Of a stretch of DNA of 20,000 nt, positions 1 through 20,000 are shown piece by piece. The DNA is taken from the IMG/VR virus record IMGVR_UViG_3300038679_000356; one strand, given 5' to 3'. The position numbers and the translations under genes were made by a program. The stretch is from an uncultured virus (IMG/VR IMGVR_UViG_3300038679_000356). Taxonomy: Duplodnaviria > Heunggongvirae > Uroviricota > Caudoviricetes. The notes under the pieces are model-generated. The model was given only the letters and a program-made list of their open reading frames with translations, was not told the origin of the DNA and did no database searches. Positions within the stretch are counted from its first letter, which is position 1; each line of letters opens with the position of its first letter.

Positions 1-849
1 CGGGCATTTTCCGGTCCACCCGTATGCATCAGAATTACATTCGTTGATGGAAAACACCATGCCATCAACCTGATATGGCAGACTTAACCTCACGTTTGTT
101 GCTTTTTCGAGAAACTCAGCAACCTTTCCGGGTGGAACTATGGTGTTTTTTACATATGGAACATGGTTGTTTTTAGCCCATTCTAGCTTTTCCAACTCGG
201 TGTTAAACTTCTTGTCTGCGGGAATAATCTCATAGGCAAGAAATCTCAATCCACGTGAAGCAGTAACATTCGGATCGGAATTCTTAAAACTACCAGCAGC
301 AGCATTGCGGACGTTGGCAAATAATCGCTTCCCTTTTTCCGCCAACTCTACATTAATTCGTTTCAACGTTTCCTTTTCCATGAAGACTTCTCCACGGACC
401 TCCCCAGAATAGCCTGGAATTTCCTTCGGAATGTCAACAATGCTCTTAACGTTGGGTAAAACATCCTTGTTTCCACGTGTCGCAGCAAGAACCAACTTCC
501 CGTTATCGTATTCCAATCTGCAGGATAGCCCGTCCATCTTCGGAGATAGCGCAATCGTCATTGACAATACCTGTGGAAATTTAGTGCGCATTGACGAATA
601 CCAATCTTCTACCGCAGCAGCAGAAAATACTTTGGCAATCGACCCCATTTGCACTTTCGGAGAAGGTAGGTCGCCCTGATCTGCTTCGCCGACTGAGAAA
701 AGGAGAGGATGAGATGGGGACAGCGAAGCCAACTCTTTCTTCAACTCGTCATAATCCGCATCTGAAATCTCTGGATCATCTTCATTGTGATAACGATCAT
801 CATGATAGGCGATAAGAGCTTCAAGTTCATTAATTCTGTCGGCGCTCAT
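1..849 (-). CDS. ligA: NAD-dependent DNA ligase, N-terminal part (runs off the window's left edge; absent from the ORF track)
   Basis: Manual translation from ATG at 849: MSADRINELEALIAYHDDRYHNEDDPEISDADYDEL (domain Ia), SPKMDGLS (KxDG adenylation motif), EVRGEVFM, FANVRNAAAGS, YQVDGMVF. ATGA overlap with the upstream ORF's stop. Confidence 0.96.
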   Translation of the reverse strand, partial: MSADRINELEALIAYHDDRYHNEDDPEISDADYDELKKELASLSPSHPLLFSVGEADQGDLPSPKVQMGSIAKVFSAAAVEDWYSSMRTKFPQVLSMTIALSPKMDGLSCRLEYDNGKLVLAATRGNKDVLPNVKSIVDIPKEIPGYSGEVRGEVFMEKETLKRINVELAEKGKRLFANVRNAAAGSFKNSDPNVTASRGLRFLAYEIIPADKKFNTELEKLEWAKNNHVPYVKNTIVPPGKVAEFLEKATNVRLSLPYQVDGMVFSINECNSDAYGWTGKCP

Positions 850-1166
850 ACGATTGGCATCCTTTTATATGTTTCGTTCCATGAGTTAAATTTTCCGTTC
901 TGGTCCACCTTATCGGACCACTCCCATATGAAATCGAGATTGGCGTCGCACTTCCGAACAATTTCAGCAAATGGCAATGACTGAAATCCTGGAAACTTAT
1001 CCAGCACATCATGAATGTCCATTCCAATGGACGAAACAATCGATCCATTTTGAATTCCGTCCATAATGCTATCCACATCCATAATCACTTCTTCCACGGT
1101 CGATTGACGGGATTCTATGTTCTCCACTTCTCTCTCCAAGCTAAATTGATTTTGATGGTTTCCCAA
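846..1166 (-). CDS. Hypothetical protein (start uncertain: TTG 1166, GTG ~1127 or ATG 1082)
   Basis: Fills the gap between the helicase and ligA; its stop overlaps the ligA start (ATGA); GGAG lies upstream of the GTG at ~1127. Confidence 0.65.
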   Translation of the reverse strand: MGNHQNQFSLEREVENIESRQSTVEEVIMDVDSIMDGIQNGSIVSSIGMDIHDVLDKFPGFQSLPFAEIVRKCDANLDFIWEWSDKVDQNGKFNSWNETYKRMPIV

Positions 1167-2697
1167 CCTTGTACTGTGACCCGTCTTCTGTCATCAAGTA
1201 CAACTCCGCCTTGGGGCGGGTAAGAGCAACATACTCGCAGCATTGCTCCTGAAATTCCTGCCAGGGCTTCTGCCCTTTCCAACGCAATCTAACCTTTCCA
1301 GCGTCAATAAGGAAAACTCGATCAGCTTCAAGACCCTTTGCGCGGTGAATCGATGAAAAAATGATGGATTCTGGCGTTTCTTCAAACATCGATGCAATAA
1401 TCGCCTTCATATTGATGACGTCCAATGGCTTCTTGTTCTCATAGATGCCAATGACCGCGTCGAAGAGATCGCCGATACGTTCCGCAGATTCATCTTCTCC
1501 GTCGTTTAGTAGTTTGTTGATTGCATTCATTTGCGCAATCCGAATGTCCGCATCAAAACTTTTCCATGTATGCCCAGGCGTGGAGGTCACAGAGTCGACA
1601 AGATCAATCAAAGAGTCTTTAAGTTCTGCCCCTCTGATATAAGCGTTTTTCCCATCTGCAATAGCTTTCAAACACTCCACCATTAATGGAGCATTACGAC
1701 GGCAAATAACCATATCTTTAGAGCGTAGCATTTTTGTTATGCTATGAACCTGTAACACAACTCCTTTTGGAGCATTACTCCTTGGCTCGATAGCTGGAAC
1801 AATTTTTCTTGCTAAATCAATGACCGATGACGGGCAACGATAGCAAATCGACAGGGGAAAGTCATTATTGGCAACTGACCCTATGCTTTGAAATGACCAC
1901 GGATCTGCCCCTGTGAAGCCATAGATCGATTGATCCGGATCACCAACTGCCACGAGTCTCCCGGTTTTCTTCAAACTTGCGATGACAATTGCCAATTGCG
2001 CGGCAGATAAATCTTGCGCCTCATCAACCATCACCCATGAATATTGCCTCATGGGAAGTTTTTTGATCGCTGGGTAATAGATCATATCGGTAAAATCAAT
2101 CAATCCTTCCGCAGCGCTCTTGTTACCCTGCTTAATGATATCTGGAATGTACTCGAAAATGATATCCCTGGTTATCGAATCGTACGCCATCGTGTACGTA
2201 GAACACATTTTAACGAATGCCTGATGATCTTCCGGCGGACACATGGTAAAGCGTACCATGTCAATCGTCTTTTTGAGCATCTTTACGATGCTCCCCTTAG
2301 TGTGCTCAAGCCCCTTAGCGTTGGTCTTTGATAAAATTGACGGAGCAACCCGAAAGCAGATATCCAAATACTTTTTGTTTTCTAGCTTTATCTTGCCGCA
2401 AGATGTACGTAATGCATCGTATCCAACGCTATGAATTGTCTTGCACGTGATCCCACCAGACAATCGACATGACAATTCCTCTTCAATGTGCTTATTGAAC
2501 GCGCAAAATAAGGCGGTCCCATTGACTTGAGAAGAAGCGTCAACAATGGTTGATGTTTTACCAGAACCAGCCACTGCCTTAATCCTAGCCCCACCATCTC
2601 CTTTTACCATCCATTCAAAAACAGGAATCTGATATTTTGAAGGGACGTACGACGTCCGAGGCATGGTTGATTCCGTAATAGTGTCAAAAAAATCCAT
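1141..2697 (-). CDS. Superfamily I (UvrD/Rep-like) helicase
   Basis: Motifs AVAGSGKT, VMVDEAQD, VGDPDQSIYGFTGA, CYRCP, SSIHRAKGLEADRV, YVALTR. Start placed at ATG 2697 (MDFFD), just downstream of the stop of the 2723-3067 gene. Confidence 0.93.
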   Translation of the reverse strand: MDFFDTITESTMPRTSYVPSKYQIPVFEWMVKGDGGARIKAVAGSGKTSTIVDASSQVNGTALFCAFNKHIEEELSCRLSGGITCKTIHSVGYDALRTSCGKIKLENKKYLDICFRVAPSILSKTNAKGLEHTKGSIVKMLKKTIDMVRFTMCPPEDHQAFVKMCSTYTMAYDSITRDIIFEYIPDIIKQGNKSAAEGLIDFTDMIYYPAIKKLPMRQYSWVMVDEAQDLSAAQLAIVIASLKKTGRLVAVGDPDQSIYGFTGADPWSFQSIGSVANNDFPLSICYRCPSSVIDLARKIVPAIEPRSNAPKGVVLQVHSITKMLRSKDMVICRRNAPLMVECLKAIADGKNAYIRGAELKDSLIDLVDSVTSTPGHTWKSFDADIRIAQMNAINKLLNDGEDESAERIGDLFDAVIGIYENKKPLDVINMKAIIASMFEETPESIIFSSIHRAKGLEADRVFLIDAGKVRLRWKGQKPWQEFQEQCCEYVALTRPKAELYLMTEDGSQYKVGKPSKSI

Positions 2698-2722
2698 GGT
2701 TTCTCTCTTGGTTCTCGAAAAA

Positions 2723-3067
2723 TTAACGGATGCCGGTGTATTTTTTGGGGCACAATATTTTTTCGACACACCGTTTACATACCGCAATGCGGACGCCAGT
2801 CATGCCAAGTAGACGAACTCCCTCATGACTGATAACTTGTCCTTCAAAAATTAGATATTCCTCCGACTGTAATGGGAGCAATGTGTTGCATTGATCACAC
2901 TTAATTGCTTGCACGGAAGTCTGGTCAACCCAAGATGAAGCTGTAGCTGCATCCTTTGCCCCCGACTTACATTTGCAAGAGCCTCCACAGCCATCAGTCG
3001 CTGTTTTACCGCTCCTACATGCTGTAGTCTCAGAATTTACAGAAACACCACTTTTATCAGTAAGCAT
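2723..3067 (-). CDS. Small Cys-rich hypothetical protein, possible zinc-binding (CDQC...CKRC)
   Basis: RBS GAGG upstream of ATG, promoter-like element at 3094-3121, two CxxC pairs plus a GCGGSCKC stretch. Confidence 0.7.
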   Translation of the reverse strand: MLTDKSGVSVNSETTACRSGKTATDGCGGSCKCKSGAKDAATASSWVDQTSVQAIKCDQCNTLLPLQSEEYLIFEGQVISHEGVRLLGMTGVRIAVCKRCVEKILCPKKYTGIR

Positions 3068-3093
3068 AAAAAAACCTCTCTTTTAGTTAAGAG

Positions 3094-3121
3094 AAAATAC
3101 TATCTAACACAGTTGATTCAA
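3094..3121 (-). promoter_or_regulatory. Sigma70-like promoter TTGAAT-N16-TATTTT
   Basis: Intergenic; same 16-bp spacing as five other sites in the window. Confidence 0.55.
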
Positions 3122-3125
3122 ATCA

Positions 3126-4214
3126 TCAACGAATAATGTTTCTCACGATAGATGTTCCTTCCTCGTACCATGGGATATCCATTCTCTCTGACATGCGAAG
3201 CAAAACATCATCATTGATTCTCGTTGGACGCTTACTGTTCCATTCAAGAATATCATTAAAAGGACGCTCCATATGCATAAAATGAACGAGAAACCCCTTC
3301 TGATGTGACTGAGAGACATACTCCCGACGAGTCCGGCGCTTCAAGTTCAAGGCGTCAAAAACAAATGGTTGTCCACGCTCAAGAGAGTCAAAAAAACGCT
3401 GGCGAACGATTTCCGCAACACGCCCTTCCTGCTGTTGCCATTTAACGCCAAGCTCATTGCGAACCGCATCCGGCTCAATGACTGGGAGGTTTGAATTTTT
3501 TGACCAGGTGCTTTTTCCAGACCCAGGCAACCCACACATAAAATAAACTGGACCTTTCATCGGGTGAGGGTTGAGGGTTCTTCCTCTACGAAGAAACATG
3601 CAGGCACCAACACCATCAACGGCAGGATCAATATATGGTGAGCCCCATATGCCAAGACTAAGGCAACGCTCACGCCATTCCTTTGCCTTCGCATAATGCT
3701 GGGTCTTATCGACGCAAATGCGCCCACCGAGATCGGCGGCATAAAGGAGTCCAAGCAGCCGAGTGTCGCAAGCGATCGATATCGATTTACACACGAGATC
3801 ATCCCCCTTGCGGAATCCCACAGCCATATGATTTGCAATAAGCCTGCAAATGAGTTCTCGGGTATCCACATCGAACTTGAATTCCGGAATGTCAGTTTTG
3901 TACATGAACTCTCTCGCCACAATACTGCCAATGTGCTCATGGGCGTGAGCTGTAATGCGTCCGTCTTCGGACACGGCAGTACACTGCGGCTTTCCGCAAT
4001 CATGTAACAGAGCGGCTGTTTCCACGATCGTTTTCTGCTCGTTAGAAAGATCATCAAACTCTTGCAATTCACGCAACGATTGGACAACCATTTTTGTGTG
4101 AACGAGAACATCCCCTTCAGCATGATATTTTGCGTCTTGCGAACACTTTTTCATTGACGCAAATAATGGGATAGAATCAATCTTATTGAGATTAAAAGGA
4201 ATATAACGGCTCAT
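3126..4214 (-). CDS. HD-domain phosphohydrolase fused to a P-loop (polynucleotide kinase-like) domain
   Basis: HAEGDVLVHT, LLHDCGK, HEHIG, NHM, AADLGGR (HD); MCGLPGSGKST, PDAVR, FDALNL (PNK-type P-loop). RBS AGGAG. Confidence 0.9.
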   Translation of the reverse strand: MSRYIPFNLNKIDSIPLFASMKKCSQDAKYHAEGDVLVHTKMVVQSLRELQEFDDLSNEQKTIVETAALLHDCGKPQCTAVSEDGRITAHAHEHIGSIVAREFMYKTDIPEFKFDVDTRELICRLIANHMAVGFRKGDDLVCKSISIACDTRLLGLLYAADLGGRICVDKTQHYAKAKEWRERCLSLGIWGSPYIDPAVDGVGACMFLRRGRTLNPHPMKGPVYFMCGLPGSGKSTWSKNSNLPVIEPDAVRNELGVKWQQQEGRVAEIVRQRFFDSLERGQPFVFDALNLKRRTRREYVSQSHQKGFLVHFMHMERPFNDILEWNSKRPTRINDDVLLRMSERMDIPWYEEGTSIVRNIIR

Positions 4215-4252
4215 TCATAACTCCTAAAATCGTTTAACGTCTCATCGATCAA

Positions 4253-4756
4253 TCAGGAATCCTTCGTTTTCCCATAATGGCGCGCCACCCACTGACAAAG
4301 ATCGTGATCAATACCGATCATCTCCAAGACAGCCAATCCATTCCCGATCGAAAGCATGGGAAACAGGCGTCCATCAATCGGCATCCGCTGTTCGGCACAT
4401 GTCTTTCTGAGATCACACTCAGCCTGGCAATCCTCATCTCGAATCAAAATAAACATTGTTCCATCCGGACTAATGACAGCATCACCCGGAGACAGTCGCG
4501 CAGAAAGAAAAAGAAGACCAGGCATAGCTGCGTCTTCAATATGAATGGCTTCAAAATAAGACAGATCCCCATGTTCAATCGCCTCGACTCCAGCATTGGA
4601 TGATTGCCCATAGCCAACATCCTGCATTGGCACTCGCAAGTAAGGGTCATATTCCGAGATGGGTGGAGGAGAGGTGATCATCGTATTGCTGTATACCCCC
4701 TTATACTTCACCGCATAGTAGTGAACATCAACGAAAAACGCTTTCTCTTCTGACAT
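4253..4756 (-). CDS. Hypothetical protein
   Basis: Strong RBS AAGGAG and its own promoter at 4783-4810; no motif recognised. Confidence 0.75.
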   Translation of the reverse strand: MSEEKAFFVDVHYYAVKYKGVYSNTMITSPPPISEYDPYLRVPMQDVGYGQSSNAGVEAIEHGDLSYFEAIHIEDAAMPGLLFLSARLSPGDAVISPDGTMFILIRDEDCQAECDLRKTCAEQRMPIDGRLFPMLSIGNGLAVLEMIGIDHDLCQWVARHYGKTKDS

Positions 4757-4782
4757 ATCTTACTCCTTGGTTTCTTAATATA

Positions 4783-4810
4783 ATTATATCCTACTTGCGT
4801 AAGAAGTCAA
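4783..4810 (-). promoter_or_regulatory. Sigma70-like promoter TTGACT-N16-TATAAT
   Basis: Near-consensus hexamers; the -35 overlaps the upstream gene's TGA stop. Confidence 0.75.
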
Positions 4811-5388
4811 GGAGAACTTATGTCATATTTCGAAACAACAGATGAGATCCATTTTTTATGATCAGCAGCAAAGCTGTAAAACTCATGTTGGAGCGAATTC
4901 CACCTTGAAGGAATCAATATACCGCCAGAACCGAAACCATTAACGTTACGATCCTGATCATCAAACAAAAACTTATTCCCCAAAGGTTGTACCAATCCTT
5001 TATTGTAGGAAAATACAATGCGCTTTGTAGAAAGCTCAGGCATAAACTTCTTGATCCAATGCATTTTGCCCGTGGCGCACGCTCCCATGGCATTCGGATT
5101 GCATTCATATGGTAGGGACGTGAGAACATGAATGTTCTCCCACTTTCCGTTCGCCAAAGTCAGTGCAGCATCAATCACTGAGTTCATCCATGGGGTCGGT
5201 GGAATATCACTCCACCATTGACAATTTAAACTTTCAAAAAAGTCAATTGCATCAACGTTGAAAATTGAAATAAAATCGAATGGGACCCCTTTCTTTTCAT
5301 TGAGATCCACACAAGTTTTTTCAGCGATTTGACAACTCAAATCGACTAGAACATCGTCCATGTCAAGAAAAACACTCACTTTGTGCAT
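4807..5388 (-). CDS. HAD-family 5'(3')-deoxyribonucleotidase-like phosphatase
   Basis: N-terminal FLDMDDVLVD (DxD motif I), VLTS (motif II), K...W, LFDD (motif IV), C-terminal WN. Confidence 0.85.
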   Translation of the reverse strand: MHKVSVFLDMDDVLVDLSCQIAEKTCVDLNEKKGVPFDFISIFNVDAIDFFESLNCQWWSDIPPTPWMNSVIDAALTLANGKWENIHVLTSLPYECNPNAMGACATGKMHWIKKFMPELSTKRIVFSYNKGLVQPLGNKFLFDDQDRNVNGFGSGGILIPSRWNSLQHEFYSFAADHKKWISSVVSKYDISSP

Positions 5389-6476
5389 CGTTCTCTCGCT
5401 TTTAAGTGGATGCGATAATATAACTTTTTAATTGACGCCACATCAACATTGTCCGGGAGATCTCTTTTGGGGAACTCTCGTTTTACATCTGCAAGCAATG
5501 AATTGGATAGGTCAGAAACCAACTTATATGTCGGCTTCCCCATTTTTATGTCCATTACTTGTTTCTGCATCTCTCCTTCAAGTCTAACAAGCGGACTGCC
5601 TGTTCGCGCAATATTCAAACAAGAATACAGAAGACGAATACAATGAGACATGTTTTTCGCATCATACTTACGCTCTTCACCATCAACGTCAAACCACCGT
5701 TTGTCGTTCCGGCTATTTCTCCAGTCCCAATAGTTTTTCCAGTCTTCGCACGCTTTTTTGTAGCGCACTTCATCAAAAAGCATGATATATCGGAACTTTG
5801 ATTCTTCATCATCCATAGGAATAGAAGAACATACTGGAGGTCCATCGTCTCGAAAGACTCCTTTTGCTTCATCTCCGTAATAATACAGTCGATAGCAATT
5901 CGGCATATGCTCAACGGCTGCGGCGTTGTACTGTGATATATCTACGCCAGTCTCGTTTAATGGAACTGGACGCCATGGAGTGATAATGCCGTTGCTCATT
6001 ACGTTAGAATAGAGATAGCACATGGAGGCACGAATGGGGCGATCGTGAGGTTGAGGATTGTTTACCCATCGATTCTGTGATGAGGCACGCTTAATCTGTG
6101 ACTCAGCATACCCGCAAAACGAATCCTCAGCCTTTTTCGTTACAAAGAGATCCCGAACAGCAAGAACCTCATCCATTATAGACGAGGTTGACAGTACGTA
6201 TTGGTCTGGAACATACAACAACTCAATGATGTTCGGATTACACGCCGCCAACAACTCAATGAATCTCTTCATTTCGTAGTAAACAACATCATTGGTTCCA
6301 ACATCAACTTGCTTTATTTGATCTGAAAGCAAGCCATTCGTAACAAAGTCGAAATCATTGAGGAAGAATACTCCGCGAACGTCGGTATCACTCGTCGGCG
6401 TGGCAAGTCCGTATAATTTACTTCCAGTAATGCACGAGTATACGACATTGTTTGGAACTTCATCAGATTTAGACAT
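5376..6476 (-). CDS. Pol-beta superfamily nucleotidyltransferase (RlaP/YcgL-like)
   Basis: GSKLYGLATPTSDTDVRG (GS...DxD), NPNIIELL, F.GYA..Q, YDAKNMSHCIRLL. Confidence 0.88.
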   Translation of the reverse strand: MSKSDEVPNNVVYSCITGSKLYGLATPTSDTDVRGVFFLNDFDFVTNGLLSDQIKQVDVGTNDVVYYEMKRFIELLAACNPNIIELLYVPDQYVLSTSSIMDEVLAVRDLFVTKKAEDSFCGYAESQIKRASSQNRWVNNPQPHDRPIRASMCYLYSNVMSNGIITPWRPVPLNETGVDISQYNAAAVEHMPNCYRLYYYGDEAKGVFRDDGPPVCSSIPMDDEESKFRYIMLFDEVRYKKACEDWKNYWDWRNSRNDKRWFDVDGEERKYDAKNMSHCIRLLYSCLNIARTGSPLVRLEGEMQKQVMDIKMGKPTYKLVSDLSNSLLADVKREFPKRDLPDNVDVASIKKLYYRIHLKARERCTK

Positions 6477-6505
6477 GAATAATCTCTCTTTATGCTGCTC
6501 TTGTA

Positions 6506-7426
6506 CTACTCTTTGTTATCTTGCCAAAAATGGGCAAGTCCTTCCTCGCACGTACATGCTGGATACCCACCTAAAATTCGATAGGTATCAAACACCTTTT
6601 CTGTACCACAAAAGCGGCATTTGCATAGCCATTTATACGAGCGTGCTAGATGTTTACTCAGCACAACGAACGATTCGGTTTCACGACCAACAAGGTTCTC
6701 CTCAGAATGGCAATGCTTCTTTCGACACTTTTTGCACATTGTACCGTGTTCGAGAAACACGATATTCATGTTTTTGAGGTTGCCGCAGTTCACGCACTCG
6801 CACTTCCATTCTGCCTGACCATAACGATTTCGTCCAACTTTCTCAACGACAGTCCAAGCGCCAACGCGACGACCAACAATATCCAATGACCGTTCCATCT
6901 TTGGGACGACGTAATCAACTATAGTAGATATATCCGCATCAGGAGGGACGATTACATAATTATCCGACTCTTGAGAGTGATATACATCACCAGAAAACCC
7001 GATACACAACGACCATGAAACCTTGGAGTTCTTGAGAATTTGATTGCACTCACCAACTTTCTTCCAATAATCATCCTTGGCGGGAGAAACACATTGCAAT
7101 TTACTCACAGGGCGTTTAAGCATATACAAGACGCCATCGAACTTGACGTTCTTCGAGACCCATCGGAATGCGCCCTGCGCATCACGAGCTGATCGTATAT
7201 ACGTCCAATCGCCATCAACCTTGCCGGTGCGATCTTCTCTCGAAATGCAGCCACACGACTGCGTCGCTCCTTGGCGCAGTTTGCCGCCGCCAACGTGACG
7301 CATGATCCCGCATTCACACTGGCATAGCCAGGCAATTGCTGTTCGACTTTTGTACTGGGGCTGCCCGACGACAGTCCACTTTCCCACCCTCATCCCGGTC
7401 ATATCAATTGAATGATTAGCTTTCAT
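6506..7426 (-). CDS. Protein built from repeats of the Cys-rich module found N-terminal in phage HNH/AP2 homing-endonuclease-like proteins
   Basis: Repeats DMTGMRVGKWTVV..WLCQCECG..SCGC, DIVGRRVGAWTVV..WKCECVNCG..CKKC, NLVGRETESFVV..WLCKCRFCG..CTC, plus a degenerate copy DRTGKVDGDWTYI..W. Confidence 0.75.
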   Translation of the reverse strand: MKANHSIDMTGMRVGKWTVVGQPQYKSRTAIAWLCQCECGIMRHVGGGKLRQGATQSCGCISREDRTGKVDGDWTYIRSARDAQGAFRWVSKNVKFDGVLYMLKRPVSKLQCVSPAKDDYWKKVGECNQILKNSKVSWSLCIGFSGDVYHSQESDNYVIVPPDADISTIVDYVVPKMERSLDIVGRRVGAWTVVEKVGRNRYGQAEWKCECVNCGNLKNMNIVFLEHGTMCKKCRKKHCHSEENLVGRETESFVVLSKHLARSYKWLCKCRFCGTEKVFDTYRILGGYPACTCEEGLAHFWQDNKE

Positions 7427-7470
7427 ACTTCCTTCTGTTCCTCTGTGTAGTGGGTTCTATAGTTACGGTT

Positions 7471-7498
7471 AATATATACTAAGTTTTTAGAAAATCAA
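7471..7498 (-). promoter_or_regulatory. Sigma70-like promoter TTGATT-N16-TATATT
   Basis: Hexamers and spacing identical to the sites at 9889-9916 and 16794-16821. Confidence 0.7.
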
Positions 7499-8478
7499 GT
7501 TTCTTCTGGAGTACCCCTATTCGCAAATCTTGTACGTATGTCATTATTCATCCCAAGCGAAACAGATCCAGAGCGAAGTATTTCGAGAATTGAACACACA
7601 AACGACAGGTCATCACAGGTCAGTCCATCTGCACCGATTGATTCAAGGCAATCCTTCATGGAACCGACAATTCCGCGATGCACCATCAGTTTACACATAC
7701 CATAGGCGTTCATCAGTTTTCCCATTGTCGATATAGCAGTCATCATAACTAATCTGCGTCGCGCCTTATCTTCAAATATTTTACCGGCTTCATAAAAACT
7801 GGCGTTGACTTCCTCTAACGCAGAAGATGCCAGGGCTATAGATGCATCTTTTTCCTTATGATTTGTCTCGCTTTCTGGAACTTTTGCTGACCACTCATGC
7901 AAATCAATAATTTCATCGGCGTTCATCTTCAATTTGACTGACATGTATTGTTGCACAGAGGCGACTGCGACACGAGCCCCACATTCGCGCATTGACACCA
8001 GGAGAGGTTCAAAATCACCATCGGCGCTAACCAAGATGAAGCAGTCGTATTTCCCACGGTGGAAAATTTCCATGGATTTGACAACGAGTTGAACATCAAC
8101 ATCAGCTTTCCCGTTGCGACGTTCGGTGGTATATACCATATACCCATAGTAACGAAGCATGTTATGAAGATTATGCGTTCTGACGTATGAATCGCGATCT
8201 TCTCCAGGGTTAGAGATGGGGGCGAAGCATATCGGCGTACAATCGTCATTTGGGTTGACGAGATAGTTCTTCAATTCGGAGTAATCACCTCCGATCGGAC
8301 CAATTCGCCCATTATCAGCATGAACACTTTTCATCTGGCAATATAGGTTGGCAAGATCAACGGCAATCAGTGTTCTCCCCCTCGTTTTTATCTTCTCCAC
8401 TTTTTCTACCTCTATTTGAGGTGAAGGGAGTTTTTCTGCTTGATCACGATCTTTTTTAGGGTTTTTTCTTCTTGACAT
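7495..8478 (-). CDS. NYN (LabA/DUF88, PIN-like) domain ribonuclease with a C-terminal extension
   Basis: VDLANL, KADVDVQL, LVSADGDFEPL, GARVAV, ADEIIDL. Start at ATG 8478 (MSRRK); TTGAAT-N18-TATAAT lies upstream. Confidence 0.88.
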   Translation of the reverse strand: MSRRKNPKKDRDQAEKLPSPQIEVEKVEKIKTRGRTLIAVDLANLYCQMKSVHADNGRIGPIGGDYSELKNYLVNPNDDCTPICFAPISNPGEDRDSYVRTHNLHNMLRYYGYMVYTTERRNGKADVDVQLVVKSMEIFHRGKYDCFILVSADGDFEPLLVSMRECGARVAVASVQQYMSVKLKMNADEIIDLHEWSAKVPESETNHKEKDASIALASSALEEVNASFYEAGKIFEDKARRRLVMMTAISTMGKLMNAYGMCKLMVHRGIVGSMKDCLESIGADGLTCDDLSFVCSILEILRSGSVSLGMNNDIRTRFANRGTPEET

Positions 8479-8557
8479 TTTATTTCTCTCTTGTTTCTTT
8501 TTGAAGATATTATAGTCCGCCACACTCTCATCATTCAAAAATACCGTGTATACGCAC

Positions 8558-8596
8558 AAAAACAAGAAGGGCGGATGCTTTTGCAACCGCCCTTCT
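8558..8596 (-). terminator. Intrinsic terminator after hsp20
   Basis: Inverted repeat AGAAGGGCGG...CCGCCCTTCT followed by a T-rich tract on the minus strand. Confidence 0.8.
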
Positions 8597-8615
8597 CACG
8601 GGATAATTGGCTGGA

Positions 8616-8939
8616 TTAAGCAGCCAATACTTTGATCTTTTTGCCCGCCTTTGATTTTACAAGCGGTAAGTTGATCGTCAGAATACCATCAACAACCTTT
8701 GCTGAGATTGCTTCAGCATCAAATTCACTACCGACCCGGAAAACCTTAGAAAAGGCTTTCTTGCGATGCCCTCCAGACGGTTTCACGTCAATGGACAACT
8801 TCCCATCGGCAAGATCAATGGAAACATCATCTGTTTTGGCTCCTGGAACCTGGACTTCGAGATTGTACGCGCCGTCTTCCGACTCGTAAAGCTCGTACCT
8901 TTCCTCGAACACATCCCATAGTGGTTGATTGAACAGCAT
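8616..8939 (-). CDS. Small heat shock protein (Hsp20/alpha-crystallin domain)
   Basis: VQVPG..DDVSI, FSKVF, ISAKVVDGILTINLP, C-terminal IKV motif; RBS AAGGAGGT. Confidence 0.93.
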   Translation of the reverse strand: MLFNQPLWDVFEERYELYESEDGAYNLEVQVPGAKTDDVSIDLADGKLSIDVKPSGGHRKKAFSKVFRVGSEFDAEAISAKVVDGILTINLPLVKSKAGKKIKVLAA

Positions 8940-8986
8940 ATTCGCACCTCCTTATGTTTTGGTGTTGCCGTTACGGGAATGTATAT

Positions 8987-9004
8987 AGCAACGACCATGC
9001 CAAA
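8987..9004 (-). promoter_or_regulatory. Sigma54 (-24/-12) promoter upstream of hsp20
   Basis: Minus strand TTTGGCATGGTCGTTGCT = TGGCA-N6-TTGCT, with exact GG-N10-GC spacing. Confidence 0.7.
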
Positions 9005-9097
9005 CATATAATGAGGCGAAAATGTGTAATTAAGCTCAAAAACAGCGACTTAAAGTCTCTACTAAAGAGTCTTTTTGGCACACTGTTTGGCACAAAC

Positions 9098-9130
9098 AAA
9101 AAACCGCAGAAGAAATCTTCTGCGGTTTTT
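9098..9130 (-). terminator. Intrinsic terminator immediately after the tmRNA
   Basis: Perfect inverted repeat AAAAACCGCAGAAGA / TCTTCTGCGGTTTTT with A/T tails. Confidence 0.85.
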
Positions 9131-9545
9131 GGTGGACTCGGCGGGAGTCGAACCCGCGTGTTGCAACTGAACATTATCCAGACTTCTACACGTTTATCTA
9201 CCGTTTTCATAAGACCCCCGAGATGATCGATAGAACTCTTGCTCGGAGAGAATTCGGGATTCTTTGTCCTTGACCTACGGCGAGAGGCTCCCTATAGCCT
9301 ACGCTTTCGACTATTCCCACGTCAGACTCATCCGACAGTTAACGCCTTACGCCAGGACGGGAACTGGGTATCCTGGCGTTCCACTTACCGCCGTTAGGCG
9401 GCTAGATTGCTCTGTCGCTGATTAGGCGGCGCGAGCGAACTGCATAGGTTCGGCAGTTGTTTGTTGACCGATATTTTACGAAGCCAACGGTCATCTTCGA
9501 CGTGCCATCTGGCTGTACCGGAGCAATCGAAACCGGATCGAGCCC
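9130..9545 (-). ncRNA. ssrA: tmRNA (416 nt); predicted tag (A)AEPMQFARAA at 9454-9422
   Basis: 5' GGGCUCGAUCCGGUUUCGA pairs with 3' ...GCGGGUUCGACUCCCGC-CGAGUCC-ACCA (T arm, G3.U Ala determinant, encoded CCA). A pk1-like region is followed by ACAACU-GCC resume context and a reading frame ending GCC GCC UAA. Confidence 0.95.
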
Positions 9546-9560
9546 ATGATGAAAAAAAAA

Positions 9561-9690
9561 CCTCACGTAAGTTAAAGCAGCTTTTTTGGGTAAACATTGC
9601 CAGAATTGAACTGGCAACACTCAGTCTTGCACACTGATGCTCTTCCAATTGAGCTAAATGTTTGTAAGCCACTAAGGTTAGGACGTGAGG
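9561..9690 (-). ncRNA. Structured RNA 'A': conserved scaffold enclosing a 73-nt tRNA-like cloverleaf (9663-9591, GCA at the anticodon position); candidate Y-like RNA
   Basis: Stems CCUCACGU/ACGUGAGG and AGUGGCUU/AAGCUGCU; acceptor-like AAACAUU/AAUGUUU; D arm GCUC-AAUUGGAA-GAGC; UCAGU-GUGCAAG-ACUGA; T arm GCCAG-UUCAAUU-CUGGC. Followed by U9. Confidence 0.85.
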
Positions 9691-9700
9691 AAAGTAAAGA

Positions 9701-9851
9701 GGTACGCAAGTTAAAGCAGCATTGGATTTTCTCTCAATCGCTTGAGAGAGAACCCGGTAACTATTGGAGTTGAACCAATGACATCGAATTTATTAGATTC
9801 GCGCTCTACCAAGTGAGCTAAGTTTGTATGCCGCTAAGGTTGGGGCGTACC
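9701..9851 (-). ncRNA. Structured RNA 'B': same scaffold enclosing a tRNA-like module (AAU at the anticodon position, 4-bp acceptor) plus a GNRA hairpin; candidate Y-like RNA
   Basis: Stems GGUACGC/GCGUACC and AGCGGCAU/AUGCUGCU; AACU/AGUU; D arm GCUC-ACUUGGUA-GAGC; CGAAU-CUAAUAA-AUUCG; T arm AUUGG-UUCAACU-CCAAU; extra hairpin UCUCUCAA-GCGA-UUGAGAGA. Confidence 0.85.
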
Positions 9852-9864
9852 AAATCTGTTAAGG

Positions 9865-9876
9865 TTGTCAAAGAGC
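9865..9876 (-). promoter_or_regulatory. boxA-like antitermination element
   Basis: GCTCTTTGACAA between the promoter and the first RNA, close to the rrn boxA consensus GCTCTTTAACA. Confidence 0.65.
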
Positions 9877-9888
9877 TTTCACATCATC

Positions 9889-9916
9889 AATATAGGCTAT
9901 ACCAATAAATAATCAA
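9889..9916 (-). promoter_or_regulatory. Promoter of the ncRNA cluster, TTGATT-N16-TATATT
   Basis: Hexamers identical to two other intergenic sites; A/T tracts lie upstream. Confidence 0.72.
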
Positions 9917-9978
9917 GAGTTCCTTTGATAAAAAAAACTGGATTTTTTTGAAGTCACCTGAAACGCATGGCTACAAAG

Positions 9979-10010
9979 AAAAACTGCCGCACGAATTTAT
10001 CGTGCGGCAG
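9979..10010 (-). terminator. Intrinsic terminator closing the protein block before the ncRNA promoter
   Basis: CTGCCGCACGA / TCGTGCGGCAG stem followed by TTTTTCTTT on the minus strand. Confidence 0.85.
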
Positions 10011-10070
10011 CTCCAGGATAAGTGCGGATTATCGTACCTGGATTTTGTGGGAGGCAATTGTTAATGCATG

Positions 10071-11102
10071 TTACTTGGTGATGCGACGACCTACTTTCTT
10101 CCGAATCACGCTCACTCCGTTGTTTTTCGGAGCGGCTTTGCCAACTGAAAACACAACCCTCTCTGGAACAATCTCAAACACCTGCTTGGTGCCGGAAATG
10201 TTTGCTCGCTTCCACTTTACCATGTAATTGGCGTAACGAGAGATGGACTGACGAGTCGAACGCTCCTTACCACCATCCCATTCTTTCCTGTAGAAAGAAT
10301 TCCAGGCACCGCAGAAGGCATAAAGATTCTCTACATCAGAGCGCAACTTATGGATATCATCCATGGCGATCTTACGCGGATCACCACGACGGAGTCCGTC
10401 ATTCATTGCGAACCCACGAATAAATTCAGCAGCGGCGTCTTGGTCCTTACTGTAGCGTACGATCCACATACACACCGCCAGAATATGGCGACGATGCAAA
10501 ATTTCTCTGGCGATACGTTCGCCCCCGTCGATAAGGGCAACAACCTTCTTCAATGGGGCAAGCCACTCCGTCATGAGAGACAACACAAAATCTTTGTTGT
10601 TGAAGCGATAGTCATTCCTTGAACTTGATGACTTGAAGCCCTTGGCAATCACACGAATTGCACCAGACAAAAGAGTACGCTCCGTCTTCGTCAAACCAAG
10701 TTTTTGACACACATCCATGGAGTTGAATATATCCGCCTCCGTTCGACGCATGTGAATATCGAACCTGGAGTAGATCGCAGCGACTTCATCTTGACTGTTG
10801 CAGTCATACTCTTGAACCGTGAAGTTATATGACTGTCCGCTCTTGACGACAGCGGATAGAGTATGCTGCCCATTCGCCAAAAGATACTCTCCATTGAGGC
10901 GACACATAGCGATAATGTTTGTTGGAGTGAATGTGCCATTGCACATAAAGTTGGCAAGATCATCAACGTGCCATTCACGAATGGGGCGCTGCTTATCGTA
11001 CTTGCAGTTTGTAAGAATCTGCAACGCCGCTTTTGGACCGATGTTCATTGTTTTTGTTTTTGACGGGATGCTGGTTTTCACCAGAGTGGCTGTCTCTATC
11101 AT
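10071..11102 (-). CDS. Protein with an N-terminal ParB/Srx-like domain
   Basis: QRPIREWHVDDLA..M..G.F...YLLANGQHTLSAVV resembles the ParB-like DGQHR motif. Confidence 0.7.
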   Translation of the reverse strand: MIETATLVKTSIPSKTKTMNIGPKAALQILTNCKYDKQRPIREWHVDDLANFMCNGTFTPTNIIAMCRLNGEYLLANGQHTLSAVVKSGQSYNFTVQEYDCNSQDEVAAIYSRFDIHMRRTEADIFNSMDVCQKLGLTKTERTLLSGAIRVIAKGFKSSSSRNDYRFNNKDFVLSLMTEWLAPLKKVVALIDGGERIAREILHRRHILAVCMWIVRYSKDQDAAAEFIRGFAMNDGLRRGDPRKIAMDDIHKLRSDVENLYAFCGAWNSFYRKEWDGGKERSTRQSISRYANYMVKWKRANISGTKQVFEIVPERVVFSVGKAAPKNNGVSVIRKKVGRRITK

Positions 11103-11141
11103 TTTCTTGGTTCCTTGCGTTATTGCTGGGATAAGCCCAGG

Positions 11142-11777
11142 TTAAGAAATTTTCAAATCAAGAAGCGTGAACGACTTTGAAGTTTTAACACCATGTTGAA
11201 TAAACGCAATAATCAACTCGATGGTGATTGCGGAGGTGATTACGGCAAGATTCCTGGCAAGAGGAACGTGACATGGGTCAACGCCAGAGTCTCCCTTCGG
11301 AACAATATACGACTCATTCCATACCGCTTCCGAATAGCCGTCACCCATACCAGAATGAATGCAATGCATTTTTTTGGCGAGGCAATAGTCATAAACGATT
11401 CGGCGAGACAAGGCGTTGTCAAATGCATCAACAACAATATCACTGCCTCTCAGTAATTTGTCGACATTGTTTTCGTCAAGTCGTTTGTCAACACATTCGA
11501 TAACAACTCCGACTGCATCTTCAATGATATTGCCGATAGCCATAACCTTTTTCGACCCGCAATCGACACGAGAATATGGTTGTGTACACAAATTAGATGG
11601 ATCAACCCGGTCAAAGTCAATCATCTTAATGGCTTCAAACCCGCAACGAGCCATGCCTTCTGCGATATTGGCTCCAAGAGCACCAGCGCCACAAATAACC
11701 ACCTTGGTAGAAGACATCTTTGTCATGACAGCTTTGGTGCGAAAGGCGGTTTCATGCTGATGAACTGCATCGTCCAT
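11142..11777 (-). CDS. ThiF/MoeB/E1-like adenylyltransferase
   Basis: VVICGAGALG, IDFDRVDPSNLCTQ, KKV, VVDAFDN...R; no CxxC zinc pairs; a Cys in DPCH. Confidence 0.92.
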   Translation of the reverse strand: MDDAVHQHETAFRTKAVMTKMSSTKVVICGAGALGANIAEGMARCGFEAIKMIDFDRVDPSNLCTQPYSRVDCGSKKVMAIGNIIEDAVGVVIECVDKRLDENNVDKLLRGSDIVVDAFDNALSRRIVYDYCLAKKMHCIHSGMGDGYSEAVWNESYIVPKGDSGVDPCHVPLARNLAVITSAITIELIIAFIQHGVKTSKSFTLLDLKIS

Positions 11778-11794
11778 AAAAAATCCTTCTTGTT

Positions 11795-12643
11795 TTACAT
11801 TCCATCATCGCGTCGTTCAACGACATCGACAAGTGTTTGTAGATCAAAATCGTTATCTCGTCCAGAAAGACACATACCGGCGGACATAACCGTCATATCC
11901 GACTTCATGATTGAAGAGGAGGAGCGTCGTCCAGATCCTGTTTTCCATTCCACGTTCCAAAAATCTCCACGATCAACAAACGACAGCATTTTTCCACCGC
12001 CTCGCTCAAGTGCTTTGCGGATTTTGTCCTCATCTGTTGGCGGACATGAAACGCCAACAACTGGTTTTGGATCGATAGCCAACTTAAATGCAGCTTCATC
12101 TTCTGCTGACAATCCAGAAATGCGGCGCAGCTTGCGAACATCATACGACTCTGTCATTCCTACCCTTACTGCAGGAATGTCACTTCGGTCTGGTCCTTCA
12201 TACCACCAAATTGAACCGTCATATCTGGCTGTGATGGCATGAAATCTTGTTCCAGAATCAACAAGACGAATTGCCACGGGTGTTATGCTGCCAAATTTTG
12301 CCTCATACGATCCACGGTTCCTGGGCAACGCTGCCCAAGAAGAATCGATTCCCTGAAAGCATAACCGGAACCTGGCTTTTGGGAATTGCGAAAGATATGA
12401 AGAGATCTGCCTTTTGGGGGCTTCCCCTTCTAGCTTTGCAACGTTTGAAGAAGATTCCACCGAGAACCTTCCCCAGCCTTCAAAGTTTGGATCAGAAGGG
12501 CGAAGGCGAACAACAATTCCAGCTAATTTAACGCAGATCCTACCGCGAGGGACACAGGGAGCCACAAACGGGGAGGCGATCGAGCTGTCATGCTCGGCAG
12601 CCACCCTGTCAATAAGATCGAATATGTCCCGTTTCATCATCAT
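11795..12643 (-). CDS. Hypothetical protein with C-terminal SAGMCLSG.D.DFDL motif
   Basis: 282-aa ORF, translationally coupled (ATGA) to the vWA gene and ending 17 bp before the E1-like gene. Confidence 0.8.
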   Translation of the reverse strand: MMMKRDIFDLIDRVAAEHDSSIASPFVAPCVPRGRICVKLAGIVVRLRPSDPNFEGWGRFSVESSSNVAKLEGEAPKRQISSYLSQFPKARFRLCFQGIDSSWAALPRNRGSYEAKFGSITPVAIRLVDSGTRFHAITARYDGSIWWYEGPDRSDIPAVRVGMTESYDVRKLRRISGLSAEDEAAFKLAIDPKPVVGVSCPPTDEDKIRKALERGGGKMLSFVDRGDFWNVEWKTGSGRRSSSSIMKSDMTVMSAGMCLSGRDNDFDLQTLVDVVERRDDGM

Positions 12644-13425
12644 TCTAAAGATTGAATCTTTCCGTAAAGAGAATAGGCGTAAGACAGCTTAAAGCCTAAT
12701 TTCTCAGCAATTGACTCAATGTTTTCGATGCCACATTCCTTTATGGCGTTATGGAGCTTTTCCATGTCTTCCGAAGTAGTCTGCAATTCACTCATAAGGG
12801 CATTAATGGCTTTGATTGGATTATTAATGTCGCCCAATTTACCGCCAGTCATATCAGCGATACGCTCGAATTCCTTAGCGACGCGACCGACTGACAATGG
12901 AATGGCATAAACTATTGCACCGACCTTTTCAGCAGCAGCAGTGCATTCATGTAACCCAATTCCAGATGGAGTTTTTTTGCTCCACTTACCAGAATTTTTT
13001 AAACCTGCTAACACTTCAACATCATGTTCCATAATTGCGTGAGGCATAGCGTCACCAACTAAAACGATGATTCTGGCAGATGTGCCAGATCGCCAGTCAA
13101 TACCAGTAGCGGCAGCATAAACACCATCATATACAGCCTCTGGCTCATCACCACCGCCGCTGGGGGCGATACGCTGAATGACGGACTTGATCTTATCAGA
13201 ATTTCCAAGAGCGGATTTACCAAATTTGTGAACCTTCGTGACAAACGAAGTGTCTTCTGGAGGATGATCACGAAACTCAACAACACCACACATGATATCG
13301 AGTTTACTAGAGGCGTCGTCAATGATTCGTTTAATATTGGTGCGAGCCATCGAAATGAAAGGCGACATACTTCCAGTCGTGTCGATGACAAAAACAACAT
13401 CAACTTTATTAAATGTAGTGGTCAT
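12640..13425 (-). CDS. von Willebrand factor A domain protein
   Basis: MIDAS-type DVVFVIDTTGSM, GVVEFRDH, GGGDEPEAV, IVLVGDAMPH. Confidence 0.92.
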   Translation of the reverse strand: MTTTFNKVDVVFVIDTTGSMSPFISMARTNIKRIIDDASSKLDIMCGVVEFRDHPPEDTSFVTKVHKFGKSALGNSDKIKSVIQRIAPSGGGDEPEAVYDGVYAAATGIDWRSGTSARIIVLVGDAMPHAIMEHDVEVLAGLKNSGKWSKKTPSGIGLHECTAAAEKVGAIVYAIPLSVGRVAKEFERIADMTGGKLGDINNPIKAINALMSELQTTSEDMEKLHNAIKECGIENIESIAEKLGFKLSYAYSLYGKIQSLE

Positions 13426-13519
13426 GATTGATTGCCTACTAACTGTATTTTCTTAATTATGTTGACGCCAATATTTATCGATGGAAGGGAGTTGGAGATT
13501 CCCAACTCCCTCAAGCTAT

Positions 13520-13711
13520 TCAGCCGTAGACAGCTTCCGGACGAACCATATATTCTCCGGCATCGTTCTTGGCGACGACCAAACTGTTCAGATCATCGAC
13601 TGCGACATCGAGTTGCTGAGCAGCAATTTCCCTTACTTGGGCGTCCGTGGACCCTTCTTTGATTTCGACTTCGAAGTCGTAAGAGGTACCGTTGTATCTG
13701 ACGTGGAGCAT
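13520..13711 (-). CDS. Small putative beta-grasp (ubiquitin-like) protein with C-terminal Gly
   Basis: 63 aa; strand-strand-helix-strand-strand pattern (LHVRY/SYDFEV/DAQVREIAAQQL/LVVAK/YMVRP) ending PEAVYG; RBS GAAGGAG; E1-like gene three genes downstream. The fold is inferred. Confidence 0.72.
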   Translation of the reverse strand: MLHVRYNGTSYDFEVEIKEGSTDAQVREIAAQQLDVAVDDLNSLVVAKNDAGEYMVRPEAVYG

Positions 13712-15276
13712 GTTGCTTCTCCTTCTTCTGATTCTGGTTCTGCTTTAAGGATTGCGTCCACCGTGGACGCCCTCTCTATTTTTTTCAAGGACTTGAAGAG
13801 ACAATCCTCAGCGTCTTCCCTTGTCGGAAGAGGCGTTTCAGCAATCTCCATAAGGAGAGCCAATCGGGATGGGCGAGACAGCATAGAAACAAGATTGCCG
13901 AATCCATAGTAATCACCCTCAAATACGAGAGTGTCTACTGATGCGCCAACTTCCCGCAAACGTTTCTGACAATAATCCTTGTATTCGCCGACTCTAACAA
14001 TCGTCACATTCGGTGACGCACCCGTTGCCTTGCAATACTTCTGATATGCTTCACCGGAATAGGGCGAGGCATTTTCCTGTTCATCAGTCACGATGACGAC
14101 CTGTTCTACATAGCGCTTTGCCCGTTCCAGAGCAGCAAAGCCAGAACCAACGGAAGTTGAACCGGATGCGGTAAGTCCACGGAAAGCCTTGATCCAATCA
14201 GTCGCTTCCTTACCTTCCGACTTAATCTCCATCGCCATATCGTTGAAAGCATAAACATACAAGTCAGACTCACAAACTCCGGAAAGAATACCGGCAATGT
14301 GTGTGCCGACTGCGATTGCCACATGCAGAGATCCAGAACGGTCAACCAAAATTGCGGTCGGGCACTTGATGCGCCCCTTCGCCTTGACGGTCTCGTTCGT
14401 CGCCTTTTCGAGTTTCTTTCGAGTCTCTGCATCAACGCCTACGACATCAGCAGCCACCGCTGCCTTGGTGCCAGACGCACGCTTGTCCTTTGACACTTTG
14501 TCAATCTTGGCGTGGACCATCTTGCGCATCTCTTCATCATCCATCGCACCACGGCGCTTCAACTGACCAATGCAGTTGACAACTTCCTGCGGACTCATGG
14601 ACTCAATGAGAGCGACCAAGATTGGCGCAGTAATCGCAGGAACGGCACCGACCGCAATCGTGAACGGAATGCGCTTCTCAACGATCATGCGAGCACGATC
14701 AACGTCAGACATATCTTTGTCCGACAAAACTTTAACAAAGTATGGTGCCGAACCCTCTGGAGGTTCGTTTTTGAACAGGATGTCGTTAGCACGCGGCGTC
14801 GGTTTGACGTGCAATGATGCATACATCGTCCGCATAGCGGTCTTCGACCGAACAACGGTGGCGTCAAACCACTTCTCGTTCATTTCTCGTGTGCGCAAGT
14901 ACATTTTGACAGCAGTACGAAATGCGGTCGGCACGCTGTTGAAATGGATTTTCAAATGCCGAAGAACACGCGGAATCTGGAACGGAGGAAGATCAACAAG
15001 CATTGCAAACGCTGCACTACGGTGCTCCTCAAGCTTAGAGAGAAACATCGTAGCAATGAAAACCTCCTTATGATCACGAATATCACCATTCAGGTAATAC
15101 CACGCAGCCAGGCGTCCATAAAACGTCGGATCGGCGAGCATGAATTCCTTATGCAAGGAAATGATATCCTTAACTTCCCGATGAGGAGTGCTCAGCAAGC
15201 TGTTGATGATGCCAAGCCGAACGTCACGCTCCTGAGAGGAAGCTTCCTTTACCACACTCTTCTTAGCCATAATCAT
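13633..15276 (-). CDS. Ro60/TROVE-like protein (helical N-terminal region + C-terminal vWA)
   Basis: Helical, basic N-terminal ~300 aa with DPTFYGRLAAW...IRD (TROVE-like); vWA ILVDRSGS, GSTS, VVIVTDEQEN. Size and layout fit Ro60. Start at 15276 or 15270. Confidence 0.75.
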   Translation of the reverse strand: MIMAKKSVVKEASSQERDVRLGIINSLLSTPHREVKDIISLHKEFMLADPTFYGRLAAWYYLNGDIRDHKEVFIATMFLSKLEEHRSAAFAMLVDLPPFQIPRVLRHLKIHFNSVPTAFRTAVKMYLRTREMNEKWFDATVVRSKTAMRTMYASLHVKPTPRANDILFKNEPPEGSAPYFVKVLSDKDMSDVDRARMIVEKRIPFTIAVGAVPAITAPILVALIESMSPQEVVNCIGQLKRRGAMDDEEMRKMVHAKIDKVSKDKRASGTKAAVAADVVGVDAETRKKLEKATNETVKAKGRIKCPTAILVDRSGSLHVAIAVGTHIAGILSGVCESDLYVYAFNDMAMEIKSEGKEATDWIKAFRGLTASGSTSVGSGFAALERAKRYVEQVVIVTDEQENASPYSGEAYQKYCKATGASPNVTIVRVGEYKDYCQKRLREVGASVDTLVFEGDYYGFGNLVSMLSRPSRLALLMEIAETPLPTREDAEDCLFKSLKKIERASTVDAILKAEPESEEGEATCSTSDTTVPLTTSKSKSKKGPRTPK

Positions 15277-15297
15277 TTTCCTTTATTCTTTGAAAAA

Positions 15298-15750
15298 TTA
15301 TTTACCAGAACTGCCAAACCCACCAACGCCACGATCAGAGTCAGCAAGACTGTCTGTCAACTCAAATTCAATGTGTTCGTGTTTCTTGAGAACGATTTGA
15401 GCGATTTTCATTCCTGCCGTCACCAGAAACTCTGTTCCTGCTTTGAGACTAGTGAGAATCACGCAAACTTCTCCACGATACCCAGAATCAATAGTTCCAG
15501 GCGTATTGACAACCGTAATGCCATGCTTCAAAGCAAGCCCAGACTTTGGACGAACCTGAATTTCATAGCCCGCAGGAATCTCAACAGCAAAACCACACTT
15601 GATCACTGTAAGTTCACCATATCTGATAACTCCATCCACTGGAGAATAGACATCCATTCCGGCATCACCTTCGTTTGCGTATGTTGGTGCGCGAACTGCC
15701 GAGGTAGAAGATCCATCCGCAGAAAATTTCATAAATTTGACTTTCGTCAT
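15298..15750 (-). CDS. dut: Trimeric dUTPase
   Basis: AGMDV, RPKSGLA, GTIDSGYRGE, KIAQ, RGVGGFGSSG. Start at ATG 15750 with RBS GAGAGGA. Confidence 0.97.
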   Translation of the reverse strand: MTKVKFMKFSADGSSTSAVRAPTYANEGDAGMDVYSPVDGVIRYGELTVIKCGFAVEIPAGYEIQVRPKSGLALKHGITVVNTPGTIDSGYRGEVCVILTSLKAGTEFLVTAGMKIAQIVLKKHEHIEFELTDSLADSDRGVGGFGSSGK

Positions 15751-15802
15751 TGTGTTCCTCTCTATGGTTCTATGTGCCGGTGAGATTATGCAGTACATTC
15801 AA

Positions 15803-15830
15803 AAGATAGCTTAAACAAAATGACTTTCAA
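15803..15830 (-). promoter_or_regulatory. Sigma70-like promoter TTGAAA-N16-TATCTT for dut and the Ro block
   Basis: Intergenic, directly after a terminator, 16-bp spacer. Confidence 0.6.
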
Positions 15831-15841
15831 GCATTGTTGAT

Positions 15842-15876
15842 AAAAAAAATCCCTGATTTTTGTAATCCAGGGATTT
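15842..15876 (-). terminator. Intrinsic terminator
   Basis: AAATCCCTG...CAGGGATTT stem running into T8 on the minus strand. Confidence 0.75.
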
Positions 15877-15933
15877 AGCTTTAATCGAGTTGGGATCTAC
15901 CGTGTCAGTGATACTCGGTAGAGTATCCACACT
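15842..15933 (-). ncRNA. Candidate small RNA (~90 nt) between a promoter and a terminator
   Basis: TTGACA-N17-TAATAT at 15940-15968; GAUACUC-UACC-GAGUAUC hairpin and an alternative UCUACCG/CGGUAGA pairing; no ORF. Confidence 0.45.
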
Positions 15934-15939
15934 TTTTCT

Positions 15940-15968
15940 ATATTAGATTTTTCTGTGTTAATTGTCAA
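15940..15968 (-). promoter_or_regulatory. Sigma70-like promoter TTGACA-N17-TAATAT
   Basis: Perfect -35 hexamer and 17-bp spacer. Confidence 0.65.
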
Positions 15969-16173
15969 GTGAAGAATTGAAAAATATATTGACACATGAG
16001 TGTCCTCCGTACGAAACCGGGCGCATTGAGTAGTCAACGCCTTCGATGGTGATTGTGATAGCACCGCATGCACAGTTCCGGCTCGGTCTGGAAAAGAACA
16101 TTGAAAAGCTGGAGAAAATTGCTTCTTCCATTGCCCCTTTTCTTAATTTTTCACATTCGTCCCGCCATTTCAT
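15958..16173 (-). CDS. Hypothetical protein
   Basis: Tiles closely after the 16182-16415 ORF on the coding strand. Confidence 0.5.
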   Translation of the reverse strand: MKWRDECEKLRKGAMEEAIFSSFSMFFSRPSRNCACGAITITIEGVDYSMRPVSYGGHSCVNIFFNSSLDN

Positions 16174-16181
16174 CGAGCCTG

Positions 16182-16415
16182 CTACTTTTGCTCAATATTG
16201 AGGCAACGTGGCTTGATGAGAATTTCTGGGATAACAAAGTGTGTGTATGGATAAACATTCTTATCCACATTCGACTCCTTGATCTCAAGGATATAAGTCG
16301 TGCCAATAACGGCTTGTCCCTCATTGGCAATTCCACAAACAACACCAACACCACTTACTGCTTTCGAAGCGGAAAATTCAACAACATCACCTTGCTTATA
16401 CAAATGATTGCTCAT
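16182..16415 (-). CDS. Small hypothetical protein, possible SH3-like beta barrel
   Basis: YKQGDVVEF...GVGVVCG...YILE pattern; RBS-like AAAGGG. Confidence 0.65.
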   Translation of the reverse strand: MSNHLYKQGDVVEFSASKAVSGVGVVCGIANEGQAVIGTTYILEIKESNVDKNVYPYTHFVIPEILIKPRCLNIEQK

Positions 16416-16452
16416 TAAAATGCCCTTTGTTTTAATCGGGAAGAAATTTCAG

Positions 16453-16680
16453 CTAAACGATTTTTAGCCACGAATCATTATCAAAAAATTCAATTTGGAA
16501 AATAGAAAATTCATCGAGCGAAAACTCATCAAAAATTTGTTCTCGGTCGAACGTGCAGACGTAATATGAAGACTGATAGGCGATGCGAACTGATTCATCA
16601 GGATCAAGAAAATCAAGAATTGAACCGATGACCGCTGGAGCTGCATCTTCTTGAACGCGGATCAAATTCGTTTTAACCAT
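16453..16680 (-). CDS. Small acidic hypothetical protein
   Basis: Co-oriented ORF with ATG start downstream of the promoter at 16794-16821. Confidence 0.6.
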   Translation of the reverse strand: MVKTNLIRVQEDAAPAVIGSILDFLDPDESVRIAYQSSYYVCTFDREQIFDEFSLDEFSIFQIEFFDNDSWLKIV

Positions 16681-16711
16681 ATTCTTTATCCATTATGATG
16701 TAATGGGGAAT

Positions 16712-16781
16712 AATCACGCAAGTTTCAACAGCAACGATAACTACCAAAAAGTTTGTACGCCGTTAATGTTAGGGCGTGACT
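16712..16781 (-). ncRNA. Structured RNA 'C': minimal (70-nt) copy of the A/B scaffold without the tRNA module
   Basis: AGUCACGC-CCUAACAUU-AACGGCG-UACA-AACU-UUUUGGU-AGUU-AUCGU-UGCUGUU-GAAACUU-GCGUGAUU. Same stems and loop motifs as RNAs A and B, with compensatory changes; promoter 12 bp upstream. Confidence 0.8.
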
Positions 16782-16793
16782 TTCCTTAGCAAT

Positions 16794-16821
16794 AATATAA
16801 CCAGGAGCAGAAAACAATCAA
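16794..16821 (-). promoter_or_regulatory. Promoter TTGATT-N16-TATATT driving RNA C
   Basis: Same hexamers and spacing as the promoter of the RNA A/B/tmRNA cluster. Confidence 0.72.
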
Positions 16822-16825
16822 GCAA

Positions 16826-17173
16826 TCAACGACGTTTTTTGTTGGATTTCGATAATCTGTGCTTGAAATTAGCAGTCGTACGTCCCTTTTTCCATTTCAC
16901 ATAGTTGCCAAAACCTTCATGCGTCATAATTTTCTGTTCCGAATCATAAGCGGCAGCCAGAACCTTTTCCGGGATCAAGGCGTGAAGCTGTTTATGGCAA
17001 TCGGAACACATCAATGATTGCAGATTGGACAACTCCAATCTCGTAACACATCGGCGCTTCGCTTCTTTTGCCAACAATGTTTTAGGAACGAGGTGATGCC
17101 AAGTCAAATCATTTTCAGCGCCACAAGCAAAACAAACTTTATTTGGTGGAGTTGTAGATTGATCGTAGTCCAT
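16826..17173 (-). CDS. Small HNH-family endonuclease-like protein (start 17173 or 17197)
   Basis: CFACG...LTWHHLVPK...LMCSDCHKQLH. Confidence 0.82.
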   Translation of the reverse strand: MDYDQSTTPPNKVCFACGAENDLTWHHLVPKTLLAKEAKRRCVTRLELSNLQSLMCSDCHKQLHALIPEKVLAAAYDSEQKIMTHEGFGNYVKWKKGRTTANFKHRLSKSNKKRR

Positions 17174-17849
17174 TGTTAAGCGATCTCCTTGGATCATTTC
17201 TCATCTCTACAATAATCCTAGATGCGGTATCTGCCAACTCTCCTTGTCCACTACGAGCTACCTCCGCCACAAAAGCAGATAAAAAATCAACCTTATCAAT
17301 CTGTTCATCATTGATGAGATATTCTTTTGACGCTAGGGAAAACTCTGGGGCGACCAACGCTTTTGGAGGCGAAATAATATGTGGTAGATTAAGCTTAACA
17401 CAGTCGATACTTGACGTATGGAATGTTGTCAGCATGTCTACCCTTTGCTTGTTATGTTCTTCTGGACACTCAATTTTATACTTCCCTTTCACTACAACAA
17501 TATATCGTGGTGACATCCCACGAATAGACAACAAAATTTCATCGCCTGAAACATCACAAAACGTCGCGCCAGACCTCAATACGTTGCGTAAAATGCACCG
17601 AAGATCGTGCGGCGCGACATACAGATGTGGCTCATCATCATAGGCGTCGATGGCATAGAATACAACCAAAGGCTCCGACAAGAACCCTTGTGCAGCCAAC
17701 GCCATAGCGCCAGTCTCATCATCCGAATCAACATGTGCCCCGGATGAAAGATAAAACCGGTATAAGGCAAGAGGCTTGCCATAGATCCGTAACAGGTACG
17801 ACTCTCCAGGGCAAGCCTCAACGAGATTGACGATTTGATTCGCGATCAC
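17139..17849 (-). CDS. Hypothetical protein
   Basis: 236-aa ORF; its GTG start overlaps the upstream stop (GTGA). Confidence 0.75.
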   Translation of the reverse strand: MIANQIVNLVEACPGESYLLRIYGKPLALYRFYLSSGAHVDSDDETGAMALAAQGFLSEPLVVFYAIDAYDDEPHLYVAPHDLRCILRNVLRSGATFCDVSGDEILLSIRGMSPRYIVVVKGKYKIECPEEHNKQRVDMLTTFHTSSIDCVKLNLPHIISPPKALVAPEFSLASKEYLINDEQIDKVDFLSAFVAEVARSGQGELADTASRIIVEMRNDPRRSLNNGLRSIYNSTK

Positions 17850-18214
17850 TTCTGAGGAATTTCCACGTCAAGCAACGCTGCAAATTTCTTTTCTTTGGCT
17901 CGTATAATGCATTGATTAATGCTTTGGCGTCGGAGATCGTCATTGATATAGGTAAGAAACGAACGAAATTTCTCCTCATCAAAAAATCCAAAACTCACAC
18001 AATCCTTCACAAACCTTTCCCGATCAAATAGGATAGAGTCATCCTCATTAAGGAGAGGGTAGCTGCGATACCTTCTTTTAAACGCACTCGCCAATGCACG
18101 CATTTTTTCCTCGGGAGAAACACATTCTACAGGCTCACTTGTTTCCACCTTTTTATCCGTGGCTGGCTCAATTTTATTTTTGCCAAACAATTTCGACAAC
18201 CAATTTTTACTCAT
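17846..18214 (-). CDS. Hypothetical protein
   Basis: ATGA overlap with the sigma gene stop; 122 aa. Confidence 0.75.
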   Translation of the reverse strand: MSKNWLSKLFGKNKIEPATDKKVETSEPVECVSPEEKMRALASAFKRRYRSYPLLNEDDSILFDRERFVKDCVSFGFFDEEKFRSFLTYINDDLRRQSINQCIIRAKEKKFAALLDVEIPQK

Positions 18215-19119
18215 TTGCGGGTTCCTTTTCTATCAAAAACAGAGTAGCTTTTACTCATTCTTTTTACTGCTTGGACCTGAATCTGCCTGATCCTTTCAGG
18301 AGTCAACCCAAACATATCGCCGATCTCACGAAGTTTCAATATTTCCGCTCCGTCCAATCCATAACGATGCCTAATCACCGTTTTTTCAATGTTATCAAGA
18401 AGATCAAATGCCTGCCTGGCAATAGTAACGCTTTGTCTATCCGATACCATCTCCACTTCCGGTGCTGGAATATCGGCATACTCCAAAGGGACGCGATGCC
18501 TGTTGGTTAATTCAATAAGCCAGTCAACTTCATCTTCACTAACATCGCATGATTCGGAAACTTCGAGGTTGGTTGGCGGGCGTCCATTTTCCAACTCAAA
18601 CTTTCTTATAAAAGAAACGACCCGCCCGGCGGCAAGGCATTTCCCTGTACCAATAGACATTGCCCTGGAGGGATGGTATTTAGCAACCTCGCAAGTAATT
18701 TCACGCCTCATCCACCAAATAAGGTAGCCGCTAAGCTTCCCCTTCTTTGGGTCAAAGCGCTGCATAGCCTTCATTAAGGCAGTGTTACCACAGGCAACAA
18801 GTTCTTCAAAACGAAGTCCATATCCCATGAACTCTTTTGAAACCAATTTAAGAACGAGTCGAAGATTCCCGTTGACAAGTTTATTAATCGCCTCATCCCT
18901 GCTCACGACAGCATCAGCTTCTCCGACAGCATCTCCCATAACCTTGGCTGCCTCAGCAGTGGAAATAGCACGATCCCTGTCGTCGACCAACTGTTTCACT
19001 TCACTTTCCGAAAGAACAGCAAGGCGACTCACATCGCGGCTGTATATCTCTTTCGATGACAGTTGTTTGTATTGCTCATCAATGGACAATTCACTTTCAC
19101 AAACAAAATACTCCTGCAT
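18211..19119 (-). CDS. Sigma70-family RNA polymerase sigma factor (RpoD/RpoS-like, lacking region 1.1)
   Basis: Region 2 NLRLVLKLV..ELVACGNTALMKAMQRFDPKKG..YLIWWMRREI; region 3 GRPPTNLEVS; region 4 LREIGDMFGLTPERIRQIQ. Confidence 0.93.
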   Translation of the reverse strand: MQEYFVCESELSIDEQYKQLSSKEIYSRDVSRLAVLSESEVKQLVDDRDRAISTAEAAKVMGDAVGEADAVVSRDEAINKLVNGNLRLVLKLVSKEFMGYGLRFEELVACGNTALMKAMQRFDPKKGKLSGYLIWWMRREITCEVAKYHPSRAMSIGTGKCLAAGRVVSFIRKFELENGRPPTNLEVSESCDVSEDEVDWLIELTNRHRVPLEYADIPAPEVEMVSDRQSVTIARQAFDLLDNIEKTVIRHRYGLDGAEILKLREIGDMFGLTPERIRQIQVQAVKRMSKSYSVFDRKGTRK

Positions 19120-19126
19120 AGTAACC

Positions 19127-19173
19127 CTCTCTTATTCTCTCTTTTTTTCTCTTGCTCTCTCTTATTCTCTCTT
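19127..19173. repeat. Two 17-bp direct repeats (CTCTCTTATTCTCTCTT) in a polypyrimidine/polypurine tract
   Basis: Copies at 19127-19143 and 19157-19173, in the leader of the sigma gene. Confidence 0.75.
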
Positions 19174-19190
19174 GCCGTCCACCCATGCAA

Positions 19191-20000
19191 TTATACGGCT
19201 ACCGGAGCCCTTATCGCTGGATGACATACATATCCGTCCAAAACTAAATCGTCATAGACGAATCCATCTATATCTTTCACATCTGGATTGATTTTCACCT
19301 TTGGCAGCGCATACGGAGTACGACTCAACTGCGTTTTCACCTGCTCAAAATGGTTCTTATAGATGTGGGCGTCGCCAATCGTATAGATCAACTCTCCAGG
19401 CTCGCGCCCAACAACCTGCGCAACCATCATAGTTAACAGAGAGTAGGAGGCGATATTAAATGGTGCTCCAAGAAATAGGTCATTCGACCGAATATACATC
19501 AGACAATCAAGAAATTTCCGCACACCAACATTTCTTGTGTAAAAATGATAAAAACAATGACATGGAGGAAGGCGCATTTCTGGAATATCTCCAGGATTCC
19601 ACGCGGAAACGATAATGCGACGACTTTCAGGCTTGTTCTTCAGATCTGAAATCGCACCCTGTAATTGGTCTACCTGTTTTCCATTTTTCCCAGTCCACTT
19701 CCGCCATTGGTATCCATAAACTGGTCCAAGATCACCGTTTTCATCAGCCCATTCATTCCAAATCGTAACTTTATGGTCAGTGAGATACTTGATGTTTGTA
19801 TCTCCACTGATCAACCAAAGCAATTCGTGAGCGATAGATGGGAAATGTGTCTTTTTTGTGGTAACGAGAGGAAACTCTCCCGTAGAAAGATCGATCCTCA
19901 TCTGATGTCCAAATATACCTCGCGTTCCAGTACCCGTCCGATCTTCTCGGTCGTTTCCAGTTTCCATGACTGTACGCAATAAATCGAGATACGCTTTCAT
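19191..20000 (-). CDS. thyA: Thymidylate synthase
   Basis: [66 protein letters not shown]. Confidence 0.98.

Follow-up and report, generated by a model that had tools for sequence, protein, structure and literature searches.

Two phage RNAs with tRNA-like modules on a shared scaffold form a putative Y-RNA-like family linked to a divergent Ro60-like protein

The window, a 20,000-nucleotide stretch of an uncultured tailed virus, a giant phage (IMG/VR record IMGVR_UViG_3300038679_000356), encodes on one strand two adjacent structured RNAs, designated RNA A and RNA B, a phage tmRNA and a 547-residue Ro60-like protein. The features, in the order of the minus strand, are as follows.

16713..16780, minus strand: a third copy of the RNA scaffold with a payload of only 15 nt, lying between genes, with the Ro60-like gene 1.4 kb downstream
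13633..15276, minus strand: divergent Ro60-like protein of 547 aa with a predicted helical-repeat ring and a vWA domain with an intact MIDAS, the proposed RNA partner
13520..13711, minus strand: 63-aa ORF of no known family, with homologs adjoining RNA arrays in phage LR756511.1 and in three cyanobacterial/acidobacterial loci
12640..13425, minus strand: VWA_4 protein of 261 aa just downstream of the Ro60-like gene, with a homolog downstream of the Calothrix ortholog
9889..9916, minus strand: sigma-70-like promoter TTGATT-16-TATATT upstream of RNA B, a consensus match only
9701..9851, minus strand: RNA B, composed of the scaffold, a tRNA-like module and an extra GCGA-capped hairpin
9851-9845 with 9707-9701, minus strand: closing stem of RNA B, 7 bp, GGUACGC/GCGUACC
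9824-9759, minus strand: tRNA-like module of RNA B, anticodon AAU, 4-bp acceptor, Rfam tRNA score 47.8 bits
9561..9690, minus strand: RNA A, composed of the scaffold and a tRNA-like module
9690-9683 with 9568-9561, minus strand: closing stem of RNA A, 8 bp, CCUCACGU/ACGUGAGG
9663-9591, minus strand: tRNA-like module of RNA A, anticodon GCA, 7-bp acceptor, A73, CCC, Rfam tRNA score 59.4 bits
9552..9560, minus strand: U9 tract immediately 3′ of the RNA A closing stem and 6 nt ahead of the tmRNA 5′ end, a candidate terminator or spacer
9130..9545, minus strand: phage tmRNA adjoining RNA A on its downstream side; a terminator-like hairpin (9130-9099) comes next

An NYN-domain protein is encoded at 7495-8586, HNH endonuclease genes lie near the two RNAs, and the phage also encodes RNA-repair-type enzymes. 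A neighbouring 343-aa protein returned nothing in IMG/VR and just one match, at 25% identity, among phages. A blastn search of positions 9100-9960 against GenBank phages yielded no match. Contigs from two metatranscriptome runs reach the tmRNA only (9177-9536 and 9241-9536) and do not contain RNA A or RNA B; small, structured RNAs are frequently missing from such contigs.

RNA A and RNA B are separated by a gap of 10 nt, have predicted lengths of ~130 nt and ~151 nt, respectively, and are built from the same succession of elements. The 5′ half consists of the closing stem, CCYAACCUU, the second stem AGYGGCWU and ACAAAC. The tRNA module follows, and the 3′ half continues with ACC, the second-stem partner, UUAACUU and the other strand of the closing stem. 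The minimum free energy folds (−41.2 kcal/mol, z −3.42 for RNA A; −50.6 kcal/mol, z −5.44 for RNA B; 0 of 200 shuffles as stable in either case) recover both the scaffold and the cloverleaf arms, and the scaffold appears in them as an interrupted duplex of ~16–20 bp. The original prediction, made from the DNA letters alone, was that two tRNA cloverleaves share one layout on a non-tRNA scaffold; minus-strand inspection, the folds and the Rfam tRNA matches bear it out.

Both modules exceed the 29-bit gathering score of the Rfam tRNA family (RF00005), and ARAGORN calls the module of RNA A a tRNA-Cys(GCA). Alignment to the tRNA model places the D, anticodon and T arms in normal order, with intact 7-nt anticodon loops and attachment through the acceptor end, as had been proposed for both RNAs. 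The predicted difference from the permuted mimics of the YrlA type is likewise confirmed by this normal-order alignment, and the YrlA model gave no match at E ≤ 10. The charging ends depart from those of tRNAs in that neither RNA, as encoded, has a free 7-bp acceptor with a 3′ NCCA. In RNA A the 7-bp acceptor leads into ACCCA, and paired scaffold of ~30 nt encloses the module on either side; A73, the CCCA next to it and G32/G38 in the anticodon loop are all as first described. CysRS requires U73, a requirement with which the combination of A73 and a GCA anticodon conflicts. The tRNA match in RNA B spans model positions 4–67 only, leaving a 4-bp acceptor that is followed by ACCGGG, and here too the earlier description (AAU anticodon, no CCA, 4-bp acceptor, additional hairpin with a GCGA loop) proved correct.

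The scaffold is a shared non-tRNA element with covarying stems. A 20-nt scaffold motif occurs three times in the window at ≤3 mismatches compared with 0.01 expected, and 0 of 200 shuffles reached three occurrences. A scaffold model, R1, retrieves RNA A with 43.1 bits (E 2e-7); RNA B was not retrieved at E ≤ 1. The third copy scores 56.9 bits (E 1.5e-10), a score that is not independent because this copy belongs to the R1 training set. Across the family, the consensus comprises the closing stem, an asymmetric internal loop CCYRAY / (A/G)ACUU, the second stem and a single-stranded UACAWAC. Compensatory changes are found in 15 of 16 scaffold pairs, and 89.3% of the alignment cells are paired, compared with 75.6% in shuffles, none of which (0 of 500) was as good. 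RNAalifold analysis of 69 members with tRNA payloads shows compensatory changes in 19 of 22 pairs. The closing stem served as a selection criterion for the copy set, which makes its pairing statistics partly circular, whereas the second stem never did; a motif-only control without closing-stem selection gave 6.28 of 7 positions paired, versus 5.07 with shuffled partners. The expectation that the stems vary in sequence and yet stay paired is thus upheld by the covariation among copies. Folds and covariation both present the paired RNA ends as a stem, an internal loop and a stem, the arrangement of Y RNA ends, and the loop-proximal scaffold strands may resemble the Ro60-binding helix of animal Y RNAs.

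Comparison with the Rfam Y RNA, YrlA and tRNA models returned tRNA matches only, and no family covers RNA A or RNA B over the full length; between positions 9000 and 10400 of the window, neither Y_RNA nor YrlA matched at E ≤ 10. Among relatives the best YrlA (RF02553) scores are 31–34 bits, below the gathering score of 69 bits. Within the 5′ parts of 247 scaffold copies, the GNCGAAN0-1G motif of known Y RNAs occurs in 2 and CGAA in 11. The phage-specific pattern containing ACAAAC gave scattered, chance-like matches only in cyanobacterial loci, where the corresponding sequence is ACAUAC, as in locus L012. A scan of IMG/VR with the 20-nt phage motif produced a single match, which lies within a coding region, has no tRNA and was judged to be due to chance. 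In LR756511.1 the scaffold occurs in open and in capped forms, which are reminiscent of permuted self-cleaving ribozymes, a reading that was dropped for lack of support; no ribozyme or other Rfam family was found between positions 9000 and 10400 of the window at E ≤ 10 or in 12 loci at the gathering score. A literature search, which did not extend to the supplementary tables of candidate cyanobacterial YrlA RNAs of PMC4201824, found no publication on this scaffold or on the Ro60-like family described next.

The 547-aa protein is predicted to have the full-length Ro60 fold, a ring plus a vWA domain with a MIDAS, although the TROVE model is blind to it. Pfam TROVE (PF05731) gives no match to this protein at E ≤ 10, Pfam and NCBIfam are both blank, and a phmmer search of PDB sequences returned nothing at E ≤ 1. 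TROVE also has no match anywhere in LR756511.1 or in genome G001. The AlphaFold2 model (pLDDT 82, pTM 0.70) was compared with known structures. The top 12 Foldseek matches are all Ro60/Rsr/TROVE proteins (E 1e-11 to 4e-9), and the top 10 VIA-align entries are all Ro60, the best with a Z score of 21.5 and an rmsd of 4.2 over 438 aligned residues. Alignments with the Xenopus, human and Deinococcus Ro60 yield Z scores of 19.8–21.5 over 432–440 residues, and entries consisting of a vWA domain only rank after Ro60, with ~156 residues aligned. The MIDAS residues D312, S314, S316, T374 and D398 are invariant in the protein family. The best sequence-profile and Foldseek match is phiRo60 of phage phiLo; the family profile detects this TROVE protein with an E value of 0.001 over positions 26–396, a marginal link at the sequence level.

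Scaffold copies, 247 in the stringent set, accompany orthologs of this gene. Of 65 cyanobacterial loci surrounding orthologs, 63 contain at least one copy. The copies in these loci, 222 upstream and 12 downstream, are all on the strand of the gene; where the upstream sequence of a bacterial locus exceeds 400 nt, an upstream copy is present in 61 of 62 cases. A motif search that makes no use of pairing gave 261 matches on the gene strand over 777 kb and 13 on the opposite strand. Ten of the 12 R1 matches in three whole genomes lie just upstream of the Ro60-like gene. When 121 cyanobacterial genomes were sampled, R1 matched 13 and the protein query 12, the RNA being present in 12/12 protein-positive and 1/109 protein-negative genomes. 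The acidobacterial loci L060 and L065 also have both RNA and protein. As for phages, 8 of 9 pattern matches in LR756511.1 (595 kb) cluster in the 3 kb that immediately precede the ortholog, and 4 of 5 IMG/VR contigs with a relative have R1 matches beside the gene (E ≤ 0.03) that contain tRNA calls; these arrays, too, are on the strand of the gene. The window is arranged differently from the bacterial loci, where copies are directly upstream: RNA B begins 3.8 kb downstream of the Ro60-like gene, on the same strand and with four genes intervening, while the mini copy precedes the gene. These distances agree with the description in Chen et al. 2014 (PMC4201824), in the part drawn on here, of Y RNAs encoded within about 4 kb of the Ro60 ortholog. 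Across phages and cyanobacteria the Ro60-like proteins are only 36–49% identical, and the single-stranded loop and junction sequences of the RNAs are nonetheless strongly conserved, which argues for a dedicated, co-inherited recognition partner.

The one scaffold bears three kinds of payload: tRNA-order mimics, YrlA-like permuted mimics and mini hairpins. RNA A and RNA B do not contain a permuted domain of the YrlA type; another bacterial class of payload does, and in the cyanobacterial locus L012 (3849-4027) it matches the YrlA model with 31 bits. Because the same scaffold also bears these permuted payloads, it would occupy the place of the Ro60-binding stem in YrlA. Bacterial members have one short acceptor, CAUAC/GUAUG, regardless of the anticodon, and lack CCA. 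RNA A and the LR756511.1 member at 16141-16264 have a common acceptor and unlike anticodons (GCA and CGA). Anticodons in the payloads include AUU (14 cases), the stop-reading UUA, CUA and UCA, and 'Leu' types without a long variable arm. U33 is retained in 56 of 63 anticodon loops and a purine at position 37 in 62 of 63. In LR756511.1 two members, one of which scores 69.3 bits, have a CCA encoded behind the discriminator, and the acceptor of RNA A is 7 bp long, so that certain phage members may undergo processing.

RNA A and RNA B probably represent an undescribed Y-RNA-like family whose scaffold putatively binds a divergent Ro60. The original prediction had contrasted them with described YrlA RNAs. 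That contrast stands insofar as they are not permuted as YrlA is, but the scaffold marks arrays beside Ro60-like orthologs, so that the two RNAs belong within the Ro60/Y-RNA world. The partner would be the 547-aa protein, a divergent Ro60 paralog. The paired 5′ and 3′ ends would be where the protein binds, corresponding to the Ro60-binding stem in known Y RNAs, and would bear an exchangeable payload that in the window is a complete tRNA mimic with an elbow and a 7-nt anticodon loop. With its acceptor junction blocked, this payload should not be chargeable as transcribed, and the RNAs would accumulate as species of about 130 and 151 nt. The ribonucleoprotein may show tRNA shapes to tRNA-binding factors, or may gate or tether the Ro60-like ring with its payload. 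Its role would probably lie in a tRNA-directed conflict with the host, the phage also encoding the tmRNA and RNA-repair-type enzymes.

Three alternatives were weighed against the Y-RNA-like reading. An improbable one sees in the scaffold a cassette for processing or stability, an interrupted duplex that joins the unit ends of a polycistronic array for an RNase and is analogous to RNase III sites or to a target of the NYN nuclease encoded nearby; any RNA binding by the Ro60-like protein would then be to the payloads or to other RNAs. The tandem units are closely spaced, RNA A following RNA B after 10 nt, and must be separated or tolerated as multimers, yet in LR756511.1 the scaffold is absent from the ordinary tRNA arrays. 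Payload-free copies occupy intergenic or leader positions, the duplex extends over ~16–20 bp and an NYN-domain protein is encoded nearby; the co-occurrence, however, is with the Ro60-like gene (12/12 versus 1/109) and not with any nuclease tested, and the loop and junction sequences persist despite the divergence of the proteins.

It is less probable still that the RNAs are precursors of ordinary chargeable phage tRNAs, with a pairing leader and trailer, from which RNase P, 3′ trimming and CCA addition free a tRNA-Cys and a tRNA-Ile. The tRNA scores (59.4 and 47.8 bits) and the 7-bp acceptor of RNA A behind a single-stranded leader would suit such precursors, but the A73 of RNA A contradicts the CysRS requirement for U73, and the acceptor of RNA B is only 4 bp long, with no CCA after it. 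CCA is encoded in two LR756511.1 members, including the one at 69.3 bits; against this, the bacterial members use one CCA-less acceptor whatever the anticodon, and RNA A shares its acceptor with a member of different anticodon. The odd anticodons and the non-tRNA payloads on the same scaffold are also hard to reconcile with charging. In favour of precursors, RNase P cleaves the YrlA of M. smegmatis in vivo and CCA is added to it (PMC4201824). Finally, decaying, functionless tRNA pseudogenes or integration-left repeats, suggested by the adjoining tmRNA gene (a classic integration target) and the HNH endonuclease genes close by, are disfavoured and very improbable given the compensatory covariation in both scaffold stems and the tRNA arms, the retention of U33 and purine 37, the conservation across cyanobacteria and phages in tight linkage to one protein family, and the LR756511.1 locus, which has an array and no tmRNA.

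On the reading of a Ro60-linked Y-RNA-like family, a further and doubtful step, put forward tentatively, is that the Ro60-like ring carries interchangeable, unchargeable tRNA replicas and that the particle serves as a decoy for, or a sentinel of, nucleases and toxins that attack tRNAs. A decoy role for the displayed anticodon loop and elbow had also been suggested in the original prediction. Each replica would offer its own anticodon loop, several of which appear to be conserved across genera and unused by ordinary tRNAs. A cleaved or captured loop could spare the real tRNA pool or could trigger vWA-linked partners and RNA repair, and giant phages may have adopted the system, beside their genes for tmRNA and repair, to weaken host defences based on anticodon nucleases.

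The protein family would constitute a second Ro60 lineage, invisible to the TROVE model and so missed by surveys that start from TROVE annotations; roughly a tenth of the sampled cyanobacterial genomes have it, as do several giant phages. The lineage has its own candidate RNA-recognition scaffold, a putative protein-binding element of about 66 nt, and its payloads would be the first complete tRNA replicas with exposed anticodon loops. The occurrence of tRNA-order, permuted and minimal payloads on one scaffold offers a natural experiment on the role of the payload, and culturable hosts exist for testing.

Ro60 and Y RNAs are conserved from bacteria to humans, and the purpose of the tRNA-like part of bacterial Y RNAs is described as open in the sections of PMC4201824 considered here. 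The closest known system is YrlA (Y RNA-like A, RF02553), which is reported from Salmonella Typhimurium, M. smegmatis and mycobacteriophages in the available text of PMC4201824 and of Wang et al. 2018 (bioRxiv 10.1101/312249). YrlA genes, frequently several together, share the strand of a nearby Ro60-type gene, as those of the new RNAs do. The two also have in common a paired-end stem with an internal loop and, at the opposite end, a mimic of tRNA whose D and T arms are canonical; the permuted, closed-acceptor payload of some bacterial members of the new family adds to the likeness through its weak match to the YrlA model. However, the tRNA-like domain of YrlA is circularly permuted (T arm, closed acceptor stem-loop, D arm), is depicted in that part of PMC4201824 without an anticodon loop and is joined through the anticodon stem, whereas RNA A and RNA B are unpermuted, retain a 7-nt anticodon loop and attach by way of the acceptor. 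In known Y RNAs, CGAA or GNCGAAN0-1G defines the Ro60 site (PMC4201824, PMC12135203); the new scaffold mostly lacks these motifs (11/247 and 2/247), and its partner protein is invisible to the TROVE model.

Yrn1, the Deinococcus radiodurans Y RNA, has a tRNA-like part whose orientation is unlike that in YrlA and to which an 'anticodon arm' can be assigned in drawings, showing that recruitment of tRNA-like modules by Ro60 partner RNAs took place more than once. In the same partial account (PMC4201824), Yrn1 has a 6-nt 'anticodon loop' and a metazoan-like Ro60-binding helix and lacks a clear D arm, whereas RNA A and RNA B are full cloverleaves (47.8–59.4 bits) on another scaffold. The Thermus phage phiLo encodes a divergent Ro60, phiRo60, with the partner RNAs Yrl1 and Yrl2 upstream (PMC12135203; PDB 9KOP and 9L5Y), an arrangement akin to that described here. 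Yrl1 and Yrl2 were recognized by the CGAA sequence of a large internal bulge, and PMC12135203, in the part cited, does not describe them as tRNA cloverleaves; the new scaffold has different conserved loops and a tRNA payload. Ordinary phage tRNAs and tRNA arrays share with RNA A and RNA B the cloverleaf, the elbow nucleotides, U33 and a purine at position 37, but RNA A and RNA B are set apart from them by the closing scaffold, the blocked or shortened acceptor and anticodons that do not fit the tRNA class or usage.

Between 9851 and 9552, the minus strand of the window contains two neighboring units, RNA B (9851-9701) and RNA A (9690-9561). As the original prediction described, both are laid out alike, with a closing stem, CCYAACCUU, a second stem (AGYGGCWU), ACAAAC and a tRNA module, followed by ACC, the partner of the second stem, UUAACUU and the 3' strand of the closing stem. 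The closing stem is GGUACGC/GCGUACC in RNA B and CCUCACGU/ACGUGAGG in RNA A, and a U9 tract directly follows RNA A. The Rfam tRNA model matches the modules of RNA A (9663-9591, 59.4 bits) and RNA B (9824-9759, 47.8 bits), the latter over model positions 4-67 only, in agreement with the proposed 4-bp acceptor. Other predicted features were also read in the sequence: A73 followed by CCCA and G32/G38 in RNA A, which ARAGORN calls as tRNA-Cys(GCA), and an AAU anticodon, no CCA and an extra hairpin (loop GCGA) in RNA B. At E ≤ 10, neither Y_RNA, YrlA (a bacterial Y RNA with a permuted tRNA mimic) nor any other Rfam family covers the scaffold surrounding the tRNA modules. The minimum-free-energy folds of RNA A and RNA B contain the scaffold and the cloverleaf arms (z of -3.42 and -5.44, respectively; 0 of 200 shuffles equally stable). 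The 20-nt scaffold motif has three matches in the window at ≤ 3 mismatches, versus 0.01 expected.

The long ORFs of the window are all on the minus strand and have a large-phage look. RNA B and RNA A apparently belong to one transcription unit, which apparently also includes the phage tmRNA. A series of RNA-repair-type genes is located downstream of the tmRNA.

Features of the window
16780-16713, minus strand, third scaffold copy, with a 15-nt payload only (mini copy)
10014-9980, terminator-like hairpin of the preceding gene, at the start of the RNA B/RNA A unit
9916-9889, promoter-like TTGATT-16-TATATT before RNA B; the order is then RNA B, RNA A, U9, tmRNA
9545-9130, minus strand, tmRNA (101.7 bits, tag AEPMQFARAA), 15 nt downstream of RNA A
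9130-9099, terminator-like hairpin after the tmRNA
3126-8586, minus strand, repair-type run: Hsp20, NYN-domain protein, HNH endonuclease, RlaP nucleotidyltransferase, 5'-nucleotidase-like protein, HD plus P-loop kinase protein
Window genes, minus strand: thymidylate synthase, sigma factor, dUTPase, UvrD, NAD-ligase
Further window genes, minus strand: RlaP-type nucleotidyltransferase, HD plus kinase protein, NYN protein, Hsp20, HNH endonucleases

The window stretch is present in groundwater metagenome runs. Contigs from two metatranscriptome libraries of two studies match the tmRNA alone, at 9177-9536 and 9241-9536 and without differences, and are uninformative for RNA A and RNA B. Since both end at 9536 while DNA contigs continue across RNA A, they hint, weakly, at the tmRNA being a molecule of its own.

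The 547-aa ORF at 13633-15276 (minus strand) belongs to no Pfam or NCBIfam family and has a weak PHROG match labelled 'RNA-binding protein'. It has 329 homologs at E ≤ 1e-3, for the most part cyanobacterial proteins of ~477 aa that are labelled 'vWA domain-containing' and are ~48% identical. In the AlphaFold2 model (33 sequences, pLDDT 82, pTM 0.70) the N-terminal part is all-helical, and a vWA domain forms the C-terminal part. The best 12 Foldseek matches in the PDB are all Ro60, Rsr or TROVE (the Pfam family of Ro60), with E of 1e-11 to 4e-9 over ~480-546 alignment columns. VIA-align superposed the model on Ro60 with a Z score of 21.5 and an rmsd of 4.2 over 438 aligned residues; the top ten entries are all Ro60-type, and vWA-only entries come next (Z ≤ 16.6, ~156 residues). 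The family profile matches the TROVE protein of Thermus phage phiLo (E 0.001, colinear over positions 26-396), and the MIDAS residues are invariant in the family alignment. Because of these structural and profile matches and the invariant MIDAS, the protein is assigned, on the basis of its predicted structure, as a divergent Ro60 paralog overlooked by the TROVE model. The only good GenBank phage relative is encoded by LR756511.1, a 595-kb uncultured phage (40% identity, E 3e-117). A canonical TROVE protein occurs elsewhere in the cyanobacterial genomes G002 and G003, and none was found in genome G001 or LR756511.1. One cyanobacterial homolog, P0109 (927 aa), contains intein/LAGLIDADG domains.

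Further proteins recur in these neighborhoods. Phages, cyanobacteria and an acidobacterial MAG have, next to their RNA arrays, a conserved ORF of 63-78 aa that belongs to no known family (E 1e-13 to 6e-15); in the window it shares sequence with the 3' end of the Ro60-like gene, read in a different frame. Near the Ro60-like gene, the window and LR756511.1 also share a ThiF/E1-like protein and a 282-aa protein without a known family; neither was found in the eight comparison loci searched, mostly cyanobacterial.

Recurrent neighbors (L002, the LR756511.1 locus; L012, a cyanobacterial locus)
63-78-aa ORF: window 13520-13711, minus strand; L002 18167-18403; L012 3258-3458; also loci L052 and L060
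ThiF/E1-like and 282-aa proteins: window 11142-12643, minus strand; L002 22479-23372 and 25969-26622

A scan with the Calothrix ortholog, taking one genome per species, gave 65 cyanobacterial loci. Rfam and ARAGORN identified upstream tRNA-like matches on the gene's strand in 10 of 11 loci examined and none in the remaining one, L058; in L038 two matches with ordinary-tRNA scores are 5 kb away. L012, when read directly, contains at least 6 tandem scaffold copies, with ACAUAC where the phage has ACAAAC; 67 nt before the gene there is also a copy that carries no payload. A stringent scripted search (motif plus ≥ 6 contiguous closing-stem pairs) yielded 247 copies, with at least one in 63 of the 65 cyanobacterial loci. 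In the 65 bacterial loci, 222 copies are upstream and 12 downstream, all on the gene's strand, and the median distance to the gene is 925 nt. Copy counts vary with the motif definition; the motif alone, with pairing not required, gave 261 matches on the gene strand versus 13 on the opposite one in 777 kb.

In the window, R1, a covariance model built from the mini copies, recovers the mini copy and also RNA A, at 43.1 bits and E 2e-7, but RNA B goes undetected at E ≤ 1. Of its 12 matches in three whole cyanobacterial genomes (7.6-9.5 Mb, 150 first-look candidates scored per genome), 10 are just upstream of the Ro60-like gene. Among 121 genomes sampled from the class, 12 are positive for the protein query and 13 for R1. 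The 12 with the protein all have the RNA as well, 108 have neither, and a single one (G040) has one R1 match with the protein absent. Scaffold copies away from the gene occur at G001:C2:10772-10890 and on other contigs in G014 and G017, one off-locus copy being on a second replicon or contig.

In LR756511.1 a loose scaffold pattern has nine matches, eight of them on the gene's strand and ≤ 3 kb directly upstream (reversed-pattern control, 1+1 matches). Reading of this upstream stretch identified at least 14 copies in two topologies. The open form, as in the window, carries a full tRNA (CCA is encoded in two of these), a tiny hairpin or, at L002 16685-17000, ~270 nt of RNA-like sequence that contains several hairpins with GNRA loops and matches nothing in Rfam. 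In the capped form a GAAA loop seals the closing stem and the element resides inside an RNA consisting of a 7-bp acceptor stem and T arm only, each with its own TTGACA-type promoter-like sequence. This links scaffold and tRNA-like body in a second way. LR756511.1 also has ordinary tRNA arrays further downstream, and these are scaffold-free. Five IMG/VR contigs encode Ro60-like relatives (36-39% identity), and in four of them R1 matches beside the gene at E ≤ 0.03, with ARAGORN tRNAs inside the matches. Locus L084 has three R1 matches at E < 1e-4, and in L086 the matches are on the strand opposite to the gene.

Capped scaffold hairpins in L002
15801-15927
16010-16140
16265-16385
17590-18100
18505-18610

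Copy length peaks at 119-122 nt (84 of 247), and ARAGORN calls a tRNA in 106 of 247 copies. The anticodons are scattered (AUU 14, UAG 13, CAU 11, CAA 10, and also UUA, CUA and UCA), and the 'Leu' calls have no long variable arm. A single short acceptor, CAUAC/GUAUG, is common to the bacterial members, without CCA and independent of the anticodon. Among 69 aligned members, 63 have 7-nt anticodon loops, and of these 63, 56 have U33 and 62 a purine at position 37; the loops are of 48 kinds, with UUUAGGU, CUAUUAA and CUCAUAA recurring across genera on different stems. By a crude test of motif order, 28 of 247 copies form a second class, in which the T arm precedes the D arm and the acceptor stem is closed, as in the fold of L012 3849-4027, whose payload scores 31 bits with the YrlA model (gathering score 69). 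The third class carries a small hairpin only and provides the last copy in 19 of the 32 loci where that copy is ≤ 200 nt from the gene start. A distinct ~205-nt scaffold RNA occurs downstream of the Ro60-like gene in several Nostocales.

Members of the ~205-nt class
L019 11810-12015
L022 6785-6990
L024 10737-10941
L030 7641-7843
L051 8217-8420
L055/L056 8238-8441
L057 9527-9729
L070 10774-10979

The scaffold is a candidate binding module for the Ro60-like protein because it is common to all payload classes, is co-inherited with the gene and, in the YrlA-like members, is located where the Ro60-binding stem would be; the RNAs would then be Y-RNA-like. Two reports describe known Y RNAs as gating the Ro60 cavity and tethering Ro60 to effectors (PMC4201824, 10.1101/312249). 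By analogy, the tRNA replica may recruit, or occupy, a tRNA-recognising factor. The mini copy in front of the gene may reflect autoregulation of the mRNA leader, and in the phage the RNAs might act in a conflict over tRNA, which fits the neighboring tmRNA and repair-type enzymes. Alternatively, the scaffold may be a processing or stability cassette, a role that might coexist with Ro60 binding.

With respect to CysRS identity, A73 does not suit a GCA anticodon. This mismatch and the blocked acceptor ends argue against charging of the window RNAs, and the intact anticodon loops and elbows argue that these are the surfaces presented. Ordinary tRNA precursors are unlikely for RNA B and the bacterial members, and less unlikely for RNA A and the two CCA-bearing LR756511.1 members, as YrlA of M. 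smegmatis undergoes RNase P cleavage and receives CCA (PMC4201824).

Pseudogenes or integration scars are contradicted by the linkage to the Ro60-like gene and by covariation of the stems. Under the motif-only definition, the closing stem, taken via the first downstream (A/G)ACUU, is fully paired in 194 of 253 copies and has a mean of 6.28 of 7 pairs, versus 5.07 with shuffled partners (200 shuffles, maximum 5.17). For the stringently selected copies the closing stem was a selection criterion, which biases its values there towards pairing; the second stem had no part in copy selection. In 31 mini copies (from 40 of ≤ 90 nt, 32 after redundancy removal, one mis-parsed row dropped), 89.3% of cells pair versus 75.6% in shuffles and 32-48% in slid registers; both sides change in 15 of 16 pairs, and 0 of 500 shuffles reach any of the measures. 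RNAalifold found compensatory changes in 19 of 22 pairs, anticodon and T stems included, among 69 tRNA-payload copies (drawn from 121 of 114-133 nt by removing redundancy, with one LR756511.1 copy added).

No description of the protein family or scaffold was found in full-text literature searches, which covered the text of PMC4201824. The survey of Chen et al. addressed TROVE-annotated genomes only and noted few YrlA RNAs in cyanobacteria (PMC4201824). The CGAA-type motif that defines known Y RNAs is absent from the scaffold RNAs described here. The Ro60/Y-RNA principle is known; judging from sequence and the predicted structure, the protein lineage, the putative recognition scaffold and the payload topology appear to be new.

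Follow-up and report, generated by a model that had tools for sequence, protein, structure and literature searches.

A putative ubiquitin-like conjugation cassette linked to a Ro60-like protein in huge phages and filamentous cyanobacteria

Ubiquitin-like conjugation in bacteria and phages has been demonstrated only recently, i.e. in the CBASS Cap2, Bil and Bub systems. Bil (BilABCD) and CBASS Cap2/Cap3 follow a common scheme in which a ThiF-type E1 activates the C terminus of a ubiquitin-like protein (Ubl) or of the target and passes it to a UBC-fold Cys enzyme. In Bub (6E/DUF6527) operons, too, diverged bacterial E1, E2 and small Ubl proteins occur together; the available part of the Bub report describes oxyester intermediates, on a Tyr of the E1 and a Ser of the E2, as well as a DUF6527 serine protease (PMC11601596). 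ThiF family 2/ThiS adenylyltransferases (PRK08644, TIGR02354) are compact enzymes of ~200 aa without a zinc site, and in PRTRC systems, a ThiF-type enzyme is accompanied by a small protein of the Prok_Ub type. Ro60/Rsr proteins, which occur with Y RNAs, have a TROVE-like plus vWA architecture, and for the Ro60 protein of phage phiLo, the available part of the source places the small structured RNA genes Yrl1/Yrl2 directly upstream of the protein gene (PMC12135203).

Here, we analysed a window of 20,000 nt, i.e. the whole stretch of DNA presented, from an uncultured virus. Its minus strand encodes a compact E1-like enzyme, an OB-OB-E2-like protein, a Ubl candidate, a vWA protein and a Ro60-like protein, and with a probability of about 0.6 we conclude that these genes form the core of a conserved conjugation cassette (E1, E2-like protein and Ubl) that is tied to a Ro60-type RNA-binding protein and is found here in a huge phage. 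The sequence-only reading had described a minimal activation module lacking an E2. This description has to be revised because a 282-aa gene inside the same region encodes a UBC-like domain with a near-invariant Cys258, and Ro60-like and vWA partners are present as well. Unlike in Bil and CBASS, the E1 and the E2-like protein are separate, the E2-like domain shares its polypeptide chain with two OB barrels, neither a JAB/Cap3 peptidase nor a CD-NTase accompanies them, and the partners are instead a Ro60-like protein and tRNA-like RNAs. Compared to Bub, the cassette has Cys on both enzymes and lacks a DUF6527-type protease; in one homologue, L041, the Cys of the E2-like protein is replaced by Ser. 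The cassette E1 resembles ThiF family 2 in size and in the missing zinc site but scores under the family cut-off, has no ThiS, ThiG or thiamine context and carries NL[SC]TQ in place of the Arg-containing motif. The similarity of the Ro60-like protein to Ro60/Rsr is marginal at the sequence level (E-value 0.012), and the linked RNAs are full tRNA-like cloverleaves; nevertheless, in two related phage-type loci (L001 and L002), the Ro60-like gene is immediately preceded by genes for small structured RNAs, as in the phiLo arrangement given in the available part of PMC12135203. In the literature searched, Ro60 was not linked to a Ubl, E1 or E2 set except for co-occurrence in Asgard virus genomes.

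The Ubl candidate is a 63-aa protein (positions 13520-13711, minus strand) with the C terminus ...VRPEAVYG followed immediately by TGA. A GGAG Shine-Dalgarno sequence precedes the ATG, and 79 nt of the ORF are shared with the non-conserved tail of the 547-aa ORF upstream, the 63-aa frame being the conserved one. In all 50 small-protein homologues from the fetched loci, the N terminus reads M[VL]H[VI]R, the C terminus reads [VI]RPEA[VI]YG, and the C-terminal Gly is exposed with the stop codon next to it; the invariant positions of the alignment are M1, H3, R5, S10, R57-A60, Y62 and G63. The earlier description of an ORF ending in RPEAVYG with a single exposed Gly is in agreement with these data, as is its proposal that the small protein requires no processing, since the Gly is already terminal. 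The 63-aa protein has no family match in Pfam, NCBIfam, PHROGs or PADLOC and no significant sequence match in the PDB. However, its Atlas model (pTM 0.67) has TM scores of 0.51-0.62 to the Prok_Ub/PRTRC-C, Ub-RnfH, Ufm1, Rad60-SLD and BilA_UBL_2 clusters. Thus, judged by its model, the protein resembles beta-grasp Ubl families. Directly 3' of the stop codon, a perfect 9-bp hairpin (13487-13510, minus strand) can be read from the sequence; it lacks a T-run, which rules out a classical terminator, and was not among the calls of a terminator scan.

The E1 gene (11142-11777, minus strand) encodes a 211-aa compact ThiF-type E1-like adenylating enzyme, which matches PF00899 (ThiF) with an E-value of 1.4e-31 and 109.9 bits against a gathering cut-off of 28.1. 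The usual E1 motif is SNLxRQ, containing the NxRQ Arg, and the Asp and Arg residues of DxxDNxxxR form the metal/ATP site of E1-like enzymes. As previously read from the sequence, the enzyme has SNLCTQ (residues 61-66) and a Cys in DPCH (residues 167-170) and no CxxC pair. These features extend to the family: Thr65 replaces the usual Arg in every one of 77 homologues (NL[SC]TQ), and this family-wide absence counts against the conjugation reading, while Cys169 is kept in 75 of 75. Moreover, the family-invariant residues include the GxGxxG glycines G30, G32 and G35 together with D54, D56, R57, N62, T65, Q66, D117, N121, R125, H141 and C169, and 74 of 75 homologues have D120, i.e. the nucleotide-binding and Mg-site residues are retained.

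Among PDB entries, the E1 best matched 9egc (2.9e-8), Uba4 (6.9e-8) and MoeB (1.8e-7), with TcdA at 1.5e-6. The best-scoring curated model was PRK08644 (NCBIfam, ThiF family 2) with 112.2 bits, which is below its cut-off of 159; TIGR02354 gave 100.7 bits (cut-off 152.2), the MoeB models 55-70 bits (cut-offs 266-449), the TcdA model NF011696 40.9 bits at 1.8e-10 (cut-off 304) and PRTRC_ThiF 35.3 bits (cut-off 144.75), and the score for cap2_3 was also under its cut-off. The E1 halves of PADLOC E1-E2 models were matched as well (best 6.9e-16); no PADLOC model matched the Ubl, E2-like or vWA proteins. A function in thiamine or Moco synthesis was dropped on the basis of the curated ThiF and MoeB cut-offs, and no thiS-, thiG- or moaE-type partner was seen in the window or in recurrent neighbours, in line with the earlier suggestion that neither pathway is involved.

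The gene between those for the small protein and the E1 (11795-12643, minus strand) encodes a 282-aa protein with no match to a Pfam, PHROG, NCBIfam or PADLOC family. Sequence and profile searches of the PDB gave no match for this family or its C-terminal domain, three C-terminal domains matched no Pfam model at E<=10, including the UQ_con and Prok-E2 models, and an HPN motif is absent from the family alignment. The AF2 model (pLDDT 92.2) predicts an N-terminal helix, two OB-like barrels (~26-75 and ~88-155), for which OB-type structural matches reached Z of about 5.3-5.6, and a C-terminal UBC/E2-like domain (~200-282). In both the full-length and the domain-only models, the topology of the latter is helix, four strands, a Cys-bearing loop and helix, with Cys258 between strand 251-254 and helix 268-280 in the motif G[IML]CL[SD]GxDxxFDLxxLV. 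Of 84 homologues, 83 retain Cys258, and the remaining one, L041, has Ser. With the domain-only model, 21 of the best 50 VIA matches are by title E2, UEV or FANCL entries (Z 6.5 to 4.0), and 76-85 of 88 residues superpose with an rmsd of about 3-5 A. The top matches were FANCL (Z 6.5), the Tsg101 UEV (5.3), several E2s (~5) and the E2 domain of Cap2 (5.0), values that lie below the level that the tool rates as trustworthy and that come from a model with a pLDDT of 67. Foldseek searches with both models found nothing in the PDB at E<=1e-3, Foldseek against BFVD gave only low-TM entries, and the Atlas model of the 282-aa protein (pLDDT 0.42) was uninformative. In total, the predicted fold suggests that the C-terminal domain is E2-like (UBC fold) and that Cys258 is a candidate catalytic Cys.

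Upstream of the Ubl gene, with which its last ~59 residues overlap as a non-conserved tail, lies the gene for a 547-aa protein (13633-15276, minus strand) with a helical TROVE-like N-terminal part and a vWA domain with the MIDAS motif DxSxS. Homologues have 477-527 aa, and the alignment covers residues 13-488 only. The protein matched phrog_850 ('RNA-binding protein') at 5.2e-6, and the best PDB match of the family profile was a phage Ro60 homologue (9l5y/9kop) over profile positions 23-393, at the weak E-value given above; the 547-aa sequence alone found nothing in the PDB. Among the family members scanned against Pfam, 4 of 14 matched vWA_Ro60 and 11 of 14 VWA_2, and neither the protein nor these members matched Pfam TROVE. 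From these data, the protein appears to be Ro60-like, i.e. of the TROVE-like plus vWA type, with a resemblance that is weak at the sequence level. A second vWA protein of 261 aa (12640-13425, minus strand) has the MIDAS motif DxTxS and matches PF25106 (VWA_4, 2.6e-11) and PF00092 (3.5e-5). Its gene has the same position in L001, L002 and L033, is partial in L046 and is missing from most cyanobacterial loci.

The spacing of these genes is operon-like, with a 4-nt overlap between the stop of the 261-aa vWA gene and the start of the 282-aa gene and a gap of 17 nt between the latter and the E1 gene. In related huge-phage contigs, the order is Ro60-like TROVE/vWA gene, small protein, an extra vWA gene in some, OB-OB-E2-like gene and E1; cyanobacterial genomes have the same four genes, but with the small protein upstream of the Ro60-like gene. 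By ORF clustering, the E2-like gene is followed immediately by the E1 gene in 68 of 75 genome loci; a 69th (L009) was recovered by tblastn. Within 6 kb upstream, a Ro60-like gene was found in 53 of 67 loci and not found in 14, and a Ubl gene was found in 42 of 67. Against the cassette reading stand the 7 of 75 loci in which clustering found no adjacent E1, the 14 of 67 without a Ro60-like gene in that range, the Ser of L041 and the lack of a visible deconjugating peptidase. All four genes were present together in 40 of the 63 genome loci with enough flank, and L001, L002 and LR756511.1, a phage record of 595 kb, contain the same genes. The small protein and the E1, previously proposed as a pair, are found together across related loci and are a real, conserved pair. 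The E2-like family comprises 573 representative clusters at E<=1e-3 and is present in 408 species genomes. We conclude that the gene set occurs in giant phages and in many filamentous cyanobacteria. Searches of IMG/VR with the E1, with the 282-aa protein and with the Ubl alignment yielded no close relatives, and GenBank phages showed no DNA similarity to the cassette, LR756511.1 being the only match by protein. Moreover, a description of the cassette was not found in the literature searched, Pfam, NCBIfam or PADLOC; an earlier mention in the 2009/2011 surveys of E1-like proteins and prokaryotic ubiquitin is possible.

Pfam and PHROGs were searched with nine ORFs from the cassette and its neighbourhood, PADLOC and NCBIfam with six of these, and 13 further ORFs of the window were compared with PHROGs only. 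These scans agree with the earlier statement that thiG, moaE, rhodanese and JAB are not seen, and they revealed no Pfam-recognisable E2. A JAB, Cap3 or DUF6527 peptidase was found neither in the window nor among recurrent neighbour families, one of which, a 240-aa cyanobacterial neighbour, has no assigned family. Downstream of the E1 gene, the window encodes a 343-aa protein that looks ParB-like by eye; it has no family match, and related loci lack a conserved counterpart. A PRTRC protein C cluster (TM 0.51) is among the clusters that the Ubl model resembles. Membership in PRTRC was rejected, as the PRTRC_ThiF score is far below the cut-off and the ParB-like-looking neighbour is not conserved; besides PRTRC_ThiF, no PRTRC model was matched by the six window proteins compared with NCBIfam.

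On the cassette strand, 3.8 kb downstream of the Ro60-like gene, the window contains an RNA gene cluster (9130-9824, minus strand) with a tRNA-like gene (9759-9824), a tRNA-Cys(GCA) gene (9589-9663) and a tmRNA gene (9130-9545). This cluster is likely to be context and not a proven part of the cassette. In L001 and L002, the tmRNA gene directly follows the E1 gene and one or two tRNA genes precede the Ro60-like gene. Moreover, 38 of 50 loci have tRNA-like genes ~115 nt upstream of the Ubl gene, and in 42 of 50 the 1.3 kb upstream of the Ro60-like gene include tRNA or tRNA-like genes. The tRNA-like body is nearly invariant and the anticodon loop is hypervariable, often CUA or UUA. Altogether, tRNA-like genes, tmRNA, Tpt1 and an L7/L12 paralogue recur in cassette loci, and the recurrence of the tRNA-like genes makes the RNA-linked outputs proposed earlier (RNA conjugation, sulfur transfer) more pertinent than first thought.

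Several other explanations must be weighed. The locus could be an ordinary Bil-type, protein-directed Ubl system acting on structural proteins of phage or host, with the Ro60-like protein and the RNAs as unrelated neighbours in a mobile tRNA-array region. The 14 of 67 loci in which the E2-like/E1 pair has no Ro60-like gene within 6 kb are in line with this, and according to the available part of PMC8421152, long tRNA arrays are mobile and gather unrelated genes; its text and one supplement on tRNA-array gene neighbourhoods, as far as available, do not mention ThiF, vWA or adenylyltransferase. However, in 53 of 67 genome loci and in the three related phage-type loci with flanks (L001, L002 and L087), the Ro60-like gene has the same strand and relative position, across >50% sequence divergence, and no JAB or comparable deconjugating enzyme, as known from Bil operons, was found, so that we regard this explanation as unlikely. 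If the protein chemistry is accepted but the substrate is changed, the Ubl could be ligated to RNA instead of protein: the OB barrels would grip the co-encoded tRNA-like RNA presented by the Ro60-like ring, and Cys258 would pass the Ubl to the 3'-end hydroxyl of the RNA or to an ADP-ribose set on the RNA end by Tpt1, which is encoded in some loci. The product would be a protein-charged tRNA-like molecule, and the tRNA-like body would be a dedicated acceptor or a decoy. We consider this distinctly unlikely.

Sulfur transfer is another possible output: the curated models closest to the E1 are ThiF-type sulfur-carrier adenylyltransferases, and Uba4 is among the best PDB matches. As with TtuB/TtuC and Urm1/Uba4, the small protein would be adenylated, converted to a thiocarboxylate and used as the sulfur donor for host tRNA or the co-encoded tRNA-like RNAs, with Cys258 as a persulfide relay and the OB folds holding the RNA. 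The tight linkage of tRNA-like genes would fit, and the invariant Cys169 is compatible with ThiF-like chemistry too. Yet sulfur carriers end in GG and the small protein ends in YG, the E1 scores below every curated ThiF and MoeB cut-off, and no rhodanese, cysteine desulfurase or PP-loop thiouridylase is present in the window or among recurrent neighbour families. Moreover, the UBC-like fold of the Cys-bearing partner suits protein transfer rather than sulfur transfer, and a sulfur-carrier function appears very improbable to us. Finally, the E1-like enzyme might act on RNA itself, as TcdA does when it dehydrates t6A in tRNA, with the small and 282-aa proteins as RNA-binding or regulatory subunits of a Ro60 complex. 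This would account for the TcdA matches, the replacement of the usual ATP-contacting Arg and the strong RNA context; but the TcdA score is far under the cut-off, and neither the invariant exposed Gly on a conserved heptapeptide tail nor the UBC-like Cys domain would have a role, making such an activity highly doubtful.

For the preferred reading of a Ubl conjugation cassette tied to a Ro60-type protein, we infer every chemical step and the target from the observed gene content, conservation, synteny and invariant residues and the fold assignments. The E1, probably as a dimer, would adenylate Gly63 of the 63-aa Ubl, which would then form a thioester on the invariant, crossover-loop-like Cys169 of the E1 and be handed over to Cys258 in the E2-like domain of the 282-aa protein. 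Target selection would fall to the two OB barrels of the 282-aa protein in concert with the Ro60-like/vWA protein and the second vWA protein, the target itself most likely being a lysine residue of a protein that belongs to a Ro60-RNA or translation-linked complex. The RNA and translation genes that recur nearby suggest that the cassette acts in RNA damage or translation stress, which in a phage would fall during infection.

In total, the cassette would add another lineage of bacterial and phage Ubl conjugation. Its unusual traits are the OB-fused E2-like domain, the lack of any visible deconjugating enzyme, and the steady linkage to a Ro60-like protein, tRNA-like RNAs, tmRNA, Tpt1 and an L7/L12 paralogue. 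Because culturable strains of Nostoc, Anabaena, Tolypothrix and Calothrix are among the hosts, the system is directly accessible to biochemistry and genetics. The linkage would place Ubl chemistry in the context of RNA quality control and translation stress, with RNA as a possible target.

The cassette and the notable genes around it are all encoded on the minus strand of the window. Here, a dUTPase gene (15298-15798) is followed by genes for a 547-aa candidate Ro60-like protein (13633-15276), a 63-aa candidate ubiquitin-like protein (Ubl; 13520-13711), a 261-aa vWA protein (12640-13425), a 282-aa putative E2-like protein (11795-12643) and a 211-aa E1-like protein (11142-11777). Directly 3' of the E1 gene, a 343-aa protein (10071-11102), which has a GQH motif and by eye is ParB/DUF262-like, matched only phrog_5931 of unknown function; because it has no counterpart in any related locus, it is probably outside the cassette. 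Further downstream are a strong terminator-like hairpin (9980-10014), a tRNA-like element recognised by Rfam only (9759-9824; model positions 4-67), tRNA-Cys(GCA) (9589-9663), a tmRNA (9130-9545; tag AEPMQFARAA), an Hsp20 gene (8616-8939) and an NYN-domain gene (7495-8586). A 362-aa protein (3126-4214, minus strand; PHROG matches to polynucleotide-kinase, RNA-ligase and tRNA-nucleotidyltransferase) and a 366-aa nucleotidyltransferase (5376-6476, minus strand; phrog_388, 6.6e-46) are candidate RNA-end processors a few kb from the cassette and, together with the NYN gene, lend the region an RNA-repair flavour. The remaining ORFs encode phage-type replication and nucleotide functions, among them an NAD-dependent DNA ligase, a helicase, thymidylate synthase, a sigma factor and HNH endonucleases. 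The protein cluster of the 63-aa ORF is assigned to a 340,706-base contig, and we take the source to be a huge phage or an element of that sort.

What the sequence-only reading stated about the sequence itself proved accurate throughout. The 63-aa ORF ends in VRPEAVYG with TGA directly behind. It is preceded by a GGAG ribosome-binding site, followed by a perfect 9-bp hairpin, and overlaps the 3' end of the 547-aa ORF by 79 nt. The homologues of the 547-aa protein end at the equivalent of residue 488 and, therefore, its tail in the overlap is unconserved; the N terminus of the 63-aa protein, encoded in the same region, is conserved. Three more Ubl clusters with 50-60% identity were found in a large protein collection and six loci in a pattern scan of metagenome contigs, and the C terminus [VI]RPEA[VI]YG-stop is present in 50/50 homologues from the metagenome and cyanobacterial loci recovered. 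By these sequence comparisons, we regard the small ORF as genuine and conserved. Pfam, NCBIfam and PHROG models gave no match to it, and its profile gave nothing significant against PDB sequences. The ESM Atlas model of the Ubl (pTM 0.67) has as neighbours with an assigned family Prok_Ub/PRTRC protein C, Ub-RnfH, Ufm1, Rad60-SLD and BilA_UBL_2 (TM 0.51-0.62). These neighbours support the predicted beta-grasp fold, for which this model is the sole basis, as a lead and not as proof.

The E1-like protein matches PF00899 (1.4e-31) and, as described from the sequence, lacks a CxxC pair and contains SNLCTQ and DPCH. The top curated models are of the compact ThiF type (PRK08644, 112.2 bits; TIGR02354, 100.7 bits), and the protein scores under the curated cut-offs of both as well as those of MoeB, TcdA, PRTRC_ThiF and cap2_3. 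The top PDB sequences are 9egc (2.9e-8), Uba4, the NEDD8 E1 catalytic subunit and MoeB. The 77 E1 homologues keep the Gly-rich loop, D54, D56, R57, D117, N121 and R125, and in all 77 Thr replaces the usual Arg in the motif NL[S/C]TQ. Cys169, within DDVCDYPLARN, is present in 75/75 homologues. Arg13, near the N terminus, is also invariant and may be the counterpart of the arginine finger in MoeB-type dimers.

The claim that the locus lacks an E2 did not hold: the C-terminal unit of the 282-aa protein resembles a UBC fold and has a conserved cysteine, Cys258. This protein has no family in Pfam, PHROGs, PADLOC or NCBIfam; nevertheless, it belongs to a large family, in which 573 representative clusters pass a threshold of E<=1e-3 and 65 pass E<=1e-30. 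The AlphaFold2 model (80-sequence alignment; pLDDT 92.2) starts with a helix (residues 5-23), which is followed by a pair of five-stranded barrels, a linker and the C-terminal unit. In this unit, helix 204-214 precedes four strands, from which a loop leads into helix 268-280. In a structure search with the whole model, the barrels resembled OB folds (Z about 5), including ribosomal S17-type proteins, IF1A and the Mpa/PAN inter-domain. Modelled separately from 16 sequences, residues 195-282 gave a pLDDT of 67.2 and the same topology as in the full model. With this domain model, the best VIA match was the central UBC-RWD domain of FANCL (Z 6.5, rmsd 3.0 A, 76 residues), followed by Tsg101 UEV (Z 5.3), a Plasmodium E2 (5.2), UbcH5c (5.1), UBE2E1 (5.0), the Cap2 E2 domain (7to3_A residues 7-147; 5.0), Vps23 UEV (5.0) and Ubc9 (4.9); 21 of the 50 matches listed were an E2, UEV or FANCL by title. 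Foldseek gave no match to the domain model at E<=1e-3, and Pfam and PDB sequence searches detected zero sequence-level similarity to E2s. Cys258 lies in the loop that follows the last strand, in the motif G[IML]CL[SD]GxDxxFDLxxLV, is invariant in a 14-sequence alignment and is kept in 83/84 homologues from the loci. GICLS presumably resembles, locally, the Cys motif of canonical E2s. The sole exception among the 84, from Nostoc sp. CHAB 5824 (L041), has Ser for Cys (GISLSG), which may point to an oxyester-type variant like those of Bub systems, to a copy without activity or to an error in sequencing. Because of the UBC-type structure matches and the conserved Cys258, we classify the 282-aa protein, on moderate structural scores, as a predicted E2-like (UBC-fold) Cys protein with two OB folds fused to it, and assign it to no named E2 family.

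By itself, the 547-aa sequence matched only phrog_850 ("RNA-binding protein"), via its vWA part. Among 14 members of the family, Pfam detected vWA_Ro60 in four and VWA_2 in 11, and the best PDB match of the 14-sequence profile (positions 23-393; E 0.012) was 9l5y/9kop, entitled "TROVE domain-containing protein", an entry for the Ro60 homologue that Thermus phage phiLo encodes (PMC12135203). A Ro60-like identity, as suggested by these profile matches, is plausible but weak in terms of sequence.

Two metagenome loci (L001 and L002, the latter from a 331,749-base contig) encode Ro60-like, Ubl, vWA, E2-like and E1 proteins in an order identical to that in the window. Among GenBank phages, one further carrier was found, the unannotated LR756511.1 (595,163 bases), in which Ubl (a variant ending in RPDAIFG), Ro60-like, E2-like and E1 genes are all on the same strand. 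When one genome of each species was scanned with [DK]FDLx[ST]LV[GD]V as motif, 441 stretches matched, 408 of which encode an E2-like relative. The best 80 of these 408 were kept for locus analysis and come nearly throughout from filamentous cyanobacteria (Nostoc, Anabaena, Tolypothrix, Calothrix, Leptolyngbya and others), with one Vulcanimicrobiota MAG. Counting only those of the 80 loci with enough flank, ORF clustering placed an E1 gene directly 3' of the E2-like gene in 68/75 (median gap 9 nt), and tblastn identified one further adjacent E1 (L009). Within 6 kb upstream of the E2-like gene, a Ro60-like gene was present in 53/67 and a Ubl gene in 42/67; all four genes were present in 40/63. 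The cyanobacterial order is Ubl, a 240-aa protein without a family, Ro60-like, E2-like and E1, and the second vWA protein is mostly limited to phage-type loci. Public annotations of the cassette proteins read "ThiF family adenylyltransferase", "vWA domain-containing protein" and "hypothetical protein". The E2-like gene lacks an adjacent E1 in L032, L007, L008, L012, L052 and L070, loci that include Microcoleaceae, filamentous cyanobacterium ESFC-1 and others. L032 (6001-6819 and 7431-7748) has a second, partial E2-like copy, and in L053 the interval from the E2-like gene to a displaced E1 gene contains a CRISPR direct-repeat match (6961-6984; RF01356, 36.8 bits, cut-off 35).

Rfam and ARAGORN identified tRNA or tRNA-like genes on the cassette strand within the loci. 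In 38 of 50 Ubl-bearing loci (L010, 868-942; L017, 518-591; and 36 further loci), the 3' end of a tRNA-like gene precedes the Ubl gene by 111-178 nt, typically about 115 nt. The anticodon assigned by ARAGORN is CTA in 24/38 and TTA in 2/38; others are TTT, GCA, GCT, CTT and TCT, among further ones. These genes have a hypervariable anticodon loop, and CCA follows their weak acceptor stem of 6 bp. In an alignment of 18 of the RNAs, the D, anticodon-stem and T arms are nearly invariant, the anticodon loop is variable, and only 2/17 predicted pairs show compensatory change. Possible roles of the RNA are those of suppressor tRNA, Y-RNA-like partner and decoy. In 42/50 loci, the Ro60-like gene has a second tRNA, with varied anticodons, <=1.3 kb to its 5' side. 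In L001 and L002, the Ro60-like gene directly follows tRNAs, and the E1 gene is directly followed by a tmRNA; the tRNA position echoes that of the Yrl1/Yrl2 RNAs upstream of Ro60 in phiLo (PMC12135203). Three loci carry many tRNA genes (L005, 33; L046, 9; L070, 8) and resemble the cyanobacterial long tRNA arrays that respond to translational stress (PMC8421152), the text and one supplement of which do not mention ThiF, vWA or adenylyltransferase. Recurrent neighbours among the best 80 of 408 loci include a 240-aa protein without a Pfam family (42/80; L017, 1379-2101), a 68-aa SEC-C-motif peptide (14/80; L040, 3307-3513; PF02810, E 0.0042, below the cut-off), an L7/L12 paralogue (11/80; e.g. 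L036, 1643-2035; PF00542, 3.9e-25) and the RNA 2'-phosphotransferase Tpt1/KptA (9/80; L015, 3975-4550; PF01885, 2.4e-55).

By analogy, the cassette may work like Bil, CBASS Cap2 and Bub, yet it did not test as a member of these systems. As proposed from the sequence, it is outside the Cap2/Bil layouts: the PADLOC E1-E2 (Cap2-type) models match the E1 by their E1 halves only, E1 and E2-like are separate, unfused proteins and, in contrast to Bil, CBASS Cap2 and Bub, neither the window nor the recurrent neighbours in the best 80 of 408 loci yielded a deconjugating peptidase such as JAB. The prokaryotic Ubl operon catalogue of Iyer et al. 2006 contains only types with JAB or other partners, and the words vWA and TROVE are absent from it. 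Full-text literature searches found no Ro60/TROVE tied to a bacterial or phage Ubl/E1/E2 set, with a mention of the E1 clade by the Aravind group being possible; the single exception is the Asgard "Nidhogg" viruses, which were noted to encode Ro60 plus ThiF-type proteins.

A Bil-like system directed at proteins, in which the recurrent RNA neighbours are incidental, is an unlikely reading, and the boldest reading, in which the Ubl is joined to RNA, either the linked tRNA-like RNA or an RNA end bearing ADP-ribose, is somewhat less probable still. Improbable is a sulfur-carrier role towards tRNA; the linked RNAs are tRNA-like, and rhodanese, cysteine desulfurase and PP-loop enzymes are all absent from the recurrent neighbours in the best 80 of 408 loci. 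That the E1 acts directly on RNA in the manner of TcdA is the most doubtful; the E1 scores under the TcdA cut-off.

The simplest reading, to which we give a probability of roughly 60%, is a thioester cascade from E1 via the E2-like protein to a target; what the analysis shows is limited to gene content, conservation, folds and invariant residues, and we infer all of the chemistry. In this cascade, the E1 would adenylate Gly63 of the Ubl, which would pass onto Cys169 of the E1, then onto Cys258 in the E2-like domain and, finally, onto a target picked by the OB folds together with the vWA and Ro60-like proteins.

Follow-up and report, generated by a model that had tools for sequence, protein, structure and literature searches.

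The question raised by this locus is what a 70-nt structured element might be doing upstream of a gene for a Ro60-like protein in the genome of an uncultured virus, where two larger RNAs built on the same scaffold are also encoded. The element lies on the minus strand of the window, i.e. the whole stretch of 20,000 nt that was analysed, and an earlier note made from the sequence had described it as a third, cargo-free copy of an RNA scaffold and as the likely protein-binding core. The window derives from what we consider a large groundwater phage with an RNA-repair neighbourhood. All large ORFs are on the minus strand, and the genes identified using Pfam include those for DNA ligase, UvrD-type helicase, HD/kinase, RlaP, NYN, Hsp20, ThiF, vWA, dUTPase, sigma factor and thymidylate synthase, together with a tmRNA detected by Rfam and ARAGORN. 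The three scaffold copies, the parts of the short one (hereafter copy C) and the neighbouring protein gene are as follows.

16712..16781, minus strand: short scaffold RNA (copy C of the window), recognised by direct reading, MFE folding, a leave-one-out model and alignment with 26 short copies
16774..16781, minus strand: P1 5' strand AGUCACGC, pairing with GCGUGAUU at 16712-16719 (8 of 8 standard pairs)
16767..16773, minus strand: internal loop 5' strand CCUAACA, in which C10, C11 and A14 are invariant family-wide
16758..16766, minus strand: P2 5' strand UUAACGGCG, pairing with UGCUGUUGA at 16725-16733 (9 of 9 pairs including G-U, MFE fold)
16751..16757, minus strand: UACAAAC motif, in which U, A, C, A and then A and C are invariant family-wide
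16739..16753, minus strand: apical hairpin at the cargo position, comprising AACU, the loop UUUUGGU and AGUU (4-bp stem, 7-nt loop)
16720..16724, minus strand: internal loop 3' strand AACUU, in which A, C and U are invariant family-wide
9560..9691, minus strand: scaffold copy with a complete tRNA-Cys(GCA)-like cloverleaf, followed by a U9 run (covariance model R2, ARAGORN and Rfam tRNA)
9699..9853, minus strand: scaffold copy with a tRNA-like body and an extra hairpin (covariance model R2; Rfam tRNA 47.8 bits, model positions 4-67)
13633..15276, minus strand: Ro60-like protein gene, 547 aa, with a helical ring and a C-terminal vWA domain carrying DRSGS

Read from 16781 down to 16712, copy C consists of AGUCACGC, CCUAACA, UUAACGGCG, UACAAAC running into the apical hairpin, AUCGU, UGCUGUUGA, AACUU and GCGUGAUU, so that P1, an internal loop, P2, the UACAAAC motif and a small apical hairpin are accommodated within 70 nt, and the last three bases of UACAAAC form the base of the apical stem. 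Direct reading of the minus strand recovered every scaffold feature that had been listed previously, including the 7-bp core AACGGCG/UGCUGUU, which is contained in the 9-bp P2. The compensatory swap reported between copy C and the 9699-9853 copy, A-U versus G-C in P2, is genuine, and the same comparison reveals a one-sided change, G-U versus A-U. There are zero mismatches across the 17 stem pairs, and all family-invariant bases are kept. When compared with shuffles, the minus strand of 16712-16781 folds with a minimum free energy of -20.0 kcal/mol (z -2.69) and the plus strand with a z of only -0.31. The separation of about 7 kb from both cargo-bearing copies, as claimed before, was also confirmed; however, the three copies flank the Ro-like gene, which is 1.4 kb downstream of copy C and 3.8 kb upstream of the two long copies, and the distance therefore still spans one gene neighbourhood. 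Copy C is the sole window copy upstream of the gene, and the arrangement in the window is atypical for the family described below.

The resemblance among the three copies exceeds chance. In the 20-kb window the 23-nt 5' motif was found at exactly three sites, always on the minus strand, and none of 200 shuffles gave three occurrences. A leave-one-out covariance model, R2, constructed from 26 short copies of other loci and containing no window sequence, was searched against both strands of the 20-kb window with filters off. Copy C was detected with 53.6 bits (E 1.1e-12), the 9560-9691 copy with 42.5 bits and the 9699-9853 copy with 32.3 bits, and no further match was obtained at E <= 1. The score of copy C falls inside the range of 43-72 bits observed for the short copies (<= 100 nt) of named genomes.

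Covariation of the scaffold, for which the earlier note had pointed to a compensatory swap, was found throughout a larger alignment of 27 short copies (62-87 nt, copy C included). Standard pairs occupy 88.2% of the P1 and P2 cells, compared with 35-49% when the partners are slid by 1-3 columns. For P1, 93.5% of the cells are paired and two-sided changes are present at 8/8 pairs, and the corresponding values for P2 are 83.5% and 9/9; two-sided changes are thus observed at all 17 scaffold pairs, and the observed values were reached in 0 of 500 column shuffles. The helices of the family are under selection, and copy C is an intact family member.

The family is defined by the P1 and P2 helices, an internal loop whose 5' strand contains CCUAAC and whose 3' strand contains RACUU, and UACANAC directly after the 5' strand of P2. 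Copy C possesses both helices, both loop strands and the UACANAC motif, is detected by R2, and lies on the same strand as, and close to, the Ro-like/vWA gene. Relatives of the Ro-like protein numbered 329 at E <= 0.001 among the 7,999 candidates scored; those listed are mostly about 477 aa long, and few are named, most of these cyanobacterial. From the DNA around these relatives, 96 loci were analysed (80 metagenome and 16 viral), and a simple motif scan revealed a recurring core on the strand of the Ro-like gene. A first covariance model gave 238 matches at E <= 0.01, of which 235 lie in 75 of the 96 loci and three are the window copies, the training copies matching by construction. All 235 copies are upstream of the Ro-like gene and on its strand, although many loci are near-duplicates, and there are consequently fewer independent cases than the locus counts imply. 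Five complete viral records (57-390 kb) gave 16 matches, all of them upstream of the Ro-like gene at distances of up to about 4.5 kb, with none elsewhere.

The same linkage was observed beyond metagenomes. A relative of the Ro-like protein is encoded in 534 of 553 candidate stretches from the species-representative genomes (genome_contigs). The best 80 named loci belong mostly to filamentous cyanobacteria (Nostoc, Microcoleus, Oscillatoria, Spirulina, Kamptonema and Hormoscilla), and Ignavibacteria, Bacteroidia, Kapaibacteria, Chitinophagales, Acidobacteriota and Armatimonadota are represented as well. In these best 80 loci R2 gave 320 matches, and the 300 listed are without exception on the strand of the Ro-like gene. 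The position as an upstream leader is not universal, because copies are found downstream of the gene in a few non-cyanobacterial named loci (L097, L105, L123 and L140); in addition, a copy of about 205 nt is situated 2.5-4 kb downstream in about a dozen loci, mostly of Nostoc and other cyanobacteria. In the viral_contigs collection, a strict 23-nt pattern matched 0 stretches, and a looser 14-base pattern matched 64 stretches, but a real scaffold was recognised by the model in only 4 of those loci, indicating that the remaining 14-base matches are due to chance; a single-protein scan of the same collection confirmed no relative of the Ro-like protein. Taken together, copy C belongs to a large and apparently uncatalogued small-RNA family that is tied to a divergent clade of Ro60-like proteins.

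The assignment of the neighbouring protein as Ro-like is borne out by its fold and not by sequence profiles. No Pfam family was matched at E <= 0.001, TROVE included, no PDB sequence was matched at E <= 1, and the sole PHROGs profile match was phrog_850, "RNA-binding protein" (5e-6). An AlphaFold model (pLDDT 79, from a 14-sequence alignment) consists of helices over residues 19-298 followed by an alpha/beta domain, and the sequence contains DRSGS, a MIDAS-type motif. The top Foldseek matches in the PDB are 9kop, 1yvp (Xenopus Ro), human Ro60 and 2nvo (Deinococcus Rsr), with E values from 1e-11 to 1e-9 and alignments of 505-527 columns at 12-17% identity. The best of these, 9kop, is the Ro60 protein of Thermus phage phiLo (E 1.3e-11, TM 0.72 on the target, 17% identity). 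Since the best structural matches are Ro60/TROVE proteins, the term Ro-like is correct at the level of the fold.

The inserts carried by the scaffold were sorted for 148 distinct copies, defined by the motif and closing stem, using crude sequence rules, and the following classes were obtained.

49 of 148: tRNA-like insert with normal arm order
31 of 148: tRNA-like insert with the T arm before the D arm (circularly permuted, as in YrlA)
10 of 148: insert with a T arm only
9 of 148: insert with AGUACGAGAGGA, 23S sarcin-ricin-like
5 of 148: insert with CCUAAGGUAGCGAA, 23S-like
16 of 148: other long inserts
28 of 148: short hairpin (<= 100 nt)

We take AGUACGAGAGGA to be the sequence of the 23S sarcin-ricin loop, and CCUAAGGUAGCGAA presumably corresponds to 23S domain IV. 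The proposal that the scaffold forms a unit by itself and that its insert can be exchanged is strongly supported by these data, as one core is combined with several kinds of insert and both of its helices covary. The description of copy C as cargo-free must be qualified. It does lack a large insert, but a small hairpin occupies the cargo position, and this hairpin recurs in the family and may be a cargo in its own right. In 15 of the 27 aligned short copies, the apical fold starts within UACANAC. Among 47 distinct short copies with the exact motif, the best hairpin has a 7-nt loop in 18, the commonest size, and a stem starting at motif position 5 combined with a 7-nt loop is the commonest short form (10 of 47). 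U is the second base in 17 of these 18 loops and a purine the sixth in 12, and the loops mostly follow CU-NNN-A-N with a variable middle triplet. In an independent genome set, 14 of 23 hairpins have a 7-nt loop, representing 11 distinct loops with C first in all 11, U second in 10 and a purine sixth in 6. The loop of copy C, UUUUGGU, shares U at the second and a purine at the sixth position but begins with U.

These regularities resemble an anticodon loop and suggest a speculative reading. The hairpin of copy C would be a mimic of an anticodon stem-loop, the family would serve to display target sites of ribotoxins and anticodon nucleases, and the unit nearest the gene would couple sensing to expression of the Ro-like operon; we regard this as unlikely. 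On the same low estimate, the inserts displayed would range from complete and permuted tRNAs through the 23S sarcin-ricin loop and another 23S piece to bare anticodon loops, and it is equally improbable that they serve the neighbouring RNA-repair genes as decoys or damage sensors. The likeness to anticodon loops is a lead only, and shared ancestry of the cyanobacterial copies could give the same pattern.

The short copies (<= 100 nt) constitute 68 of the 235 copies and occupy a preferred position. A short copy stands last before the Ro-like gene in 43 of 75 loci, mostly ending 20-115 nt ahead of the estimated start codon, and in named genomes a short copy ends no more than 200 nt before the gene match in at least 43 of 80. 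In loci with multiple copies a short copy is last in 34 of 62, although short copies account for only 59 of 222, which is about twice the frequency expected from random order. The possibility of a role in cis, raised by the earlier note from the location of copy C in the leader of the 16453-16680 ORF, is strengthened by this family-wide leader position. In cyanobacteria, at least 14 of 32 leaders examined by eye have a CCUCC...GGAGG hairpin that follows the short copy and precedes the start codon; it would cover the ribosome-binding site and fits translational control there. Nevertheless, 25 of the 68 short copies are not last in their array and are followed by further RNA units, e.g. in L079, L084 and L090. 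Between the last short copy and the Ro-like gene, one ORF intervenes in phage locus L084 and three in phage locus L092, resembling the window, where orf75, orf77, orf71 and dUTPase intervene. In the phage-like locus L079, in which the short copy is inside the array, a tmRNA is found downstream. A conserved GCGUGCGA stretch after cyanobacterial short copies, considered as an alternative pairing partner of P1, was dropped owing to inconsistency across loci by eye; it is possibly a variant form of the GCGATCGC repeat of cyanobacteria.

In the window itself, the surroundings of copy C contain three further features.

16794..16821, minus strand: promoter-like site TTGATT-16-TATATT, a consensus match only (9 of 12), ending 13 nt before copy C
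16690..16706, minus strand: small hairpin CCAUUA/UAAUGG between copy C and the ORF start, in the fold of 16650-16787
16453..16680, minus strand: orf75, a 75-aa ORF directly downstream of copy C

A start directed by the promoter-like site would lie about 5-6 nt before P1. Identical hexamers, TTGATT and TATATT, precede the 9699-9853 copy at 9916-9889, and promoter-like sites as such are not enriched in the window (15 found versus 13.5 expected from shuffles). The leader at 16650-16787 folds with -35.8 kcal/mol (z -3.5), and in this fold the stem of copy C is lengthened by flanking GGAA/UUCC pairing, with no clear sequestering of a ribosome-binding site. Copy C ends 32 nt upstream of the ATG of orf75. 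No U-run or terminator follows P1, whereas the 9560-9691 copy ends in U9, and transcription is therefore expected to run on into the co-directional genes below, namely orf75, orf77, orf71, dUTPase and then the Ro-like gene. Further promoter-like sites occur between copy C and the Ro-like gene (15968-15940 and 15830-15803), and these, together with four ORFs and a gap of 1,436 nt, render co-transcription of the two uncertain. The orf75 product had no relatives in viral_contigs and matched only itself at E <= 0.01 among 5.8 billion proteins, and orf75, orf77 and orf71 gave no tblastn match in the 96 loci; being without relatives, orf75 is perhaps not a true gene. Its product is on record from a 340,706-bp contig.

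Closest to the window in synteny are L001 and L002, which have 58% protein identity and share with the window the gene order orf236, HNH, dUTPase, Ro-like, vWA, orf282, ThiF, two scaffold RNAs, tmRNA, Hsp20, NYN, orf306 and RlaP. Between HNH and dUTPase, however, these loci have a gap of 174 nt with a promoter-like site only, in which orf75, orf77 and orf71 are absent, and a filter-free model search of both loci found no short copy. The model matched only two long copies there, both weak (13.4 and 10.7 bits), divergent and downstream of the gene; their loop strands differ, and their P2 contains a tandem A-G/G-A mismatch. Because the scaffold is missing at this site, copy C is not conserved in a second genome, and the case for its functionality rests on its intactness and on the pattern of the family. 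Contigs from the same samples (four groundwater-metagenome DNA runs) diverge around 15900-16113, indicating a variable stretch, and copy C has no differing letters in the contigs of groundwater-metagenome runs X2 and X3. A megablast search with 9000-17000 against 50,697 phage records gave no match.

Comparison with known Ro systems reveals both likeness and difference. In PMC4201824, YrlB of Salmonella Typhimurium and Mycobacterium smegmatis and Yrn2 of Deinococcus radiodurans are described as short hairpin Y RNAs bound by Rsr, a short hairpin Y RNA is encountered beside a tRNA-like one, and a single precursor encoded upstream of rsr yields both YrlA and YrlB in M. smegmatis. Copy C resembles YrlB and Yrn2 in that it is short and rod-like with a small loop, lies no more than a few kb from a Ro60-type gene and on its strand, and has longer tRNA-like RNAs alongside. 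The 7-nt loop of copy C, UUUUGGU, contains 5 pyrimidines. Copy C differs in its core, which is the CCUAAC/AACUU loop plus UACANAC, and in its predicted partner, which is undetected by the Pfam TROVE model. In PMC4201824 and PMC12135203, bacterial and phage Y RNAs are defined by GNCGAAN0-1G, or CGAA, near the 5' end, a motif thought to contact Ro, but by direct reading CGAA is absent from all 70 nt of copy C. Thermus phage phiLo (PDB 9KOP and 9L5Y) likewise has a Ro60-fold protein with small RNAs encoded nearby, and according to PMC12135203 this protein binds in vitro two upstream Y-like RNAs, Yrl1 and Yrl2, identified by a CGAA motif in a large bulge. The window RNAs, in contrast, are without CGAA and belong to a family of hundreds of copies with exchangeable inserts.

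The plan of YrlA (RF02553), a terminal Ro stem plus a tRNA-like module, recurs in the 9560-9691 and 9699-9853 copies and in the copies with permuted tRNAs, whereas copy C has neither a T nor a D arm and lacks the binding motif. No tRNA match was obtained in 16600-16900, and YrlA gave no match at E <= 10 in 16600-16900 or 9540-9900, no match at the gathering score in the whole window, and none over the cut-off in two related jumbo-phage records (best 26.3 bits versus 69). Among 4,227 Rfam families, only weak chance matches were seen around copy C (DdR11, E 0.11; rli24, E 7), nothing besides tRNA for the inserts was matched at E <= 10 around the long copies, and six related loci (99.8 kb) gave only tRNA and tmRNA at the gathering score. 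In the literature searched we found no description of the scaffold or of rRNA-like inserts on Y RNAs, although prior mention is possible. Copy C and its putative partner represent a Ro/Y-RNA system in kind, yet one outside the described RNA families. Autoregulatory leaders, such as those of ribosomal-protein operons, copy the RNA-binding site of their protein. Copy C may be comparable as a putative copy of a cognate site in the 5' leader of the protein's own operon, but it precedes an ORF without relatives, and the protein gene is 1.4 kb further down.

Herein, we propose that copy C is a short-class scaffold RNA, the minimal binding unit of the Ro-like protein at the 5' end of an operon transcript, a reading in which we place about half of our confidence. 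Since short copies keep all invariant positions, the CCUAAC/AACUU loop, P1, P2 and UACANAC can reasonably be taken as the predicted protein-binding core. This core would bind the phage's own Ro-like protein (13633-15276). Transcription would begin just upstream of copy C, at TTGATT-16-TATATT, and might continue through orf75, orf77, orf71, dUTPase and the Ro-like gene, with copy C forming the 5' end. Copy C may then be excised as an RNA of about 70 nt and occupy the protein with no large effector module attached, in a manner comparable to YrlB and Yrn2 in classical Ro systems; alternatively or additionally, it may let the Ro-like protein act on its own message.

There are two main rival explanations, both of which we consider possible but doubtful. 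According to one, copy C would be a purely cis-acting autoregulatory operator, with the protein binding the leader scaffold and repressing or stabilising the message, and no separate RNA would exist. The short copy at 20-115 nt before the Ro-like start codon in most loci having one, the hairpin able to cover the ribosome-binding site in at least 14 of 32 leaders, and the location of copy C 32 nt before an ATG with no terminator are consistent with such an operator; it is at variance with the 25 of 68 short copies that are not last, which in L079, L084 and L090 are followed by RNA units and not by the gene, and in the window the leader has no clear ribosome-binding-site sequestering and the gene right after copy C is an ORF without relatives, not the Ro-like gene. 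According to the other, copy C would act in trans as an independent small RNA under a promoter of its own, a minimal Y-like RNA occupying or gating the Ro-like protein, and the position before orf75 would be incidental. The lack of a terminator after P1 would here require a processing step, and the positional bias toward the gene would be left unexplained, even though the promoter-like site puts the start about 5-6 nt before P1, short copies also reside inside arrays, and the pairing of a short hairpin Y RNA with a tRNA-like one is a feature of known Ro systems (PMC4201824).

Two further explanations carry less weight. Copy C might be a dead remnant of a longer copy that has lost its insert and is kept by chance in a variable region, which we regard as very unlikely. 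Its absence at the syntenic site of L001 and L002 and its location in a variable stretch, beside the HNH endonuclease gene and ORFs without relatives, where contigs diverge at 15900-16113, would suit a remnant; decay is difficult to reconcile with 17 stem pairs without a mismatch, the retention of all invariant bases and a score of 53.6 bits within the 43-72 bits of named-genome short copies, and the short copies are a recurrent, positioned class and not rare accidents. Slightly less probable still is a structural 5' cap or processing signal only, in which a stable stem would protect or delimit the transcript without binding the Ro-like protein. Such a function agrees with the 5'-proximal position relative to the predicted start and with the stem lengthened by GGAA/UUCC pairing, but a generic stabiliser needs no invariant CCUAAC, AACUU and UACANAC across distant phyla and phages, and the scaffold loops are always found beside one protein family.

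Ro60 and Y RNAs form a classic RNA-protein particle, of which the bacterial side rests on few species and one binding motif. Copy C is the smallest natural version of a second, sequence-distinct scaffold accompanying a Ro60-fold protein, and this protein is encoded in 534 stretches of species-representative genomes and in jumbo phages. Having no large insert, copy C marks the constant, presumably protein-binding core in 70 nt and therefore offers a direct substrate for binding and structural studies. Because short units recur beside the Ro-like gene, feedback of a Ro-type protein on its own message becomes testable. Moreover, the rRNA-like inserts suggest that Ro-type particles may be aimed at more RNA targets than tRNA mimicry implies.

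The insert of the scaffold RNA differs from copy to copy. In the scaffold copy at 9560-9691 (-), the insert is a complete cloverleaf, identified by ARAGORN as tRNA-Cys(GCA), with a 7-bp acceptor stem that starts within the UACAAAC motif; the closing stem of this copy is followed by a terminator-like run of nine U. Two scaffold copies each were observed in L001 (14207-14488) and L002 (11406-11687), the loci most closely related to the window, and in these copies the loop strands are altered and P2 is interrupted midway by a tandem A-G/G-A mismatch. As in the window, both pairs are located just 5' of a tmRNA. In the window and in L001, the tmRNA lies directly 3' of the scaffold RNAs; in L079, another locus around a relative of the Ro-like protein, it lies a few kb 3' of them. 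The tag encoded by the window tmRNA is AEPMQFARAA.

Phage-encoded tmRNAs
window 9130-9545 (-)
L079 4979-5372
L001 ~14490-14930

Inserts resembling pieces of 23S rRNA were observed in some scaffold copies of cyanobacterial loci, using a motif scan and a sorting by crude sequence rules. The first type is AGUACGAGAGGA, which is sarcin-ricin-loop-like, and the second type is CCUAAGGUAGCGAA. Copies of the sarcin-ricin type are frequently found downstream of the Ro-like gene, at a distance of 2.5-4 kb.

Scaffold copies with 23S-rRNA-like pieces
L003 2420-2630
L003 15063-15293
L007 10727
L013 4094
L015 12827
L010 142
L015 1807
L018 9115

In the cyanobacterial-type locus L003, more than 25 tRNA genes are densely clustered (1-2904) a few kb 5' of the scaffold array. 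Among the other genes of the window, two are HNH-endonuclease-like according to PHROGs, at 6506-7426 (-) and 16826-17197 (-), and the latter ends 45 nt upstream of the short scaffold copy at 16712-16781 (-). The window itself also encodes a sigma-70-type factor (18211-19119).

The region between this short copy and the Ro-like gene (13633-15276, -) is variable. A stretch of approximately 70 bp between orf71 and the dUTPase gene (15901-15977) was found again on at least five other contigs from the same sample, with a depth of 112 versus 21. Several contigs part from the window sequence at 16009-16113, and contigs break at 16060/16084 in one run. Together, 15901-15977 and 16009-16113 represent a repeat or recombination hot spot.

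In the leaders of Ro-like genes, a CCUCC...GGAGG hairpin was noted by eye between the start codon and the nearest short scaffold copy (L003, L005, L009, L013, L018, L021, L026, L027, L032, L038, L039, L055, L057 and L078), and this hairpin would cover the ribosome-binding site of the Ro-like gene. A conserved GCGUGCGAC-like stretch, also recognized by eye, is often located 5' of the hairpin.

The genes 3' of the Ro-like gene are recurrent, and were observed in the window (10071-13425, -), in L001 (11761-14069) and in approximately 30-35 other loci. The encoded proteins include a 282-aa protein belonging to no Pfam family (35 loci), a ThiF/E1-like protein (30 loci) and a vWA protein (10 loci). 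Because this gene set recurs, the results suggest that the Ro-like gene and its followers form a larger conserved cassette.
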